64,000 bases of DNA. It comes from an uncultured Candidatus Pelagibacter sp. GTDB lineage: Bacteria > Pseudomonadota > Alphaproteobacteria > Pelagibacterales > Pelagibacteraceae. The notes below the pieces were generated by a model, which did not search any database, had not been told where the DNA came from, and was given only the letters and a program-made list of their open reading frames with translations. Positions 1-64,000 of the stretch are shown piece by piece. Location of the stretch: the NCBI GenBank assembly GCA_905612495.1, contig CAJQSF010000012.1, positions 13,147 to 77,146 of the forward strand, given 5' to 3'. The position numbers were made by a program, and so were the translations under genes. Within the stretch, counting starts at the first letter, position 1; each line of letters starts with the position of its first letter.

Positions 1-1605
1 AGATGTGTAACAGATGATGTATTTACTTCTGTCCATATCGTTGAATATGAGGTTATGGCTAGAGATACTAAATTAGGTGAAGAAGACATAACAAGAGATA
101 TACCAAATGTTAATGAAGAAGCATTAAAAAATCTTGACGAATCAGGTATTGTTTATATTGGTGCTGAAGTTAAAGCTGGAGATATTCTTGTAGGTAAAGT
201 TACGCCAAAAGGTGATTCTGCTTCTGGACCAGAAGAAAAACTATTAAGGTCTATTTTTGGTGAAAAAGCTATTGACGTTACAGACACTTCATTGAGAATG
301 TCCAGGGGTAGTAGTGGAACAATTGTCGATGTAAGAGTTTTTAATAGACACGGTATTGAAAAAGATGAAAGATCTATAACAATTGAAAGAGCAGAAATTG
401 AAACTGTTCAACAAGATAAAATTGTTGAAGAAGAAATTTTAGAAAGAAGCATAAAGCAAAGAGCTAACCAAATTTTTTCAGGTGCTTCGTTAACTAAAAA
501 AAACAAAGATTTAGAAATAGGAACAAAACTTGACTTAGAAACTATAAACAAAATTAGCATTAACGATCTTTTCAAAGTTATAGTGGGAAATGTTAATGAT
601 GAAGCAAGTGTTGCGCAGTTAAAAGATCAATACAATACTGCTAAGCAAGACATTTTAGAAAGATTTGAAGACAAGGTTCTAAAAATTAGAAGTGGTGACG
701 ACTTATTACCAAGTGTTATGAAGATGGTTAAAGTCTTTGTTGCTATCAAAAGAAGATTAAGACCTGGTGATAAAATGTCAGGTAGACATGGTAATAAAGG
801 AGTAGTTAGTAAGATCGTTCCTGTTGAAGATATGCCTTATAGAGAAGATGGAAGACCAGTCGATATTGTATTAAACCCATTAGGTGTTCCAAGTCGTATG
901 AATGTCGGCCAAATTCTAGAAACTCACCTTGGTTGGGCGTGTAAAGAATTTGGTGAAGAGGTAAAAAGACTAGTAAATGAAAATAATAAAAAATTTGAAA
1001 AAACTCAAAAGATTTCATCCTTTTTAACGTCAGTTTATGGAAAAGATGTTTTTGATGGTGGTATTGATAAATTAAATAAAACTGAATTTGCAGATTTATG
1101 TGAAAATTTGCAAAATGGTATAGCTATTTCAACTCCAGTTTTTGATGGAGCGAAAGAAAAAGATGTTTCTGAAATGCTTGAGTTAGCTAAATTACCAACA
1201 TCTGGACAAACCAATTTATGGGATGGTAGAACTGGAGAAATGTTTGATAGACCTGTAACTGTTGGTATTATCTACATGTTAAAACTTCATCACCTTGTTG
1301 AAGATAAAATTCATGCTAGATCCACAGGACCTTACAGTCTTGTTACTCAACAGCCTTTGGGTGGTAAAGCCCAACTTGGTGGCCAAAGATTTGGTGAAAT
1401 GGAAGTTTGGGCATTAGAAGCTTATGGAGCATCTTATACTTTACAAGAAATTTTAACGGTTAAATCAGACGATGTTGCTGGTAGGGTTAAGGTTTACGAA
1501 ACCATTGTTAAAGGTGAGGAAAATTTTGAATCAGGAATACCAGAATCATTTAATGTATTAGTTAAAGAAATCAAATCATTGGCATTAAACATAGAGTTAA
1601 ATTAA
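1..1605 (+). CDS. rpoB: RNA polymerase beta subunit (5'-truncated by window)
   Basis: Frame open from base 1; [23 protein letters not shown] and [17 protein letters not shown] motifs. Confidence 0.99.
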
Positions 1606-1607
1606 AT

Positions 1608-4600
1608 ATGAAAAAAGAACTAACAGATTTATTTAAAAACAGTGAAGTTTCAGAAGCTCAAAATTTTAGCAGTATTAAAATTACATTAGCCAGTCCAGAA
1701 AAAATTAAATCTTGGACTTATGGAGAAATCAAAAAGCCAGAGACTATTAATTATAGAACCTTTAGACCTGAAAAAGATGGTTTATTTTGTGCTAGAATTT
1801 TTGGTCCTATTAAAGATTATGAATGTTTGTGCGGTAAGTACAAAAGAATGAAATTTAGAGGAATTATTTGTGAAAAATGTGGTGTAGAAGTTACCAAATC
1901 AAATGTGCGTAGAGAAAGAATGGGTCACATTAATTTAGCAACACCTGTTGCTCACATATGGTTTTTAAAATCCCTACCAAGTAGAATTTCACTCGCTGTA
2001 GATATGAAGTTAAAAGAAGTGGAAAGAGTTTTATACTTTGAAAACTTCATAGTTATTGAGCCTGGAATGACTACTTTGCAAAAGAACCAACTTTTAAATG
2101 AAGAAGAGTTAGCAAAATATCAAGATGAATTTGGAGAAGAATCTTTTGAAGCCGGTATTGGTGCTGAAGCTATTCTTTCTATTTTAAGATCAATGGATCT
2201 GGATCTAGAGAGAAAAAAATTAATTAATACAATCAAAGAAACTAAATCTAAAGTTAATGAAGAGAGATCAATCAAGAGACTAAAATTAATTGAGTCATTT
2301 ATAGAAACGGGTCAAAAACCTGAATGGATGATCTTAACTGTTATTCCAGTAATTCCACCTGAGCTAAGACCGTTAGTTCCTTTAGATGGTGGTAGATTTG
2401 CTACATCTGATTTAAATGATCTTTACAGAAGAGTGATAAACAGAAACAACCGTTTAAAAAGATTAATGGACCTTAAAGCTCCTGACATTATTGTTAGAAA
2501 TGAAAAAAGAATGCTTCAAGAATCTGTTGATGCATTATTTGATAACGGTAGAAGAGGTAGAGTAATCACTGGAACTGGTAAAAGACCACTAAAATCTCTA
2601 GCAGAGATGTTGAAAGGTAAACAGGGTAGATTTAGACAAAATTTATTAGGAAAAAGAGTTGATTATTCTGGTAGATCAGTGATCGTTGTTGGTCCCGATC
2701 TTAAACTTCATGAGTGTGGTTTGCCAAAAAAGATGGCCTTAGAATTATTTAAACCATTCTTATATGCAAGACTTAATAAACTAGGATTAGCATCAACAAT
2801 TAAACAGGCAAAAAAACTAGTTGAAATGGAAACTAATGCTGTTTGGGATGCGCTTGAATTAATTGTTAGAGAGCACCCAGTATTGCTTAACCGTGCACCA
2901 ACACTTCATAGACTTGGTGTCCAAGCTTTTGAACCTAAATTAATTGAAGGTGACGCTATTGAATTACACCCATTATGTTGTGCAGCTTTTAACGCTGACT
3001 TTGATGGTGATCAAATGGCTGTACATGTTCCATTAAGTTTAGAAGCACAATTAGAAGCAAGAATTTTAATGCTTTCAACGAATAACATTTTAAGTCCATC
3101 CAATGGTAAGCCTATTATTGTACCTAGTCAGGATATGATTTTAGGTCTTTATTATTTGTCTCAAGCACCTTTTCAAACTGAAAAGCCCGACGGTTATTTT
3201 GTAAATAACAATGAAATTGAACACGCGTTATCAACTGGTCAAATAAAAGTACACTCAACAATTGTTTCTAGATTCGAAACAGCTGATGAGAACGGAAATA
3301 AAAAAATTGAAAAATATACAACAACTGCTGGAAGGTTTTTATTAGCAAACTTATTACCTAAAAATAAAAATATTACCTTTTCTATGATAGATAGATTGCT
3401 ACCAAAGAAAACAGTATCTGAGATCATAGATAGTGTTTTTAGATTTTGTGGGCAAAAAACTACAGTTATTTTTTGTGATCATTTAAAAGATTTAGGATTT
3501 AAGCATGCATTTAAAGCTGGTATTTCTTTCGGTAAAGATGATCTTGTTATTCCTCCAAACAAAGGCCAGTTAATCGAAGATACCAAAAAACTAATTGCTG
3601 ATTATGAGAATCAATACTCTGAAGGTTTAATTACTAGAGGAGAAAAATACAATAAAGTGGTTGATGCTTGGTCAAAATGTACCGATAAAGTAGCGGGTGA
3701 AATGATGAGAGGTATTTCAGCAACTGAAAGTACTCCAGATGGAATGAAAATTAACTCTGTATTTATGATGGCTGATAGTGGTGCGAGAGGATCTGCAGCA
3801 CAAATGAAACAACTAGCTGGAATGAGAGGGTTGATAGCTAAACCTTCTGGTGAAATTATAGAAACACCAATTATTTCTAATTTTAAGGAAGGTCTTACGG
3901 CTCTAGAATATTTTAACTCAACTCATGGAGCCAGAAAAGGTCTTGCAGATACTGCTTTAAAAACAGCTAGTTCAGGATATTTGACTAGAAGACTTTGTGA
4001 TGTTGCCCAGGATCTTACGATTTCTAAAATAAAGTGTGATAATCCCGGATTTATTGAATTAGGTGAAATTCTTGAGGGTGGAAATGTGGTTGTTAGTTTA
4101 TCTGAGAGAGCTTTAGGAAGGGTGACAGCATTTGATGTTAAAAACCCTATCACAGGTGAAGTTGTTATAAAAAAAAATATTATGATTGATGAATCTGGTT
4201 GCGATAAAATTGATGCTGCAGGTGTTAAGTTCATAAAAGCTTACTCTGTAATGACTTGTAGTTCTAAAAAAGGTGTTTGTGCTACTTGTTATGGGCGTGA
4301 TTTATCAAGAGGTAAGATGGTTCACGTTGGTGAGGCTATTGGTATGATTTCAGCCCAATCAATTGGAGAACCCGGCACACAGTTAACTATGAGAACTTTT
4401 CACGTCGGTGGAACTGCTTCTGTTAAACAAGAATCTCAAATTGTAACAAAAACAGCAGGTACACTTAAAATTGTTAACTCGAATTTACTAAAAGATTCTA
4501 AAAATAATTTAATTGTAATGGGAAGAAATACACAATTAACGATTGAAGATGATAATGGTCTTCAAGTTGCCGTTTATAAAGTAGCGTATGGGTCAAAATT

Positions 4601-5780
4601 ATTTTTTCAAAATGATGATAAAATTAAATCAAATGAAAAAATTTGTGAATGGGATCCTTATACAACTCCAGTAATTGCAGAAAAAGATGGTATTGCAGGT
4701 TTTGTTGATTTGATTGATGGAGTTTCTATTCAAGAAACAACTGATGATGCAACGGGAATTTCTTCCATATCAGTAGTTGATTGGAGAGCTCAATCAAAAA
4801 ACACCGATTTAAAACCAAGAATTACATTAAGAGATTCCAAAGGAAATGTTATTAAAAAAGCGGATGATAATGAAGCTAGATATTACTTAGTACCAGATTC
4901 AATTTTATCTGTGAAAGATGGTCAAAAAATATTTGCAGGTGACATAATTGCAAGATTACCTAAGGAAACAACTAAAACAAAAGACATTACTGGTGGATTA
5001 CCACGTGTTGCTGAATTATTCGAAGCAAGAAAAGCTAAAGATAGTGCAATTATTGCTGAAAATGATGGACAAGTTTTATTTGGAAAAGAAGTTAGAGGTA
5101 AACAGAAAATTTCTATCCAACCTGAGGACGGAGAACCTTCAAACTATTTAATTCCAAAAGGCAAACATATTAACTTTAACCAAGGTGAAAAAATTAAAAA
5201 AGGCGAATATCTACTTGATGGACAACCCTTACCTCATGATATTCTTAGAATCTTAGGTATAAAGGATTTAACAGAATATTTTGTAAACCAAGTTCAAGAA
5301 GTTTACAGATTACAGGGTGTAATAATTAATGATAAGCACATAGAAACTATTTTAAGACAAATGCTTAAAAAAGTTGAAATTAAAGAATCTGGCGATTCAC
5401 AATATTTACCTGGTGAAATGATTGATAGAATTAAATTTGACATAACAAATGAAAAACTTGTTGCAGAAGGAAAAAACCCTGCTGCTGGAGAAAGAGTTTT
5501 AATGGGAATTACGAAAGCATCACTTCAGACTGAATCGTTTATTTCAGCTGCATCCTTCCAGGAAACTACAAGAGTTCTTACAGATGCTGCCATTAAAGGT
5601 AAGGTCGACCCATTAAATGGCTTAAAAGAAAATGTTATTGTTGGTAGATTGGTTCCAGCTGGCACTGGTCACATCAAGAACAAATGGAATGCAAGTGCCA
5701 TTAAAGCTGATAATAAATTCTTAGAAGACCAGGATAAAATAGAACCTGCTGAAGCAACTGAAAGCCAAGCTAATCAATAA
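1608..5780 (+). CDS. rpoC: RNA polymerase beta' subunit
   Basis: NADFDGDQM catalytic motif, N-terminal Zn finger, 1390 aa. Confidence 0.99.
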
Positions 5781-5808
5781 ATAAACACGTTTTAATTGTA
5801 GTTTTAGT

Positions 5809-5836
5809 TTGACAAAGTTAAATTAAACAGTATTTT
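5809..5836 (+). promoter_or_regulatory. Putative sigma70 promoter of the str operon
   Basis: TTGACA (5809-5814), 16 bp spacer, TATTTT (5831-5836) upstream of rpsL. Confidence 0.5.
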
Positions 5837-5842
5837 GACGAT

Positions 5843-5946
5843 GTTTTTGGTTGGAATGTAGTACCTACTTTAAGGAACTAAACGCTGCCACAAAATAACC
5901 TGTCAGTTATTTTCATTCAAAAATAAATTAATTAATTAAAAAATTT
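5843..5946 (+). promoter_or_regulatory. Putative structured rpsL 5' leader
   Basis: Long intergenic region for this genome; perfect hairpin AAAATAAC-ctgtca-GTTATTTT at 5892-5913. Confidence 0.4.
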
Positions 5947-6318
5947 ATGCCAACTATTAATCAGTTGTTAAGAAAGAAAAGAACCAGACCTGTTGCAAGG
6001 AACAAAGTTCCTGCATTAGAAAAACAGCCCTTAAAAAGAGGTGTGTGTCTTAAAGTTTATACAACAACCCCCAAGAAACCTAACTCAGCATTAAGAAAAG
6101 TTGCAAGAGTTAGACTTTCAAACGGCTTTGAAGTTACAGCTTATATTGGTGGTGAAGGACATAATCTTCAAGAACACTCAGTGGTTTTAATCAGAGGTGG
6201 TCGTGTAAAAGATTTACCTGGTGTTCGTTATCATATTCTTAGAGGAAATTTAGACACACAAGCAGTCGCAAATAGAAAGAAACGTAGATCTCTATATGGA
6301 ACTAAAAAAGGTAAATAA
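5947..6318 (+). CDS. rpsL: 30S ribosomal protein S12
   Basis: [10 protein letters not shown] and [10 protein letters not shown] motifs. Confidence 0.99.
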
Positions 6319-6320
6319 TT

Positions 6321-6791
6321 ATGTCTAGAAAAAAAACTCAACCAAAAAAAGTTGTTATTCCAGATCCAATTTTTAAATCCACTATTATTCCAAAATTAAT
6401 CAACTCCATTATGTATGATGGAAAAAAAGTTGTTGCTGAAAAAATAGTTTATGAAGCAATCGAAAAAATTAAATCAAAAACTAAAGAAGAGCCAATTAAT
6501 GTTTTTAATGAAGCAATTAATAACATCAAACCTACTGTAGAAGTTAGATCACGAAGAGTGGGTGGTGCAACGTATCAAGTTCCTGTTGAAGTAAAATCTA
6601 ACAGAGCTCAAGCTTTAGCTATTAGATGGCTTGTTGATGCTTCAAGAAAAAGAAAAGACAAACACATGTCTGATAAGATTTTTAATGAACTGTATGACGC
6701 TTATGAAAAAAAAGGATCCGCAGTTAAAAAAAGAGAAGATGTACATAAAATGGCAGAATCAAATAAGGCTTTTGCTCATTTTAGGTGGTAA
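6321..6791 (+). CDS. rpsG: 30S ribosomal protein S7
   Basis: RRVGGATYQVP, AESNKAFAHFRW. Confidence 0.99.
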   Translation: MSRKKTQPKKVVIPDPIFKSTIIPKLINSIMYDGKKVVAEKIVYEAIEKIKSKTKEEPINVFNEAINNIKPTVEVRSRRVGGATYQVPVEVKSNRAQALAIRWLVDASRKRKDKHMSDKIFNELYDAYEKKGSAVKKREDVHKMAESNKAFAHFRW

Positions 6792-6797
6792 AAATTT

Positions 6798-8876
6798 ATG
6801 GCTAGAACGAATACATTAGATACATATAGAAATATTGGAATTATGGCGCATATCGATGCCGGTAAAACCACTACTACTGAAAGAATTTTATACTATACGG
6901 GAAAAAGTCATAAAATAGGTGAAGTTCACGATGGCGCTGCAACAATGGATTGGATGGAACAAGAACAAGAAAGAGGAATTACAATTACTTCAGCTGCAAC
7001 TACTTGTTTTTGGAATGACCATAGAATTAATATTATTGATACTCCTGGTCACGTAGATTTTACTATTGAAGTTGAAAGATCATTAAAAGTTTTAGACGGC
7101 GCTGTATGTGTTTTTGATGGAGTTGCAGGCGTTGAGCCTCAATCCGAAACAGTATGGAGACAAGCTGATAAATATAAAGTTCCAAGAATTTGCTTTGTAA
7201 ATAAATTAGACAGAACAGGTGCAGATTTTTATAGATGTGTGGATATGATTAGAGATAGACTTGGTTGCAAACCTTTAGTTATACAAATCCCAATTGGTAT
7301 GGAAGCAGATTTAGTAGGAGTTGTTGACTTAGTTAAGATGAAGGCCCAGATTTGGAAAAATGAAGCCTTAGGTGCTGAATGGGAATATAAAGAAATTCCT
7401 GATGATTTAAAAGAGATTACCCAAAAATATAGAACTGAGCTTGTTGAAACTGCTGTTGAACAAGATGAAAAGTTAATGGAAAGTTATTTAAATGGTGATG
7501 AGATTAAAGAAGAAGATTTAATTAAATGCATAAGAAAAGGAACTCTAAACTTTAGTTTTGTTCCTATAACTACTGGTTCAGCCTTTAAAAATAAAGGGGT
7601 TCAACCATTACTTGATGCAGTTATTGACTATTTACCAAGTCCAATTGATATTGGCTCTATTAATGGAACAAAACCTGGCACAGATGATGTTGTTGAAATG
7701 AAATTTGATGATGCGGCTGGTTTTTCTGCTCTAGCATTTAAAGTTGCTAACGACCCATTTGTAGGATCTTTAACCTTTATAAGAGTTTATTCTGGAACAA
7801 TTAAAACTGGAACTGCAATATATAATACCTCAAAAGAAAAAGAGGAAAGAGTCGGTAGAATGCTTTTAATGCATGCAAACTCTAGAGAAGATATCAAAGA
7901 AGCAAATGCAGGCGACATTGTTGCGTTGGCAGGACTAAAATACACAATAACTGGTCACACTTTATGTGATGAAGCTAACCCAGTTTTATTAGAACCGATG
8001 GAATTTCCAGAGCCAGTGATTGAAATTGCTGTTGAACCTAAAACAAAAGCTGACCAAGAAAAAATGGGTGAAGCTTTAGCGAGATTAGCAAAAGAAGACC
8101 CTTCATTTAGGGTAACTTCAGATGAAGAATCTGGTCAAACTATTATTAAAGGTATGGGTGAGCTCCATCTAGATATTATTGTTGATCGTATGAAAAGAGA
8201 ATTTAATGTTGAAGCTAATATTGGTGCACCTCAAGTTGCTTACCGTGAAACTATTCAAAATTCTTCTGAGTTTGAATATACCCACAAAAAGCAAAGTGGT
8301 GGTGCTGGACAATTTGCAAAAGTTAAACTTTTAGTAGAACCTCAAGAGCCTGGTAAAGGTAGGGAGGTTGATAGTAAAATTAAAGGTGGATCAATTCCGA
8401 AAGAATTCATTCCTGGTGTTGAGAAAGGTATAGAAACAATATCTGATGGTGGAATTTTAGCTGGATTCCCTTTAATTGATTATAAAGTTACAATTTTAGA
8501 TGGATTACATCACGACGTTGACTCTAGCGTTCTTGCTTTTGAATTAGCCGGTAGAGCTTGTTTTAAGGAAGCATGTACTAGAGGTGGATTAAAATTATTA
8601 GAGCCAGTAATGAGAGTTGAAGTAGTAACTCCTGAAGATTACATGGGCGACGTTATTGGTGATTTAAATAGTAGAAGAGGTCAAATAAGTGAACAGGAAA
8701 GCAGAGGAAATGCGACCGTTATAACAGCGATGGTTCCTTTGGCTAATATGTTTGGATATATAAATAGTTTAAGATCAATGTCACAAGGAAGAGCTCAATA
8801 TTCAATGTTCTTTGATCATTATTCTAAAGTCCCACAAAACGTACAGGATGAAGTAACCAAAAAGATTGCTGGATAA
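6798..8876 (+). CDS. fusA: Elongation factor G
   Basis: [17 protein letters not shown] and NKLD GTPase motifs. Confidence 0.99.
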
Positions 8877-8881
8877 TTATT

Positions 8882-9190
8882 ATGGAAAAACAAAATATTA
8901 GAATTAAATTAAGAGCTTATGACAATAAAATCTTAGATGCATCTACAGAAGAGATTGTTAACACTGTTAAAAGAACAGGTGCAACAGTTAAAGGTCCAAT
9001 ACCACTACCAACTAGAATTGAAAAATACACAGTTTTAAAAGGACCCCACATTGATAAAAAAAGTAGAGAGCAATTTGAAACAAGAACGCATAAAAGATTG
9101 ATTGATATCATTGAACCTACACCTCAAACTGTAGAAGCTTTAATGAAACTAGATTTAGCGTCAGGTGTTGATGTGGAGATAAAAATTTAA
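8882..9190 (+). CDS. rpsJ: 30S ribosomal protein S10
   Basis: GPIPLPT, KSREQFE. Confidence 0.99.
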
Positions 9191-9192
9191 TT

Positions 9193-9903
9193 ATGACTGA
9201 AATAGCTTTAGTAGGAAAAAAAATTGGTATGACTAGAGAGTTTTATAAAACCGGTCGTTTGGTTCCTGTTACAGTAATAAAAATGGAAAAAGCAAGAGTT
9301 ATTAGTGTGATTGAAGAAGATAAACGTGGGTACAAAGCAATACAATTGGGATTTGGAAATATTAAAAGTTCAAAACTGACAAAAGCTATGAAGGGCATGT
9401 ATGCAAAGAAAAATACAGAAGCCAAGAAGAAGTTAAAGGAATTTAGAGTAAAAGACACCGAGATATACAAAGAAGGTAATGAATTTGGTTTAGAAATTTT
9501 TAATGAAGTAAAATTTGTTGATACTACTTCAAAAACTATTGGTAAAGGTTTTGCTGGAGCAATGAAAAGACACAATTTTGGTGGCTTAAGAGCTACTCAC
9601 GGTGTTTCAGTTTCCCACAGATCTCATGGTTCAACAGGTCAAAGGCAAGATCCTGGTAAAGTTTTTAAAGGAAAGAAAATGGCAGGTCACATGGGTGATA
9701 GAGTTAGAACTATGCAAAATTTAGAGATTATTAAAACCGATTTAGAAAATGAATTATTGTACGTAAAAGGTTCAATACCTGGCTCAAAGAATTCAGAAAT
9801 ACTGGTTAAACAATCAGTTAAAGTTATTAATAAAATGACTATTCAAGAAAAAATTGCAGCTGCTGAAGAAGCTAAAAAAACACCAGATAAAAAGAAAAGA
9901 TAA
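9193..9903 (+). CDS. rplC: 50S ribosomal protein L3
   Basis: GKGFAGAMKRHNF, KKMAGHMG. Confidence 0.99.
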   Translation: MTEIALVGKKIGMTREFYKTGRLVPVTVIKMEKARVISVIEEDKRGYKAIQLGFGNIKSSKLTKAMKGMYAKKNTEAKKKLKEFRVKDTEIYKEGNEFGLEIFNEVKFVDTTSKTIGKGFAGAMKRHNFGGLRATHGVSVSHRSHGSTGQRQDPGKVFKGKKMAGHMGDRVRTMQNLEIIKTDLENELLYVKGSIPGSKNSEILVKQSVKVINKMTIQEKIAAAEEAKKTPDKKKR

Positions 9904-10526
9904 TGAAAATAGATAAAATAAATTTAGATGGGAAAAAAGACTCTATTGAAGTTTTAGATAAAATCTTTTCAGCAAAAATAAATAAAAAACTAGTAGATAA
10001 TGTTTTATACAAAACCAACGCTAACTACAAAGGTAGGCACGCTAAAACAAAACAGCAAAATGAGATTGCTGGATCTACTTCAAAAATTTATGCTCAAAAA
10101 GGAACTGGTGGAGCCCGTCATGCTAGTAGAAAAGCCCCTATATTTGTTGGTGGTGGTGTTGCACACGGCCCCAAAGGTGAACTTGCCTATAAAAAAAGAA
10201 AACTAAATAAAAGTGAAAAAAAATTGAGTATAGCATCGCTAATTACTGAAAAAAACAAACTAAATAAATTATTAATCTTTAGTGATTTTGCTACTGAAAT
10301 TAAGAAAACTAAAGAGATGTATTCAATCATTAAAAAATTTGAATTAACTCATTCATTAATAATTTTAGATAAGATTTCAAAAGATAAAGTTGAAAAATCT
10401 ATGAGAAATATTCCAAACGTTAAAGTTACTGACATTAATCACTTTAGTGCTTTTGATATTATTAAATTTAAAAAAGTTGTATTTACTGAAAGCTCAATAA
10501 AAGAACTAGAAAAGAGATATTCTTAA
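9903..10526 (+). CDS. rplD: 50S ribosomal protein L4
   Basis: QKGTGGARH...GGGVAHGPK. Confidence 0.98.
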   Translation: MKIDKINLDGKKDSIEVLDKIFSAKINKKLVDNVLYKTNANYKGRHAKTKQQNEIAGSTSKIYAQKGTGGARHASRKAPIFVGGGVAHGPKGELAYKKRKLNKSEKKLSIASLITEKNKLNKLLIFSDFATEIKKTKEMYSIIKKFELTHSLIILDKISKDKVEKSMRNIPNVKVTDINHFSAFDIIKFKKVVFTESSIKELEKRYS

Positions 10527-10527
10527 A

Positions 10528-10821
10528 ATGGATAAAATACACTTATACGATAAAATATTATCACCCATGGTTACTGAAAAGACTACAAATCTCTCTGAAC
10601 AAAACAAAATTGTATTTAAAGTTCCAAGAGAAGCTAATAAAATTAATTTAAAAAAAAATATTGAAAAAATTTTTAAAGTTAATGTTATTAAGATTAACAT
10701 TATAAATAAACAAAACAGAAAAGTTGTTAAAAGAGGGAAAAAAGTAAATGTTCAAGGATATAAAAAAGCAATTATAACTCTAAAAAAAGGTCAAAGTATT
10801 GATCTAACAACAGGAATTTAA
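10528..10821 (+). CDS. rplW: 50S ribosomal protein L23
   Basis: PMVTEK, YKKAIITL; operon position. Confidence 0.97.
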   Translation: MDKIHLYDKILSPMVTEKTTNLSEQNKIVFKVPREANKINLKKNIEKIFKVNVIKINIINKQNRKVVKRGKKVNVQGYKKAIITLKKGQSIDLTTGI

Positions 10822-10824
10822 ATA

Positions 10825-11670
10825 ATGGCATTAAAAACCTTCAAACCATATACAAAATCAACAAGAGGAACTGTCCTTGTTGATAGAACTGGCCTATGGA
10901 AAGGTAAACCTTTTAAAGCGCTTGTTGAGCCTAAAAGTTCAATGCGTGGGAGAAATAATAATGGCCACATTACTTCAAGAAATATGTCGGGTGGTGGGCA
11001 TAAGAAAATGTATAGACTAGTTGATTTTTATAGGAAAAAATTTGACGTACCTGGAACAGTTGAGCGTATTGAATATGATCCAAATAGATCGTGTTATATT
11101 ATGTTAATCAAATTTGAAGATGGAACTCATTTTTACTATTTAGCACCTCAAAAAATCAACGTTGGTGATCTAGTTGAAAATGGATCTGCTAAAGAGATTA
11201 AAGTTGGAAATTGTATGCCGTTAAGAGATATTCCAGTAGGTGTAAACGTACATAATGTTGAATTACAGCCAGGCGGTGGTGGAAAAATAGCAAGATCAGC
11301 AGGAACATCTGTCACTATAAGCGGTTTAGACGGTAATTACTCATTAATTAAAATGACATCTGGAGAGGTTAGAAAAATAGATTCAAGATGTATGGCAACT
11401 ATAGGTGTTTTGTCGAACCCAGATCAAAAAAATATTAAAATTGGTAAAGCTGGAAGATCAAGATGGCTAGGTAGAAGACCTCATACTAGAGGAGTTGTGA
11501 TGAACCCAGTTGATCACCCACACGGTGGTGGTGAAGGTAAGAGTGCTGGTGGAAGACATCCGGTATCACCAACAGGTCAAGGTGCTAAAGGATTAAAAAC
11601 AAGAACAAATGCAAGAACAGACAAATTTATAGTTAAAAGAAGAAATAAAAGAAAGGATTCTAAAAAATAA
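10825..11670 (+). CDS. rplB: 50S ribosomal protein L2
   Basis: [17 protein letters not shown]. Confidence 0.99.
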
Positions 11671-11963
11671 TGGCTAGATCAGTGTGGAAAGGTCCTTTTG
11701 TTGAAGAAAGTTTAATTAAAAAAGTTGAAAAACAAAAATTAGACCCAAAAAAAATGCCAATTAAAACTTGGTCAAGAAAGTCAACTATAATTCCTGAATT
11801 TATTGGTGTTAGTTTTTTGATTTACAATGGTAAAAAATTTATACCAGTTACTATATCTGAAGATATGGTAGGTCACAAACTTGGTGAATTTTCACCTACT
11901 AGAACATTCTTTGGTCACACGCCAGCTGATAAAAAAGCTAAACCTGCAGAGAAGAAAAAATAA
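11670..11963 (+). CDS. rpsS: 30S ribosomal protein S19
   Basis: [19 protein letters not shown]. Confidence 0.99.
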
Positions 11964-11965
11964 TT

Positions 11966-12364
11966 ATGAACAAGACAAAGAAAATTAATAGAATAAAAGT
12001 AGATACAGTTAGGTCGGTAAATAACAATATTAGATCTAGTGTAAGAAAACTTAATCCAATTCTTAAGGCAATTGTCGGAAAAAAAGTTGATGTCGCTATT
12101 AGAGAATTACAATTCTCTGCAAAAAGAATAACTAGAGAAATTAGGAAAACTGTTTCATCAGCTATTGCTAATGCTGAAAATAATAATCAATATGATATTG
12201 ATAAATTAATTGTGAAAGAGGCTTATTGTGGAAAAAAAGTTGTTATGAAAAGATTTAGACCTAGAGCAAAAGGAAGAGCTGCGCCAATTTTAAAGCCATA
12301 TTCAACAATTACTATTATATTATCAGAAGCAAAACAAATGGAGAGTCATGGGACAAAAAGTTAA
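11966..12364 (+). CDS. rplV: 50S ribosomal protein L22
   Basis: [20 protein letters not shown]. Confidence 0.98.
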
Positions 12365-13028
12365 TCCGATAGGTTTTAGACTTGGCGTAAATAGAGGCTG
12401 GGACTCTGTTTGGTATGCTAAAAAGAAGGATTTTGGAAATTATCTAATAGAAGATTTTAAAATTAGAGCTTACATAAAAAAAAATGTAGTTAACTCTGGT
12501 GTATCAAAAGTGATGATTGAAAGAACTTCAAATAAATGTTTTGTTACAATCTACACTTCAAGACCCGGATTTGTTATTGGTAAAAAAGGTAGTGATATTG
12601 ATAAGATTAAAAATAATCTATCTAAATTCACTAGCAATGAAGTAACTCTAAATATTAAAGAAATTAAAAAACCCGAAACTAATGCTTATTTAGTAGCTGA
12701 AAATATTGCTCAACAACTTGTAAAAAGAATATCTTATAGAAGGGCAATGAAAAGAGCCATGCAGTCTTGCATGAGATTAGGTGCAAGAGGAATTAAGGTG
12801 TCAATAAGTGGTCGACTTGGAGGTAACGAGATTGCAAGAACGGAATGGTTAAGAGAGGGCAGTATTCCTTCTCATACATTAAGAGCTGATATCGATTATG
12901 ATGAAGCTGAAGCTTTAACTACTTTTGGAATAATTGGAATTAAAGTTTGGATTTATAAAGGTGAGGTATTTGCAAGAGAATTTAGTCAAGAAACAAATAA
13001 AATAATACCTAAAGAGGGTAAAATATAA
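12348..13028 (+). CDS. rpsC: 30S ribosomal protein S3
   Basis: [26 protein letters not shown]. Confidence 0.99.
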
Positions 13029-13030
13029 TT

Positions 13031-13441
13031 ATGTTGCAACCTGTTAGAACAAAATTTAGAAAAGCACACAAAGGCAGAATTCACGGAACAGCTACTCGTG
13101 CTGCAAAGATTAACTACGGTTCGTTTGCATTAAAAGCGATGGCACCTGAAAGAATTATTGGAAAACAAATTGAGGCTGCAAGAGTTGCTCTAACTAGGCA
13201 TATGAAAAGACAAGGTCGTGTTTGGACTAGAATTTTTCCTAATATACCCGTTTCTAAGAAGCCCGTTGAAGTGCGTATGGGTAAAGGTAAAGGTGCTCCT
13301 GAGTATTGGGCATGCAGAGTTAAACCGGGTAGAATTCTATTTGAAATTGATGGAGTGTCAGAAACAATTGCAAAAGAAGCTCTTTACAAGGCATCTGCAA
13401 AATTGCCCATTAAAACTAAATTTATAAAAAGATTTGTATAG
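13031..13441 (+). CDS. rplP: 50S ribosomal protein L16
   Basis: EVRMGKGKG. Confidence 0.99.
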
Positions 13442-13442
13442 T

Positions 13443-13634
13443 ATGAAAAAACAAGAAATTAAAAAATTATCTAAAGATGAAGTTTTAAAGAATATAGATA
13501 AGTTAAAAAAAGATTTATTTAATTTTAGATTTCAGAGAATTAACTCTGAAATTAAAGATCCATCAAAAATAGGCCAGACAAAAAAAACAATAGCAAGATT
13601 AAAAACTATACTAAGGGAAAAATTAAATGCCTAA
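13443..13634 (+). CDS. rpmC: 50S ribosomal protein L29
   Basis: LFNFRFQ, IARLKT; ATG at 13443 preferred over the ORF-track start. Confidence 0.95.
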   Translation: MKKQEIKKLSKDEVLKNIDKLKKDLFNFRFQRINSEIKDPSKIGQTKKTIARLKTILREKLNA

Positions 13635-13863
13635 AAAAATATTAACAGGCGTAGTCACTAGTGACAAACCTAATAAAACTATCACTGTAGCAGTAGAGAG
13701 AAAATATTCACATCCTGTGCTTAAAAAAGTTGTTAAAGTTAAAAAAAAATATAATGCTCACGATGAAAACAATAAATTTAAAACTGGTGATACAGTTTCA
13801 ATAATTGAATGTAAGCCTTTCTCTAAAAATAAAAAATTTCAAGTAATGGATGGTTCTAAATGA
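13627..13863 (+). CDS. rpsQ: 30S ribosomal protein S17
   Basis: GVVTSDK...KTITV, HDENN. Confidence 0.98.
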
Positions 13864-14228
13864 TACAGGTACAAACTGAAATGTTAGTTGCCGATAACAC
13901 TGGTGCAAAAAGAATTGAGTGTATTAAAGTTTTAGGTGGATCAAAACGTAGATACGCTAGCATTGGTGATACAATTGTTGTTGCTGTAAAAGAAGCAATA
14001 CCCAAGGGTAAAGTAAAAAAAGGCTCCGTACACAAAGCAGTTGTAGTTCGTGTTAAATATGGAATTCATAGAGAAGATGGTTCAAAAGTTAAATTTGATA
14101 ACAATGCAGCAGTTTTAGTTGATGATAAAGGTGAACCAGTTGGAACTAGAATTTTTGGCCCAGTTACAAGAGAATTAAGAAATAAAGGTCAAATGAAAAT
14201 AATTTCATTGGCTCCTGAGGTATTATAA
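13860..14228 (+). CDS. rplN: 50S ribosomal protein L14
   Basis: [24 protein letters not shown]. Confidence 0.99.
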
Positions 14229-14229
14229 A

Positions 14230-14478
14230 ATGATTAAAAAAGGCTCTAAAGTAAAAGTATTAACTGGAAGAGATAAAAAAAAAGAAGGTGAGGTTATTGA
14301 GATAGATAGACCCAATAATAGAGCAAAAGTTCAAGGAATTAATATTGTGAAAAAACACGTAAAAACAACAAAAGAAAAAAAGGGTGGAATAATTTCTAAA
14401 GAAAGCTTTATTCATATTTCAAACCTTGCACTTGTTGAAGCAAAAGAAAAAATTAAAAAAACTGAGGCTAAAAAATAA
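14230..14478 (+). CDS. rplX: 50S ribosomal protein L24 (short, 82 aa)
   Basis: KOW motif [17 protein letters not shown]. Confidence 0.95.
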
Positions 14479-15032
14479 TGATACCAAGATTAAAAGAACT
14501 TTATTACAAAGAAATTCAACCTGCGCTTAAAGAAAAGTTAGGATTTAGAAATACATATCAAGGTCCAAAAATCCTTAAAGTTGTCATCAATATGGGTTTA
14601 GGTCTTGACGGTGCTGATGCTAAAATTATGAAATCTACTGAAGAAGATTTGGGGAAAATTACAGGGCAAAAACCTACTGTAACAAAATTTAAGAAATCTG
14701 TTGCTAACTTTAAAACCAGAAAAGGTACTAATGCAGGTTTAAAAGTTACTTTAAGAGGTAATAAAATGTACGAATTTATCGATAGACTAGTTAACATTGC
14801 GTTACCTAGAATTAAAGATTTTAGAGGCCTATCCCCTAAAGGTTTTGATAAATTTGGGAATTATACTTTTGGAATAAAAGAACATATAATTTTTCCTGAA
14901 GTTAATTTCGACAGAATAGATAGAATTAGAGGACTTGATGTAGTGGTTGTAATTTCTGCTATGAATAAAGATCATAGCCTTGCACTTTTGGAAAAATTAA
15001 ATTTTCCATTCATTAAAAAAGGAGATAATTAA
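14478..15032 (+). CDS. rplE: 50S ribosomal protein L5
   Basis: LPRIKDFRG, GNYTFGIKEHIIFPE. Confidence 0.99.
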   Translation: MIPRLKELYYKEIQPALKEKLGFRNTYQGPKILKVVINMGLGLDGADAKIMKSTEEDLGKITGQKPTVTKFKKSVANFKTRKGTNAGLKVTLRGNKMYEFIDRLVNIALPRIKDFRGLSPKGFDKFGNYTFGIKEHIIFPEVNFDRIDRIRGLDVVVVISAMNKDHSLALLEKLNFPFIKKGDN

Positions 15033-15034
15033 CA

Positions 15035-15340
15035 ATGGCTAAAGTAAGCGCAGTTCAAAAAAACGATAAAAGAATTAAACTTTCAGATAGACTTTTTAAA
15101 AAAAGATTAGCTCTGAAGAAAATTATTATGGATAAGAAAATTTCCCTTGAAGAAAGATTCAAAGCACAACAAAAATTATCTAATTTACCTAGAAATTCTG
15201 CCAAAAATAGAGTGATGAATAGGTGTCAAATAACTGGAAGACCACATGGTGTTTACAGAAAATTAAAAATATCAAGAATAGCTTTAAGAGACTTAGGATT
15301 GCATGGATTAATTCCAGGTATGACAAAGTCGAGCTGGTAG
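15035..15340 (+). CDS. rpsN: 30S ribosomal protein S14 (long, Zn-independent type)
   Basis: NRCQITGRPHG...IPGMTKSSW, 101 aa. Confidence 0.98.
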   Translation: MAKVSAVQKNDKRIKLSDRLFKKRLALKKIIMDKKISLEERFKAQQKLSNLPRNSAKNRVMNRCQITGRPHGVYRKLKISRIALRDLGLHGLIPGMTKSSW

Positions 15341-15350
15341 AAAGGAAAAT

Positions 15351-15746
15351 ATGAGTTTAAGTGACCCAATAGGAGACATGATCGCAAGAATAAAAAATGC
15401 TTTAGTGAGAAATCATAAAAAAGTTGCACTGCCTTCTTCTAACTTTAAAGTTAAAATTGCAGATATTCTAAAAAATGAGGGATTTATTAAAGAATATAAA
15501 ATTGACACAGAAGACAAAAAACCAGTTTTATCTATAGACCTAAAATATTACTCTGGAAACCCAGTCATTAGTACTTTTGAAAGAGTATCCAAACCTGGAA
15601 GGAGAATTTTTTCAAGCGCAGACAGTTTGCCAAAAATTAATGGTGGACTGGGTGTTGCAATAATTTCTACTCCAAAAGGTGTTATGACTGATGTTGATGC
15701 TAGAAAACAAAAGGTTGGTGGCGAGATAATCTGCAAGGTATTTTAA
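15351..15746 (+). CDS. rpsH: 30S ribosomal protein S8
   Basis: DPIGDMIARIKN, SKPGRR, STPKGVMT. Confidence 0.99.
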   Translation: MSLSDPIGDMIARIKNALVRNHKKVALPSSNFKVKIADILKNEGFIKEYKIDTEDKKPVLSIDLKYYSGNPVISTFERVSKPGRRIFSSADSLPKINGGLGVAIISTPKGVMTDVDARKQKVGGEIICKVF

Positions 15747-16285
15747 TGTCTAAAATTGGTAAAATAAGTATTTCAATTCCAGAAAAAGTTAAAGCAGTGC
15801 TTTCTGGTAGTGTTCTTAATATTGAAGGACCATTAGGAAAAAAATCTCTTAATGTTGATTTGGAAATGTTTAATGTTGATATTACGGAAGGAAAAGAAAT
15901 ATCAATTAAACCCAAAAAAGTTGACCAAAATTCAAAAAGACTATGGGGAATGAATAGAAGTTTAATTAATAATGCTGTGATTGGATCTAGCACAGGTTAT
16001 GAAAAAATACTTGAACTTGTAGGTGTTGGATATAGAGCTGCATTAAAAGAAAAACAATTAAACCTTCAGCTTGGTTATAGTCATGATATAAATTTTGATA
16101 TTCCAGATGGTATTAAAATTATTGTTGAAAAACAAACAACTGTTAAGGTAAGTGGGTCTGATAAACAACAGGTTGGTATGGTTTGTTCAAAAATTAAATC
16201 TTTTAGAAAACCTGAACCCTATAAAGGCAAGGGTATTAGAGAAAAAGGTCAATATATATTAAGAAAAGAAGGAAAGAAAAAATAA
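15746..16285 (+). CDS. rplF: 50S ribosomal protein L6
   Basis: [15 protein letters not shown]. Confidence 0.99.
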
Positions 16286-16641
16286 TGAAATTAAATGCTA
16301 TTCAAAGAAAAAAATTTAGAGTTACCAATAAAGTTAAAAAAGTTTCTTCTCCTGATAGATTTAGATTAAGTATTTCAAGGTCTTTAAAAAATATATCAGC
16401 TCAAATAATTGATGATGTTAAAAATATTACTTTGCTTTCTTCTTCTTCTATCGAAAAAGAAATCAAAGCTATGAACAAAGTTAACAAAACAGAGATTTCC
16501 AAGATTGTTGCTGAAAAATTAGCAAAAAAAGCTGTTGAGAAAAAAATAACAAAGATCTATTTTGATAGGGGAGTTTATAAATATCATGGTAGAGTTAAGG
16601 CGTTTGCAGAAACATTACGTAAAAATGGAATGGAATTTTAA
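16285..16641 (+). CDS. rplR: 50S ribosomal protein L18
   Basis: [14 protein letters not shown]. Confidence 0.98.
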
Positions 16642-16643
16642 TT

Positions 16644-17156
16644 ATGGATTTTAAGAAAAAAAATGATGATGGTATTTTAGAGAAACTAGTTCACATTAAT
16701 AGAATTACTAAAGTTGTAAAAGGTGGGCGTAGATTTGGTTTTTCAGCACTAGTTGTTGTAGGAAATCAAGCGGGGAAAATTGGTGTAGCTCACGCAAAAG
16801 CCAAACAAGTTCCTGATGCCATTAAAAAAGCTAACGAAACAGCTAGAAGAGTTTTAATCCATATCCCCCTAAGAGAAGGAAGAACTATTCATCACGATGT
16901 TTATGGAAAAGACGGTGCGGGTAAAATTATTTTAAGATCTGCTCCAAAGGGAACTGGTATTATTGCAGGTGGACCTGTTAGAGCTGTTTGTGAAGTTTTA
17001 GGAATTAAAGATATAGTTGCTAAATCAATGGGAACATCAAACCCTCACAACATGATAAGAGCTACAATGAAGGCTCTTTCAAAACAAAATTCACCAAAGC
17101 ATATAGCAACAATTAGAAATAAAAAAATTTCTGACATAATTGAAAAAAGAGGATAA
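16644..17156 (+). CDS. rpsE: 30S ribosomal protein S5
   Basis: [19 protein letters not shown]. Confidence 0.99.
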
Positions 17157-17617
17157 TGAGCACATTAAATACTACTGGAAAAGTTTTATATAAGAAGAAA
17201 ATGAGGGTAGGTAGAGGTATTGGATCCGGTAAAGGTAAAACTTCTGGCAGAGGTGTTAAGGGTCAAAAATCTAGATCTGGAGTGGCAATTAAAGCTTTTG
17301 AGGGTGGTCAAATGCCTTTATATAGAAGGTTACCTAAAAGAGGATTTAATGCTATTAAAAGATATCAAGCTATCATAGCAATAATGAACTTAGAAAAAAT
17401 TCAATCATACATTAATGAAAAAACTATTAATTCTAGTGATGTAATTAATATTGCTTTACTTAAAAAGCTAAAATTGATTAATAAAAATTCACAAAAATTA
17501 AAAATACTTGGTACAGGTGATATTAAAGACAAAGTCAGTATTGAAGCTGATCTAATATCTAAATCTGCTGTAGTTAAATTAGAGAAAGCTGGCGGCACAA
17601 TACAATTAAAAAAATAA
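17156..17617 (+). CDS. rplO: 50S ribosomal protein L15
   Basis: RVGRGIGSGKGKTSGRG, FEGGQMPLYRRLPK. Confidence 0.99.
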   Translation: MSTLNTTGKVLYKKKMRVGRGIGSGKGKTSGRGVKGQKSRSGVAIKAFEGGQMPLYRRLPKRGFNAIKRYQAIIAIMNLEKIQSYINEKTINSSDVINIALLKKLKLINKNSQKLKILGTGDIKDKVSIEADLISKSAVVKLEKAGGTIQLKK

Positions 17618-17627
17618 TTAAGATATT

Positions 17628-18908
17628 ATGAGTGCATCTTCTCAAACTAATGATCTTAAAAACAGGATATTTTTTACAATATTTATTTTAGCAGTTTACA
17701 GGTTTGGTACTTTTGTGCCTATTCCTGGCATTGACCCAGAACAATTACAGACAATGATGAGTGGTAATCAAAAAGGGTTACTGGGAATGTTCAATGTTTT
17801 TTCTGGTGGTGCTGTTAGTAGAATGGCAATTTTTGCTTTAGGTATAATGCCATACATTTCTTCGTCTATTATTGTTCAATTATTAACAGGTGTATCTGAC
17901 TATTTTAAAAATTTAAAAGCACAAGGTGAAATTGGAAGAGCTAAAATTACACAAATAACAAGATATGGAACCGTTTTACTAGCTACTATTCAGGGCTATG
18001 GTTTATCGGTTGGTTTGCAGTCATCTGCTGATTTAGTTATTAACCCGGGTTTATTTTTTACAATAACAGCAGTATCAACTATTGTTGCTGGTACAATGTT
18101 TCTAATGTGGCTTGGTGAACAAATAACCCAAAGAGGTATTGGTAATGGTATTTCATTGATTATTTTTGCTGGAATTGTTGCTGAAATTCCAAGAGCACTA
18201 GTAACTACATTTGAATTAGGGAGAACAGGTGCGGTATCCACAATTATGATTATTGGAATTTTTGTATTATTGGTTGGAACGATCATGTTCATTGTTTTTA
18301 TGGAAAGAGCTTTAAGAAAAATTTTAATAAATTACCCTAAAAGACAAATGGGCAACAAAATGTATGGTGGTGAATCTTCTCATCTACCTTTGAAAATTAA
18401 CCAAGCAGGAGTTATACCTGCAATTTTTGCATCAGCTTTATTGTTATTGCCTGTAACTTTTTCTAACTTTAGTTTTTCAGATAACGATGCACTCTTAAAC
18501 ATAAGCTCATTCTTCACTCAAGGCCAACCCCTTTACATGCTATTGTATGCATCAGGAATAATATTTTTTACTTTTTTCTACACCTCGATTACTTTTAACC
18601 CAACAGAGACTGCTGATAATTTAAGAAAGTACGGTGGTTTTGTACCAGGAATTAGACCTGGCGAAAACACAGCTTTATACATAGAAAAAATTGTTACTAA
18701 ACTTACAACTATAGGTGCTCTTTATTTAACTATTGTATGTTTGATGCCAGAATTTTTAATCGCAAATTATCCAATACCTTTTTACTTAGGTGGCACTTCA
18801 ATTTTAATTGTTGTTGTTGTTGCAATTGATACGGTAACTCAAATACAAACGAGATTAATGAGCTCCCAATATGAGCAATTAATAAAAAAAACCAAATTCG
18901 GTAAATAA
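17628..18908 (+). CDS. secY: Preprotein translocase SecY
   Basis: IFALGIMPYI, GIGNGISLIIF, PGIRPG; multi-TM. Confidence 0.99.
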   Translation: MSASSQTNDLKNRIFFTIFILAVYRFGTFVPIPGIDPEQLQTMMSGNQKGLLGMFNVFSGGAVSRMAIFALGIMPYISSSIIVQLLTGVSDYFKNLKAQGEIGRAKITQITRYGTVLLATIQGYGLSVGLQSSADLVINPGLFFTITAVSTIVAGTMFLMWLGEQITQRGIGNGISLIIFAGIVAEIPRALVTTFELGRTGAVSTIMIIGIFVLLVGTIMFIVFMERALRKILINYPKRQMGNKMYGGESSHLPLKINQAGVIPAIFASALLLLPVTFSNFSFSDNDALLNISSFFTQGQPLYMLLYASGIIFFTFFYTSITFNPTETADNLRKYGGFVPGIRPGENTALYIEKIVTKLTTIGALYLTIVCLMPEFLIANYPIPFYLGGTSILIVVVVAIDTVTQIQTRLMSSQYEQLIKKTKFGK

Positions 18909-18912
18909 TTCT

Positions 18913-19554
18913 GTGAACATAATCTTATTTGGTCCCCCTGGAGCTGGCAAGGGCACACAGGCACAATTCATTGTTAAAAAACATAATTACTTTCAATTAT
19001 CAACGGGTGATCTTTTAAGAGATGAGGTTAAGTTAAAAACACCATTTGGTGAAAAAATAGAAAAATTGATATCGAATGGTAAATTTGTTTCAGACGAAAC
19101 TGTTAATACCCTGTTAAGAAAATCTATTACTAATCTTAAATTTAGAGACAGAATAATTTTTGATGGATATCCTAGGAATGTTGAGCAAGCTAAGAATTTA
19201 GAGCTAATTTTAGGTGAATTTAATCAAACTATTGGTCATATAATTTTTTTAAATGTGTCAAAGGATATAATTGAAAAACGTATTATGGGTAGAATGACAT
19301 GTGATAAATGTAATATCACTTTGAATGAATTTTTTAATAAAGAGCAAATAGACCTACACCCATGTGGTAAAGATTTTCTTAAGAAGAGAAAAGACGATAA
19401 TTTTGATGTAGTTGTAGCAAGGTATGAGACATATATGAAAACAACTCAACCAATCCTCGATTTTTACTCAAAAAAAGAAAATTTCACAGAAATCGATGGT
19501 GCTGTCGAAATTGAGCAAATTACCAATAAAATCAATGATGTTCTTAATGTTTAA
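18913..19554 (+). CDS. adk: Adenylate kinase
   Basis: GPPGAGKGTQA P-loop, FDGYPR; GTG start. Confidence 0.98.
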   Translation: MNIILFGPPGAGKGTQAQFIVKKHNYFQLSTGDLLRDEVKLKTPFGEKIEKLISNGKFVSDETVNTLLRKSITNLKFRDRIIFDGYPRNVEQAKNLELILGEFNQTIGHIIFLNVSKDIIEKRIMGRMTCDKCNITLNEFFNKEQIDLHPCGKDFLKKRKDDNFDVVVARYETYMKTTQPILDFYSKKENFTEIDGAVEIEQITNKINDVLNV

Positions 19555-19558
19555 GGCG

Positions 19559-19586
19559 TTGACTTTAGAACATCTTCTTATATAAA
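19559..19586 (+). promoter_or_regulatory. Putative promoter of rpsM-rpsK-rpoA-rplQ
   Basis: TTGACT (19559-19564), 16 bp spacer, TATAAA (19581-19586). Confidence 0.5.
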
Positions 19587-19609
19587 AGGCTAAATTTATT
19601 CTCAAAAAT

Positions 19610-19993
19610 ATGGCTCGTATAGCAGGTGTAAACATTCCCCAAAACAAACTTGTCCACATAGGTTTAACGTACATCTATGGTATCGGCGATAAATTTTCTA
19701 ATCAGATTTGTACATCATTAGAAATCCCTGCTGCTAAAAGAATTAATGAGTTAACAGATGACGATATTTTAAAAATTAGAGAATATATTGATGCAAATTT
19801 TAAAGTAGAAGGTGATCTTAGAAGGGACTACTCTTTAACTATCAAAAGATTGATTGATCTAGCTTGTTACAGAGGTTCGAGACATAGAAAAAAACTTCCA
19901 GTTAGAGGACAAAGAACAAGATGTAATGCCAGAACTAGAAAAGGTAAGGCTATTGCAATCGCAGGTAAAAAATTAACACCACTTAAAAAATAA
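19610..19993 (+). CDS. rpsM: 30S ribosomal protein S13
   Basis: [15 protein letters not shown]. Confidence 0.99.
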
Positions 19994-20000
19994 TTAATTT

Positions 20001-20465
20001 ATGGCTAAAGTAGATAAAGTAGAAAATGCAGACACTGTTGTAGAAAAAAAAATTGAAAAAAAATTAGAAAAAAAATCTAAAAAAAGTTCATATTCTAAAA
20101 AAAAAAAAATTAAAAAACATATTAGTAATGGTATTGCTTACGTTCAATCAACTTTTAATAATACAATAATCTCTATAGCAGACACTAATGGAAATGTTAT
20201 TTCATGGGCTTCAGCTGGACAAAAAGGTTTTAAAGGTTCAAGAAAATCAACTCCTTATGCTGCACAAGTTGCTGCAGATTCAGCCGCATCTAAAGCACTA
20301 GAATATGGAATGAAAACATTAACTGTACAGGTTAAAGGACCTGGATCAGGAAGAGAGACAGCTTTAAGAGCATTACAAGCGAAAGGATTTAAAATTCTTT
20401 CTATAAAAGATACAACACCAATGCCACATAACGGCGTAAGACCACCAAAAAAAAGGAGAGTTTAA
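20001..20465 (+). CDS. rpsK: 30S ribosomal protein S11 (Lys-rich N-terminal extension)
   Basis: [27 protein letters not shown]. Confidence 0.99.
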
Positions 20466-20468
20466 TAA

Positions 20469-21497
20469 ATGGAAAGTTTAAATGTAAATGCTAAAAATTG
20501 GAAAGCATTAATTAAACCAGCTCAATTAGATGTTAAAATTAGTGATGATAAATCACATGCTAAAATTATCGCTGAACCATTAGAAAAAGGCTATGGTTTA
20601 ACTTTAGGTAATTCACTAAGAAGAATTTTACTTTCATCTATAAGGGGGACAGCAGTGACTTCCATTCAGATAGATGGTGTATTGCATGAATTTACATCTA
20701 TCAAAGGTGTTAGAGAAGATGTAACTGATATAGTTTTAAACGTTAAGTCGTTAGCATTAAAAAGTTCTGCAGACGGTGTTAAAAAACTTATTTTAGATGC
20801 AAAAGGACCAGGCGAAATTAAAGCTTCTGATATTGAGGCTGTTAATGATATTGAGATTTTAAATCCCGATTTGGTTATTTGTAATTTAGATGAAAATACT
20901 CATTTTCATATGGAAATGAATGTTGGAACCGGCAAGGGTTATGTGCCAGCTGTAATGAATAAGCCAGAAGAGCCACCACTTGGTTTAATTGCAATAGACT
21001 CATTGTACAGTCCTGTAAAAAAAGTTTCATATGCTATAAGCACTGCTAGAGAGGGTAAAGCTTTGGATTATGATAAGTTAACTATGGAAGTTGAGACAAA
21101 TGGTTCAATTTCTGCTGAAGATGCTGTTGCATACTCTGCTAGAATTTTTCAAGATCAACTAAACATGTTTGTTAACTTCGATGAGCCGGTAGAAGCTCCA
21201 GTTAAAGAAGTTTCATCTGAACCCGAATTTAATAAAAATCTTTTAAGAAAAGTAGATGAATTAGAATTGTCAGTTCGTTCGATGAACTGTTTAAAGAATG
21301 ATAATATTATTTACATAGGTGATCTTGTTCAAAAATCAGAAGGTGAAATGCTTAGAACGCCAAATTTTGGTAGAAAATCTTTAAATGAAATAAAAGAAGT
21401 TTTGACTGGTATGTCTTTGTATCTTGGTATGGAAATACCAAACTGGCCACCTGAAAATATAGCTGAAATGTCTAAAAAGTTAGAGGAGCAAATCTAA
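20469..21497 (+). CDS. rpoA: RNA polymerase alpha subunit
   Basis: [23 protein letters not shown]. Confidence 0.99.
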
Positions 21498-21934
21498 TGA
21501 GACACGGAATGGCCAATAAAAAGTTAAATAGAACTTCTGAGCATAGAAAAGCACTTTTAAAGAATATGTTAAATTCTTTAATTAAATATGAACAGATTAC
21601 TACAACACTTCCAAAAGCTAAATTCCTAAAGCCCCAAGCAGACAAAATCATTACACTAGGTAAAAAAGAAACTTTGCTTACAACAAAGATGTTGATGACT
21701 AAACTACAAGACATAACTTCAGCTCGTAAAGTTACAAAAACTTTGTCTAAAAGATATGAAAAAAGAAATGGTGGTTATACAAGAATTATTAAAGCTGGGT
21801 TTAGATATGGTGATAATGCACCGATGGCTGTAATTGAATTCGTTGATAGAGATGTTGAGGCAAAAAGAGTTGATAAAATAAAAAAAGAGCCAACTAAAGA
21901 TCAAAAAGAAGAGAAAAAATTAGCTACTGCTTAA
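21497..21934 (+). CDS. rplQ: 50S ribosomal protein L17
   Basis: MRHG...LNRTSEHR, RNGGYTRI. Confidence 0.99.
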   Translation: MRHGMANKKLNRTSEHRKALLKNMLNSLIKYEQITTTLPKAKFLKPQADKIITLGKKETLLTTKMLMTKLQDITSARKVTKTLSKRYEKRNGGYTRIIKAGFRYGDNAPMAVIEFVDRDVEAKRVDKIKKEPTKDQKEEKKLATA

Positions 21935-21958
21935 TTTTCTATATAAAAATATATCACC

Positions 21959-22873
21959 ATGAAAAAGTCGTTTACCGTTGATTCAACGTTTAATGATATG
22001 CGGATTGATCGATGGATTAGGAATAATATTGGTAATTACCCACAAGGCTTAATTGAAAAAAGTTTAAAAAGTGGAAAAGTTAAAATCAATAATAAAAAAA
22101 TAAAAAGCTCTCACAAAGTAAAAATGGGCGACATTGTTGATCTATTTAATTTTGATTTTAAAGAAACAATTGTTCAAAAAACAATTAAATTTGTACCATC
22201 TGAAGAAGTCATTAAAGAGAATGAAGATTTAATAATTGATAATAATGATGACTTCATTGTATTGAATAAAAGTTCTGGTATTTCAGTTCAAGGTGGAACT
22301 AAATCTAAAAAAAACCTTGTAGATATTTTTGCACGTAGCGATATTTTCCAAAATACAAAACCTTTTTCAGTTCATAGATTAGATAAAGACACATCAGGTG
22401 TTTTTATTATGGCCAAACATAGGGAGGCTGCACAATTGTTAACATCATTATTTAGATTAAGAAAAGTTCACAAAACTTATTTAGCAATATGTCATGGCGA
22501 ATTACAAAAAGATTCTGGAGAATGGAATGATGATCTTACAAGATATGACAATGATAAAGAAATAGTAGAAAAGGCAAGAACTACGTATAAAGTTTTAGAC
22601 AAAAACTCTATTTGTAGTTTGGTTGAAATGAAACCGATAACTGGAAGAAAACATCAACTTAGAAAACAACTATATGCAGTAGGTTCACCAATTTATGGAG
22701 ATCAAAAATATAAATTTAGTAATACAGATAAAGCTATTAATAAAAATTTGATGCTTCACTCATATCAAATTAAATTTATGATTAAGGATAAAAAATACAC
22801 TTATACGGCACTCTTGCCAGATTATTTCAAAAAACTTTTAAAGACTAAAAGACTTAGATTTCCAAGTTCTTAG
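21959..22873 (+). CDS. rluC: RluA/RluC-family 23S rRNA pseudouridine synthase
   Basis: N-terminal S4-like domain (RIDRW), HRLDKDTSG catalytic motif, TGRKHQLR. Confidence 0.85.
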
Positions 22874-23474
22874 TAAAATTTTTAACAATTACATCGCTCA
22901 AAATATCATAGTTTTGATTATTAATGGATTTGAGATTTGTTACGCCTTTATCTGAAATTCCGCATGGAATGATATTTTGATATTTTGTAAGATCGTTACT
23001 AATGTTAATTGCAAATCCATGATATGCAATCCATTTGCTAACACGAACCCCTATTGCTGCAACTTTTTTGATATTAGGTTTCTCATTAATCCAAATACCA
23101 ATATTTTTTGGATCACCAAATGATTTAATATTAAACTCAAACAAGCTTTCAATAATTGTTTTCTCGATTAAAGTTATAAATTTTCTAATATCTTTTTTTC
23201 TTTTTTTTAAATCTATAACAAAATAACATATTAATTGTCCAGGACCGTGGTAAGTGATTTTGCCGCCTCGATTAGTCTTAATCAGCTTTATATCTTTATT
23301 TAAAATTTCTTCTTCTTTATAATTACTCCCGGCTGTATAGATTTCTTTATGTTCTAGGATCCAAATTAAATCACTTTTTTTGTTATTATTTATATCTAAT
23401 AATCTTTCTTCTAGAAGTTTTACAGCAACATCATATTTTACTGGTTTTATTGACTTTTTAATTTCTATATTCAT
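22854..23474 (-). CDS. lipB: Octanoyltransferase LipB
   Basis: [23 protein letters not shown]. Confidence 0.96.
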
Positions 23475-23535
23475 TTATAAATTGTATTATTCTTATTATG
23501 CACTATGAGTGCAAAATTGATTTATATGTAAATTT

Positions 23536-24909
23536 ATGTCTTTAATAAAAAAAATAAAAGATAAAAAAGTTAATTTTGAGTTTAATAAAGAATATTTAAA
23601 AGTTGTTACAAATAAAATTGTTAATAACGACGCTCAATTTATTACAAATTCATTTAATGGAATGCACCCAGCTGATGCAGCTGATATTATTGAGCTTCTT
23701 GCATGGAACGATAGAGAAAGATTAATAAAGCTTAATAATTTTAATATTGACCCAGAGGTATTCATTGAACTGAATGAATCTGTTCAGTCTGAAATTATTG
23801 CTTATCTTTCACCAGATTCTATTGTTAAGCTTTTAAAAAATCTTGAGTCAGATGATGCTATCTCAATTTTAGAAAATGTTGATGAAAAAGATAAAAATGA
23901 TATTTTAAGTTCATTACCACCAAAGGACCGTTTTGCCTTACTTGAAAGTTTAAGTTATCCAGAAGATACAGCTGCAAGGATAATGCAACGTGAATTTACA
24001 GCCATTCCTAGCAATTGGTCTGTAGGACAAACAATTGACTATTTGCGTGAAAATAAAGATTTACCCGAAGAATTTTTAGAAATTTTTATTATAGATGAAG
24101 ATTTTAAACCTATTGGAACTGTTCCTTCATCAAAAGTATTGACAACATCTAGGGATACAAAAATGCTTTCAATTATGTCTGAATCTCAATTGCTTATTCC
24201 AGTTGATATGGACAAAGAAGAAGTTGGTAACGTCTTTGAAAATTATAATTTAAATTCAGCAGCCGTAGTTGACAAGACTAATAAATTGGTTGGTATGATT
24301 ATGTATGATGACGTTTTAACTGTATTAAAAGAAGAAGCTGAAGAAGATGCCTTAAGGTTAGCTGGAGTAGGTGACGAAGAAATTACCGATGGTGTTTTTA
24401 AAAAAACTAAAAGAAGATTTAACTGGCTTTTATTAAATCTTTTTACTGCGTTCCTTGCAACTTGGGTTATTAGTTTATTTGGCGCAACAATAGAGCAGAT
24501 GGTTGTATTGGCATTTTTAATGCCAATTGTTGCCTCTATGGGTGGTAATGCGGGCATGCAAACATTGGCTGTTACAGTTAGAACATTAGCAACAAATGAT
24601 TTAACTAAAAATAATTTTTCACAAAATATCCTAAAAGAATTTAATATTGGAATTTTGAATGGTATTATTTTTGCAATAATTAGTGCACTTGTAGTCCAGG
24701 TATGGTTCCAAGATTACTTACTTTCAATGATTATATCTATGTCAATGATTGTTACAATGATAGTAGCAGGATTATTTGGTATTGTTGTTCCAATAACGCT
24801 AAAAAAAATGGATATAGATCCCGCAATTGCATCAAGTGTGTTTGTAACTACAATAACTGACGTCATAGGCTTTGTGTCTTTCTTGGGTGTTAGCGCCTAT
24901 TTTCTTTAA
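23536..24909 (+). CDS. mgtE: Magnesium transporter MgtE
   Basis: HPADAAD N-domain, CBS pair, [14 protein letters not shown]. Confidence 0.96.
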
Positions 24910-25721
24910 AAGTTATCTATCAATCTCACGTTATTTAAATAATAAGCTATAAAGAGTTTAAATGATTTACTGTTAATATCTGTACTTAAGTCAACTGTAT
25001 TTCTGCACTCTAGGTACTCAACTTTAATTTTAAATTTTTTAACTAAATCTTTTTGAATTATATGGATTATTTTTTTAGATTTCAGTCTATTTTTGTAAAT
25101 TGCTTTTTTTAAATTAATCAATCTATTAGTAACTAATCCTAGTGTATTAAGACTAGTTTTGTTTAATAGGTTATTTCTAGATGATAAAGCAATCATATTT
25201 GAATCTCTAATAGTTTTACATCCGTAAACTTTAGTCTTATAATTTTTTTCAATAAAGTTTTTAACCAAAAAAAATTGCTGATAATCCTTTTTACCCATAA
25301 AAATTGACTTGGGTGATATTAGTTTTACAAAACGGTTTAAAACATCAAGGACAGCTTCAAAGTGACCTTCTCTAAATTTTGCACACAGTATTTTTTGTGA
25401 TTTGTTTAATGTAATTTTAGGTAATTTTTTATCCACAAAAACTTGATTCACAGTAGGCAAGTAAACATAATCTACTTTAAGTTTTTTAAGAATTTTAAGA
25501 TCACTGTTTATACTTTTTGGGTAAGTTTTGTAATCATTCTTGTTATTAAATTGAGTAGGATTTACAAAAATAGTAACTAGTGTTTTTTTGCACTTTTTTT
25601 GAGAGATTTTTATGAGAGCTTGATGGCCTTTATGAAGATTTCCCATTGTGGGCACAAATCCTATTTTTTTTTGATCATTAAGTGCCTTATTTAGATCAGT
25701 TATTTGTTTTATTAATTTCAT
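24906..25721 (-). CDS. panC: Pantoate--beta-alanine ligase
   Basis: [38 protein letters not shown]; ATG at 25721 preferred. Confidence 0.95.
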
Positions 25722-25755
25722 TTGTAATAATATAATTAATAAGTAAAACATTTAA

Positions 25756-26571
25756 ATGATTAAACAAGCTATAATTCCTTTAGCAGGACTTGGAACGAGA
25801 CTACTTCCTTTAACAAGCGTCTTTGCAAAAGAACTTTTACCCATCAATGGCAAACCTGGAATAGAATATATACTTGATGAATGCATCGAAGCTGGAATTA
25901 AAGAAGTTATCTTTATTATCTCAAAAAAAAAATTAATGATTAAAAAATATTTTTATAATGATGCACTATATAAAAATATAATTAAGCGTAAAAAAGATCC
26001 TCGTATTATAAAAGAATATAAAAAAATTTTAAAATATAAAAAGATGATTAAATTTGTTTTTCAAGATAAGCCGCTTGGTACAGGAGATGCTGTTCTTAAA
26101 ACTAAAAAATTTATTAAGGATAAATATTTTTTAATGTTATTACCAGATGATTTAATAATTAAAAAAAATTGCTCTAAATCCATGATCTCTATTCATAAAA
26201 AATTTAAATCATCTGTCATGGCCAGTATGAAAGTAAATAAGAATGAAGTTTCTAGATGGGGTATTTATAATGTTAAAAAGAAAATCGATAAAATAAATTT
26301 CTTTATTAAAAGTGTAGTAGAAAAACCAACCATTAAACAAGCACCCTCTAATAATGCTGTTATTGGAAGATATATATTACCTAAGACAATTTTTGCTAAA
26401 TTAATTAATCTTAAACCTAGTAAAGGTGGGGAAATTCATATTACAGATGCTATACAATCATTAATTAATGATAATAATAAATTTGTTGGCCATAATTTTT
26501 CTGGTAAATATTTAGACTGCGGAACAATGAAGGGTTATATTAATTCTACCTTAGAGATTGTCAAAATATGA
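25756..26571 (+). CDS. galU: UTP--glucose-1-phosphate uridylyltransferase
   Basis: AGLGTRLLP, KELLP, VEKP, GEIHITDA. Confidence 0.9.
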   Translation: MIKQAIIPLAGLGTRLLPLTSVFAKELLPINGKPGIEYILDECIEAGIKEVIFIISKKKLMIKKYFYNDALYKNIIKRKKDPRIIKEYKKILKYKKMIKFVFQDKPLGTGDAVLKTKKFIKDKYFLMLLPDDLIIKKNCSKSMISIHKKFKSSVMASMKVNKNEVSRWGIYNVKKKIDKINFFIKSVVEKPTIKQAPSNNAVIGRYILPKTIFAKLINLKPSKGGEIHITDAIQSLINDNNKFVGHNFSGKYLDCGTMKGYINSTLEIVKI

Positions 26572-27866
26572 AATTATGCATGATTGGTACTGGTTATGTT
26601 GGATTGGTTAGTGGGGTTTGTTTCTCAGACCTTGGTAATAACGTTATATGTGTAGATAATGATGTAAAAAAAGTTGAGAATTTAAAAAAAGGTGTCATTC
26701 CGATTTATGAACCTGGTTTAGATGAATTGGTTTTAAAAAACTATAATAATAAAAGGTTAAAATTTTCTACTGATTTAAAGAACTCAATTTTAAAATCAGA
26801 TATTATATTTATTTGTGTCGGTACACCTACTAAAAAAAATGGTAATGGTGCTGATTTAAGCCAAATCTATAATGTTGCTAAAGAAATAAGAAAATCTATT
26901 TCTAAATTTAAAATCATTATAACTAAATCTACTGTCCCGATTACAACGGGTGATGAAATTGAAAAAATTATTTCTCAAAAAGTATCTAAAAAATTTTTTT
27001 CAGTTGTTTCTAATCCAGAATTTTTAAGAGAAGGTGAGGCTATAAGAGATTTTACATATCCCGATAGAGTTGTTATCGGAACAAATGATAGGAGGTCAAA
27101 TAAGATTTTAAAAAATCTTTATTCTCCCCTGATATCGAAAGGAGCAAAATACATTAATACAACTAGAAGAGCTGCCGAACTAATAAAATATGCTTCAAAT
27201 GCTTTTTTAGCTACAAAAGTTACATTTATTAATGAACTTGCAAACTTATGCGAAAAAATAGACGTCAATATTGAAGACATTTCAATAGGCATGGGTCTTG
27301 ACAAAAGGATCGGTGGACGTTTTTTAAGAGCAGGTCCTCCCTATGGTGGCTCATGCTTTCCTAAAGATACCAAAGCTATTGCTAGCACAGCAGATAAATT
27401 TAAAACAAACTTATCTGTTATCAAGAGTGTAATTAAGTCTAATGATAATAGGTCTTCATTGTTATTAAAAAGAGTTTTTAATATTTTAAAAAACAAAATT
27501 AAAAATAAAAAAATATGTTTTTTAGGTGTAACTTTTAAAGCTAATACTGATGATATGAGGGATTCGTCGAGTTTATCTATGATACCTTCTTTGATTAAAA
27601 AAGGCGCAAAGATAAATTATTTTGACCCAACAGGCGAAAAAGATGATTTTAAAAAATTGAAAAATGTTAACTTTTCAAATAATATTGCATCTGCAGTAAA
27701 AGACTCTGACTTAATAATAATTCATACTGAATGGAATGATTTTAAATCAATTAACTTTAAAAAAATAGTTATGAACAAGAAATTTATAATATTTGATATG
27801 AGGAATATCTATACTGCTAAGAAAATGAAAAACCTAAATATTAAATATTTTGGTGTTGGATGTTAA
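26568..27866 (+). CDS. ugd: UDP-glucose 6-dehydrogenase
   Basis: GTGYVG, SNPEFLREG, GGSCFPKD. Confidence 0.93.
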   Translation: MKLCMIGTGYVGLVSGVCFSDLGNNVICVDNDVKKVENLKKGVIPIYEPGLDELVLKNYNNKRLKFSTDLKNSILKSDIIFICVGTPTKKNGNGADLSQIYNVAKEIRKSISKFKIIITKSTVPITTGDEIEKIISQKVSKKFFSVVSNPEFLREGEAIRDFTYPDRVVIGTNDRRSNKILKNLYSPLISKGAKYINTTRRAAELIKYASNAFLATKVTFINELANLCEKIDVNIEDISIGMGLDKRIGGRFLRAGPPYGGSCFPKDTKAIASTADKFKTNLSVIKSVIKSNDNRSSLLLKRVFNILKNKIKNKKICFLGVTFKANTDDMRDSSSLSMIPSLIKKGAKINYFDPTGEKDDFKKLKNVNFSNNIASAVKDSDLIIIHTEWNDFKSINFKKIVMNKKFIIFDMRNIYTAKKMKNLNIKYFGVGC

Positions 27867-28324
27867 TTTAACTCGAAGATAGCGTCAACTTCTACAGAAA
27901 CCCCTAATGGCAAACTATTGGTACTTACAGCAGCTCTTGTATGCATTCCCGCATTACCAAAAACTGACACGATTAAATCAGATGCACCATTTATTACTTT
28001 AGGCTGTTCCACAAAATTTTCAGTAGAATTAACAAATCCAGTTAATTTTACACAAGACTTAATTTTTGATAAATCGTCACTACAAGCCTTTTTAACTTGA
28101 GAGATTATATTTAAGCCACATCTTTTAGCTGCTTCATAACCATCTTCAGTAGTCAATTCTTTTCCAATTTTTCCTTTTATTAATTCACCATTAGCTGCTA
28201 TCGAGATTTGACCTGATATAAAAAGCATCTTACCAATTAACTTTGATGCAACATAAGATCCAACAGGATCTCTTGCCTCTGGTAATTCTAATTTTAGTTC
28301 TTTAATTTTATTTTCAAATGACAT
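27863..28324 (-). CDS. RidA/YjgF-family protein
   Basis: FISGQ, NGASDL, HTRAAVS..SLP..VEVD. Confidence 0.9.
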   Translation of the reverse strand: MSFENKIKELKLELPEARDPVGSYVASKLIGKMLFISGQISIAANGELIKGKIGKELTTEDGYEAAKRCGLNIISQVKKACSDDLSKIKSCVKLTGFVNSTENFVEQPKVINGASDLIVSVFGNAGMHTRAAVSTNSLPLGVSVEVDAIFELN

Positions 28325-30910
28325 TTAATCTTTTTTTTTATTTTTTTTTTTCTTATTTTTATCGTATTCTTTTTTTTTCACAATCATTATTAAAGCCTCT
28401 TCCATATTAATTTCTAAAGGGTCCTTCTCCTCTGGTATGGTAGTATTTAATGACTTATACTTAATATATGGTCCATATTTACCTTTCATAATTCTAACTG
28501 GTTTTTTATCTTCAGGATGCTCCCCTAGATCTTTAATAATTGATGCAGACATTCTTCCAGGTTTAGCCTCAGATATTAGTGTTATTGCTCTATTGAGGCC
28601 AATTGAAAAGATTTCCTCAACATTCTCAATTCTTGCCGATTTATTTTCACATTTTAGATATGGACCAAATCTTCCTGAATTTAATATTATATCTTTTTGA
28701 TTTTCTGGATTAACACCTAAACTCTTTGGTAATGAGCAAAGAAATTTAGCCCTATCAAGATTCACACTATCTAATGTAATTCCCTTAGGTATAGAAATAT
28801 TTCTTAAATTATTATCTTCTTTTTCTATTTTCTTTTTTTTCTTTTTCTTTTTTGTTTTAACAATAACTTCTTCCTTTATTTCATCAATTTTTTCATATTG
28901 TAAATAGGGGCCAAATCTTCCATTTTTAAGATACATGTCATTACCATTTTCATGTTTTCCTATAAACTTTGGTTCAGCTAGTTGAGATTGAGCAGTTGCT
29001 TTAGCTTTAGAAAGGGGTCTGGTAAATTTACACTCTGGATAATTCGAACAACCTATAAAAGCACCACCTCTAAAACTATTTTTTAAACTTAATGATCCGC
29101 TGTCACATAACTTACATTGTCTATTAATATTTCCATTTTTATCTCTTTCAAAAATTAAACTACCTAGACTATCGTTTAATAGATCTAAAACTTCTCTAGT
29201 TCTTTTCTCTTTAACATCAGATACATTTTGTTTAAAATCTTTCCAAAATAACTCCAGAACTTTTATCCATCCTTCCTTACCAGTAGTAATGTCATCAAGT
29301 TGGTTTTCTAAGCTTGCAGTAAAGTTATAATCAACATACTTGGAAAAAAGTTTTTCAAGAAAAGCAGAAATTAATTTACCACGATCTGTTGGGTGAAACC
29401 TTTTATTTATTGCTTCTGCATACCCTCTAGTAGATATAACGGATATTATACTTGCATAAGTTGAGGGCCTTCCAATACCAAGTTCTTCTAATTTTTTAAC
29501 CAAACTTGCCTCTGAGTATCTCGGTGGAGGCTGTGTAAAATGCTGTTCATCTAATAGAGTCTCTATATTAACTGGACCTTTGTTCATTTTAGGAAGTATA
29601 TCTTCATCATCATCATTTTTGTTGTCTTTCATAACTTTTAAGAACCCATCAAATTTAATAACAGATCCACTAGCCTTACAGACTGTTCCATTATCATCTG
29701 AAGTTATCGTAATGGTATTTCTATCAAATTGAGCGGGTTTCATTTGAGAGGATAGGGCTCTACTCCAAATTAAATTATATAATTTATGCTGATCTGGACT
29801 TAGATTTTTTTTAACAGTATCTGGTGTACGCATAATATCCGTAGGTCTAATTGCTTCATGTGCTTCTTGAGCATTTTTAGCCTTTTTACCAGAATAACTT
29901 GCTGCATTATCTGGAACATATTCATCACCAAACTCATTTTTTATATATTTCCTGAAAGTGTCTATAGCGTCTGTAGATAGATTGGTGCCATCTGTTCGCA
30001 TGTACGTGATAAGACCAATAGTTTCACCTTCTATTTCTATACCTTGATAAAGTTTTTGGGCTATCTGCATTGTTCGTGAAGCTCCAAATCCTAATTTACC
30101 AGAAGAAACTTGCTGTAATGTAGAGGTAGTAAAAGGGCCTGAAGGGTTTCTGTTAACAACTTTGCTTGAGATATCATTTATATTGAATTTCTTAGACTTA
30201 ACTTCTTCAATAGCTTTACCAATTTCAGCTTTATTTTTAAAAGAAAATTTTTCAATTTTTTTATCATTTAATTGAGTGATACTTGCTAATATAGAATTTT
30301 TAGCATTGTCGTTGAATTGAACACTTAAAGTCCAAAATTCCTCAGGATCAAAAAGCTCTATTTCGTGTTCTCGTTCTGTAATTAATTTTAAAGCAACTGA
30401 TTGAACACGCCCTGCTGATTTAGAACCAGGCAGTTTTGTCCATAAAATTGGTGATATGTTAAAGCCAACTAAATAGTCTAAAGCTCTTCTAGCCATATAA
30501 GCATCAACAAGTAGTGGCTCGATTTGTCGTGGGTTTTCAATTCCATGAATAACTGCTTTTTTTGTAATTTCGTTAAAAACAACTCTTTCTACATGTTTGT
30601 CTTTAATTAATTTTTTCTCATTTAAATATTCTTTAACATGCCAAGCGATCGCTTCACCTTCACGGTCAGGGTCAGTTGCTAATATAATTTTTGAAGAAAT
30701 TTTAGCTGCATCTGTAATTTCTTTAAGATATTTTTTAGAAAAACTATCTACTTCCCATTCCATTTTAAAATTATTATCTGGATCAACAGAACCGTTTTTT
30801 GAGGGAAGATCTCTAATATGGCCATAACTAGCTAATACAATATAATTATCACCTAGATACTTATTGATAGTTTTTGCTTTAGCTGGACTTTCTACGACTA
30901 CAAGATTCAT
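28325..30910 (-). CDS. topA: DNA topoisomerase I
   Basis: VVESPAKAKTI, ATDPDREGEAI, ITYMRTD; C-terminal Zn ribbon and GRFGPY repeats. Confidence 0.98.
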   Translation of the reverse strand: MNLVVVESPAKAKTINKYLGDNYIVLASYGHIRDLPSKNGSVDPDNNFKMEWEVDSFSKKYLKEITDAAKISSKIILATDPDREGEAIAWHVKEYLNEKKLIKDKHVERVVFNEITKKAVIHGIENPRQIEPLLVDAYMARRALDYLVGFNISPILWTKLPGSKSAGRVQSVALKLITEREHEIELFDPEEFWTLSVQFNDNAKNSILASITQLNDKKIEKFSFKNKAEIGKAIEEVKSKKFNINDISSKVVNRNPSGPFTTSTLQQVSSGKLGFGASRTMQIAQKLYQGIEIEGETIGLITYMRTDGTNLSTDAIDTFRKYIKNEFGDEYVPDNAASYSGKKAKNAQEAHEAIRPTDIMRTPDTVKKNLSPDQHKLYNLIWSRALSSQMKPAQFDRNTITITSDDNGTVCKASGSVIKFDGFLKVMKDNKNDDDEDILPKMNKGPVNIETLLDEQHFTQPPPRYSEASLVKKLEELGIGRPSTYASIISVISTRGYAEAINKRFHPTDRGKLISAFLEKLFSKYVDYNFTASLENQLDDITTGKEGWIKVLELFWKDFKQNVSDVKEKRTREVLDLLNDSLGSLIFERDKNGNINRQCKLCDSGSLSLKNSFRGGAFIGCSNYPECKFTRPLSKAKATAQSQLAEPKFIGKHENGNDMYLKNGRFGPYLQYEKIDEIKEEVIVKTKKKKKKKKIEKEDNNLRNISIPKGITLDSVNLDRAKFLCSLPKSLGVNPENQKDIILNSGRFGPYLKCENKSARIENVEEIFSIGLNRAITLISEAKPGRMSASIIKDLGEHPEDKKPVRIMKGKYGPYIKYKSLNTTIPEEKDPLEINMEEALIMIVKKKEYDKNKKKKNKKKD

Positions 30911-30947
30911 TACTAAACAAATTACTTAAAAGACCTAGATAGTCAAA

Positions 30948-31523
30948 TCAATAAATTTTAGTCTTGGTTTCTTCTTTGTTTTTCAATCGTTTGACGTTTT
31001 CTCTATGCGTATAGAATATAAGTACAAACATTATTATAAAAAATATTGAATTATAATTTTCAAAAATTATTAAATAAATTGGAACTACTAAACTACCAAC
31101 AAGTGATGAAAGTGATGAGTATTTTGAAATAAGAAATGTAGCAGCCCAACTAACGACAAATACCAAGCCCAGAACTATGTTTATTGAAAATAATATTCCT
31201 ACATATGTTGCAACACCCTTACCCCCTTTAAACTTGAGCCATATAGGGAAAACGTGTCCCAAGAATGCACTTAGTGATGCAATAAAAATATAATCAGGAT
31301 AATTAAATTTTACATATAAAACAGGCAATATAGCTTTTGTTATATCTAGCAATAAAGTTGCGTAGCCTAACGTTTTATTACCTGTTCTAAGAGCATTTGT
31401 AGCTCCAATGTTTCCTGAACCAATATCTCTAATATCTTTTTTTAAAAATATTTTTGTAAGTATAAAACCAAAAGGTATTGATCCTAATAAATATGAGCTT
31501 AACGCAACAATTAAATATTCCAT
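30948..31523 (-). CDS. plsY: Glycerol-3-phosphate acyltransferase PlsY
   Basis: GSGNIGATNALR, FKGGKGVAT, HRENVKRL. Confidence 0.97.
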   Translation of the reverse strand: MEYLIVALSSYLLGSIPFGFILTKIFLKKDIRDIGSGNIGATNALRTGNKTLGYATLLLDITKAILPVLYVKFNYPDYIFIASLSAFLGHVFPIWLKFKGGKGVATYVGILFSINIVLGLVFVVSWAATFLISKYSSLSSLVGSLVVPIYLIIFENYNSIFFIIMFVLIFYTHRENVKRLKNKEETKTKIY

Positions 31524-31525
31524 TA

Positions 31526-32812
31526 TTATAACTTAAATAATTCTTCACCTTTTACAAATGTATTAGTGACTTTACCTTGGAGTTTTTTGTCTTCAATGGA
31601 AGTGTTTTTTGATTTGGAGATAAGTTTATCTTTTTTAACAACCCACGGTTTATCAATATCTACAATGCAAAAATCTGCTTCATTACCTACTGAAAGATTA
31701 CCCTTATCAATTTTTAAAATTTTTGCAGGGTTTGATGTTAAGGCTTTAATTATAGTTTCTAATTTAACAGAGCCATTGTGATACAACTCTAGACTTAGTG
31801 ATAAAAGTGTTTCTATTCCAGAAGCTCCTGTAGAAGCTTGTGCAAACGTTAATCTTTTTTGTTCTTCATCTTCTGGTTTATGATCAGATACAATAACATC
31901 TATCATTTCATCTTTTAATCCTTGTACTAGCGCAATTCTATCTTCTTCAGTTCTTAATGGTGGTGACAACTTTAAGAAAGTTCTGAAATCACCTATATCA
32001 TTTTCATTTAACGAAAGGTTATTTATGGAGACACCTGTCGTAAACTTAACTTTATTTTTTCTTTCTTCAATAATTTCAACTGATTTTGCAGCTGAAATTT
32101 GCGATATGTGATATCTGCATTTAATACTTTCAAGCAACGTTAAATCTCTTTCAATAATTATTCTTTCAGCAACAGCAGGTATTCCAGATAACCCAAGTTT
32201 AGTTGCAATAATTCCAGAATTAATCATTCCATTTTTGGATAAATCATAATCTTCAGCATGCTGCATGATTAGTGTGCCTAAATCTTTAGCTGAGTTCATT
32301 ATACGAGACATCAGTCTAGTATTTTGAATTGTTTTAACTCCATCAGTAAATCCAATTATTCCTCTACTTTGAAGTAGACCAAATTCAGTCATGGTAGTTC
32401 CTTCAATATTTTTTGTAAGAGCGGCACTTGGAAAAACATTAATTTTAGATTTGTCTCTTCCACGTCTTATTAAAAAGTCTACTATTGAAACGTTATCTAT
32501 AATTGGATCCGTATTAGGCATAGTAACAACTGAAGTAACACCTCCTGCAAGTGCTGCATTACTTAGAGTTCTAAAATTTTCTTTATATTCATAACCAGGC
32601 TCACCTGCAAAGACACGCATATCAACAAGACCAGGGAATATATATTTGCCATTCAAGTCTATTACTTTTTCTCTTGATGGAATGTTGTTAGAATTTACTT
32701 TTTTACCAATAGCTTCAATCAAGCCATCTTCACCAATAATTAATCCACCGTTCTCATTGATAGAGTTATGAGGGTCAATTATATTTGCATTTATAAAGTA
32801 TTGTTTTTTCAT
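31526..32812 (-). CDS. pyrC: Dihydroorotase family protein (PyrC/PyrC'-like)
   Basis: AALAGGVT, MPNT, KLSPPLR, SDHKP; PGLVDMRV replaces the usual HxH motif; adjacent to pyrB. Confidence 0.85.
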   Translation of the reverse strand: MKKQYFINANIIDPHNSINENGGLIIGEDGLIEAIGKKVNSNNIPSREKVIDLNGKYIFPGLVDMRVFAGEPGYEYKENFRTLSNAALAGGVTSVVTMPNTDPIIDNVSIVDFLIRRGRDKSKINVFPSAALTKNIEGTTMTEFGLLQSRGIIGFTDGVKTIQNTRLMSRIMNSAKDLGTLIMQHAEDYDLSKNGMINSGIIATKLGLSGIPAVAERIIIERDLTLLESIKCRYHISQISAAKSVEIIEERKNKVKFTTGVSINNLSLNENDIGDFRTFLKLSPPLRTEEDRIALVQGLKDEMIDVIVSDHKPEDEEQKRLTFAQASTGASGIETLLSLSLELYHNGSVKLETIIKALTSNPAKILKIDKGNLSVGNEADFCIVDIDKPWVVKKDKLISKSKNTSIEDKKLQGKVTNTFVKGEELFKL

Positions 32813-33754
32813 TTATTCACAAAATATTTTTAAACAAGCCATTCTTACTGCAACACCTAGCTCAACCTGTTCCTTAATTACGCTTCTGTTAATGTCATCT
32901 GCTAATTTTGTATCAATTTCAATTCCTCTATTCATTGGACCTGGGTGCATAATTAAAGCATCATCTTTCGCATGAGAAAGCTTATCTGGAGTTAGTCCAT
33001 AATATTCATAGTATTCTCTATTAGAAGATAAGAAAGAACTAGTCATTCTTTCATTTTGTAACCTTAGCATCATTACAATATCACAATCTTTCAGACCTTT
33101 TTTCATATCTGTAAATGTATTAACGCCAAACTTCTCTATTTCTTTTGGCATTAAGTTTGATGGTGCAATAATATTAACTTCTGCACCCAACATATTTAGA
33201 AGATAAATATTTGATCTTGCAACACGTGAATGAGTTATGTCACCACAAATCGCAACTCTTAAACCTTCAATTTTCTTTTTACGATTTATAATTGTTAAAG
33301 CATCTAATAAAGCTTGAGTAGGGTGTTCACGGCTTCCATCACCAGCATTAAGTACTGCACAGTTTACTTTTTGAGATAAAAGATTACATGCACCTGAATC
33401 TTGATGTCTAATTACAATTATATCTGGATGCATTGCATTTAAAGTCATTGCAGTGTCTATTAGTGTTTCACCTTTCTTAACCGCAGAGTTCGCCATGTTC
33501 ATTGACATAACATCCGCACCCAATCTTTTTCCAGCTAATTCAAATGAACTTTGTGTTCTAGTGGAGGGTTCAAAAAATAAATTAATTTGAGTTTTACCAC
33601 CCAAGATATTCAATCTTTTATTTTTACTTTGGTTAAGTTTAATAAAAGTCTTAGCCTCATCTAAAATTAAATTAACATCATTTATGGATAGATCTTGTAT
33701 ACCTAGGAGGTGTTTTTGAGATATTTTAATAGCTTTATTAGTTTTGGTTGCCAT
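32813..33754 (-). CDS. pyrB: Aspartate carbamoyltransferase catalytic subunit
   Basis: [21 protein letters not shown]. Confidence 0.98.
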
Positions 33755-33796
33755 TAAAACTAATTCTATAACTATTAAGTATACCTATGGCAAGTA

Positions 33797-34252
33797 TTAA
33801 TTGTTTAAAAAGTCTATAGCTCCTTGCAAAATAAAAGCTGCTGCATTTTGATCGATAGTTTTAACTCTTTTGGATACGTTAATATCCAAAAAACTTGAGA
33901 TGTTAAAGGCTCCAACTGTTGATAACCTTTCATCCCATAGAATTACAGGTAGATCAATAGATTTTGAAATATTTAATGCAACGTCGTTAACAGATTGAGC
34001 CGACCTTCCAAGTGAACCATCCATATTTACTGGATTACCAATAATGATACCACCGATATTGTTTTCTTTAATAATCACATTAAGTTGATCAATAAGTTCA
34101 TTAGTATTTGTTTTATTTATAGTTTTAAACGGTGTCGCAATTGATTGTTTCTCGTCACAAATAGAGACACCAATTCTTTTAGACCCCAAATCTAAACCAA
34201 TAAATCGTACTTTATTTGAGCGTTTTATTTTAAAATCTTCAATTGTGATCAT
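33797..34252 (-). CDS. yqgF: YqgF/RuvX-family nuclease
   Basis: GLDLGSKRIG, WDERLST, D..AAAFILQ; ATG at 34252 preferred. Confidence 0.93.
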   Translation of the reverse strand: MITIEDFKIKRSNKVRFIGLDLGSKRIGVSICDEKQSIATPFKTINKTNTNELIDQLNVIIKENNIGGIIIGNPVNMDGSLGRSAQSVNDVALNISKSIDLPVILWDERLSTVGAFNISSFLDINVSKRVKTIDQNAAAFILQGAIDFLNN

Positions 34253-34303
34253 ATTGTATATTTTATACTTAAGTGATAGTTTGCCAACATATTTAATTAC
34301 CAC

Positions 34304-34591
34304 ATGACAATTGATCTTAAAACAATAAAGCACATCTCTAAATTATCAAGAATTTCAGTTGATGATGAAAAAGCTAAAAAATTAGCTGGAGATATGAACT
34401 CTATATTTAATTTTATTGAAAAATTGAAAGAACTCGATACCAATAACGTAGAACCTTTAACTTCTGTTGCTGAAACAACATTAAAATTAAGAATAGATGA
34501 AGTTAAAAGTGACAATATTAAAGAGCAAGTTTTAAAAAACTCTCCAGATGAAAATGAAGATTTTTTTGTAGTACCAAGGGTGGTTGAATAA
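34304..34591 (+). CDS. gatC: Asp/Glu-tRNA amidotransferase subunit C
   Basis: [17 protein letters not shown]; precedes gatA. Confidence 0.96.
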
Positions 34592-36048
34592 TGTCAGACA
34601 TCACTTCACTTACTCTAACTGATCTAGTTAAAAGTATTAAAGATAAAAAAATTTCATCAGAAGAAACTACTAGAGCTTTTATTGATAGAGGAGAAAAATC
34701 TAGAGATTTAAATGCTTATATTACAGAAGATTTTTCTAACGCACTTGATAAAGCCATAGCCTTCGATCAAAAACCAAACTTTGATTTAAAGCTACCAGGA
34801 ATTCCAATGGCTGTTAAAGATTTGTTTTGTACAAATGGAGTAAAGACAACAGCGGGTAGTAAAATTCTAAATAATTTTATCCCACCATACGAGTCGACAG
34901 TTACTCAAAATATTTGGAACGAAGGAGCAATTTTACTTGGTAAATTAAATTGTGATGAGTTTGCAATGGGATCCTCTAATGAAACAAGTTTTTTTGGAAG
35001 TGTACAAAGCCCAATAGATAAAGATTTAGTGCCAGGTGGTTCATCTGGTGGGTCAGCATCAGCCCTAGCAGCCAATTTAACACCTATTACAATTGGAACT
35101 GACACAGGTGGATCTATAAGACAACCTGCTTCATTTACTGGCACAGTAGGTCTGAAGCCTACTTATGGTAGCTGTTCAAGGTATGGTATTGTTGCTTTTG
35201 CATCATCTCTAGATCAAGCAGGTCCCATGTCTAAAAATGTGAAAGATTGTGCTCTGCTTCAAGAAATTATTAGCACATATGATGAGAAGGATTCAACATC
35301 AATTGATTTTAAGAGAAACGCATATAGCAAAGAATTAACAAATAATATTAAGGGTAAGAAAATTGGAATTCCAAAAGAATATACAGTTGATGGAATGCCT
35401 AAAGAAATTGAAGACCTTTGGGCTAAAGGGATTGAGTATGCAAAAGATTGTGGTGCAGAAATAGTTGAAATTTCATTACCCCATACAAATTATGCATTAC
35501 CTGCATATTATATTGTTGCACCAGCTGAAGCTTCTTCGAACCTAGCAAGATACGATGGTGTTAAGTATGGATTTAGATCAAAGGGTGAAAACTTAATTGA
35601 TATGTATGAAAAAACTAGATCTGAAGGTTTTGGTGAAGAAGTTCAAAGAAGAATAATGATTGGTACATATGTCTTATCATCAGGTTATTATGATGCTTAT
35701 TACATAAAAGCTCAAAAAGTTAGAAAACTAATTAAAAATGATTTTGATGAAGCTTATAAAAAAGTTGATGCAATATTAACTCCGTCGACACCAAGCGCTG
35801 CATTTAAAATTGGTGAAAAAACTAATGATCCAGTTTCCATGTATTTAAATGATATATTTACAGTCCCAGTGAACTTAGCAGGATTACCAGCTATTTCTAT
35901 ACCAGCTGGTGTAGATGCCAAAGGTTACCCATTAGGCTTACAAATCATTGGTAAAGCTTTTGATGAACAAAATATTTTAAACATTGCTTATGCAATGGAA
36001 GAAAAAATTGAATTTAAAAATAAAATTACTGACTGGTGGATTAAATAA
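34591..36048 (+). CDS. gatA: Asp/Glu-tRNA amidotransferase subunit A
   Basis: Amidase signature [19 protein letters not shown]. Confidence 0.98.
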
Positions 36049-37524
36049 ATGACAAAAGATAGTTCAGAATATTTAATCGAAAGATATAATAATGTTTATG
36101 AAGTAGTAATTGGTCTTGAAGTCCATGCACAAGTTACATCAAACTCAAAATTATTTTCATCTTCATCAACAACTTTTGGCGCAGAGCCTAATACCCAAGT
36201 TAGTTTGGTCGATGCTGCTTTTCCTGGAATGCTTCCAGTGATTAATGAGTATTGTGTAAAACAAGCAATCAAAACTGGTATAGGTTTAAAAGCACAAATA
36301 AATAAAAGATCTGTGTTTGATAGAAAAAACTATTTTTATGCAGACCTTCCTCAAGGTTATCAGATTTCACAATTTAAATTTCCAATAGTAGGAGAGGGTA
36401 CTGTTATACTTGATATGGAAAACGGCCCTAAAGAAGTTGGTATTGAAAGATTACATTTAGAGCAAGATGCTGGAAAAAGTATTCATGATATGGACCCACA
36501 AAATACATTAGTTGATTTAAATAGATCGGGTGTAGCTTTAATGGAAATTGTTAGTAAACCTGACATGAGAACGCCTGATGAAGTCAGCGCTTATGTAAAA
36601 AAACTAAGATCTATTATGAGATATCTAGGTACGTGTGACGGAAATATGCAAGAAGGTTCTTTAAGAGCAGATGTTAATATCTCCGTTCGAATTAAAGGTT
36701 CTGATGTACTTGGAACACGTTGTGAAATTAAAAATGTAAACTCAATTAAATTTATGCAAATGGCAATTGATTATGAAGCTAATAGACAGGTTGATTTAAT
36801 TGAAGAGGGTAAAACGATTGATCAAGAAACAAGATTGTTTGACACTAAAAAAAATGAAACAAGATCCATGAGATCTAAAGAAGATGCTCATGATTATAGA
36901 TATTTCCCAGATCCAGATTTATTACCATTAGAGGTAACAGATGAGTTTATTGAAAAACTTAAATTAGATATTCCAGAATTACCAGATGAAAAAAAGAAAA
37001 GATTTATTGATAAATTTAAAGTGTCTCCTTATGAGGCAACAATTTTAGTATCAGATATTGATACAGCAAAATATTTTGAAGAAGTAGTTGCAAAAATGGG
37101 CAAGAACCAAGATATGAAATTAGCAGTTAACTGGATTACAGGTGAATTGTTTGCTGTTTTAAACAATAAAAATTTAGAAATTACACAAAGTCCAATAAGT
37201 GCAAAAAATTTGGCAAAGTTAATTAATCTAATTAAGAATGGAACAATTTCCGGAAAAATAGCTAAAACAATATTTGAATTAATGATGGATGGAGACAAAG
37301 ATCCTCAAATAATTGTTGAAGAAAAAGGCTTAAAACAAGAAAGTGATCCCAAAGCATTAGAGGCTTTAATTGATAAGATTATCAATGATAACAGGGAAAA
37401 AGCTATTGAATATAAGAATGGTAAAGAAAAGCTATTTGGTTTCTTTGTAGGACAAGCCATGAAAGCTTCAAGTGGTAAAGCTAACCCTCAATTAATAAAT
37501 GAGATATTAAAGAAAAAACTCTAA
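36049..37524 (+). CDS. gatB: Asp/Glu-tRNA amidotransferase subunit B
   Basis: [25 protein letters not shown]. Confidence 0.98.
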
Positions 37525-37641
37525 TATTGTTGATAAAATTTTGACTCATATTGGTCATCCCATATTTACATAACAAAAAAATAATAATAAACTTCAATAT
37601 TGGTTAAATTTTAAATATTAAATAAAGAAATTCCAAAATAG

Positions 37642-39363
37642 ATGAACAAATTACCATTATTATTTTTTCTTTTATTTTTAATTTTTTCAAATATTAATAA
37701 AACTTTTGCTGAAAATTTTATACCATCCTCATCTCAAACAGGCAAAAAAACAGTAGGAGCTAACGGTGATACAATTACAATCAATTCTGGAATTACCTTA
37801 GGCAATCTAACTCAACAACAAAAGGCTGACATAAATGAAAAAAACGATGTTTCTGTAACTGTAAATTCTGGAGGATCAATTTTAAGTTCACAAAATGCTG
37901 TTCAAGGTGATGATTCTGACGACTTAACTGTTACAAATTCAGGAACAATTAGGGCTACAGGCGCTAAGGCAATAAATTTAAAAGACACTGCAGATTCAAC
38001 AATTACAAACAATTTAGGTGGTATAATAAGATCTGGAACAGGAGACACAATTTCTGGTGAAGCAGCTACCGGAAGTACTATTACAAACAGTGGAACTATT
38101 TACAGTGATGACCAAAGAGCATTAAACTTTTTTTCAACTTCTACCGCAACAGTTACCAATAATTCTTCAGGTCATATTTATAACTCTAATACCAACGAAG
38201 CTATTAAATTAGATGGTAGCTCTACACTGACAAACAGTGGAAAAATTGAAAATAAAAATAGTGCAAGCAATAACTCAATTCGTTTAGTAGGAAATGATAA
38301 TACAATTATTCTTAAAGACAAAAGTATTTTGGTTGGAACTATTGATGCTGGATCCACAACAGGAAACACTTTAAAATTTCAACATGGAGTAGGTCAGACT
38401 TATTATTATAAAACTGCTGGTGATTTTACATTACAAGATTTAGATGGTAACCAAGTTGTAAAAGGATCAGCAGGATCAGTTGGACAAGGTGCAAGTGAAA
38501 CTTTAGATGAATTATTAAGTTATAAATCTATAAATTTAAGAAATTTTTTTAATAGATTTGATAAACAAGATAATCAAGATGCATGGGGTGAAACATATAT
38601 ATCTAATTTAAAAAGAGACGCCCATATAAGTAATTTAGCTCTTGAATATGATTTAACAAATTTTGGAGTAAATTTAATAAATCAGATTGAAAATGCAAAT
38701 TTTGTAATTGCGTTTGAAGGTGGAAGTCAAAACTTTGTAAAAAATCATAAAATAGATTATCAAAATATTAGTGCAGGAGTCTATTTACCACAAAAAAATA
38801 ATCCTTATTTAAATTTAGATTTATTTATTTTAGGAGGAATTACATTAAAAGATGGTGAAAGAACTATTTTAACCAACACAACAGCCTCTGGTAAATTAAA
38901 AATAGAAAGTGATTATGAAACTTACGAAATTCACACTGGAATAAAAAAAAACAATTCATCTGCAATACCTGATTTAGGGTTAACAGCCAGCTATTCAATA
39001 ACACCAAGTTATGATGAAACCAAATATTTTTCATGGGAAGATAGGCACATTGGCAATGTTTCAATCTTTTTTTCAGATGATTATAATTTAATTAAAAATG
39101 AAGACAGTAAACTGTTCTTAGGTTGGACATTAGACATGAGAAATATGATTAGTGATAAAAAACAAGATTATTCAATAAATGGAACAAGTGCTACATATAA
39201 ACAACATAATGATTTAACTAATGAAATATCTCTATTAGCTAATATGGGATATGAAAAAAAGTTTTCTGAAAAAAGTAGTATTTCATTTTCGTTAGATGCA
39301 AAGAACACAAATCAATATACAAAAAGCGTTGGTGCAAATATTTCTTTAAGTAGCAAATTTTAA
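37642..39363 (+). CDS. Putative small autotransporter/adhesin (beta-helix passenger plus C-terminal beta-barrel)
   Basis: Signal peptide; repeated (T/V)TNSG(T/K)I beta-helix-like units; amphipathic C-terminal strands ending in F. Confidence 0.7.
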   Translation: MNKLPLLFFLLFLIFSNINKTFAENFIPSSSQTGKKTVGANGDTITINSGITLGNLTQQQKADINEKNDVSVTVNSGGSILSSQNAVQGDDSDDLTVTNSGTIRATGAKAINLKDTADSTITNNLGGIIRSGTGDTISGEAATGSTITNSGTIYSDDQRALNFFSTSTATVTNNSSGHIYNSNTNEAIKLDGSSTLTNSGKIENKNSASNNSIRLVGNDNTIILKDKSILVGTIDAGSTTGNTLKFQHGVGQTYYYKTAGDFTLQDLDGNQVVKGSAGSVGQGASETLDELLSYKSINLRNFFNRFDKQDNQDAWGETYISNLKRDAHISNLALEYDLTNFGVNLINQIENANFVIAFEGGSQNFVKNHKIDYQNISAGVYLPQKNNPYLNLDLFILGGITLKDGERTILTNTTASGKLKIESDYETYEIHTGIKKNNSSAIPDLGLTASYSITPSYDETKYFSWEDRHIGNVSIFFSDDYNLIKNEDSKLFLGWTLDMRNMISDKKQDYSINGTSATYKQHNDLTNEISLLANMGYEKKFSEKSSISFSLDAKNTNQYTKSVGANISLSSKF

Positions 39364-39405
39364 TTAATTTGTTGAATTTATTTTAGAATTAACAGATAAA
39401 AAGCC

Positions 39406-40056
39406 ATGGGTAAAAACCTAGAAATCACTGAAAGCCTTCAAAAATATATAGATAATTTTAGTTTAAAGTTACATCCAATTCAGCAAGAAATAATCGATTA
39501 TAATAATACACTTGGAGACGTTAAGAGAATGCAAGTAGCAACATCTCAATGTCACTTCCTTCATTTAATTATTAAAACATCTAATATTAAAAATGTACTT
39601 GAGATTGGTACTTTTACAGGGTTAAGTGCATTATCAATAGCACTGGCTTTACCTGACGATGGTAAACTTGTAGCGCTTGATAAAGATGAGGGAACCAACA
39701 AAGTCGCATTAGATTTTTTTAAAAAAGCTAATTTGGATGATAAAATTCAAACAATTGTTAAGCCTGCATTAGAAAGTTTAGATGAATTAAAGAATAGTAA
39801 ATTTGATATGGTTTTTATTGATGCTGATAAAATGAACTATAAAGAATATTATGAAAGATCTTTAAACCTAATGGATAAAGGTGGATTGATTATTATAGAC
39901 AACGTTTTATGGCATGGTGAAGTTGCTGATGAAGATAATTTAGATAAATATACAATAAATATCAGAGATTTTAATACCTATGTTGCAAATGATAAAAGAG
40001 TGGAACAAATCATTGTACCTTTAGGTGATGGAATGACTGTTTGTAGATTGTTATAA
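39406..40056 (+). CDS. SAM-dependent O-methyltransferase (CCoAOMT/COMT-like, Methyltransf_3)
   Basis: VLEIGTFTGLS, FDMVFIDADK, IDNVLWHG. Confidence 0.9.
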   Translation: MGKNLEITESLQKYIDNFSLKLHPIQQEIIDYNNTLGDVKRMQVATSQCHFLHLIIKTSNIKNVLEIGTFTGLSALSIALALPDDGKLVALDKDEGTNKVALDFFKKANLDDKIQTIVKPALESLDELKNSKFDMVFIDADKMNYKEYYERSLNLMDKGGLIIIDNVLWHGEVADEDNLDKYTINIRDFNTYVANDKRVEQIIVPLGDGMTVCRLL

Positions 40057-40961
40057 TGTTCGATGTATTTGGTTTTTATAAATTTAAAAAACTTTCTTCT
40101 TTAAAAAAAAATAAGATTTTACTACAGGATTTTTTAATTAAAAAAAATATCCGAGGAACAATAATTATAGCTAGTGAAGGAGTAAATGCAACAATCTCAG
40201 GTAAAGCTAGCGATCTAAAGTCAACTATCACAAAGATTAAAAAAATATTAGATCTTAAAAAGTTTGATAGTGAAAATATTTCAAAAAGTAAATTTCAACC
40301 GTTTCATAAACCAAAAGTAAAAATTAAAAAAGAAGTAGTTCCTATGGGTCTTTCCTTGTCATCAAAAAATAAAAAAGATAATCATGTTGACCTTAAAAAA
40401 TGGAATAAGCTAATTAATGATAAAGAAACATTAGTTTTAGATTCAAGAAAACCATTTGAGTATAATGTTGGCACCTTTAAACGATCGGTTAATCCAGATG
40501 TTGACAGTTTTAGAGAGTTTCCAAAATACTTAAATAAACTTAAAAAAACAAAACCAATTGCAATGTTTTGTACAGGCGGAATAAGATGTGAGAAAGCTTC
40601 AGTTTTTTTAGAAAAAAAAGGTTTTAAAAATGTTTATCAGTTAAAAGGTGGAATTTTAAATTACTTAAAAAATGTTAAGAAAAAAGAAAGTTTATGGAAG
40701 GGTGAATGCTTTGTTTTTAACAACAGAATCAGTGTTAAGCACGGGTTAATTGCAGGCACCTATTCAATGTGCAGTGGCTGTAGAAAGCCTGTTTCACCTA
40801 AAGATAAGAAATCTAAAAAATATGAAGAAGGTGTTTCATGCACCAATTGTCACGATAATTTAACGGAAATTCAAAAGGGTAGGTTTCGCATGAGGCAGAA
40901 ACAAATAAATCTTGCTAAAAAGAGTGGATCAAAGCATATATTTCAAAAAGAATTCAAATAG
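40056..40961 (+). CDS. trhO: Rhodanese-domain tRNA U34 hydroxylase (TrhO/YceA family)
   Basis: FYKF...EGVNATISG, KKEVV, MFCTGGIRCEKA, LKGGILNY, GECFVF. Confidence 0.88.
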   Translation: MFDVFGFYKFKKLSSLKKNKILLQDFLIKKNIRGTIIIASEGVNATISGKASDLKSTITKIKKILDLKKFDSENISKSKFQPFHKPKVKIKKEVVPMGLSLSSKNKKDNHVDLKKWNKLINDKETLVLDSRKPFEYNVGTFKRSVNPDVDSFREFPKYLNKLKKTKPIAMFCTGGIRCEKASVFLEKKGFKNVYQLKGGILNYLKNVKKKESLWKGECFVFNNRISVKHGLIAGTYSMCSGCRKPVSPKDKKSKKYEEGVSCTNCHDNLTEIQKGRFRMRQKQINLAKKSGSKHIFQKEFK

Positions 40962-40970
40962 GAAAAATAA

Positions 40971-42341
40971 TTGTCTAAAGTATTAAAATTAACCAAAGAT
41001 CCCATTTGGGAACTACTTAGAAAAGTAACAATTCCAGCTAGTGTTGGTTCTTTATTTCAAACATTTTATAATCTAGTTGATACTTGGTTTGCTGGTAGAA
41101 TTTCTGCTGAAGCTATAGGTGCTATCGCTAAATCATTTCCTATATATTTTGTAATAATTGCTGTTGGTGTTGGTATTGGTGCTGCAACAAACTCATGCAT
41201 TGGTAATTTATTAGGTGCAAAACAAGATAATAAAGCATCATTGTTAATCGCTCAATCTGTAATCTTTGCACTGATTATTTCTGTTGTTGTCACATTGTTT
41301 GGATTAAATGCATCTAATTTTCTTCTAACAGTAATGGGCTCTGATGCAGCTAGTATAGTTTTAACAAGAGAATATTTAGATATAATTTTTTATGGTACTT
41401 TCATTGTAATGATTCAAATCTCTTTAAATGGAGCCTTGAATGCTCAAGGAGATACTAAAAGTTATAGAAATGTTTTAATATTTAGCTTCTTTTTAAACAT
41501 ATTTTTAAATCCATTATTTATATGGGGATATGGAATTGTTCCAGCTTATGGTATAGGTGGTCTTGCTATAGCAACTGTAATTGCACAGTCCGTAGGTACT
41601 TTTTATTTAGCGTATAAAATCTACGCATGTAAATTGAAAAAGTATCTATCAATTAAATGCTTTATTCCTAAATTAATATTATTAAAAGAATTATTCACGC
41701 AAGCGTTACCTATTATGATTAGCATGCTGTTTATTGGTGTAGGTATTTTTAATATTCTATATTTTATTGGTCAATTTGGTGATCTTGCAACAGCTGGTTA
41801 TGGTGCAGCCTTAAGAGTGGAGCAAGTTTTTTTATTACCAGTTATTGGATTGAACACTGCAGTACTTTCTATTGGTGGACAAAATTTTGGTGCTAAGAAT
41901 TATGATCGTATAAGAGAATTATATTCTAAAGCTCTATTATTCGGATCATCTTTTATGGCTATAGCAGGTGTTATATTATTTTTTGGTGCAGAGTTTTTTG
42001 TATCTCAATTTACAGATAACCAAGAAGCTATATTTCATGGTGCTATATATTTAAGAATAGCTGCATTAATTGCGCCTGTTTACCCTGTGTTTTTTATAAC
42101 TACAGCTGTATTCCAAGCTGTTAAGAAACCTATCTATAGTCTTTATTTAAGTGTTTTAAGGTTATCAGCTTTACCTTTCTTGTCTCTTTGGTATGTAATT
42201 AATATTAAAGGTGGGGATTACTCGGATATATTCTACACTATAATGGTAACCAATTGGTTTATAGGTATTGTAGTAATTATATTCATTGGATATTTTTTAA
42301 ATAATGTTTTTAAACAAAAAAAAAATCATTTTAGTTATTAG
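40971..42341 (+). CDS. MATE-family efflux transporter
   Basis: YNLVDTWFAG, GDTK, LNPLFI, GQNFGA; about 12 TM. Confidence 0.93.
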   Translation: MSKVLKLTKDPIWELLRKVTIPASVGSLFQTFYNLVDTWFAGRISAEAIGAIAKSFPIYFVIIAVGVGIGAATNSCIGNLLGAKQDNKASLLIAQSVIFALIISVVVTLFGLNASNFLLTVMGSDAASIVLTREYLDIIFYGTFIVMIQISLNGALNAQGDTKSYRNVLIFSFFLNIFLNPLFIWGYGIVPAYGIGGLAIATVIAQSVGTFYLAYKIYACKLKKYLSIKCFIPKLILLKELFTQALPIMISMLFIGVGIFNILYFIGQFGDLATAGYGAALRVEQVFLLPVIGLNTAVLSIGGQNFGAKNYDRIRELYSKALLFGSSFMAIAGVILFFGAEFFVSQFTDNQEAIFHGAIYLRIAALIAPVYPVFFITTAVFQAVKKPIYSLYLSVLRLSALPFLSLWYVINIKGGDYSDIFYTIMVTNWFIGIVVIIFIGYFLNNVFKQKKNHFSY

Positions 42342-42789
42342 TGTTTCTTCACTAATATTTTTCATAATTTTTAATCAAGTCAAATCACAAGATCTTAGAG
42401 TTGTAGATGGCGACACAATTCATCTTAATGGAGAAAAAATTAGATTTACCGGAATAGATACACCTGAGTTAAAACAAACTTGCCTTAAAGAAGGTATTAA
42501 AGATCCTTGTGGAGTTAAAGCAAAACAAATCCTAAATAATAAAATTGGAAAAAATGATGTTGAGTGTATTAGTGAGGGAATTGATAAATACAAAAGAACA
42601 TTAGCTGAATGTTTTGTAAATAATGAAAGTCTATCGAGCTATTTAGTTAGAAGTGGCTATGCATTTGCTTACAGAAGATATTCAAAAAAGTTTGTACAAG
42701 ATGAGGATTATGCAAGAATCAATAAAATAGGCATGTGGTCTATGGAGTTTGATTATCCTTGGGATTATAGAAAATCTAAAAAGAATTAA
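42304..42789 (+). CDS. Thermonuclease (SNase) family exported nuclease
   Basis: N-terminal hydrophobic segment; VVDGDT, IRFTGIDTPE, DKYKRTLA. Confidence 0.92.
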   Translation: MFLNKKKIILVISVSSLIFFIIFNQVKSQDLRVVDGDTIHLNGEKIRFTGIDTPELKQTCLKEGIKDPCGVKAKQILNNKIGKNDVECISEGIDKYKRTLAECFVNNESLSSYLVRSGYAFAYRRYSKKFVQDEDYARINKIGMWSMEFDYPWDYRKSKKN

Positions 42790-42797
42790 AGCTATAT

Positions 42798-42937
42798 GGG
42801 GCGTTCTGTTACCCGGTGCCCCAGACCGTGCTTCTATAATCCTTATTTTGCAACAGGGTTGCCTTAGCAAATAGCAGAAGTTTCAACTAAATTACACCCG
42901 TATTACGCCCAGCATTTTAGTGCTAGGGTACCGGTTC
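42798..42937 (+). repeat. Junction repeat R1 (core plus right arm only; left boundary)
   Basis: 38-bp core at 42798-42835; right arm ATAATCCTTATTTTGCAACAGGGTTG...GCAAATAGCAGAAGTTT; no left arm. Confidence 0.95.
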
Positions 42938-43891
42938 ATGAAAAAGATTTTAGGGATCCTAGTTCTGGGTTTGTTGTGGTGCAATGCTTTACCAGCCAAA
43001 ATTCTTAATATAGAAAACAAAATACAAATAGAGGTTCCATCTAGTCATAAGTTTATCAAATATGACAATGAAGAGGTAAGAGAGTCTATTGATGAATTTA
43101 CAGATTCTATAGACGGAATGGAGATAGATCTCTATCTAGTTGGTCCTAGCAAATATGTGGATTTTGAAAAAGCAATGATGGATGGAGAAGATCCAATGGA
43201 TAATGAATACGTAAAAGCAATAATGAAAAAATTAGAAAAAAAAAATTTTCAAAACGAAGATAAGGCTCTGAAATGGATTATCTCTGAATCAAAAAAAATA
43301 ATGAAAAAGGAGAAGATTGACTTCATCACATATATACTTATTTCAAATAAAACTCTGATAGAAATGCTACCAAATGATGATGAAATTGTTGATATGTTAA
43401 CAGAGCTTCAATCAATGAATAATTCAGAGTTAATTCAACAAACAAAAGAAATTAAAAAAGAGATAGCAACTTTGGAAGGTGCTAATAAACAAAGGATTTT
43501 AGCCGGACCTACTTCATTTACATATAATAAGTTTAAAATTGCAAAAAATGAATATGGAAATTTATTTTTAAAAGGTCCCAGTAAATTTTTTATGGCAATT
43601 AATGAATACTTAACAATAGATGCAGTATTGAATGTTTATTTGGCAGAGCATAACAACAAAACTTATTTTTTTATATCAGCGTGTTACGTGAACTGTTCTA
43701 AATTTAGTAATAAATTTGATAAAATGATAAAACCTACGTTTTCAACAAATGTGCAAACTCAAAAATCAAAAAGTAGTTTGTCTGGTGATAGTAATTTAAC
43801 TGAACAGTTAAAAGCTTTAAGTGAACTATATAAATCTGGAGCTTTAACTAAAGAAGAGTTTACAAAAGCAAAAAAGAAACTTTTAAACTAA
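42938..43891 (+). CDS. Exported hypothetical protein with C-terminal SHOCT-like domain (cassette 1)
   Basis: MKKILGILVLGLLWCNA signal peptide (ATG 42938); ends LKALSELYKSGALTKEEFTKAKKKLLN. Confidence 0.85.
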   Translation: MKKILGILVLGLLWCNALPAKILNIENKIQIEVPSSHKFIKYDNEEVRESIDEFTDSIDGMEIDLYLVGPSKYVDFEKAMMDGEDPMDNEYVKAIMKKLEKKNFQNEDKALKWIISESKKIMKKEKIDFITYILISNKTLIEMLPNDDEIVDMLTELQSMNNSELIQQTKEIKKEIATLEGANKQRILAGPTSFTYNKFKIAKNEYGNLFLKGPSKFFMAINEYLTIDAVLNVYLAEHNNKTYFFISACYVNCSKFSNKFDKMIKPTFSTNVQTQKSKSSLSGDSNLTEQLKALSELYKSGALTKEEFTKAKKKLLN

Positions 43892-44108
43892 AAATTACGC
43901 CCAGAGTACGCTCAAAAATAATCCAAACACCAATCAGCATTATAGATAAAGAATGGATTAGTTATTAAGGGGCGTTCTGTTACCCGTTGCCCCAGACCGT
44001 GCTTCTATAATCCTTATTTTGGAACGATGTTGAAACACTGAAAGCCAGAAGTTGTTACTGAATTGTGCCACTATTGTGCCAAGGATTATTGTGCTAGGAT
44101 CAGGGTTC
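43892..44108 (+). repeat. Junction repeat R2 (left arm, core, right arm)
   Basis: Core at 43969-44006 with 1 mismatch to R1; left arm AAACACCAATCAGCATTATAGATAAAG; TTGTGCCA direct repeats at 44063-44081. Confidence 0.95.
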
Positions 44109-45341
44109 ATGAAAAAACTTTTAGGGATCATCATTCTTGGTTTGTTGTTAAGTGGGAACGCTTATGCAGATGTTAATGAACCTGGAGTAACGTCTATTGC
44201 AGGGTGTGATAGTGGTCTTAAATCGGTAAACCAAAAATTTATAAAAAAACATTTAAAAAAATTATCAAAAAAAAATGAAACTAGTGTTCTCTATGCCAGT
44301 TGTGATTATGATAATTATTCTTGGGCAGTTAATAAAGGCAAGGACTTAGAAAAACTTCATAAGAAAACATATAAACAATGTACGAAATATGCCGAGAAAC
44401 ATACGGGCAAAGAATGTTATTTGTATGCAGTTAATGAAGAAATTGTTTGGAAATACGACAAGGCTAAAGCATCCACCATAGCAAAAACTAAAATAGCAGA
44501 AGCAAGTGTGTTAATAGAAAAAAAAAAAGAATTAGATAAGAAACCAGGAAGATTTTTTGAAGATCAACCTGATGTAAGTGATGATTTTCAATTCCATTTA
44601 ATTTATTTTTTAGACAATAAAACTAAAGATAAGGAAAGAGATATATCTGGATATATTGAGAAAGAAATGAAAAAAGCTGATGATGCTTTTTTTAAAATGA
44701 CTAAAAACAAACAAAGATTTAAGTTTGATTATAGAGAAGATGGAAAACTAGATGTGACTTTCGTTAGAATGGATAGAAAAGCAAGAAGTGGTGGATGGAA
44801 TGTAAATTATCCAGATTATTATCTAACAAAAAATGGTTTTAATAACCCTAAAAAAATGTATTTATCTTTTACCGACTCTGCTAGCGGAGATGGGGGACAA
44901 ATGGGCCCACATCATGGGTATATTTTTATAGGTAAAGCAGGCTCTCAGTATCCTCAAATTATAATTCATGAAATGCTGCACGGTTTAGGTTTTGCTATGC
45001 CTTGCACAATAGGAGTACAAGATGGAGCCCACATGGGTTCTGGAATTTTAGCACGGGGTGGAGGATTACAACTTCCAAAAGCACTTTATGGTCATGATGA
45101 TTCAACATGTCCAGATTTAAAAGACTCTGTTTATTTAACCCCAACATCAGACAACCCTTTTGATCCTCTACCTATTGCATGTGCTTTAGGACAAATGAAA
45201 AGAGGCAGTCCCCCAGGTAATTTTGAAATTCCTGCTAGATACACCCATAAAAAACTACTCAAAGGTAGAAAGAATGAGTGGTGTACATATAATGTCCATA
45301 CTTATGCTAAAGATGATTGGTTTAAACAGTGGAAAAAATAA
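44109..45341 (+). CDS. Exported putative zinc metallopeptidase (cassette 2, gene 1)
   Basis: MKKLLGIIILGLLLSGNAYA signal peptide (ATG 44109); Cys-containing N-domain; HEMLHGLG (HExxH) at 44967-44981. Confidence 0.75.
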   Translation: MKKLLGIIILGLLLSGNAYADVNEPGVTSIAGCDSGLKSVNQKFIKKHLKKLSKKNETSVLYASCDYDNYSWAVNKGKDLEKLHKKTYKQCTKYAEKHTGKECYLYAVNEEIVWKYDKAKASTIAKTKIAEASVLIEKKKELDKKPGRFFEDQPDVSDDFQFHLIYFLDNKTKDKERDISGYIEKEMKKADDAFFKMTKNKQRFKFDYREDGKLDVTFVRMDRKARSGGWNVNYPDYYLTKNGFNNPKKMYLSFTDSASGDGGQMGPHHGYIFIGKAGSQYPQIIIHEMLHGLGFAMPCTIGVQDGAHMGSGILARGGGLQLPKALYGHDDSTCPDLKDSVYLTPTSDNPFDPLPIACALGQMKRGSPPGNFEIPARYTHKKLLKGRKNEWCTYNVHTYAKDDWFKQWKK

Positions 45342-46326
45342 TCTTAATTATTATATCTTTATTTCTAATAACTAATGCTTTTGCAGACGAATGTTATACT
45401 TCATCTTTAGACACAACACCTGTAATTCTTGAGTCAGATAAAAAACCTGGTAGGTTTTTTTTAGATCAGCCAGATGTCAATGATGATTATCAAATTCATA
45501 TTGTTTACTCACTTTTAAAAGACTCTAAAGATAAAGAAGGAGACATTAATGGAGCTATAGAAAAATGGATAGAAGCATCTGATAAATATATTTTAAAAAC
45601 TACAAAAAAAGCAAATGAAAAATCTGATTTTAAAAATGGTATAGCTCAAAACATAAAATGGGACAGAAGAAAGGATGGAAAATTAGATATTAGCTTTATT
45701 AGAATAAATAAGACTAAAAAAGAAGTAAAAAAATCCCCCTCAGGAAGTTGTGGAAATGTTTTTGGCAGAACAATAGTTAATGCAGGATTTAATAACCCTA
45801 AAAAAATTTATTTTAATTTTGGAGATTATTCTTTTAAAGAATGGCCTTACTCTGGTGGTTTTCCAATATTTAGTATATTCAATAAACATCAAAAAAAATA
45901 CCCTCTTAAAAAAGTGAATTCGGATATTTTGTTTTACATGAGGTTATTCATGCAATGGGAGGTATTTTTACCTGTTCACCAAAATATACTAAATATGTAC
46001 ATAATACAAAAAAAACTAGTGATTTGATGAGTAGTGATGGTGACGGTAGAAACAATACATTGGACCCAAAGAATGATGACTATTGGGGTCATAATAATAA
46101 AAGTTGTCCGGATATGCAAGACAGTGTTTACTTTACACCAACATCAGATACTCCTTTTGACCCTTTTGAAGTCACATGTTTGCCAAAAGAAAAATGGAAA
46201 TTTACAAAACATGATTATAAAAATATTAAAGATATAAGAGGTACTGGTGAAATGTGCTTTTATAAACGTAGAGATGTTTCAGCCCCGTGGGAAAATGAAC
46301 TTGGAATATTTCGGAAATTTAATTAA
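45329..46326 (+). pseudogene. Frameshifted paralog of the upstream HExxH peptidase (cassette 2, gene 2)
   Basis: ORFs 45329-46027 and 45955-46326 each align to 44109-45341 (DKKPGRFFxDQPDV; CPDxxDSVYxTPTSDxPFDP); one extra A in the A6 run at 45908-45913 fuses them and restores HEVIH. Confidence 0.8.
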
Positions 46327-46334
46327 AAAAATTA

Positions 46335-47327
46335 ATGAAAAAACTTTTAGGGATCGTGGTTCTGAGTTTGTTACTGAGTAGTAATGTTTATTCTAAAACA
46401 ATAGTGGTTAAAGCTAATCCAGAAAAAGGTTTTAATTTTCCTTATTTGTTAAAAACTTCAAAAAAAACTTCAGATGCAAAATATTTAATTGTTGAGTCAA
46501 ATAACACTGGTAACGGTAAATCAATAAAAGATATGACTAGTAAAGCTAAAAAGTCTCTAGGTTGGGTTTTGGGTTCTGATATTGCAAAAAAATTAAATTT
46601 TCCTTTATTAATGCCTGTTTTTCCATTCGCTACTAAAGAAATTGAAAAAGATCTACCCAATTTAAAATGGCATTATTATTTTCCACAATTAGATAGCGAC
46701 ACTATAAAAATAAATAATAATAAATACAAAAGAATTGATTTGCAGTTAATTGCCATGATTGACGATGCAAGAGAAAGATTGTTGAAAGAAAATAATCAAA
46801 GTATAAATGAAAAGGTTATTTTTACTGGTTTTTCATCATCCTCTTTATTTGCAGCAAGATTTACTTTTTTAAATCCAGACAGAGTATCAGTTGCAGTTGG
46901 TGGAGGAATAGGAGGTTTGCTACCTGTTCCAGCTGATAAAATTGATGGAATTGAAACTATATACCCTATTGGAACGTATGATTTTGTAAAAATTACTGGA
47001 AAAAAATTTAATCTAGAAGAATACAAAAATACACCTCAATTTTACTGGCAAGGAACAAAAGATAAATCAAATCCATTTAGGAAAGGTGCTGAAGATTTAA
47101 CAGATAAAGAGTTTGGAATAGTAAAAAAACTTTTTGTAGATGGGCTACCTTTTGCATCAAGTCCTGTTTCTTTAGAAGTTAATACTGTGATGTGGAAAAA
47201 TTCTCAAAAATATATAAATCAAATTGTAGATAATGTTAAATTTGAAAGCCCAAAAAACTTAGGACATCAAATAGATAATAAAATGCTTCTTAAAAGTGCA
47301 AAATTCATAAAAGAAAACTTAAATTAG
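46335..47327 (+). CDS. Exported alpha/beta-hydrolase-like protein (cassette 2, gene 3)
   Basis: MKKLLGIVVLSLLLSSNVYS signal peptide; FTGFSSSS nucleophile-elbow-like motif, GTKD, C-terminal GH. Confidence 0.6.
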   Translation: MKKLLGIVVLSLLLSSNVYSKTIVVKANPEKGFNFPYLLKTSKKTSDAKYLIVESNNTGNGKSIKDMTSKAKKSLGWVLGSDIAKKLNFPLLMPVFPFATKEIEKDLPNLKWHYYFPQLDSDTIKINNNKYKRIDLQLIAMIDDARERLLKENNQSINEKVIFTGFSSSSLFAARFTFLNPDRVSVAVGGGIGGLLPVPADKIDGIETIYPIGTYDFVKITGKKFNLEEYKNTPQFYWQGTKDKSNPFRKGAEDLTDKEFGIVKKLFVDGLPFASSPVSLEVNTVMWKNSQKYINQIVDNVKFESPKNLGHQIDNKMLLKSAKFIKENLN

Positions 47328-47339
47328 GATTAATTTATA

Positions 47340-47555
47340 AATTGTGCCACTAGTGTGCCAAAGGTCTACTTAAGGAATAATCATCATCATATATAAAGAT
47401 AAGTAGGTGAGTATGAAGGGGCGTTCTGTTACCCGGTGCCCTGGACCGTGCTTCTATAAACCTAATTTTGTAACAAAGTTGCTACAACTTAACCTAGAAA
47501 CTATATAAAGTTCTATACAGATTGTATGTTGATTTTGTGCTAAGTTTTTTAATTC
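47340..47555 (+). repeat. Junction repeat R3
   Basis: Core at 47418-47455 with 2 mismatches to R1; left arm begins AATTGTGCCACTAGTGTGCCA. Confidence 0.95.
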
Positions 47556-48173
47556 ATGAAAAATGTTTTAGGAATTATATTTTTTATCTTATTTTGCAAC
47601 CTTGCATCTGCAGCAGACAAATATGAAGGTGCAGGTGAATTAAAACTCGGTGATCCTGATATTAATGTATTTATGGATTACATAAAACCTCCTGCTGGTC
47701 AAGTACCAATGATATTTTTAGTATTGTCAGAAAATGGTAAAGCTATCTGGTCAACTTACTGGTATTGTCCTGAAGGTAACTGTCAAACATTAAACAAAAA
47801 CCGAGCATCTATTATGTGCACTCAAGATGCAGAGAAATTTTATGAGAGAACGATTACTGAAGAATGCAAAATTTTTGCAAGAAGAAGAACTATCGTTTGG
47901 AAAAATGGAATAAATACTGGAAAAGGTAAAGTTTCTAGAGTTAAAAGTAGATGGAAAAAAAATGAGGTTATGGCGAAATTAGAAGAACTTGGTTTTCTAG
48001 GTAACAGCACATCATCAATCGATACTACTAAACCTAAAATTACTGAGAAGAAAAAAGAAAATAAGAAATCAGATGATATTGCTAGCCAAATAAATAGTCT
48101 AAAAAAGTTGTTAGATGATGGTGTTATTTCAAAAGAAGAATTTAAGAAAGCTAAAAAAAAAATATTAAATTAG
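47556..48173 (+). CDS. Exported Cys-containing hypothetical protein with SHOCT-like tail (cassette 3, gene 1)
   Basis: MKNVLGIIFF..ASA signal peptide; ECKIFARRRTIVWK; ends LKKLLDDGVISKEEFKKAKKKILN. Confidence 0.85.
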   Translation: MKNVLGIIFFILFCNLASAADKYEGAGELKLGDPDINVFMDYIKPPAGQVPMIFLVLSENGKAIWSTYWYCPEGNCQTLNKNRASIMCTQDAEKFYERTITEECKIFARRRTIVWKNGINTGKGKVSRVKSRWKKNEVMAKLEELGFLGNSTSSIDTTKPKITEKKKENKKSDDIASQINSLKKLLDDGVISKEEFKKAKKKILN

Positions 48174-48174
48174 T

Positions 48175-49116
48175 TTGAAAAAAATTTTAATAATAATATT
48201 ATTTAGTTCCTTGATTTCCACAATCGTAAATTCAGATATTAAACAAAGATATTCAATAGGAGAAAAAATTACTAATGAGGTTATTTTAGATAATAAAATA
48301 AGTATTGATTTGAGTGATGGCGTATGGGAAGTTGTTGAAAGAACAGGATGGAGATGGGGCAACTATACAGGAGAATATATTTTTATAATCAAAGCTAATG
48401 AAAAGGAAATTGTCGAAAGTATATCGCTTAGTTTTTTAAATACAGGTGGCAAGAGAATAGCAGATGTAAATTCATGGTTATATGAAGTTGTATTTGTAAA
48501 TAAACACGACGGATGTTACAAAAGACCTGAGTATTACAAGTTAGAATTGTTTCACAAAGGAGCAACAATAAATTGCATGATAATATCTCACACAGATATC
48601 AATAAAGAGATTTATAATCCAGATGATAAAGAGTTTGCTTATCTAAATGAAAAAATAGTTAGTTGGATTCATGAAAATTCAATAGAGTTACCTAAGATTA
48701 TGCTTACATCTGAGCATATTTTTTTTTCAAGGTCGGCATCTTCAAAGTTTTATGGTTATTCACACTCTATAAACCCTAAATTTTTTGAAGGTCCAAAAAC
48801 AAAATTTATAACAGAAGATACAAGTGAATATCATCCATTTAATATAGACAAATATCCTATACATGAAAAATTTATGAATAACTTTATGTCATCACAGTCA
48901 TTAATACATGTAAGTTTAGAAGAAAATATAGGAATTAAAGATTATCAAAAACTTGAATTGTCAAAATATATAAACAAAAAAACTGAAACTAAAAAATCTA
49001 ATGGTACAGATAAAGGTGATATTGTTAGTCAGATAAAAGACTTAAAAGAGTTATTAGATACTGGTGTAATAACACAAGATGAATTTGTTAAGGCAAAGAA
49101 GAAAATTTTAAATTAA
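48175..49116 (+). CDS. Exported hypothetical protein with SHOCT-like tail (cassette 3, gene 2)
   Basis: TTG start, MKKILIIILFSS signal peptide; ends LKELLDTGVITQDEFVKAKKKILN. Confidence 0.85.
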   Translation: MKKILIIILFSSLISTIVNSDIKQRYSIGEKITNEVILDNKISIDLSDGVWEVVERTGWRWGNYTGEYIFIIKANEKEIVESISLSFLNTGGKRIADVNSWLYEVVFVNKHDGCYKRPEYYKLELFHKGATINCMIISHTDINKEIYNPDDKEFAYLNEKIVSWIHENSIELPKIMLTSEHIFFSRSASSKFYGYSHSINPKFFEGPKTKFITEDTSEYHPFNIDKYPIHEKFMNNFMSSQSLIHVSLEENIGIKDYQKLELSKYINKKTETKKSNGTDKGDIVSQIKDLKELLDTGVITQDEFVKAKKKILN

Positions 49117-49310
49117 AAATTTTGAGCTATGTGCGAACAAATGTAACTCAAAGAATAATCAACATTATAAATAAAGAGAAGTAGAAGAGTGTGTAGGGGC
49201 GTTCTGTTACCCGGTGCCCCAGACCGTGCTTCTGTAATCCTAATTTTGTAACAAAGTTGCTTTCGCAAATAGCAGAAGTTTGGGCTGAATTACGGATTGA
49301 TTGTGGATCA
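49117..49310 (+). repeat. Junction repeat R4
   Basis: Core at 49196-49233 identical to R1; right arm shares GCAAATAGCAGAAGTTT with R1. Confidence 0.95.
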
Positions 49311-49362
49311 ACTATCTTATTATAAACTTGATAACCAGCTATTAAAAATGTATCTATAAATT

Positions 49363-49728
49363 ATGTTAAAGACTTTCATCGCAATACTTTCTTTAGCTGC
49401 ACTTGTTTCTTGTGCTTCTATTGTTAATGATCCAACTGTGCCTGTTACACTATCTTTTAGTGATGGTAGCAGCGGAAACTGTAAGTTAACTAATAAACGT
49501 GCAGCTTATAACGTTGAAGTTCCAGGTACAAATATGATCAGAAGATCAGACGATCCATTAAGATATGATTGCGTAACAAATTCTGGCAAAAAAGGATATG
49601 GAAGCATACCAAGCGAAATAGAAGGCGCAAAATTAGCTGGAAGCGTTCTAATAGACTTTGGAATCACCGACTCAATTACGGACAAACATAGAACCTATAC
49701 TCCTAACTTTGTAGTACCTATAAAATAA
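49363..49728 (+). CDS. Small hypothetical lipoprotein (cassette 4)
   Basis: MLKTFIAILSLAALVS-C lipobox-like signal. Confidence 0.8.
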   Translation: MLKTFIAILSLAALVSCASIVNDPTVPVTLSFSDGSSGNCKLTNKRAAYNVEVPGTNMIRRSDDPLRYDCVTNSGKKGYGSIPSEIEGAKLAGSVLIDFGITDSITDKHRTYTPNFVVPIK

Positions 49729-49833
49729 AATTAGGGCTGTGCTACGTATAAAAGCAATTTAAACACCAATCAGCATTATAAATAAAGAAAAGTAGGAGAG
49801 TTGTAAGGGGCGTTCTGTTACCCGGTACCCCAG
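49729..49833 (+). repeat. Junction repeat R5 (left arm plus truncated core; right boundary)
   Basis: AAACACCAATCAGCATTATAAATAAAG arm, then 27 bp of core (49807-49833, 1 mismatch), then unrelated sequence. Confidence 0.92.
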
Positions 49834-49849
49834 CTTTCTAATTAATCTT

Positions 49850-50110
49850 TTATTTGATAGTTTTGAATAGTCTTTCACCCAAAGGACTGACTGGGTCTTG
49901 AGGTGTAGGTTCAATATTAGTTTTTTCTTCAACAATACTTAATAGCTTTTTAGCAAGTCCTTTACGCCTGAAGATTGGATTAACGAAAATATACTCAACT
50001 TCAGCCTGTTTATTATATCTAACAAAACCAAGTGTAGTATTAATATTTTTAAATGTAACAACACCGTCACTAAACGAAATATCATAGTTTGTGCTATTTA
50101 ATTCATTCAT
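49850..50110 (-). CDS. Small GNAT-family acetyltransferase-like protein
   Basis: IFVNPIFRRKGLAKKLL acetyl-CoA-binding motif A. Confidence 0.75.
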   Translation of the reverse strand: MNELNSTNYDISFSDGVVTFKNINTTLGFVRYNKQAEVEYIFVNPIFRRKGLAKKLLSIVEEKTNIEPTPQDPVSPLGERLFKTIK

Positions 50111-50850
50111 TAGTTATTTCCATCTTTCTTAAGTTTTTTTTCTAATTTCCTTACGAAGAAAGAAACAATTAATATTAAAATTAAATATTCTAGAATTAAG
50201 AACGTATAAATTTCAAGAGGTCTATATGTTGAAACAACTAGTTCATTAGCCTTTCTAGTTAGATCTGCAATTCCAATTATTGATACCAATGAAGACATTT
50301 TCAAAACATAAACAAACTGATTACCGAGTGCAGGTAAAATATTTTTTATTGCCTGTGGAAGTATTACCAATCTTAATCTTTTATAAAAAGTTAGACCCAA
50401 TGATGAGCCAGCCTCCCATTGTGATTTTTTAATTGAATTAATTCCTGCTCTAAAAATTTCAGCTTGAAAGGCACTTTCGCTAATTGCTAATGCAATAATA
50501 CCTGAAACAAATGGACTAAAGCTTAATCCTGTCATTATAGGAAGACCGTAGTAAACCCACAAAATTAAAACTAGCAATGGTATAGCTCTTACAATTTCAA
50601 CGTATCCAATATTTATGTAAGTTAAAAACTTATTCTTAGCTAAAGAAGGTATTGCAACTACAAATCCCAAAAACATTGATATTATAATTGAAATTACTGA
50701 AATATAGATTGTCAAACCCATCCCACTTAAAAGAAATTTTAAGTTAGTTAAACCATTAACCTTGTTTGGAGAAAGTATATACCAGGCCCACTCATGTTCT
50801 GTGCCACATGATGTTAATATTAAGGGTAATAGTAAAATTAGTTTTTTCAC
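50110..50850 (-). CDS. Polar amino acid ABC transporter permease
   Basis: YVEIVRAIPLLV, AEIFRAGI, QWEAGSSLG (EAA loop), ILPQA. Confidence 0.95.
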   Translation of the reverse strand: MKKLILLLPLILTSCGTEHEWAWYILSPNKVNGLTNLKFLLSGMGLTIYISVISIIISMFLGFVVAIPSLAKNKFLTYINIGYVEIVRAIPLLVLILWVYYGLPIMTGLSFSPFVSGIIALAISESAFQAEIFRAGINSIKKSQWEAGSSLGLTFYKRLRLVILPQAIKNILPALGNQFVYVLKMSSLVSIIGIADLTRKANELVVSTYRPLEIYTFLILEYLILILIVSFFVRKLEKKLKKDGNN

Positions 50851-50887
50851 TAATTAAATTATACCCTTAAATATCTAAATTGAAATT

Positions 50888-51664
50888 TTATAAGCTTTTT
50901 AAGTTGTACTTTTTAAGTAAGTTTTCAAAGAAGCCTGAAGCTTTTTTTACTTCAATCCACTGATTAACATAGTTAATCCAAACTTGATCTTTTTGATCAA
51001 CCATCATAGCTAATACAGCTGGATTTTTACCACCATCTTGTACAATCGCTAATTGAGGGTATTTAATAACAAGCTTGTTTGCTTCTGTTGAACTTGTGAT
51101 GTGACCATCAGCTCTTCCAGATAAAACTTCTTGAAAATCTCTAGCAGGAGACTCAATTGATTTTAATTTTGATTTTGGAAAAAATTCTTTTGCTTTCGCT
51201 TCTTGAGAAGTTCCAAGAGTAGTTGCAATTGTAACTTTTTCACTATTTAAAGATTCCCATGTTGGAAATTTTTTAAGGTTCTTCTTTAATACCAATGGAA
51301 CTGTTCCATATTTGTAATAAGAATTTGTAAATCCAGCAACTAAAGCTCTTTTTGCTGTTTTAGTAACACTTGTTGAAACGTCATATCTTCCAGAAGTTAT
51401 ACCTGAAACTATTGTTTTCCATTCTGTAGGTATGAAAGTAACTTTAACTCCCATATCTTTTGCTAATTCTTGCATTACATCAATATCAAAACCAACATAT
51501 TTGTTTGTAGCTGGATCCTTCATACTCATTGGATCCCAGTCACCTGTTGTTCCAACTTTTAACTCACCAGAAGATAAGATCTGATTAAGTTGAGATTCTG
51601 CATTAAGAGATAAGGGTAAAAGTGCTAATAGCACCACTAAAAGTATTTTTTTCATACTCTTCAT
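50888..51664 (-). CDS. Family-3 periplasmic solute-binding protein (cyclohexadienyl dehydratase-like clade)
   Basis: Signal peptide; [19 protein letters not shown]; start may be 51655. Confidence 0.88.
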
Positions 51665-51691
51665 ATACCAAAAATTTAAGAAAAATTAAGT

Positions 51692-52255
51692 CTATAACCT
51701 TGACGCACTATCATTTAGCCATGAGTGTAAATGCTTAGAAAAAGAGCGTCTAACGAATAAGTTTACGTTATTTATTTCCGTAAGATGTATAATTACATCA
51801 ATATGAGACAGTATAGTTTGAGTAACTGATCCTTTTTTATTCTTAAATTCATTAAAATTAAATGGTGATCCTGTTGCAAATAAATCAAAAACTTTATTTC
51901 CTTTTATATTAATCATTACGAATTGATCACTGACATCTGTAATCGCACCCAATTTAGTTTTTGAGATATTTTTAATCAAATTATCTTCAACTTCGTAAGT
52001 ATTAGTTTCTTCACTTATAGTTTTATTTGAAATTAACATCCATTCATCTGGACTTAACCATAAAGCTGTTAAAGCTTCACCAGCTGTAGATGTGTTAGCT
52101 TCAATTGGTAAGATCATATTTAAATTTTTTCCAATAGCGGTAATAAAATCTTTTGTTTTGCCTCTTATAATTAATTTCATAATAGGCTTGATCTCTTTTA
52201 TCTCTAAATCTGAGTATATTTTATCTTGTTTGATGGATGTGTTGTAATTAAGCAT
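51692..52255 (-). CDS. soxG: Sarcosine oxidase-like gamma subunit
   Basis: LWLSPDEW, TDVSD, VRRSF; operon position. Confidence 0.9.
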   Translation of the reverse strand: MLNYNTSIKQDKIYSDLEIKEIKPIMKLIIRGKTKDFITAIGKNLNMILPIEANTSTAGEALTALWLSPDEWMLISNKTISEETNTYEVEDNLIKNISKTKLGAITDVSDQFVMINIKGNKVFDLFATGSPFNFNEFKNKKGSVTQTILSHIDVIIHLTEINNVNLFVRRSFSKHLHSWLNDSASRL

Positions 52256-55200
52256 TTAACCTCACATTTTCTTTGTCAAAAAAAACTGGATCAACAATGG
52301 TTACGTTAATATTCTTATTTTCCATTGCAATAATTAATTTTTGACCCATCATATTTTTTCCCCCTCTAACAACAGCAAGTGCAATAGATTTGTTTAAGTT
52401 TGGGCTGTAATAACTTGATGTAACATGACCGAGCATTTCAACTGGTGTTGCATTAGTATTAGCAACTATCTGCGCACCTTCTTCTAAAACTTCACTTGGA
52501 TTATCGGTTATTAAACCAACCAGCTGCTTACGGTCTTCCTTCATCGTATCTGATCTATAAAGTGATCGTTTTCCAATAAAATCATATTTCTTTTTGCTTA
52601 CAATCCAGTCCATCTGTAAGTCAATTGGTGTCATTGTTCCATCTGTGTCTTGACCAACAATAATAAATCCTTTTTCAGCTCTTAATAGGTGCATTGTTTC
52701 AGTTCCATAGGGAGTAATTTTAAATTCTTCTCCAGCTTCCATACACATTTCCCAAAGAGATTTACCAAAATTTGCTTGAACATTAATTTCATAAGTATGC
52801 TCACCTGTGAAACTAATTCTCATCACTCTACATTTTATATTGTCAATCTTTGCATTTTTAAATGACATATGAGGAAAGTTTTCATCAGATAAATCTAAAT
52901 CTGGAATTATTTTATTTAATATTTTTTTGCTGTTAGGACCGCAAACACTTGCCGTTGCATAATGATCTGTAACTGATGATAAATAAACATCTAACTCTGG
53001 CCATTCAGTTTGAAGGTAATCTTCAAGCTTACTTAATACATTTGCAGCACCACCAGTAGTCGTTGTCATAATATAGTGATTTTCGTCAAGACGCGTTGTT
53101 ACACCATCATCATAAACCATACCATCTTCATTAAGCATCAAACCATATCTACATTTACCAATAGCAAGTTTCGACCAAGCATTAGTGTAAACTCTATTTA
53201 AAAATTCTGAAGCATCAGTTCCTTGAATGTCAATTTTACCAAGTGTTGAAGCATCTAAAATACCAGCACCATCTCTTGCTGCTTTACTTTCTCTTTGAAC
53301 AGCATCATGCATTGTCTCATCATTTTTTGGGTAGTACCAAGCTCTTTTCCACTGTCCAACATTTTCAAATTCAGCTTTATTTTCAATATGCCAGTCATTC
53401 ATAGGTGTTCTTCTAAATGCATCAAAATATTCACCTACATTTCGACCAACCATTGTACCAAAGGTTAGTGGTGTGTAGGGGGGTCTAAAGGTAGTTGTGC
53501 CAAGTTCTCCAACTTTAATACCAGTTGTATCAGCAATAATTCCAAGTGCATGCATATTACCAAGTTTACCCTGGTCTGTACCCATACCAGTTGTTGTATA
53601 ACGCTTAACATGCTCGATAGATCTAAAACCTTCTCTTAGTGCAAGTTTAATATCATTAGCTGTGGCATCATTCTGATAATCAACAAATGGTTTTGTTTTA
53701 CCAATAACTTCATCCGATGGGAGTAACCAAATATTTCTTACTATTTTATCTTTAGGGCATTTCGTATCTAAATTATCAAAATCAGTTTGATTGATATTTA
53801 AAAATTCCCTTAAACTTTTTGAAGTATTTTTTATAATTTCATCTAATTCAAAGTCCCCATTACATGAACCAATACTTATTTGATCTGAAGGGTATTTATT
53901 AGGAATGAACACTTGATCTTGATCTCTAAATTTTAATTTGCCACCTGATTGAGTGAATAGATGAACAGCGGGAGTCCATCCACCAGCCATTCCCAAGCAA
54001 TCACAATCAAGTATAGTTTTATTCGAGTTAGTAAAAGATTGACCATCTTTAGATAATTCCATAATCGAGATTTTATTCAGCTTTTTATAACCATGTGTGT
54101 CAACAACTGTGTGATTTTTATAAATCTTTATGCCTAAATTTTCAGCTTCTTTAGTAAATTCTGAATTAGAGTTTTCTCTAATATCAACTATTGCTTCAAC
54201 CTTGATGCCCTTATTACTCAAAGAAATTGCACTTTCATAAGCTGTATCATTATTAGTGAAGAAAATATTTTTCTGACCCGTAGCAACACCATAATAATCT
54301 GCATATTTTTTAATAGCAGAAGATAACATGATACCTGGTCTATCATTGTTATTGAATACCATTGGTCTTTCTAATGAGCCAGTTGCAACAATAACTTTTT
54401 TAGCTCTGATTTTTAACAATCTTTGTCTAACTTTATTTTTTGCATCATCTTTTGATAAATGATCTGTTAAATTTTCTCTTGCTAGTAAATAATTGTAACC
54501 ATGATAAGCGGCAACACTTGTTCTTGTTTTAATTTCTAAATTATCTAATTTTTCTAATTCAGTTATTTCATTTTCTAACCAAGTAGATGTGCTTTGATCA
54601 TTTATCTTTATAAAATCTGAATTTTGATAAATTGTAGAGCCCCCAAGTTCAGTTTTTTCATCAAGTAATAAAGTTTTTAAATTATTTTTAGCAGCTGTTT
54701 TTGCTGCCATAATTCCTGTAATACCAGCACCTATCACAAGCACATCACAGTGAATGTATCTGTGATCATAGATATCTGGATCTGGCTCTGTTGGAGATTT
54801 TCCAAGGCCTGCAGAATGTCTAATGACATACTCATATTTTTCCCAGAAACTTGCTGGCCACATAAATGTTTTATAATAAAATCCTGCTGGTAAAAGAGGG
54901 GATAGAAAGTTATTTATTCCCCCAATATCAAAATCTACATTAGGCCAACAGTTTTGACTGGAAGCCTCCAAACCATCATAGATCTCAATTTCCGTTGCTC
55001 TAACATTTGGTTCCGTGAAAGCTGAATTATCGTTTGTTTGAACTATTGCATTAGGTTCTTCTGAGCCAGCTGTCATTATTCCTCTTGGTCTGTGGTATTT
55101 AAAGCTTCTTCCAACTAAATGAACATCATTTGATAACAGAGCAGAGGCTAAGGTATCACCTTTAAAACCATAATAAGTTTTACCATTAAATTTAAATGAA

Positions 55201-55256
55201 ACATTTGTTGTTTCATCAATAAACTTACTAGTTTTTACTCTTAAATTTTTTAACAT
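52248..55256 (-). CDS. soxA: Sarcosine oxidase-like alpha subunit
   Basis: GDTLASAL, RSFKYHRPRG, KRYTTTGMGTDQGK, GcvT-like C-terminus; ATG at 55256 preferred. Confidence 0.95.
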   Translation of the reverse strand: MLKNLRVKTSKFIDETTNVSFKFNGKTYYGFKGDTLASALLSNDVHLVGRSFKYHRPRGIMTAGSEEPNAIVQTNDNSAFTEPNVRATEIEIYDGLEASSQNCWPNVDFDIGGINNFLSPLLPAGFYYKTFMWPASFWEKYEYVIRHSAGLGKSPTEPDPDIYDHRYIHCDVLVIGAGITGIMAAKTAAKNNLKTLLLDEKTELGGSTIYQNSDFIKINDQSTSTWLENEITELEKLDNLEIKTRTSVAAYHGYNYLLARENLTDHLSKDDAKNKVRQRLLKIRAKKVIVATGSLERPMVFNNNDRPGIMLSSAIKKYADYYGVATGQKNIFFTNNDTAYESAISLSNKGIKVEAIVDIRENSNSEFTKEAENLGIKIYKNHTVVDTHGYKKLNKISIMELSKDGQSFTNSNKTILDCDCLGMAGGWTPAVHLFTQSGGKLKFRDQDQVFIPNKYPSDQISIGSCNGDFELDEIIKNTSKSLREFLNINQTDFDNLDTKCPKDKIVRNIWLLPSDEVIGKTKPFVDYQNDATANDIKLALREGFRSIEHVKRYTTTGMGTDQGKLGNMHALGIIADTTGIKVGELGTTTFRPPYTPLTFGTMVGRNVGEYFDAFRRTPMNDWHIENKAEFENVGQWKRAWYYPKNDETMHDAVQRESKAARDGAGILDASTLGKIDIQGTDASEFLNRVYTNAWSKLAIGKCRYGLMLNEDGMVYDDGVTTRLDENHYIMTTTTGGAANVLSKLEDYLQTEWPELDVYLSSVTDHYATASVCGPNSKKILNKIIPDLDLSDENFPHMSFKNAKIDNIKCRVMRISFTGEHTYEINVQANFGKSLWEMCMEAGEEFKITPYGTETMHLLRAEKGFIIVGQDTDGTMTPIDLQMDWIVSKKKYDFIGKRSLYRSDTMKEDRKQLVGLITDNPSEVLEEGAQIVANTNATPVEMLGHVTSSYYSPNLNKSIALAVVRGGKNMMGQKLIIAMENKNINVTIVDPVFFDKENVRLNA

Positions 55257-55260
55257 AGGA

Positions 55261-55536
55261 TTAGATGGATGGTGGTTTTTCACCCATTTTATAAATTGCT
55301 TTTATTTCATCATTATTGGTGTCTCTAACCGCATTAAACCATTTTCTACATCCATTTGCGTGGTTCCATCTTTCTAACTGAACACCTTTTATATTTTTTC
55401 TCATAAACAAATATTCAGCCCATTCATCATCACTTAATTCCGTAGGTTGTTTTGGTCTTATTATGTGAGCTTCTCCACCAGCTTTAAATTCGCTTTGTTC
55501 TCTCTCACCGCAAAAAGGACAGGTAATCAAAAACAT
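55261..55536 (-). CDS. soxD: Sarcosine oxidase-like delta subunit
   Basis: CPFCGER, W.H..GCRKWF..VRDT. Confidence 0.95.
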   Translation of the reverse strand: MFLITCPFCGEREQSEFKAGGEAHIIRPKQPTELSDDEWAEYLFMRKNIKGVQLERWNHANGCRKWFNAVRDTNNDEIKAIYKMGEKPPSI

Positions 55537-56801
55537 TAATGAGCTACCGCCGCTGCGCCATGCTCATCAACAAGGTCACCACTAACAAATCTATTTAAAT
55601 TGAAAGCTGCATTAAGTTTGTGAGGTTCGTCATTAGCAATAGTATGTGCAAATAAATCTCCTGAACCAGGTGTTGCTTTAAATCCGCCTGTACCCCAACC
55701 ACAATTAAAGTATAAACCTTTTACTGTTGTTTTACTGATAATAGGACTTGCGTCGGGACAAATATCTACGATACCACCCCATTGTCTAAGCATTCTCATT
55801 CGACTAAAAATTGGGTATAGCTCTAAAATTGCGTTTAAGGTTCCTTCAACAATATCGTGACTTCCTTTTTGAGAATAAGAAACATAATCATCAGTACCAG
55901 CACCTATTACAAGTTCACCCTTGTCTGATTGACTAACATAGGCATGAACTGCATTTGACATAACAACTGTATCAATAATTGGTTTTACAGGTTCTGAGAC
56001 TAATGCTTGAAGTGGTTTACTTTCTAAGGGTAGTCTTAAGCCAGCCATATTTGCTAGTACACTTGAGTGACCTGCAGCAACTACTCCAACTTTTTTAGTT
56101 TTAATAAATCCTTTAGTTGTTTCTATTCCTTCAACCTCATCTCCATTACGCTTAATACCTTTAACTTCACAGTTTTGAATTATATCGACACCCATTTCAT
56201 CAGCACCACGTGCATAGCCCCAGGCAACAGCATCATGTCTGGCAGTACCAGCTCTTCTTTGAAGTGTTCCACCTAATACTGGGTAACGAATATTTGGAGA
56301 TGTATTAATAATAGGGCAAAATTTTTTAACTTCTTCTGTACTTAAATAAACAGCATCAATCCCATTTAACCTATTAGCATGTGTTCTTCTTTTTAAATCC
56401 CTAATGTCTTGTAAATTATGAGCAAGATTCATTACTCCTCTTTGACTAAACATTACATTGTAATTTATCTCTTGAGATAAACCTTCCCAAAGTTTTAGTG
56501 CATGATCATAAAGGCCTGCACTTGCATCCCATAAGTAATTTGATCTTATGATTGTAGTATTTCTTCCTGTATTACCACCACCAATCCAACCTTTTTCAAC
56601 AACAGCAATATTTTTCATATTATGTTTTTTTGCTAAATAATATGCTGTAGCCAGACCGTGACCACCTCCACCAATAATTACTGCGTCATACTCTTTTTTT
56701 GGAACAGGGTCTTTCCAGGCTTTCCCCCAGTTCTCGTGGTAAGAAAAAGCATTTTTGATTAAAGAAAATATTGAATACTTATTTTTCATAATATTATTCA
56801 A
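55536..56801 (-). CDS. soxB: Sarcosine oxidase-like beta subunit
   Basis: [39 protein letters not shown]. Confidence 0.96.
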
Positions 56802-56857
56802 GAATTACTTTATAAATATTGAAAATTCAATACAATCGGTTATATCCTTATTTGATT

Positions 56858-56948
56858 GGAAGCGTGGGTGAGTTGGCTTAAACCAGTAGTTTGCTAAATT
56901 GCCGTAGGGGTAACTCTACCGTGGGTTCGAATCCCACCGCTTCCGCCA
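56858..56948 (+). tRNA. tRNA-Ser(GCT)
   Basis: GGAAGCG/CGCTTCC acceptor stem, anticodon loop TTGCTAA, long variable arm, GGTTCGAATCC, encoded CCA. Confidence 0.96.
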
Positions 56949-59222
56949 TTAAAATAAAGGATGATTTTTAAAAAAGTCTTTCATTTTAATGGGTTTTTTC
57001 TCTAATATGTATCGATAAACATTATAATTTTCCATAACACGTTGAACGTAATTTCTTGTTTCTTTAAATTTTATTAGTTCAACCCAATCTACAAAATCAA
57101 CTTGGTTTTTTTGAGGATCTTTATTAATTTTTCTCCAATATTTAACTCGTTTTGGGCCAGCATTGTATGCCGCAGTAGCAAAAGGGTAGGCACCATCATA
57201 CTGTAAGATTAGACCCGCTATATAATGTGATCCAAGATTAATATTATATTCAGGGTCAGATGTTAATCTTGATTTTGAATATGGAAGCTTTGCTTGTTTG
57301 GAAACTAATTTTGCTGTATATGGCATTAATTGCATTAATCCTTGTGCACCTGCATGACTATTTGCAGACATATCAAATTCACTTTCCTGTCTAATTAATG
57401 AAAGTATAAATGCTGTTTCAGGTATTTTACGACCATTAACATAATTAGGAGTACTTATAATTGGATAGTTAAAAACATTATGAAATCTTTTTTCATAAGA
57501 GGCTATTTTTGATATTTGTATTGCAAAATCATATCTTGAAATATCTGAAGCAAGCTCGGCTGCTAAAATTTCACTACCCTTACTTACACTATCGTTTGCA
57601 ATATGTTTTAAAATATTTTTAGTATATTTGGTTTTATTCAATTCATCTAAAAGATAAATAATTTTTACTAAATCTTTTTTATAGAAATATTTTCTATATT
57701 CATCTGTAATCATTTGTTGTTCTTCAAGTTCAAATTTTTCATTAGGTTTGATTTTTAAATGAGCTAATTGACCATAATATGTTGTTAAATACTTGGTTGC
57801 TTCTTCGTACCATTGTTGTGATTGTTTTTGGTCTCCAATTTTTTCATAAGATCTTCCAAGCCAATATGCTCCTCTAGATAAACTTATTGGATAACTAACA
57901 TTTTGATAAAAATTATTAAAATGATCTATTGCTAGAATTGGATCTTTTAAAAAACTGAGAGCAATCCAACCACTCATCCATTCAGCTTCAGCAAATTCTG
58001 GACTTTTATCAAGAGAATGTTGACTTGTAACCTTGTAAGCTGACTCATATCTTTTTTTATATATAAGAGCGCGTGCCATAATTGCTCTTTCTGTCCACCA
58101 TTTATCAGGTCTAACTAAATAATCTTTATTATTTTTAAGTTTAGTGATAATTTTTAGTGAATCGTCGACTCTCCCTCTTTTTCTTCTCCATTTTAGTCGA
58201 TCGTAGTTTAATCCAGCATCATTTTTTAATTTAGATGGAACATCTCTAATTGCTTTGTCAACACCATATGATTTACTCATTAGTATTTGTCTAGCAGTAT
58301 AAAGTAACTCGTAGTCTTTAGGCAAATACCTCAACATTCTTTTTAAATCCCAAGATTTGCCTTCCCAAGCTAAATAGTCAGCTCGTTTAATATAGTCACC
58401 TGCATTTAAATATTTTTTATATTTTTTTCTAAAAAATTTCATATTAGCTCTATTTAGATCTGCATTTATCCATCCATCTTTAATTAAAGAAGTTCCCTTT
58501 TTAATATCACCAGTTTGTATAAAACTTTCTCCAAGTATTAATTTTCCATAACCACTTAATGGCTCACCTGAGTCAAACCAGTCTATTATTTTTTTTGGTG
58601 AAATCTTATCTGTTGAAAGTTTGTGCTCAGCTAAATAACGAATTCTACCAATTCTAGGGTAATTTTTATTACGTTTAATAAATGACAAATAATCATAAAA
58701 ACTTGCTTGATTACCTGTCGTTAATAAATATCTCCACTGTATATAATTATAAATAGATTTATCTTTAGCCTTTTTTGATAAAGATAAGGCATTTGTCCAT
58801 TGACGTTTTTCTACAGCCTTAACAGATTTTTTAGCAATATTAAAATCTCTCTGACTATAAAATTTTGATCTTGTTTTTTTTGCTGTAGATGGTTCATTTA
58901 TTATTAAAGGTTTATTTCTTGGTATTATAGAGTTATTTTTTTGAATTTTTTTTTCAACTGTCTTAGCGATTGACTTCTTTATTTTTTTTGAGGGTTTAGA
59001 TTTAGGACTTAAAATTTCTTTGGATATTTTTTGCTCTTCCACTTTTTTAATGGGTTTTGATTTAGGTCTTATAATTCCCTGTGTTAATTTACTTTGTTTT
59101 GTTATTTTATCTAAAATAGGTTTTTTCAATGGTATTATTGATAACTCAATGGCATTTGAATTATCTACAAGTAATAATGTCAGCAGTAATAATTTTATAT
59201 AAAATGATATATTTTTAAGCAT
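56949..59222 (-). CDS. slt: Soluble lytic murein transglycosylase (Slt70-like)
   Basis: IRQESEF, GAQGLMQLMP, AAYNAGP, ETRNYVQRV. Confidence 0.93.
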   Translation of the reverse strand: MLKNISFYIKLLLLTLLLVDNSNAIELSIIPLKKPILDKITKQSKLTQGIIRPKSKPIKKVEEQKISKEILSPKSKPSKKIKKSIAKTVEKKIQKNNSIIPRNKPLIINEPSTAKKTRSKFYSQRDFNIAKKSVKAVEKRQWTNALSLSKKAKDKSIYNYIQWRYLLTTGNQASFYDYLSFIKRNKNYPRIGRIRYLAEHKLSTDKISPKKIIDWFDSGEPLSGYGKLILGESFIQTGDIKKGTSLIKDGWINADLNRANMKFFRKKYKKYLNAGDYIKRADYLAWEGKSWDLKRMLRYLPKDYELLYTARQILMSKSYGVDKAIRDVPSKLKNDAGLNYDRLKWRRKRGRVDDSLKIITKLKNNKDYLVRPDKWWTERAIMARALIYKKRYESAYKVTSQHSLDKSPEFAEAEWMSGWIALSFLKDPILAIDHFNNFYQNVSYPISLSRGAYWLGRSYEKIGDQKQSQQWYEEATKYLTTYYGQLAHLKIKPNEKFELEEQQMITDEYRKYFYKKDLVKIIYLLDELNKTKYTKNILKHIANDSVSKGSEILAAELASDISRYDFAIQISKIASYEKRFHNVFNYPIISTPNYVNGRKIPETAFILSLIRQESEFDMSANSHAGAQGLMQLMPYTAKLVSKQAKLPYSKSRLTSDPEYNINLGSHYIAGLILQYDGAYPFATAAYNAGPKRVKYWRKINKDPQKNQVDFVDWVELIKFKETRNYVQRVMENYNVYRYILEKKPIKMKDFFKNHPLF

Positions 59223-59264
59223 AAATTTTACTAAATGAATCGATAAACTATGTTATAAGTATTT

Positions 59265-60146
59265 ATGTTCAAAGGATCAAATGTTGCTTTAATAACCCCA
59301 TTTAAAAATGATAAGCTTGACGAAGAAGCTTATATTAAGCTTATTCATTTCCAAATCACCAATGGTACTAATGGCCTAGTTCCTGCTGGAACAACCGGTG
59401 AATCTCCAACATTAAGCCACGATGAACATCAAAAAGTTATTGAATTGTGCATTCAAGAAAGCAAAGGGAAAAGCATAGTAATCGCTGGTACTGGCTCTAA
59501 TTCAACAAAAGAAGCCATTTCCTTAACCACTCATGCTGAAAAAGTTGGTGCAGACGCCGCTTTAATAGTCACTCCTTATTATAATAAGCCAACTCAAGAA
59601 GGTTTATATCAACACTATAAAGCTATTAATGACCAGATTGGTATACCTATTCTAATTTATAATATTCCAGGACGATCTGTAATTGATATGTCCGTTGATA
59701 CTATGGCTAGGTTGTTTGAGTTAAAAAATATTGTAGGTGTTAAAGATGCAACAGGAGACCTTGATAGAGTAGATCAACAAAAAATTAAAATGGGTAATAA
59801 TTTTATTCAATTAACTGGCAATGATGACAATGCACTTGATTTCAATAAAAGAGGTGGTGTAGGCTCAATTAGTGTTACAGCAAACATAGCTCCAAAACTT
59901 TGTTCTGATTTTCAAAAATCTTCTAAAATAGACTCTGAAGAAGGAAAATTAGAAGCAGAAAGATTAGATAAAATACTTCAGCCAATTCATAATTCCATGT
60001 TTATTGAGAGCAACCCAAGCCCAGTTAAATATGCAGCAAAACTTTTAGGATTATGTGAGGACGATGTTAGATTGCCTTTAGTGAAGCTTACAGAACCAAC
60101 TAAGGAAGCTGTTAAAAAAGCTTTAGTATCAGCAAACCTACTCTAA
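59265..60146 (+). CDS. dapA: 4-hydroxy-tetrahydrodipicolinate synthase
   Basis: GTTGES, PYYNKP, YNIPGR, GVKDATG. Confidence 0.98.
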
Positions 60147-60616
60147 TGAACAAAAAAACCAATCCTGGTTTAAAAATTATTTGTTTAAATAGAAAAGCAA
60201 GTTTTAACTATTTTTTTGAAGAATTAATAGAGGCAGGAATTGTACTCAAAGGATCTGAGATCAAATCAATAAGAGATGGCAAAGTTAATATAGCCGATTC
60301 ATATGCTGTAGAAAAAGATGGTGAGATAGTTTTAATTAATTCTCATATTGCTGCTTTCAAACAAGCTAGTTATTCAAATCACAATCCAATGGACGAAAGA
60401 AAACTTTTATTAAATAGAAAAGAAATTAATAAATTAATTGGTAAAATGCAGAGAGATGGTTTAACGCTCGTTCCAACAAAGATGTATTTTAAAAAGGGCA
60501 AGGCTAAAATAGAAATAGCAGTAGCTAAAGGGAAAAAGCAATTCGACAAAAGAGCGACTAAAAAAAATAAAGATTGGAATCGTGAAAAAGCAAGACACAT
60601 CAGAAAATCTAGCTAA
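60146..60616 (+). CDS. smpB: SsrA-binding protein
   Basis: [32 protein letters not shown]. Confidence 0.98.
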
Positions 60617-61103
60617 ATTAGCATACCTAGCCATAGGATCAAATTTAGGAAATAAAATTAGCAACATTGAAATAACTAAATTTGAATTAGAAGAGAATAA
60701 AATTAAAATTTTAAAGTCTTCATCTAATTATATATCTGAATCCTGGCCAGACCCTTCTATGCCTAAATATATCAATATTATTATAAAGATTAAAACAACC
60801 TTAGCTCCAATGAAATTATTAAAAATTTGTAATCTAATTGAGTTAAAATTAGGTAGAGTTAGGTCTAAAAAAAATGCACCAAGAGTATGTGATATTGATA
60901 TTATTGATTATGACAAAAAAATACTAAACAAAAAAGATAGGCAATTAATTTTGCCACACCCTAGAATAAATAAAAGAAATTTTGTATTATTACCTCTATT
61001 TGAAGTGGATAAATCATGGAAACATCCAAAATCTAAGATTAATATAGTTAATTTGATAAACTCATTACCGGTTAGTGACTTAAGGTCTATTAAACAAATA
61101 TAA
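60582..61103 (+). CDS. folK: HPPK (folate biosynthesis pyrophosphokinase)
   Basis: [24 protein letters not shown]...RNFVLLPL. Confidence 0.95.
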
Positions 61104-61122
61104 ATTAATGTTATAATTAAGG

Positions 61123-62880
61123 ATGCTTAATTCTGAAGAATTAATAAACAAAGTTAAATTATATAATAAATTTTTAAATCCGGAAAAATTAAATAAAGCT
61201 TATAAATTTGCTGTTAAAGCACACGAAAATCAAAAACGTGATTCTGGCGACCCATATTCAATACATCCTATAGCTGTAGCAAACATATTAACAGAGCTAA
61301 AGCTAGATAGTGCAACGATAGCAACAGGACTACTTCATGACACCATTGAAGATACGCACGCTACTTACGAAACTATAAAAAATGAGTTTGGACAAGAAGT
61401 TGCTGATTTAGTTGACGGCGTAACAAAAATATCAGTCTTTGAAAATCAAGCTACATCTATATCAAAAGCAGAAAATTTTAGAAAATTAATTTTAGCAACC
61501 TCAAAAGATATTAGAGTTTTACTTGTTAAAATTGCTGATCGACTACACAACATGAGAACTATTGAATCAATTTTAAAAATTGAAAAAAAAGAACGTATTG
61601 CAAAAGAAACTATGGAAATTTACGCACCTTTAGCAGACAGAATGGGGATGCATAGAATTAGAGATGAGTTAGAGGATTTATCTTTTAAAGTTCTAAATAA
61701 TAGCGCAAGAGAACTTATAAAAAAAAGATTAGATGAAATAAAAGACAATAAAGTAAATAGCTTTAACTCAATCTCATTGCAATTCAGTAGATTGCTTAAT
61801 AGCAACAAAATAAATGCTAAAATTATTGGTAGAGAGAAAACACCATTTTCTATTTGGAGAAAAGTTCAAAAAAAAAGAATATCACTAGAGCAAATTTCAG
61901 ATATCATTGGATTTAGGATAATACTTGATAATGTTGAAGACTGTTACAAAGCCCTTGGGATATTTCACAAAGAATGGAATTGTATACCTGGAAAATTTAA
62001 AGACTATATTTCATCTCCTAAAATTAACAAATATCAATCATTGCATACTTCAATTATAGGACCCAACAGAAGACCAATTGAAATACAACTTAGAACTTTA
62101 CAAATGCACGAGTATGCAGAAAGAGGTATTGCCTCTCACTGGAAGTATAAATCTTCTGAAAAATTCAACTCCTTAACTTGGAAAGAGTATGACTGGCTTG
62201 CCGATTTAGTTGAGATTATCGATAAGAATGAAAACCCAGAACACTCTTATGAATATACTAAGCTACAAATGTTTCAGGAAAATGTCTTTTGCTTTACTCC
62301 AAAAGGAGCTGTAATTAAATTACCAAAGGATGCAACTCCGATTGATTTTGCATATGCTGTACATACTAAAATCGGCAATAGCACTATAGCTTGTAAGATA
62401 AATGGTAATGACAGTGAGTTACAGAGCATCCTTTATAATGGGGACGTTGTGGATATCATTACTTCTACAAATAAATCACCATCATTGCACTGGATACCTA
62501 TTACAAAAACTGGAAAAGCAAGATCGGCAATCAGAAAATATTGGTATAAAAAAGGAGAAGAGAAGGCTCAAAGAATCAAAAAATATAACACCACCTTATG
62601 GATTTCTTTACCTGATAAACCAGGAAAACTAGGCGAGATAACAACTTTACTTGGTCAGCATAGTTTAAATATATCAAGTGTTGAAATGAAGGAAAAGTCT
62701 AAAGATTATATTAATTTTAAATTTAATCTAATTATAAGAGACCTGAAGAACTTTACAAATTTCATCAGTGAGTTAAAACAAAAGGAGATAAAATTTAAAA
62801 TCATTAGACACGAGGATAACTGGTTAAAGGAACGTAATGCTTTCACACAAAAAATCTTTAAATATTTTAAAAAAAACTAA
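61123..62880 (+). CDS. spoT: RelA/SpoT homolog (compact, 585 aa)
   Basis: HD hydrolase motif (LLHDTIED), synthetase (YQSLHT, EIQLRT), TGS (FAYAVHT), ACT-like C-terminus (DKPGKL). Confidence 0.93.
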   Translation: MLNSEELINKVKLYNKFLNPEKLNKAYKFAVKAHENQKRDSGDPYSIHPIAVANILTELKLDSATIATGLLHDTIEDTHATYETIKNEFGQEVADLVDGVTKISVFENQATSISKAENFRKLILATSKDIRVLLVKIADRLHNMRTIESILKIEKKERIAKETMEIYAPLADRMGMHRIRDELEDLSFKVLNNSARELIKKRLDEIKDNKVNSFNSISLQFSRLLNSNKINAKIIGREKTPFSIWRKVQKKRISLEQISDIIGFRIILDNVEDCYKALGIFHKEWNCIPGKFKDYISSPKINKYQSLHTSIIGPNRRPIEIQLRTLQMHEYAERGIASHWKYKSSEKFNSLTWKEYDWLADLVEIIDKNENPEHSYEYTKLQMFQENVFCFTPKGAVIKLPKDATPIDFAYAVHTKIGNSTIACKINGNDSELQSILYNGDVVDIITSTNKSPSLHWIPITKTGKARSAIRKYWYKKGEEKAQRIKKYNTTLWISLPDKPGKLGEITTLLGQHSLNISSVEMKEKSKDYINFKFNLIIRDLKNFTNFISELKQKEIKFKIIRHEDNWLKERNAFTQKIFKYFKKN

Positions 62881-63424
62881 CGCACTTATAGAGGGTCATT
62901 TCATACTTTCCTCAGGTTTGCACTCAGCAAAGTATATCCAGTGTGCAAAATTATTAAGCTTTCCACATTTAGCAGAAGATATTTGTTCTTCATTAGCTAA
63001 AAAAATTAAAAAAAAATTTAAGTCTATAGATTTAATTTTAGCTCCAGCGATGGGAGGTGTTATTATTGGATATGAAATTGGAAAATTATTAAAAAAAGAA
63101 ACAATATTCTGTGAAAGAGTTGATGGTAAATTTACGTTAAGAAGAGGCTTTCATATTAAGAAAGGCTCAAAGGTTATTATTATTGAGGATGTTATAACAA
63201 CCGGTAAATCAAGTTTAGAGTGTGTAAAATTAATTACAAAAGCAGGTGCTAAACTAGTCGGCTTTGCATCCATTATAGACAGATCAGCCAAAAAAACTTT
63301 AAAGATAAAAAAGAATATTATCTCACACATGAAAATTGATGTACCTACATTCAGAAAAAATAAGCTTCCAGAGACACTTAAAAAAACTCTTATTACGGTA
63401 CCTGGAAGTAGATTTATAAAATGA
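62837..63424 (+). CDS. pyrE: Orotate phosphoribosyltransferase
   Basis: GHFILSSGLHS, IIEDVITTGKS. Confidence 0.96.
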   Translation: MLSHKKSLNILKKTNALIEGHFILSSGLHSAKYIQCAKLLSFPHLAEDICSSLAKKIKKKFKSIDLILAPAMGGVIIGYEIGKLLKKETIFCERVDGKFTLRRGFHIKKGSKVIIIEDVITTGKSSLECVKLITKAGAKLVGFASIIDRSAKKTLKIKKNIISHMKIDVPTFRKNKLPETLKKTLITVPGSRFIK

Positions 63425-64000
63425 AAAGATTAGGCGTAAATATTGATCATGTAGCAACAATTAGAAATGCAAGGGGTTCCTTCCACCCTGATCCCCTTAG
63501 TATTGCTCAGCACGTCATGGAATGTGGAGCTCACTCTATAACAATACACTTAAGAGAAGACAGAAGACATATACGTGATTTAGATGTTGTTAAGATTTGT
63601 AAAAATAAAAAAATCGTAACTAATTTAGAAATTTCATTTAATGAGGATATAATAAAGATAGCCTTACAAAATAAACCCAATTTTATATGTATAGTTCCCG
63701 AAAATAGAAAAGAAGTAACTACTGAAGGTGGTTTAAATTTATCAAAAAACTTAAATAAAATTAAAAAAATTATTAGTCAATTTAAAAAAAAAAATATTAG
63801 AACAAGCTTGTTTATTGATCCCAATTTAAATGACATCAAAATTGCAAAAAAATTAAATGCTAACTGTGTTGAGCTTCATACAGGGAAAATTTCAGATTTG
63901 GTTAAGAATAAAAAAAATCACACTTACGAATATAAAAAAATTAAGAAGTGTTGTGAACTTGCAAAAAAAATTGGGATAGAAGTTCATGCTGGCCATGGCC
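63421..64000 (+). CDS. pdxJ: Pyridoxine 5'-phosphate synthase (3'-truncated by window)
   Basis: Own translation: MKRLGVNIDHVATIRNAR, HLREDRRHI, VELHTG, VHAGHG. Confidence 0.96.
   Translation, partial: MKRLGVNIDHVATIRNARGSFHPDPLSIAQHVMECGAHSITIHLREDRRHIRDLDVVKICKNKKIVTNLEISFNEDIIKIALQNKPNFICIVPENRKEVTTEGGLNLSKNLNKIKKIISQFKKKNIRTSLFIDPNLNDIKIAKKLNANCVELHTGKISDLVKNKKNHTYEYKKIKKCCELAKKIGIEVHAGHG

Follow-up and report, generated by a model that had tools for sequence, protein, structure and literature searches.

Organization of the array

The window, i.e. the whole stretch of 64,000 nt from an uncultured Candidatus Pelagibacter sp. that was analysed, contains an array of four gene-bearing units bounded by five direct copies of a short core repeat, all on the plus strand and starting at positions 42798, 43969, 47418, 49196 and 49807. 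The copies were recovered in a search with a 27-nt core at a tolerance of at most 3 mismatches; in order of position they carry 0, 1, 2, 0 and 1 mismatches, and 100 dinucleotide-preserving shuffles yielded 0 matches. Copies 1 to 4 match each other over at least 38 nt, copy 5 departs after 27 nt, and successive starts lie 1171, 3449, 1778 and 611 nt apart. The five positions and the spacing had been put forward in an earlier, sequence-only reading and were thus reproduced, with zero copies expected by chance.

The left chromosomal flank (B arm) is formed by an exported staphylococcal-nuclease-like gene (42304..42789, plus strand; Pfam SNase, 2e-18), which precedes the site in 121 of the 150 sampled relatives and whose stop codon lies 8 nt upstream of core copy 1. 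This copy (B-O-P'; 42798..42840, plus strand) shares 43 identical nt with the reverse-complemented 3' end of ssrA, and the 3' end of the Rfam alpha_tmRNA model matches it on the minus strand (E 1.3e-4). It is followed by the P' arm of cassette 1 (42841..42937, plus strand), a conserved leader up to the first ATG that is marked by repeat families D1 and D4 and by alignment A1, by the single gene of the cassette, encoding an exported protein of 317 aa that has a SHOCT domain at its C terminus (42938..43891, plus strand), and by the P arm (43892..43968, plus strand), in which a 5-nt unit, TACGC, recurs with an 11-nt period from 43896. Core copy 2 (P-O-P'; 43969..44011, plus strand) has 1 mismatch (Rfam E 0.002).

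Cassette 2 starts with a gene for a 410-aa exported protein with an HExxH motif (44109..45341, plus strand), for which assignment as a reprolysin-like metalloprotease is no more than a weak lead and of which a close homologue occurs in an array on metagenome contig L172. The next stretch (45329..46326, plus strand) holds a split paralogue of this gene in two overlapping ORFs (45329-46027 and 45955-46326) that in BLASTP are 39% identical to the N-terminal part and 59% identical to the C-terminal part of the 410-aa protein, respectively; the paralogue is probably frameshifted, and the region is also marked by repeat families D6, D11 and D13. The last gene encodes a 330-aa exported alpha/beta-hydrolase-like protein (46335..47327, plus strand) that is also encoded on contig L190, and the P arm behind it (47328..47417, plus strand) contains a 7-nt unit, TGTGCCA, at 47343 and 47354. 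Beyond core copy 3 (P-O-P'; 47418..47455, plus strand; 2 mismatches; Rfam E 1.7e-4), cassette 3 encodes two exported proteins of 205 and 313 aa that each end in a SHOCT domain (47556..49116, plus strand), the second of which has a homologue on L190, and closes with its P arm (49117..49195, plus strand). Core copy 4 (P-O-P'; 49196..49233, plus strand) has 0 mismatches over 38 nt (Rfam E 3.3e-6) and is followed by cassette 4, with a gene for a 121-aa lipoprotein-like protein (49363..49728, plus strand) and a P arm (49729..49806, plus strand). Core copy 5 (P-O-B'; 49807..49833, plus strand; 1 mismatch) comprises only the 27 nt that are common with the chromosomal pseudo-attB, and the right flank (B' arm) is a small GNAT acetyltransferase gene (assigned by Pfam; 49850..50110, minus strand) convergent with the array.

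The geometry of the units, which span 0.6-3.4 kb, is nearly constant. According to the ORF table, the final stop codons end at 43891, 47327, 49116 and 49728, i.e. 78, 91, 80 and 79 nt upstream of the core that follows, and the first ATGs, at 42938, 44109, 47556 and 49363, lie 140, 140, 138 and 167 nt past the core start. Alignment bore out that the internal core copies have conserved arms on both sides and the terminal copies on the inward side only. All sizeable ORFs between the cores lie on the plus strand and have signal-peptide-like or lipobox-like N-termini as judged by eye, so that the proposal of plus-strand genes for exported proteins only holds for the sizeable ORFs. With three SHOCT-tailed proteins, one HExxH protein and one hydrolase-like protein among these exported or lipoprotein-type products, the predicted cargo of the cassettes is flexible cell-envelope genes.

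The core is the 3' end of the host tmRNA gene

When reverse-complemented, the core equals the 3'-terminal 38-43 nt of ssrA of the same genome (G000), with 100% identity, and the shared block stops exactly at the final base of the gene. This ssrA is a two-piece tmRNA gene on contig C35 (Rfam RF01849, 223 bits), and a match to the 3' end of alpha_tmRNA was obtained at each of the core copies. The genome as a whole contains six cores, i.e. the five of the array and ssrA itself; neither ARAGORN nor Rfam detected a tmRNA gene in the window. Among the targets of tyrosine integrases, ssrA is a classic one. The att-like element had been taken as non-canonical, which is refuted by its identity with the end of the host's own tmRNA gene, and for the same reason we rejected the core as a new type of att site. 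As in tDNA islands, the direct repeats correspond to the 3' part of a target gene; the array does not adjoin the intact ssrA, so that the target gene is missing from its end, and the integrase gene that such islands contain beside the att site is absent here.

Occupancy of the site in related genomes

The closest relative, G081, whose nuclease is 96% identical, has just one 27-nt core between its nuclease and GNAT genes. Both flanks of this empty site match the outer flanks of core copies 1 and 5, and its lone core matches copy 5. The site is empty in G067 and G141 as well, and it is occupied by one two-gene unit in G146, by one three-gene unit in G041 and by four units in the genome studied here; the GNAT flank was likewise found in G081, G067, G146 and G041. 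The hydrolase-like gene and the same P arm terminate the array in G041, where they are followed by a core and the GNAT flank, and are followed in our genome by a core and cassette 3. The predicted empty sites and the variation in cassette number and content with breakpoints in the core were thus both encountered, and the B-O-P'/P-O-P'/P-O-B' order holds as the pattern that serial integration would produce. At the nuclease-GNAT locus a core is absent from most genomes of the genus; most relatives hold one copy, that of ssrA, and extra copies always flank variable genes.

These observations bear on the possibility that a gene was duplicated locally in tandem along with its upstream region, or that the locus is built on a dispersed REP or terminator repeat, without any mobility. 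Neighbouring units are indeed alike in their leaders and in the DNA that encodes the N-terminal signal peptides. Nevertheless, the cargo proteins are mostly unrelated to each other, relatives possess an empty site, and the core does not occur in many dispersed palindromic copies unrelated to variable genes, as a REP element would, but in six copies of which the extra ones flank variable genes. Moreover, three junctions folded as ssDNA on both strands were no more stable than shuffles (z -0.9 to +0.6), and a scan of the junctions found no sites resembling terminators. Core count, empty site and junction folding contradict this explanation, which we consider extremely improbable; the genome-wide REP or terminator that had been named as grounds for abandoning the cassette interpretation is likewise not borne out.

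Cassettes and junctions at other loci

In G146 and on at least seven metagenome contigs, cassettes with the same P arm lie directly downstream of the true ssrA, and three contigs (L130, L162 and L176) display the canonical order core-P'-cassette-core-ssrA. Cassette 4 was found at a different locus in G041 with 90% DNA identity, the homology stopping exactly at core position 27, so that one cassette is present at two loci with the end of the core as its limit. Its homologues in other genomes are found in both orientations with respect to the cores. Not all boundaries are cores: the recA-alaS island of G041 with such cassettes is bounded by another duplication, of part of the recA terminator.

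Integrases and autonomous relatives

That the array lacks an integrase was borne out: no PF00589 match is present on the contig of the window (the two matches of the genome are on contigs C4 and C42), and no recombinase domains were found in the cassette ORFs. In the complete cassette-bearing relatives G146 and G041 no integrase was found besides one Xer-like recombinase each. As had been anticipated, tyrosine recombinase genes do occur beside the same core in other genomes and on metagenome contigs. In G177, ssrA is followed by a gene for a 343-aa integrase, a DUF5906 protein gene and a partial copy of ssrA in which 26-27 nt form a block of identity, and on L132 and L188 integrase genes lie 94-96 nt from a core of the type of our genome that is joined to ssrA; in these three cases the integrase gene is located inside the element, beside the att site. 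Free forms are represented by contigs L114-L119, all circularly permuted versions of one ~6.2 kb element, terminal overlaps amount to 127 nt (L113) and 123 nt (L119), and the attP core of the circular element lies ~46 nt upstream of the integrase gene. The integrase family counts 588 database relatives (E <= 1e-20). Altogether, these ~6 kb elements combine a tyrosine integrase with a DUF5906 primase/helicase-like gene, use the same 27-nt core at ssrA, have Pelagibacter hosts, are common in marine metagenomes and assemble as circles. Among the 80 metagenome loci examined there was no circular contig composed of cassettes only, and IMG/VR contained no viral contig with a partial-core attP.

The P arms connect the cassettes to these elements. 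A pair of 5-8-nt repeats with an 11-nt period, at -78 to -71 from the core, occurs in 8 of the 10 integrase-type and 12 of the 26 cassette-type P arms, at shuffle expectations of 0.1 and 0.4, respectively. One cassette arm, found in G146 and L038, bears a repeat unit identical to that of the integrase element of L188, and the distance from stop codon to core in the cassettes (78-91 nt) is comparable to that from integrase gene to core in the integrase-bearing elements (46-96 nt). The P arms of this window's third and fourth cassettes contain a degenerate form of the repeat.

The units may alternatively be dead remnants, i.e. separate integrase-bearing elements that were stripped of their integrase and replication genes and now form an immobile fossil record. 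Truncated integrase genes adjoin the core in ssrA-adjoining metagenome units (L143, L155 and L134, the last with an N-terminal fragment of 86 aa located between cargo and core), and decay of autonomous elements therefore does yield integrase-less units; L129 and L141 keep integrase-type P arms without an integrase gene, and such decay has been described for additive islands in Prochlorococcus (bioRxiv 10.1101/2020.12.28.424599). Independent decay should, however, leave varied debris, whereas the present four units, like dozens elsewhere, have in common one homologous, integrase-free P arm, one P' arm and fixed gene distances, and no integrase fragment is present in the window. The presence of unrelated cargoes in the same arms implies spread after loss of the integrase, or repeated exchange of cargo between arms. 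We therefore regard decay in place as a possible but rather unlikely origin of the array.

Cassettes might also be gained, lost and exchanged after DNA uptake without any site-specific recombinase, the junction of P arm, core and P' arm (~120-150 nt) serving as portable homology for RecA. The junctions are long and conserved on either side, G146 and G041 carry cassettes yet have only the Xer-like recombinase, and unrelated cassettes have signal-peptide and SHOCT-tail DNA modules in common, an indication that homologous exchange is frequent; in papers on SAR11, recombination at conserved positions is the favoured view (bioRxiv 10.64898/2026.10.07.757358). On the other hand, homology at the empty site is limited to 27 nt, the two outer boundaries coincide exactly with the limits of this block, the identity ends at the last base of ssrA as it does in integrase att sites, and integrase-bearing and circular elements use the same block of 26-27 nt. 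In addition, conservation of the core (0-2 mismatches in 38 nt) is far above that of the arms (54-65% pairwise identity between the four P arms of this window). Homologous recombination as the sole route is accordingly improbable.

The Xer-like recombinase, besides which no tyrosine recombinase was found in most genomes of the genus, could act on the core itself in a Xer/dif-type array of modules (IMEX- or pdif-like). The locus is situated near mid-chromosome in complete relatives (e.g. at 669 of 1376 kb in G041) and at a point where the window's cumulative GC skew peaks locally. Yet the core has no dif-like half-sites by eye, its primary copy is the end of ssrA, far from mid-chromosome, and at the nuclease-GNAT locus most genomes of the genus have no core. 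A search of the genome with a dif pattern gave matches at chance level only and hence did not locate dif itself. The probability of this arrangement is very small.

We hold it to be fairly probable that the array is a stack of non-autonomous mini-elements that integrated serially at a pseudo-ssrA site by means of an integrase supplied in trans. Under this model, a 27-nt mimic of the ssrA end between the nuclease and GNAT genes would act as secondary attachment site, and every cassette would bring its own att site, i.e. an ssrA-identical core between conserved P and P' arms that has 27 nt in common with the chromosomal site and up to 43 nt with ssrA. A tyrosine integrase that recognises the ssrA end would recombine a circular cassette with the chromosomal core, and each insertion would restore a usable core, so that further cassettes can stack. 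The likely suppliers would be the ~6 kb satellite-like elements (integrase plus DUF5906 protein) that integrate at ssrA; from the above we infer that the cassettes move as units by such a foreign integrase. The array thus suggests a route for the swapping of surface-protein genes in streamlined SAR11 (Pelagibacter).

Comparison with known systems

Islands formed by tyrosine integrases in tRNA and tmRNA genes are well documented (Islander-type islands; ssrA of Dehalococcoides, PMC3146451; tmRNA of Pseudomonas, PMC12595487). The array resembles these in that the repeats equal the 3' end of the target, the block ends at its last base and the units are stacked in tandem, and in relatives and metagenomes the same cassettes directly adjoin ssrA, which stays intact. 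It differs in that it occupies an ectopic 27-nt sequence resembling the end of ssrA and in its units of 0.6-3.4 kb without integrase, excisionase or replication gene.

The additive or tycheposon-remodelled islands of Prochlorococcus (bioRxiv 10.1101/2020.12.28.424599), Methylophilaceae (PMC10872708) and SAR11 (gMED; PMC11796062) likewise occur in streamlined marine bacteria, have cassettes set apart by repeats of the final 20-48 nt of tRNA or tmRNA genes and contain few or no integrases. However, the published islands lie immediately beside their tRNA or tmRNA gene and have been characterised as heterogeneous debris, whereas the units described here are uniform and miniature, have arms on both sides and also occupy off-target sites. 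The integrase-bearing relatives found here resemble published small elements in their size of ~6 kb, their tyrosine integrase and primase/helicase-like genes, their Pelagibacter hosts and their assembly as circles. The cassettes of the window lack any hallmark gene of these published elements, and the main text of the paper describing those elements does not mention tmRNA as their target.

In Streptococcus, CIMEs are integrase-less DNA bounded by att sites of an autonomous family, in this case ICEs, and arrays of CIMEs arise by successive integrations at a regenerated att site (site-specific accretion). The cassettes are similarly bounded by att sites of an autonomous family without recombination or transfer genes of their own, and their arrays likewise reflect successive integrations. 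Here, in contrast, the putative helpers are ~6 kb and satellite-like rather than conjugative, and the cassettes constitute a large family with conserved arms of its own that would be mobilised in trans.

With integrons, the array shares function only: ordered one-way stacks, recombination sites carried by the units and a fixed point of entry. It has no intI, attI or Pc promoter, its core is the end of a tmRNA gene, and in other genomes the orientation of the cassettes relative to the core varies. No tyrosine recombinase was found in the window, a promoter scan gave fewer sites than shuffles, and the folding reported above confirms, as had been proposed for checking, that the junctions do not behave like attC. 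Of the original description as integron-like the stacking function stands; a resident integrase, attI and a common promoter are lacking, and the array is therefore nearer to att-site accretion of the tRNA/tmRNA type than to an integron. Our best reading of the array is accordingly an accretion like that of tRNA/tmRNA-gene islands and CIMEs, not an integron.

The repeat array and its core

When the window was searched with the 27-nt repeat core, allowing for up to three mismatches, exactly five matches were recovered, all on the + strand and starting at 42798, 43969, 47418, 49196 and 49807; the same search yielded none in 100 shuffles. These five direct copies had already been noticed at the same starts in a sequence-only reading of this DNA, and the remainder of the geometry described there proved equally accurate: the last stop codon of the units between the cores (cassettes 1-4) precedes the next core by 78, 91, 80 and 79 nt, and the first ATG follows the core start by 140, 140, 138 and 167 nt. 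Repeat finding and alignment bear out the arm pattern as well, that is, copies 1-4 extend to at least 38 nt, copy 5 diverges beyond 27 nt, and the internal copies carry conserved sequence on both sides (a P arm to the left and a P' arm to the right of the core), with the left arm missing at copy 1. The P' arms (42841-42937 and equivalents) also hold a short conserved palindrome, GCAAC-NNN-GTTGC, about 52-64 nt past the core start (e.g. in copy 1), which might bind a protein or form a hairpin in the 5' leader.

The window has a G+C content of about 30% and stems from an assembly of 845 kb in 60 contigs (estimated completeness 63%). At Rfam gathering thresholds its only RNA genes are the SAR11-associated rpsL sRNA (RF01823, 90 bits; 5835-5927) and a tRNA-Ser(GCT) (56858-56948), and no known RNA family is found within the array interval (42798-49833). 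Only in a permissive Rfam scan does the minus strand of the core copies match the 3' end of the alphaproteobacterial two-piece tmRNA model, with E-values of 3e-6 to 2e-3 for four copies and a similarly weak match for copy 5. The true ssrA of the genome resides on a separate contig (C35; 223 bits), and the reverse complement of the core equals the last 38 nt of that gene at 100% identity; for copies 1 and 2 the identity reaches 43 nt, stopping at the last base of the gene. In total the genome contains six copies of the core, namely ssrA and the five in the array. An integron, to which the sequence-only reading had likened the array in function, is ruled out: there is no intI, and the sites are not attC-like, as that reading had held, with junction folding not above that of shuffles. 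Scans for attC-like folding, promoters and terminators gave nothing exceeding shuffles.

The same locus in related genomes

The array lies between a nuclease gene (left) and a GNAT acetyltransferase gene (right). The nuclease gene was found in 121 of 150 sampled genus genomes, and the downstream sequence was read in each. In the closest relative (G081), whose nuclease is 96% identical, the order after the nuclease stop is the same 8 nt as in the window, a single 27-nt core, the sequence downstream of copy 5 (one base different) and the GNAT gene, and this arrangement is an empty site. Two further relatives, G067 and G141, are likewise empty, with two and six mismatches in the core, respectively. 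The site is filled in G146 by one unit of two genes and in G041 by one unit of three genes, both with a full core at the nuclease side and a 27-nt core at the GNAT side. The empty sites and the variable cassette number (one unit, one unit and, in the window, four) with entry at the core agree with what the earlier reading had anticipated for relatives. The gene for the 330-aa hydrolase-like protein, with its P arm, is succeeded by a core and the GNAT flank in G041 and by a core and cassette 3 in the window, from which it follows that the extra cassettes entered exactly at the core.

We consider it highly probable that the array was built by site-specific recombination at this 27-nt ssrA look-alike (the pseudo-ssrA site). 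Purely homologous exchange between junctions is a rather improbable alternative, as the first insertion would have had just 27 nt of homology with sharp edges to rely on. Xer/dif recombination has a very small probability: the primary site ssrA lies far from mid-chromosome, and the core is missing at the nuclease locus in most genomes. Matches in a dif pattern search occur at chance level. In the more distant genomes the nuclease gene abuts an ABC permease gene or is followed by core-less inserts (G063, G069).

The nuclease-GNAT intervals of G063 (L064) and G069 (L063) contain unrelated genes and no ssrA core, one insert being a methyltransferase-like ORF and the other a long ORF with a perfect 105-nt tandem repeat. 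Such contents mark the position as a hot spot for insertion in general.

Cassettes and junctions at other loci

Genus genomes mostly have one core, i.e. that of ssrA, with a maximum of six in some. The complete genome G146 has a cassette-type P arm and a signal-peptide gene directly after the true ssrA, and further core copies flank pilin-like genes and one gene near a tRNA cluster. In G041 two cassettes are located between recA and alaS, and a homologue of cassette 4 is found at 607 kb, about 60 kb from the nuclease locus of that genome, with 90% identity over window positions 49265-49833 and with homology that stops at the last base of the 27-nt core.

A metagenome scan with a 25-nt core matched at least 120 stretches, of which 80 were examined. 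Among these 80, the order P arm-core-ssrA was seen at least 7 times, P arm-core-P' arm at least 6 times, and a core with other sequence to its left and a P' arm to its right at least 9 times. Three metagenome loci (L130, L162 and L176) have a single cassette inserted at ssrA with a core on each side, and a fourth (L177) reproduces the GNAT-side end of the array. Homologues of the 410-aa, 330-aa and 313-aa proteins of the window are encoded in other arrays (L172 and L190).

The recA-alaS spacer constitutes a second hot spot, being empty (about 100 nt) in G063, G067 and G069 and filled in G041, G146 and G081, where the inserts (L041, L110 and L111) sit at the recA terminator. In G041 a 21-nt stretch of this terminator is duplicated and bounds the insert, which includes the ssrA-core cassettes, and the insert of G146 carries pilin-like genes; both recA and alaS are missing from the 63%-complete assembly of the window's genome. 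The genes flanking ssrA in G041 (L043) lie about 735 kb apart in G146 (L037, L040), where one of them, a MazG-like gene, has a core copy with pilin-like cassettes next to it. These positions point to a large rearrangement between the two genomes, with breakpoints at core copies.

Integrases and circular elements that use the core

SAR11 genomes are famous for containing almost no mobile-element genes. A PF00589 scan of 300 genus genomes recovered mostly one Xer-like gene per genome (about 325 aa). G177 departs from this: a 343-aa integrase gene starts 62 nt from the ssrA 3' end and is followed by small ORFs, a DUF5906 gene (733 aa), a non-coding stretch of about 830 nt and a partial ssrA copy. 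The two att copies share an identity block of 26-27 nt, the same block as the secondary site in the window. At E <= 1e-20 the database contains 588 relatives of this integrase, and contigs of about 6 kb carry many of them; a search of the genome contigs for related loci returned only the record of G177 itself. Six such contigs (L114-L119) represent a single element of about 6.2 kb in different circular permutations, one of which (L116) has a core near both ends, 6063 nt apart. The ends of L113 and L119 overlap by 127 and 123 nt, and both contain one core, about 46 nt upstream of the integrase gene, as expected for the attP of a free circular or concatemeric form. At two further loci (L132 and L188) full integrase genes lie 94-96 nt from an ssrA-joined core of the variant found in the window's genome. 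Tyrosine recombinase genes near the same core, as envisaged in the sequence-only reading, hence occur at ssrA in G177, L132 and L188, and none was seen beside the cores of five close relatives (G216, G217, G263, G156 and G218).

IMG/VR was scanned three times for exact matches to core patterns of 24 nt and 19 nt, and no partial-core attP was recovered; the core matches were full-length tmRNA genes only, on myophage-like or other contigs. The myophage-like contigs (L049-L056, one of 242 kb) carry full-length permuted tmRNA genes (e.g. L049:10556-10850) with the same 24-nt core at the 3' end, and also encode ribonucleotide reductase, AdoMet decarboxylase, SufE and CtaG. None of these phage ssrA copies is occupied; they would be potential landing sites for ssrA-targeting elements.

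A second PF00589 match in the window's genome, a phage-type integrase of 425 aa on contig C42 (L048:820-2230; 3e-14), was rejected as the recombinase of the array, for it adjoins a tRNA gene and not a core. Situated directly upstream of this tRNA gene and beside the trigger-factor gene, it marks a separate tRNA-targeting island, away from any ssrA core.

Arm architecture shared by cassettes and integrase elements

The P arms of cassettes and integrase elements have in common a short unit (5-8 nt) that repeats at a period of 11 nt, starting 71-78 nt before the core. Of 10 integrase-type arms 8 have this repeat, as do 12 of the 26 arms of cassette type, against 0.1 and 0.4 expected from shuffles; the chromosomal flank of copy 1 lacks it. 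The unit varies between elements at constant position and period, and one cassette arm (G146, L038) has the same unit as the integrase element of L188. Integrase elements have the repeats immediately before the start codon of the integrase gene, cassettes immediately after the last stop codon; the distance from last stop to core in the cassettes (78-91 nt) is comparable to the gap between integrase gene and core in autonomous elements (46-96 nt). The period-11 repeats are candidate arm-type binding sites.

Many unrelated cargoes bear uniform arms without an integrase, which speaks for spread once the integrase had been lost, and we lean moderately towards the cassettes being non-autonomous units that are moved in trans. 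This is weakened by the fact that neither a cassette circle nor a helper was seen for the window's genome; among the 80 metagenome loci there were no cassette-only circular contigs, terminal overlaps being confined to integrase-bearing elements. The main rival, which we deem unlikely, is that cassettes are decayed autonomous elements. Such decay does occur, as seen in L143, L155 and a hybrid locus, L134, in which a cassette-type junction is followed by two cargo genes, an 86-aa integrase fragment and a core.

Cargo of the cassettes

All seven intact genes and one split paralogue encode signal-peptide-like or lipobox-like N-termini (judged by eye). Three of the proteins end in a SHOCT domain, one (410 aa) contains an HExxH motif and gave a weak lead to reprolysin, and one looks like an alpha/beta hydrolase or esterase; NCBIfam provides no name for any cassette protein. 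Going by these sequence features, the cargo would consist of flexible envelope or periplasmic genes. The split paralogue, at 45329-46326, is a tandem paralogue of the neighbouring HExxH gene, apparently broken by a frameshift into ORFs of 232 aa and 123 aa that overlap; these resemble the N-terminal and C-terminal portions of the 410-aa protein with 39% and 59% identity, respectively.

The start of the signal-peptide coding DNA is 78-85% identical among otherwise unrelated cassette genes (42935-42994, 44106-44165, 46332-46391 and 47553-47585), including an internal gene at 46335 that has no core upstream. Since SHOCT tails are likewise common to otherwise unrelated genes, the cassettes look modular at a second level.

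Discussion

Many small variable cassettes occupy fixed chromosomal positions in SAR11, by a mechanism that has been called unresolved (PMC11796062; bioRxiv 10.64898/2026.10.07.757358). The present locus offers a concrete and testable mechanism: its 27-nt site and its arms are defined, an empty counterpart exists naturally, and there is a candidate integrase family with free circles. We tentatively propose, at slightly less than even confidence, an undescribed SAR11 system for cassette capture. A family of miniature integrase-less elements would have kept just the cis sites, i.e. the ssrA-end core, the arm repeats at -75 and the conserved P' leader, and would parasitise the ssrA-specific integrases of the abundant satellites of about 6 kb. 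These elements would seed look-alike att sites around the chromosome, which would then become fixed hot spots that stack and exchange envelope-protein 'metaparalogs'. If the cassettes are mobilised in trans, envelope-gene flux in the ocean's most abundant bacteria would hinge on satellite or phage-borne integrases, and look-alike att sites would account for the recurrence of variable regions at the same places outside tRNA genes. The proposed system, if real, would represent a general route of gene flux in genomes apparently without mobile-element machinery.

A limited literature search found no description of such an array for SAR11. Additive islands with partial tRNA repeats (Prochlorococcus, Methylophilaceae, SAR11) follow the same logic, i.e. 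the accretion of non-autonomous elements at an att site of the tRNA/tmRNA type, as do tandem ssrA islands. The array differs from these described cases in that the site is an ectopic 27-nt mimic instead of the tmRNA gene itself, that the units are of miniature size and uniform build, each with conserved arms to its left and right, and that one family of junctions is found across several loci per genome.

What the first reader, a model, noticed from the sequence alone, without database searches (positions are those of the whole stretch)
42836..49806. Arms co-vary by cassette, so each unit's two ends appear to travel together
Seen: cassette 2 has AATTGTGCCACTATTGTGCCA near its left end (44061) and AATTGTGCCACTAGTGTGCCA near its right end (47340). 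Cassette 1 has AATTACACCCGTATTACGCCCAG (42890) and AATTACGCCCAGAGTACGCTCA (43893). The left-end repeats begin exactly 92 bp after the core start in R1, R2 and R4, and the right-end ones 76-78 bp before the next core. Cassettes 1 and 4 share both end types (GCAAATAGCAGAAGTTT on the left, AAACACCAATCAGCATTATA on the right). Established: short tandem direct repeats on both sides of a core are typical arm-type sites of lambda-family tyrosine integrases. Inference: crossover occurs in the core, and different cassettes derive from or are served by different integrase variants sharing one core.
Basis: partly seen in the sequence, partly recalled or inferred. Interest (0 to 1): 0.8.

Follow-up and report, generated by a model that had tools for sequence, protein, structure and literature searches.

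The report
Integrase-less SAR11 cassettes with coded arms
A SAR11 (Pelagibacter) chromosome carries a row of small gene cassettes without a recombinase; each is bounded by a copy of the tmRNA gene's 3' end and by its own pair of matching short repeats, which match the docking sites of integrases carried by small satellite-like elements, so this may be one way the ocean's most abundant bacterium swaps genes.

Summary

- **Core:** the 27-nt core, plus 16 more bases, is the reverse complement of the 3' end of the genome's own permuted tmRNA gene (ssrA), which lies on another contig.
- **Site:** the array sits at a secondary site between an SNase gene and a GNAT gene. A relative has this site empty, with the core only.
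- **Arms:** in 49 non-redundant cassettes from Pelagibacter genomes and marine metagenomes, arm similarity is high within a cassette (13.0 against 7.5 for permuted pairs, z = 13). Across the core it is at background (7.25).
- **Arm structure:** each arm is two 7-mers 11 bp apart. There are about 20 arm types.
- **Integrases:** a family of 331-349 aa tyrosine integrases sits on small satellite-like elements (integrase, primase/helicase, small terminase; wrap-around contigs). These carry the same core flanked by the same kind of arms.
- **Matches:** about 10 arm types are shared with integrase-less cassettes. Integrase residues 1-32 track arm type; residues 61-160 do not.

Binding and mobilisation in trans are untested, and no cognate integrase was found for this window's own arm types.

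The parts
42304..42789 (+). Chromosomal left flank: staphylococcal-nuclease-like gene
   Evidence: Pfam PF00565, E 2e-18. The same gene flanks the site in G351, G041, G253 and G219.
42798..42840 (+). R1: 27-nt core (42798-42824) plus 16 nt. Together these 43 nt equal the reverse complement of the ssrA 3' end. R1 is the attL-like junction: chromosome on the left, cassette on the right.
   Evidence: ssrA itself lies at G000:C35 (Rfam RF01849, 223 bits).
42890..42912 (+). Cassette 1 left (P') arm: TACACCC and TACGCCC at an 11-bp period
42938..43891 (+). Cassette 1 cargo: protein with a signal-peptide-like N-terminus and a SHOCT C-terminal domain
   Evidence: PF09851. The signal peptide is read from the sequence, not predicted by a tool.
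43893..43914 (+). Cassette 1 right (P) arm: TACGCCC and TACGCTC, starting 76 bp before R2
43969..43995 (+). R2 core (attP-like junction: cassette frames on both sides)
44061..44081 (+). Cassette 2 left arm: TGTGCCA twice
44109..47327 (+). Cassette 2 cargo, three parts. First, a protein of about 410 aa from the ATG at 44109 (the listed ORF, 44052-45341, is 429 aa from an upstream TTG), with an HExxH motif seen by eye. Second, a paralogue split across two frames (45329-46027 and 45955-46326). Third, a 330-aa protein with a weak Abhydrolase_2 hit.
   Evidence: (repeats D6, D13, D15)
47340..47360 (+). Cassette 2 right arm: TGTGCCA twice, starting 78 bp before R3
47418..47444 (+). R3 core
47519..47542 (+). 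Cassette 3 left arm candidate (weak; offset +101)
   Evidence: the score is not above the null
47556..49116 (+). Cassette 3 cargo: two SHOCT-domain proteins (47556-48173 and 48175-49116)
49118..49139 (+). Cassette 3 right arm candidate (weak)
49196..49222 (+). R4 core
49288..49310 (+). Cassette 4 left arm: TACGGAT and TGTGGAT, offset +92
49363..49728 (+). Cassette 4 cargo: 121-aa protein with no Pfam match and a lipoprotein-like N-terminus seen by eye
49729..49750 (+). Cassette 4 right arm (degenerate; does not match the left arm above chance)
49807..49833 (+). R5: core only (attR-like junction: cassette on the left, chromosome on the right)
49850..50110 (-). Chromosomal right flank: short GNAT acetyltransferase ORF
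   Evidence: The same flank is present in G351, G041 and G219.

Best explanation
The window holds a tandem array of four integrase-less integrative cassettes. Each cassette, once circularised, would carry an attP-like site of about 190 bp. That site has three parts: a right (P) arm; about 55 bp of conserved frame followed by a 27-bp core copied from the 3' end of the tmRNA gene; and about 65 bp of conserved frame followed by a left (P') arm.

Each arm is two 7-mers spaced 11 bp apart, which puts them on one face of the helix. The arms are arm-type binding sites for the N-terminal domain of heterobivalent (lambda/HP1/P2-like) tyrosine integrases. These integrases are encoded elsewhere, on small satellite-like episomes of about 4.6-6.5 kb and on islands at ssrA that use the same core.

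Many integrase lineages share the core specificity but differ in their N-terminal strands and in their arm 7-mer. A cassette can be recombined only by an integrase whose N-domain reads its arms, so its two ends must match.

Shown here: strand exchange lies within the 27-bp core; arms are linked by cassette; integrase-bearing elements have the same architecture; and arm type changes with the integrase N-domain. Inferred: physical binding, mobilisation in trans, and that matching arms are kept by selection for mobility.
For: 1. The core is the ssrA 3' end. The 43 nt at 42798-42840 are the reverse complement of the end of the genome's own tmRNA gene (L006:1497-1797, RF01849, 223 bits).

2. Junction anatomy fits site-specific integration. 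R1 has a chromosomal left flank and R5 a chromosomal right flank. The same site is empty, with the core only, in G219. The same cassettes sit directly at ssrA in G041, G146 and G351.

3. Arms are linked across the cassette. For 49 cassettes the within-cassette score is 13.0 against 7.55 +/- 0.42 in 10,000 permutations (none reached 13.0). Across 65 cores the score is 7.25 (Mann-Whitney p = 1e-9). Of 85 cassettes, 34 have concordant tandem 7-mers at both ends, giving about 20 arm types.

4. Integrase-bearing elements carry the same core and matched arms. Examples are the 14-kb island of G176 with AACGTCC at both ends and the wrap-around contigs of P0020, P0092, P0099, P0109, P0064, P0070, P0088, P0105, P0107 and P0013.

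5. Stretches of 22-24 nt of arm are identical between such elements and integrase-less cassettes although the surrounding frames differ. TCCTACT occurs in element L276 and cassette L124, and TACGACC in element L287 and cassette L044.

6. Identity in integrase residues 1-32 tracks arm identity (Spearman 0.42; Mantel 0 of 5000). Residues 61-160 do not (0.14; 845 of 5000). P0092 and P0088 are 93% identical over residues 61-160 but differ in the N-terminal strands and in arm type.

7. The predicted N-domain is three strands plus a helix, with pLDDT 82-88 over residues 1-40. Variable positions cluster in residues 3-16 and 20-32.

8. The catalytic domain matches PF00589 and is nearest to the HP1 integrase structure 1aih. 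The positions I read as the catalytic R, K, H, R, H and Y are invariant in the three-sequence alignment.
Against: - No DNA binding or recombination was measured.
- No integrase with this window's own arm types (TACGCCC, TGTGCCA) was found among the 18 integrase/attP pairs sampled, out of at least 793 homologues.
- The window's genome (63% complete) holds no integrase of this family.
- Cassettes 3 and 4 here, and roughly a third or more of cassettes elsewhere, have non-matching arms.
- Fold searches with the N-domain were inconclusive (AP2 domain Z 4.3, lambda Int N-domain Z 3.8, tied with unrelated folds).
- The P' arm lies at +92 in cassettes but at about +106 to +108 in integrase-bearing elements, so the geometry is not identical.
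- The N-domain correlation rests on 16 sequences, some of them near-duplicates.
Confidence: 0.8

Rival explanations
1. The cassettes are inert relics. Each is what remains of an integrase-bearing island after internal deletion. Its two arms match only because they descend from one parent element. They are no longer recognised or moved by anything.
For: Integrases of this family are rare in genomes: 4 of 401 genomes of the genus at E <= 1e-60, and none in this genome. Many cassettes have mismatched or degenerate arms.
Against: Cassettes share their own conserved frame (72-73% identity over 40-48 nt even between cassettes with different arms). That frame differs from the frames of integrase-bearing elements, yet the arms are identical to those elements over 22-24 nt. 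One 60-aa lipoprotein mini-cassette occurs with two different arm sets, both ends changed together. Related cargo occurs in different arrays with different neighbours. Independent decay would not keep four 7-mer copies alike.
Confidence: 0.12
2. The repeats are expression signals: operator or -35-like elements upstream, and a matching element after the stop codon. A regulator reads them, not a recombinase.
For: The left arm lies just upstream of a TGnTAGGAT-like extended -10 element and about 30-50 bp from the start codon.
Against: The same tandem 7-mers flank the core in integrase-bearing elements, where the P arm lies at the integrase start and not after a cargo gene. They co-vary with the integrase N-domain. 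The cassettes encode no DNA-binding protein detectable with Pfam.
Confidence: 0.04
3. Another recombination system moves the cassettes: either an integron-type system (IntI acting on folded attC sites) or Xer recombinases acting on dif-like sites.
For: The array of promoter-bearing, recombinase-less cassettes looks integron-like, and Xer-type recombinases are the only ones common in SAR11 genomes (bioRxiv 10.64898/2026.10.07.757358).
Against: No integrase gene lies next to the array. The arms are direct repeats, not inverted ones. To my knowledge of dif sites, the G+C-rich core looks unlike one (not compared with a tool). A dedicated integrase family with the same core exists.
Confidence: 0.02

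Closest known systems
Lambda/HP1/P2-type heterobivalent tyrosine integrase systems (attP = arm sites + core)
   Same: Short core identity between attP and attB. Tandem direct-repeat arm sites on both sides of the core at helical-turn spacing. An integrase with a separate N-terminal domain ahead of the PF00589 catalytic domain. The catalytic domain is nearest to the HP1 integrase structure.
   Different: Here many arm specificities share one core, and the elements studied carry no integrase at all. The attP is about 190 bp. Accessory-factor sites are not identified.
Genomic islands and prophages integrating at tmRNA/tRNA genes, including tandem arrays (Williams 2002, Nucleic Acids Res 30:866, as cited in the papers read; tRNA/tmRNA-linked SAR11 islands in PMC11796062)
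   Same: The core is the 3' end of ssrA. Each integration leaves a partial repeat of the gene. Relatives have cassettes directly at ssrA.
   Different: This window's array is not at ssrA. It lies at a 27-bp look-alike between two protein genes. The units are 0.4-3.5 kb, with one to a few genes and no mobility gene.
VEIMEs, virion-encapsidated integrative mobile elements / marine phage satellites associated with Pelagibacter (Eppley et al. 2022, PMC9618062); tycheposons of Prochlorococcus (bioRxiv 10.1101/2020.12.28.424599)
   Same: The integrase-bearing partners found here have an integrase, a primase/helicase (AAA_25, DUF5906 or Prim-Pol) and a small terminase on contigs in which the gene order repeats. 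The G176 island has an HNH endonuclease and a trypsin-like protease, as described for Pelagibacter module 2.
   Different: The window's cassettes have none of these genes. In the passages I searched in those papers, I found no description of arm repeats, the ssrA-derived core at secondary sites, or integrase-less mini-cassettes matched to integrase N-domains.
Integron gene cassettes, and cis-mobilisable elements (CIMEs) that are moved by a related element's integrase (both from general knowledge)
   Same: Arrays of small units without a recombinase, each carrying its own recombination site, presumably served in trans.
   Different: No IntI or attI. The sites are double-stranded lambda-type attP with direct-repeat arms, not folded attC hairpins. 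Cassettes carry their own promoter-like signals. The arm sequence would restrict each cassette to one integrase lineage.

Membership tests
Heterobivalent (arm-binding) tyrosine integrase att system | Tyrosine recombinase with an intact catalytic set | tested here: met
   PF00589 at E 7.5e-21. R199, K224, H277, R280, H303 and Y312 are invariant in alignment A2; I assign these as the catalytic residues by their sequence context. This applies to the partner elements. The window itself encodes no such integrase.
Heterobivalent (arm-binding) tyrosine integrase att system | Separate N-terminal arm-binding domain (three-stranded sheet plus helix) | tested here: inconclusive
   The AF2 model gives strands 2-7, 10-15 and 23-27 and a helix 30-46, with pLDDT 82-88 over residues 1-40. 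Fold matches are weak: AP2 domain 2gcc Z 4.3 and lambda Int 1z1b residues 14-70 Z 3.8, tied with unrelated folds.
Heterobivalent (arm-binding) tyrosine integrase att system | Arm-type sites, different in sequence from the core, on both sides of the core | tested here: met
   Tandem 7-mers at an 11-bp period lie about 55-78 bp left and 92-108 bp right of the core, in cassettes and in integrase-bearing elements.
Heterobivalent (arm-binding) tyrosine integrase att system | Arm sequence specified by the integrase N-domain | tested here: met
   Correlation with residues 1-32 (Spearman 0.42; Mantel 0 of 5000) but not with residues 61-160. The sample is small (16 sequences) and this is sequence covariation only.
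Heterobivalent (arm-binding) tyrosine integrase att system | Physical binding of the integrase to the arms, and arm-dependent recombination | not testable with these tools
   Needs EMSA and recombination assays.
tmRNA-gene-targeting integrative elements | attP core identical to the 3' end of ssrA | tested here: met
   43-nt identity to the genome's own ssrA.
tmRNA-gene-targeting integrative elements | Integrated at the ssrA gene | tested here: not met
   The window's array lies between the SNase and GNAT genes, and ssrA is on contig C35. The feature is met for homologous cassettes in G041, G146 and G351.
Integron | IntI gene and attI next to the array; attC sites made of imperfect inverted repeats | tested here: not met
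   No recombinase lies in or next to the array. The arms are direct repeats.
Phage satellite / VEIME | Integrase plus replication and packaging-hijack genes on a unit of about 5-15 kb | tested here: not met
   The window's cassettes hold only cargo with signal-peptide-like N-termini. The feature is met for the integrase-bearing partners.
Xer/dif-exploiting elements | dif-like 28-bp XerC/XerD site at the junctions | not tested
   The junction core is the G+C-rich ssrA hairpin sequence. By my knowledge of dif sites it looks unlike one, but it was not compared with a dif model.

The most novel reading that the evidence does not exclude
SAR11 populations run an arm-coded cassette exchange system. 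A large pool of integrase-less cassettes, each tagged with one of at least 20 arm codes, is inserted and excised at ssrA and at ssrA look-alike sites around the chromosome. The work is done by a panel of satellite-borne integrases that share one core specificity, and fast-evolving N-terminal strands set which cassettes each integrase can move. This would make phage satellites a main driver of the small flexible-gene cassettes of the ocean's most abundant bacterium.
Probability: 0.45. Interest if true: 0.85.

Novelty: new variant of a known kind. Interest (0 to 1): 0.75.

Why it matters
SAR11 genomes are streamlined and almost free of recognisable mobile elements, yet their flexible genes sit as small cassettes at recurrent positions. 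Recent work states that the mechanism is unresolved (bioRxiv 10.64898/2026.10.07.757358; PMC11796062).

The evidence here points to a concrete, testable mechanism for at least one class of these cassettes. They carry lambda-type attachment sites served in trans by integrases of Pelagibacter-associated satellite elements. The tmRNA 3' end acts as a common address, and cassette-specific arms act as a second code.

The results also offer a natural series of integrase N-domains paired with their DNA words. That series is useful for studying how arm-binding specificity evolves.

Tried and rejected
- **IMG/VR scan for the core.** The 8 hits are whole tmRNA genes of another type on viral contigs, not attP sites.
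- **The search for related loci with the integrase alignment on viral contigs.** It returned only distant relatives (26-29% identity), so that collection does not hold this family.
- **Integrases of the window's own genome.** One is Xer-like (334 aa, contig C4). The other is a 425-aa integrase beside tRNA-Leu(TAG) on contig C42, a different island and a different target. Neither explains the array.
- **phmmer of those two recombinases against all ORFs of 229 fetched loci.** It gave a single weak hit, L213, which turned out to be the lead to the right integrase family.
- **Foldseek against PDB and VIA-align wide with the N-domain model.** No match was strong enough to assign the fold.
- **My guess that His in the KKGHP motif marks TACG-type arms.** It failed: P0013 has KKGHP but TCCGCCA arms.
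- **Other readings considered and dropped.** Target-site duplication and MITE-like readings predict linkage across the core, or no internal tandem structure, and neither is seen. A guide-RNA reading has no recombinase or RNA to support it.


Full report
**1. What is in the window**

The region 42798-49833 holds five copies, all on the + strand, of a core that begins GGGGCGTTCTGTTACCCG. The first four are followed by a conserved right-hand frame. The last four are preceded by a conserved left-hand frame (alignment A1).

R1 has an SNase-family gene on its left. R5 is followed after 27 nt by unrelated sequence and a short GNAT ORF on the minus strand. This is the anatomy of four units inserted in tandem by site-specific recombination within a 27-bp core.

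The four units encode only proteins with signal-peptide-like N-termini, and three of these proteins carry a SHOCT C-terminal domain. No recombinase gene lies in or next to the array.

**2. What the core is**

A sixth copy of the core lies on another contig of the same genome. There it forms the 3' end of the permuted alphaproteobacterial tmRNA gene (RF01849, 223 bits; ARAGORN tag peptide ANESYAIAA).

The first 43 nt of R1 are identical to the reverse complement of the ssrA 3' end. So the cassettes carry a piece of ssrA as their crossover site, as islands that target tRNA or tmRNA genes do. This array, however, is not at ssrA.

In complete genomes of the same genus the core occurs at several places:
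- at ssrA itself, either empty (G271) or holding a cassette (G041, G146, G351);
- at the SNase|GNAT site, empty with the core only (G219), with one cassette (G351) or with two (G041);
- at two or more further sites.

**3. Test of the arm observation**

I collected junctions from 20 regions of complete genomes, 46 genome contigs and 120 metagenome contigs. This gave 90 non-redundant cassettes.

Each arm is two 7-mers spaced 11 bp apart, usually preceded by ATT. The 7-mer differs between cassettes. Examples are TACGACC, TACGATC, TGCGACG, CCCGACA, TCCGCCA, TGTGCCA, TACGAGT, TCCGTGT, TGTGACT, TCCTACT and GTGTACC.

| Comparison | Sample | Mean ungapped local score |
|---|---|---|
| Left arm against right arm of the same cassette | 49 canonical cassettes | 13.0 |
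| Permuted pairings | 10,000 permutations | 7.55 +/- 0.42 (none reached 13.0) |
| The two arms flanking one core | 65 junctions | 7.25 (Mann-Whitney p = 1e-9 against within-cassette) |

The arms flanking one core belong to neighbouring cassettes, and they score at background.

Of 85 cassettes of at least 390 bp, 68 show a tandem 7-mer at one or both ends and 49 show one at both ends. Thirty-four are concordant, giving about 20 types.

Within the window, cassettes 1 and 2 carry the signal (93rd and 99.3rd percentile). Cassettes 3 and 4 do not.

**4. Cargo and arms are separable**

A 404-bp mini-cassette encoding a 60-aa lipoprotein-like ORF occurs with TCCGCCA-type arms in one contig and TACGATC arms in two others. 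The ORF is nearly unchanged between them, while both arms and the adjoining frame differ together.

Homologues of cassette 1's gene occur with other left arms. Roughly a third or more of cassettes, mostly the longer ones, have non-matching ends. These look like fusions or recombinants.

Between cassettes with different arms the frames next to the core are still 72-73% identical. The arms are therefore the variable, concerted part of an otherwise conserved site.

**5. The integrases**

A weak phmmer hit led to a 348-aa PF00589 protein on a metagenome contig, starting 56 bp from a core. GGGCGAC-type tandem repeats lie on both sides of that core.

Relatives occur in 38 of 401 family genomes. Subgroups lie beside ssrA or beside tRNA-Met, tRNA-Ser, tRNA-Arg or tRNA-Val, each with its own tandem repeats upstream of the integrase gene.

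In G176 the integrase closes a 14-kb island at ssrA, bounded by two cores, with AACGTCC arms at both ends. The island carries an HNH endonuclease and a trypsin-like protease.

Close relatives are rare in genomes of the genus (4 of 401). They are abundant in metagenomes (793 homologues at E <= 1e-30).

Twelve look-ups of encoding contigs show the gene on units of about 4.6-6.5 kb. In several contigs the gene order repeats, which indicates a circle or concatemer, or tandem integrated copies. These units also carry a primase/helicase (AAA_25, DUF5906 or Prim-Pol) and often a small terminase.

This gene set matches the Pelagibacter-associated virion-encapsidated integrative mobile elements described by Eppley et al. 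(PMC9618062).

In every case the core lies just upstream of the integrase gene and is flanked by tandem 7-mers of one type.

About 10 arm types are shared with integrase-less cassettes. In two cases 22-24 identical nucleotides lie within otherwise different frames: TCCTACT (element L276 and cassette L124) and TACGACC (element L287 and cassette L044).

**6. Link between integrase and arms**

In the alignment of 16 integrases, the N-terminal 32 residues differ wherever the arms differ and agree where the arms agree.
- P0064 and P0088 both have TGTACCT arms.
- L235 and P0109 both have GACGCC arms.
- P0092 and P0088 are 93% identical over residues 61-160, yet they differ in the N-terminal strands and in arm type.

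Arm identity correlates with identity in residues 1-32 (Spearman 0.42; Mantel 0 of 5000). It does not correlate with residues 61-160 (0.14; 845 of 5000).

Across 63 homologues the variable positions cluster in residues 3-16 and 20-32, around an invariant scaffold.

AlphaFold predicts three strands followed by a helix, which is the topology of lambda and Tn916 integrase arm-binding domains and of AP2 domains. The fold searches were too weak to prove this.

The catalytic domain is nearest to the HP1 integrase.

**7. Reading**

The arms are best explained as arm-type integrase sites. The cassettes are best explained as integrase-less riders on a family of satellite-borne integrases that share the ssrA core but have diversified in arm specificity.

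Shown:
- the origin of the core;
- crossover within the core;
- arm linkage by cassette;
- cognate integrase-bearing elements;
- covariation of the N-domain with the arms.

Inferred:
- physical binding;
- present-day mobilisation in trans;
- selection as the cause of arm matching.

The main rival is that the cassettes are immobile relics. The conserved cassette-specific frame, the concerted arm changes and the varied contexts of related cargo argue against it, but they do not exclude it.

**8. Novelty**

Integration at tmRNA genes, arm-binding integrases and marine satellites are all known. Searches of the held literature found no description of arm-type sites in Pelagibacter. A 2026 preprint calls the mechanism behind SAR11 cassettes unresolved.

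Three things appear new:
- a large family of integrase-less mini-cassettes with full lambda-type attP sites;
- their spread to ssrA look-alike sites;
- many arm codes sharing one core.

The scan's earlier notes on this stretch had already suggested the tmRNA likeness and an integron-like array. I reached the tmRNA result independently.

Noticed in passing
G000 contig C42 (L059:14365-15778; L008): A 425-aa PF00589 integrase lies directly beside tRNA-Leu(TAG) and upstream of the trigger factor gene. It is preceded by about 10 kb of small same-strand ORFs. This is likely a separate island or prophage remnant, at a tRNA gene that a preprint reports as a pelagiphage integration site (bioRxiv 10.1101/410191).
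   Followed up: partly
L039:10001-13374 (G170, Candidatus Pelagibacter sp. Uisw_113): Two full-length ssrA 3' regions lie 3347 bp apart. The left flank of the second copy resembles the P side of the TCCGATC-type integrase element (L286). This suggests an element remnant that brought or duplicated ssrA sequence.
   Followed up: no
L060-L067 (IMG/VR contigs): Eight viral contigs carry a complete permuted tmRNA gene of a different sequence type, with the same terminal hairpin. This is either phage-borne ssrA or host DNA binned as viral.
   Followed up: no
window 45329-46326: The second gene of cassette 2 is a paralogue of the first (repeats D6, D13, D15). It is split between two overlapping frames (232 aa and 123 aa), so it is a frameshifted or decaying copy.
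   Followed up: no
L278 and L290 (metagenome contigs): Two different integrase elements lie head to tail in one contig, each with its own core and matched arms (TTCGACT with TGCAACT; TACGAGT with TCCGATC). They are tandem insertions or co-integrates of elements with different arm codes.
   Followed up: partly
L265:5850-5875; L274, L291 P' sides: In integrase-bearing elements the P' tandem arm is followed within about 10 bp by an inverted copy of the same 7-mer (for example GGACGTTAT after ATAACGAC...TGACGTCC). This is a third, opposite-facing arm site that I did not see in the cassettes.
   Followed up: no
window 42921-42929, 44092-44100, 47538-47546: A TGCTAGGRT-like extended -10 motif lies just after the left arm and 10-20 bp before the start codon. 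The second 7-mer of the left arm therefore overlaps where a -35 element would lie, so integrase binding could affect cassette expression.
   Followed up: no
window 5835-5927: An rpsL sRNA (RF01823, 90 bits) is present.
   Followed up: no

Follow-up and report, generated by a model that had tools for sequence, protein, structure and literature searches.

Copies of the ssrA 3' end as probable attachment sites of integrase-less gene cassettes at a locus away from ssrA in a SAR11 genome

Introduction

It is known that genomic islands targeting tRNA or tmRNA genes carry in their attP a copy of the 3' end of the gene. Integration leaves a direct repeat of this end, and stacking of several elements leads to arrays. 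The tyrosine-integrase islands and prophages that use such targets were reportedly classified by Williams in 2002. The CIMEs of the Firmicutes ICE/IME systems have att sites at both ends and no recombination or transfer genes, and are presumed to be mobilized in trans. Phage lambda and other temperate phages can also attach at secondary, non-canonical core-like sites, which results in hybrid ends. The ssrA-specific islands of Dehalococcoides include units without an integration module, which were proposed to be cis-mobilizable and gathered by accretion (McMurdie et al. 2011, PMC3146451). Their 20-bp repeats are all located at most 100 kb downstream of ssrA, and their DsiB is a CcrB-like serine recombinase (PMC3146451).

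SAR11 bacteria are generally said to have almost no mobile elements, and a single tmRNA-linked island is noted in the available portion of the literature. This island is in the SAR11 cassette paper of 2025 (PMC11796062), whose available text also describes partial tRNA repeats that mark cassette insertion, and only one integrase across all of its data. In the Arctic SAR11 study (bioRxiv 10.64898/2026.10.07.757358), the variable regions recur at the same positions and contain hardly any mobility genes. Mobility genes were almost absent from both of these recent population studies, and one of them, in its available part, states that the variable regions are not associated with tRNA or tmRNA genes.

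Here we describe an array of five copies (R1 to R5) of the 3' end of ssrA, located away from this gene in a SAR11 genome. The window is the whole stretch of 64,000 nucleotides that was analysed. It comes from a draft assembly (G000) of 844 kb in 60 contigs, 63% complete and with about 30% G+C. Each copy is called O; four cassettes, A to D, lie between the copies, and in the orientation of ssrA an arm X follows O and an arm Y precedes it.

The array resembles tRNA/tmRNA-targeting islands in that R1 to R4 match the ssrA end at 40 to 43 of 43 positions and in that the site is unoccupied in some relatives; a textbook case of this class exists in the same genus (G108: ssrA, O, 13.9 kb, integrase, O). 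The array differs from the class in its boundaries, formed by a GNAT stub on one side and an SNase gene on the other instead of an intact target gene, in its apparent position at a secondary site remote from tRNA and tmRNA genes and with no integrase inside, and in the target: the coding piece of a permuted tmRNA is used at its 3' end, and not the end of a tRNA-like acceptor or T arm. Like a CIME, each cassette has the form O-X...Y-O without recombinase or transfer genes. However, the units are much smaller than CIMEs, often consist of a single gene and form arrays of up to seven, and their mobilization is here something that we infer. Rows of promoter-less cassettes of one to a few genes, in one orientation, separated by recombination sites and without their own recombinase, are reminiscent of integrons, but IntI, attI and Pc are absent and no PF00589 gene was found in or beside the array. 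Moreover, the sites are not attC hairpins but ssrA-derived direct repeats with arm modules, and each junction is a full attP-like unit. In contrast to the secondary sites of lambda, which are rare and used once, the site here is itself a copy of the ssrA end, inherited across species and repeatedly reused. Compared with Dehalococcoides, the array is unlinked to ssrA, the units are only 0.6-3.4 kb and almost none has an integrase, the ssrA gene is in two pieces, and the candidate enzyme is probably a tyrosine recombinase. The available text of PMC11796062 makes no mention of tmRNA-end repeats away from the tmRNA gene, of the arm structure or of the integrase family described below.

The repeated core

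The core, a 36-mer, is at 42798-42833 on the plus strand, and its reverse complement is as first quoted in the original prediction. Four matches to it were found in the window when up to three mismatches were allowed. Its 25-nt stem-loop part occurs five times, always on the plus strand and thus in direct orientation, starting at 42798 (R1), 43969 (R2), 47418 (R3), 49196 (R4) and 49807 (R5). No match to the core was obtained in 100 shuffles of the sequence; none is expected by chance. The coordinates 42798-42833 given in the original prediction hold for the 36-mer. They do not hold for the extent of the unit, since the block identical to ssrA has 43 nt and reaches 42840, and conserved arms extend about 45-100 nt on each side of it.

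On the minus strand, the core can form a stem of five base pairs, GGGGC/GCCCC. This stem had been pointed out before, together with its retention in R5, where the minus strand reads GGGGT, through a G-U pair; both are present. In R3, however, the minus strand reads AGGGC and a stem pair is broken, and the folding energy of O is not better than that of shuffled sequences (z = +0.8 for the minus strand and -0.5 for the plus strand, where the hairpin has an energy of -11.9 kcal/mol). The hairpin was therefore rejected as a signal on either strand and is no evidence by itself. What goes beyond chance is the repetition together with the identity to ssrA. A scan of 42600-50200 for promoters and terminators showed no consistent sites in the junctions, and promoter-like matches were fewer than in shuffles.

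Identity to the native ssrA

The source assembly has one genuine two-piece tmRNA gene, at positions 4656-4956 of contig C35, which is separate from the contig of the array. It scores 223 bits with the Rfam alpha_tmRNA model (RF01849), and ARAGORN recognized it as a permuted tmRNA with the tag ANESYAIAA. The 25-mer is exactly the 3' end of this gene. When the repeats were aligned with the last 43 nt of the gene, the identity was 43/43 for R1, 42/43 for both R2 and R4, 40/43 for R3 and 30/43 for R5; in R5, the contiguous match comprises the 25-nt core and 2 nt more. In the Rfam alignment of this ssrA, the core occupies roughly the last 40 model positions, up to 355, and its bases fall on the conserved end of the family consensus, ...ACCuGGCAACAGAA.acCucC. 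The repeats themselves score 21-31 bits with the same model, through these last positions alone, against a gathering score of 50; the longest such sub-threshold match in the array is at R4 (49192-49351, 31 bits).

The likeness of the minus strand of the core to the 3' end of alphaproteobacterial tmRNA, which the original prediction had put forward, is thus borne out by the gene of the same genome as well as by the Rfam alignment, and the identity over all 43 nt exceeds the near identity over 30 bp or more that had been proposed as support. The absence of an ssrA gene from the window was also correctly anticipated: ARAGORN and Rfam found no tmRNA gene there, the RNA matches being a tRNA-Ser(gct) and an rpsL sRNA. 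Likewise, no tag frame and no tRNA-like domain adjoins any copy in the window, as had been stated, and the Y arms keep a diverged relic of the tag end. The distance to smpB, given before as about 10 kb, is 10.3 kb from R5 to the gene at 60179-60604.

The native ssrA of the source assembly has neither an X arm nor a second O copy. The gene thyX adjoins it, as it does in seven metagenome open frames. In all five genomes of the same genus that were checked, ssrA is in another part of the chromosome than the locus of the array.

Anatomy of the array

The array is bounded on one side by an SNase-family gene (42304-42789, plus strand; PF00565, E = 2e-18), which is the chromosomal flank B', and on the other by a GNAT acetyltransferase stub of 86 residues (49850-50110, minus strand), which covers positions 40-80 of the 128 positions of the Pfam profile and forms the B side of the site. 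ABC-transporter and sox operon genes are located beyond the stub. In the orientation of ssrA, that is, on the minus strand, the order is ABC permease, GNAT stub, O(R5)-X-D-Y, O(R4)-X-C-Y, O(R3)-X-B-Y, O(R2)-X-A-Y, O(R1), SNase end. All O blocks and arms are given below in this orientation, and all cargo genes are on the plus strand, antisense to the ssrA fragments.

R1 (42798-42840) is the terminal O block and has an attR-like arrangement, Y-O-B'. It is followed by the Y arm of cassette A (42841-42937), which consists of a diverged relic of the ssrA interior and short repeats of the GGGCGTAAT type. The cargo of cassette A (42938-43891) encodes a secreted-type protein of 317 residues with a C-terminal SHOCT domain (PF09851, E = 6.9e-8), and shares 82% identity with metagenome contig L089 over 973 nt. 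The X arm of this cassette (43892-43968) is of a kind common to R2-R5, and none is found to the left of R1. The next O block is R2 (43969-44011).

Cassette B is the largest and is composite. Its Y arm (44012-44108) contains the repeat GGCACAATAGTGGCACAAT, and the distal part of this arm has its best match in the X arm of the same cassette (score of 17, against 6-8 for the other Y arms). The cargo (44109-47327) comprises open reading frames of 410, 232, 123 and 330 residues, which include tandem paralogous segments; a second signal-peptide start is present at 46335 with no att site before it. The X arm of B (47328-47417) and R3 (47418-47460) follow. Cassette C has a Y arm at 47461-47555, two genes for SHOCT proteins of 205 and 313 residues at 47556-49116 (PF09851, E = 3.9e-8 and 1.3e-7) and an X arm at 49117-49195, next to R4 (49196-49238). 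Cassette D consists of a Y arm (49239-49362), an open frame of 121 residues without a Pfam match (49363-49728) and an X arm (49729-49806) with an exact copy of the X motif CTTTATTTATAATGCTGATT. R5 (49807-49831), where the 25-nt core and 2 nt match ssrA, is the proximal att copy and has an attL-like arrangement, B-O-X.

The arm X, which contains CTTTATTTATAATGCTGATT, is thus common to R2-R5, and the arm Y, a diverged copy of the ssrA interior, to R1-R4. Since X is on R2-R5, Y on R1-R4, GNAT at R5 and SNase at R1, the arrangement corresponds to tandem integration at one attB. The X arms are 73-80% identical to each other. The distal parts of X and Y contain short direct repeats that differ by cassette, for example GGCACAnTAGTGGCACAAT and GGGCGTAAT; co-variation of the two arms is clear for B (score of 17) and A (score of 11) and weak for C and D. 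It should be mentioned that modules of this length and conservation (43 nt of O and about 45-100 nt of arm) could also support RecA-dependent exchange. The cargo genes start about 95-125 nt after the core, and several of them share the signal-peptide start at the DNA level. No recombinase was detected in 42300-50200 by Pfam and profile searches, and neither recombinase nor transfer genes are among the cassette genes, which encode SHOCT-domain or uncharacterised proteins.

The locus in related genomes and metagenomes

The same locus, called the pad hereafter, is found in empty, occupied and decayed states. In G041, a closed chromosome of the same genus, it is occupied by other cargo: the GNAT and ABC genes are at 672375-674770, the SNase and MatE genes at 676392-678210, and two core copies lie between them. 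The ssrA gene of this chromosome, at 1027231-1027530, is 352 kb away. In G146, 25 kb separate these flanks; the GNAT-O junction can still be recognised despite its decay, and all the cores present are decayed. The GNAT-O junction is orthologous in the source assembly, G041 and G146. It was found in four further genomes among 140 of the same genus; the pad-bearing subclade includes G205, G253, G460 and G472 besides the three genomes named above, and in G205 and G253 the junction alone recurs. The site is empty in G050, since the flanking genes abut: the stop codon of the SNase gene is next to that of the ABC permease gene, there is nothing core-like between them, and the GNAT stub is absent. 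In G008 and G032, the SNase remnant and the permease gene are separated by about 100 bp at most, also without the GNAT stub. The idea that the pad had grown from a pseudo-site visible in G050 was rejected, as this empty site contains no core-like sequence.

A scan of metagenome contigs for O together with X gave more than 120 contigs. The pad was identified in at least eight marine metagenome contigs; the GNAT match is full in L049, L057, L077, L080 and L160 and partial in L134, L148 and L151. The SNase-side att copy was also seen in L130. L077 shows the complete single-cassette form, namely permease, GNAT, O, X, one gene, Y, O and SNase. The cassette content of the pad in L049 is different. 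Contigs with an arm of CCTGTTGC repeats were set aside; they represent ordinary chromosomal contexts.

The core is present in 117 of 151 family genomes, many of which have 2-7 clustered copies, and the arrays reach seven copies. Copies distant from ssrA occur in 5 of 20 closed or near-closed genomes of the same genus. G041 has three loci with copies. An unpublished genome (G068) is among the samples for this tally and for the PF00589 tally of 150 genomes given below; no specific claim depends on it. Judging from these comparisons, the pad is an inherited and repeatedly reused secondary site. The suggestion in the original prediction of an ssrA-derived att core serving as a stand-alone landing pad is supported by the array, which is unlinked to ssrA, and by the 352 kb between pad and ssrA in the closed chromosome.

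Hybrid end sites and the putative crossover

The two outermost copies differ between genomes. The SNase-side copy is perfect in the source assembly and L148, and ends as ...ACAGAAC-TACCC-TGCTAG in L077, L130, L151 and G041. On the GNAT side, the copy varies in its left half alone (GGGT, AGTT or TCGC) and has no mismatch from AACAGAAC on. Furthermore, copies beside integrase genes share only 12-17 nt of O, ...ACAGAACGCCCC. Because the hybrid end sites change near AACAGAAC and the left half on the GNAT side varies, a crossover in or next to AACAGAAC(GCCCC) would fit; it is predicted to fall within AACAGAACGCCCC. The functional part of O is probably its last 13-23 nt. The pattern of the end sites also suggests that the ancestral pad was already a copy of the ssrA end, not a random pseudo-site.

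The same cassette family at native ssrA

In the relatives G041 and G146, the order beyond native ssrA is O, X, one cassette, Y, O, flank, and both arms are of the type seen in the window. The presence of similar cassettes at native ssrA, which the original prediction had proposed to look for, is therefore seen in these relatives and not in the source assembly, where X and a second O are missing. Among the first 80 metagenome contigs there were 17 native ssrA-O-X junctions and 25 Y-O-X junctions.

One cargo gene connects the two kinds of site. The gene at 46335-47327 in cassette B is 98% identical over 992 nt to positions 1260-2251 of L074, whose array is attached to a native-type ssrA end; this contig begins within that end, with the authentic tag end and the hairpin. 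A copy in L061, preceded by a Y-O-X junction, shows 97% identity to this gene. L080 joins the GNAT side to the flank that is found beyond the ssrA-linked cassette in G041 and G146. Short metagenome contigs such as L080 may be chimeric across repeats.

In Logan unitigs of public runs, branching occurs at 42840, where the O block ends, and in one run a branch leads into native-type ssrA sequence. The unitigs also contain many joints between repeat copies with short sides; these joints were not counted as evidence of excision, and depth was not used to rank the cassettes. Neither a circular junction nor an excision product was observed.

A candidate integrase family

None of the PF00589 matches in 150 family genomes is near a core copy. 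The only extra integrase of the source assembly is beside a tRNA-Leu gene, on contig C42. With a home-made profile, an integrase remnant was recognized in contig L109. It is a C-terminal piece, 96% identical to the protein P0001, and ends about 75 nt before a short O that is followed by the X arm described here. A 5'-truncated integrase copy is part of an array in L158 that also has this X arm, so that neither of the integrase copies associated with the arm is complete. Their full-length relatives have 420-424 residues and no Pfam annotation, and are common in marine assemblies (216 and 256 members in clusters at 90% identity).

A profile of this new family, A5, had matches in 10 of 401 family genomes, and three of the matches adjoin ssrA-type O copies. 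In G108, which belongs to the same genus, the tmRNA gene is followed by O, an island of 13.9 kb, the integrase and a short O; the cargo of the island includes type I R-M genes, a serine resolvase and a Schlafen/AlbA_2 protein. An ssrA gene accompanied by an integrase, which the original prediction had also proposed to look for, accordingly exists within the genus. In G300, the integrase is followed by four O copies, and in G075, an integrase fragment lies between the O of the ssrA end and another O. No A5 member is encoded in the assembled 63% of the source genome.

An R-H...Y pattern is visible in the C-terminal part of A5. Among the close relatives of the L109 remnant, only P0011 gave any PF00589 match, at E = 0.041; the member at G054:C2:233446-234633, which scores 234 bits with the A5 profile, reaches 39.4 bits. 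Since one member passes PF00589, A5 is probably a divergent tyrosine recombinase family. A profile search of the PDB with A5 gave no match, and a search of IMG/VR and a pattern scan of species-representative genomes gave no confirmed member.

Several further candidates were discarded. The pattern of O together with X had no match in IMG/VR. Exact matches to the core there were rejected as attP sites; they are on low-GC, myophage-like contigs with complete phage tmRNA genes. Additional matches to a 16-nt pattern in IMG/VR, on high-GC contigs, are due to chance. A crude motif screen of the first 80 metagenome loci yielded two candidates, both false, and no integrase was among the 25 most frequent families listed in a Pfam scan of the 133 open frames of these loci.

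Discussion

The five O copies are best explained as the attachment sites of four integrase-less cassettes, which were stacked by site-specific integration at a secondary attB and moved in trans by a divergent tyrosine integrase; we give this reading a probability of about 70%. The secondary attB would be a copy of the ssrA 3' end that became lodged, together with the GNAT stub, between two convergent genes in the ancestor of a subclade of this SAR11 genus. Each cassette unit would have its own attP in the order Y-O-X, in which Y retains a diverged remnant of the inner part of ssrA and X is conserved and about 45 nt long. Circles with such an attP may integrate repeatedly into the single attB, which would give the arrangement B-O-P' ... 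P-O-B'. The cassette-specific direct repeats in both arms resemble arm-type binding sites and might serve as such. Integration and excision would be carried out in trans by a tyrosine integrase of 400-424 residues, encoded by rarer islands or elements that use the same O, and the cassettes would then be cis-mobilizable elements. The link between cassettes and integrase is circumstantial: integrase remnants occur next to this X arm, and one cargo gene is found at both a native and an ectopic site.

The alternative that deserves most attention is homologous recombination alone, with O, X and Y acting as portable homology for RecA-mediated double crossovers and unequal exchange and the att anatomy being a fossil. 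The window and the surroundings of nearly all arrays contain no integrase, and the modules are long and similar enough for such exchange (43 nt of O; X arms 73-80% identical). Homologous replacement is also favoured by the Arctic study (bioRxiv 10.64898/2026.10.07.757358), and the arrays of mixed type and the L080 junction have a recombinational appearance. However, homology alone cannot produce a first insertion, either at the pad or at native ssrA. The boundaries are exactly at the ssrA end, the hybrid end sites switch within about 10 nt of AACAGAAC, and the 12-17 nt of O shared by the integrase-proximal copies are too short for RecA; in addition, integrase genes of one family are beside O in four independent places. 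As the sole cause of the array, homologous recombination is therefore unlikely. As a partial account of present-day cassette turnover, recombination between the modules is a serious rival.

If the locus were the relic of an ancestral ssrA gene that collected islands here and lost its 5' part after a functional copy had settled at another place, the distance of 10.3 kb to smpB and the weak ssrA-like stretch (TTAATTA-GAA-GC) that R5 keeps over about 20 nt past the core would be explained. Such an origin is quite improbable, given that the flanking genes abut or nearly abut without a trace of ssrA in the more distant G050, G008 and G032, that ssrA is elsewhere in 5/5 genomes of the genus and beside thyX in the source assembly and the seven metagenome frames, and that no tRNA-like domain or tag frame survives. 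The co-orientation of the cargo genes, their starts about 95-125 nt after the core, the signal-peptide start shared at the DNA level and the plus-strand hairpin of -11.9 kcal/mol could instead point to a regulatory module (terminator, promoter or 5' UTR) duplicated with tandem paralogs, its likeness to ssrA being incidental. An identity of 43/43 is not incidental, the cargo proteins of different cassettes are unrelated, and in relatives this module is found directly next to the genuine ssrA; with junctions free of any consistent promoter- or terminator-like site and a hairpin energy at the level of shuffles, this explanation is very improbable. Finally, the repeats are longer than typical k-mers and the public-run unitigs branch at 42840, so that a draft in 60 contigs and 63% complete might have misjoined an ssrA-linked array to an unrelated locus. 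The arrangement GNAT, O ... O, SNase is present on the closed chromosome of G041, the GNAT-O junction is present in G205 and G253, and both kinds of junction are found in many independent metagenome contigs. A chimera is hardly credible against this evidence.

The array thus belongs to a known kind, that of ssrA-targeting integrative elements with accretion and cis-mobilizable cassettes, as in Dehalococcoides (PMC3146451). What is new is an att site away from ssrA that seems to be inherited as a pad, the hybrid end sites, the tiny units and an integrase family without a significant Pfam match.

No bacterial group is more abundant in the ocean than SAR11, whose flexible genome is made up of many small cassettes found repeatedly at the same positions. 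Surveys limited to the surroundings of annotated tRNA and tmRNA genes would miss ssrA att copies at other loci, and annotation-based searches miss the matching integrases because these have no significant Pfam match. For part of the variation in SAR11, integration at O by a trans-acting enzyme offers a testable mechanism, with O, X and Y as substrates and a candidate enzyme. A broader proposal, for which the present data make only a tentative case and which may well turn out to be wrong, is that SAR11 runs an integron-like cassette economy, in which ssrA ends copied to several places in the chromosome serve as heritable pads, one-gene cassettes with attP arms of their own shuttle between ssrA and pads, and the integrases are rare and invisible to Pfam. 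If true, this economy would explain some of the small "metaparalog" cassettes; these recur at fixed positions, and no mechanism for them has found acceptance so far.

Contents of the cassettes

Several cassette genes of the window, which are otherwise unrelated, share a signal-peptide start (TTCATGAAAAAACTTTTAGGGATC...) that is conserved at the DNA level. It is found at 42935-42994, 44106-44165, 46332-46391, and 47553-47585, and dozens of metagenome cassettes begin with the same sequence. At the other terminus, three of the cassette proteins in the window end in a SHOCT domain (43790-43891, 48090-48173, and 49030-49116). SHOCT, with nine members, likewise ranked first among the Pfam families listed for the 133 open frames of the metagenome loci.

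In cassette B (44700-46200), paralogous segments (repeat families D6, D7, D11, and D13) are arranged in tandem at intervals of approximately 935-1000 nt. The frames overlap at 45329/45341 and 45955/46027, which suggests a duplication followed by frameshifts. An "empty" unit was observed in the metagenome contig L109 (2128-2260): a short copy of the ssrA end and the conserved X arm lead directly into sequence resembling the Y arm on the other side, with one copy of the short repeat GGCAAACTGATGGCACAAT in between. It looks as if the cargo of this unit was deleted between its two arm repeats.

Other loci of the same genome and of relatives

In the window's own genome, approximately 1.9 kb separate the end of the native ssrA from the flank shared with the relative G108 (L042:2741-4656, contig C35). 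This stretch is not conserved in G108, and no second copy of the ssrA end was found within it. On another contig, C42, a 425-aa integrase (PF00589) lies directly upstream of tRNA-Leu(tag) (L041:8365-9778); it probably belongs to an island or prophage at this tRNA gene, without relation to the ssrA-derived pad. The rpsL sRNA in the window (5835-5927; Rfam RF01823, 90 bits) is ordinary.

Additional arrays of ssrA-end copies, away from the native gene, are present at other loci in G041 (C1:609000-616000), where tRNA-Ser(tga) lies approximately 700 nt from the array, and in G008 (C1:542500-547500). In the metagenome contig L080 (754-1500), the GNAT side of the pad continues through one cassette into the flank that is found, in G041 and G146, on the far side of the ssrA-linked cassette. 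This junction arose either through rearrangement of one array with the other or through chimeric assembly of the contig. In G146, the interval between the SNase and GNAT genes (C1:503000-530000) contains 25 kb of other genes, and its core copies are all decayed. It represents either a run of former cassettes that is old and fixed, or another island.

Viral tmRNA genes

Eight IMG/VR viral contigs (L025-L032) contain complete tmRNA genes of the permuted type (88-156 bits), for example at L030:1670-1967 and L026:9767-10060, and each of these genes ends in the exact 25-nt core. Seven of the eight encode the tag ADENLALAA, and the remaining one encodes AKTINADENLALAA. Genes were examined on two of the contigs, L030 and L026; both contain genes of myophage type, among them nrdA and nrdB. 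Two-piece tmRNAs are known to be carried by phages, namely Melnitz and pelagimyophages (PMC9004378). It is noteworthy that the last 25 nt of the viral tmRNAs are identical to the att core of the host.
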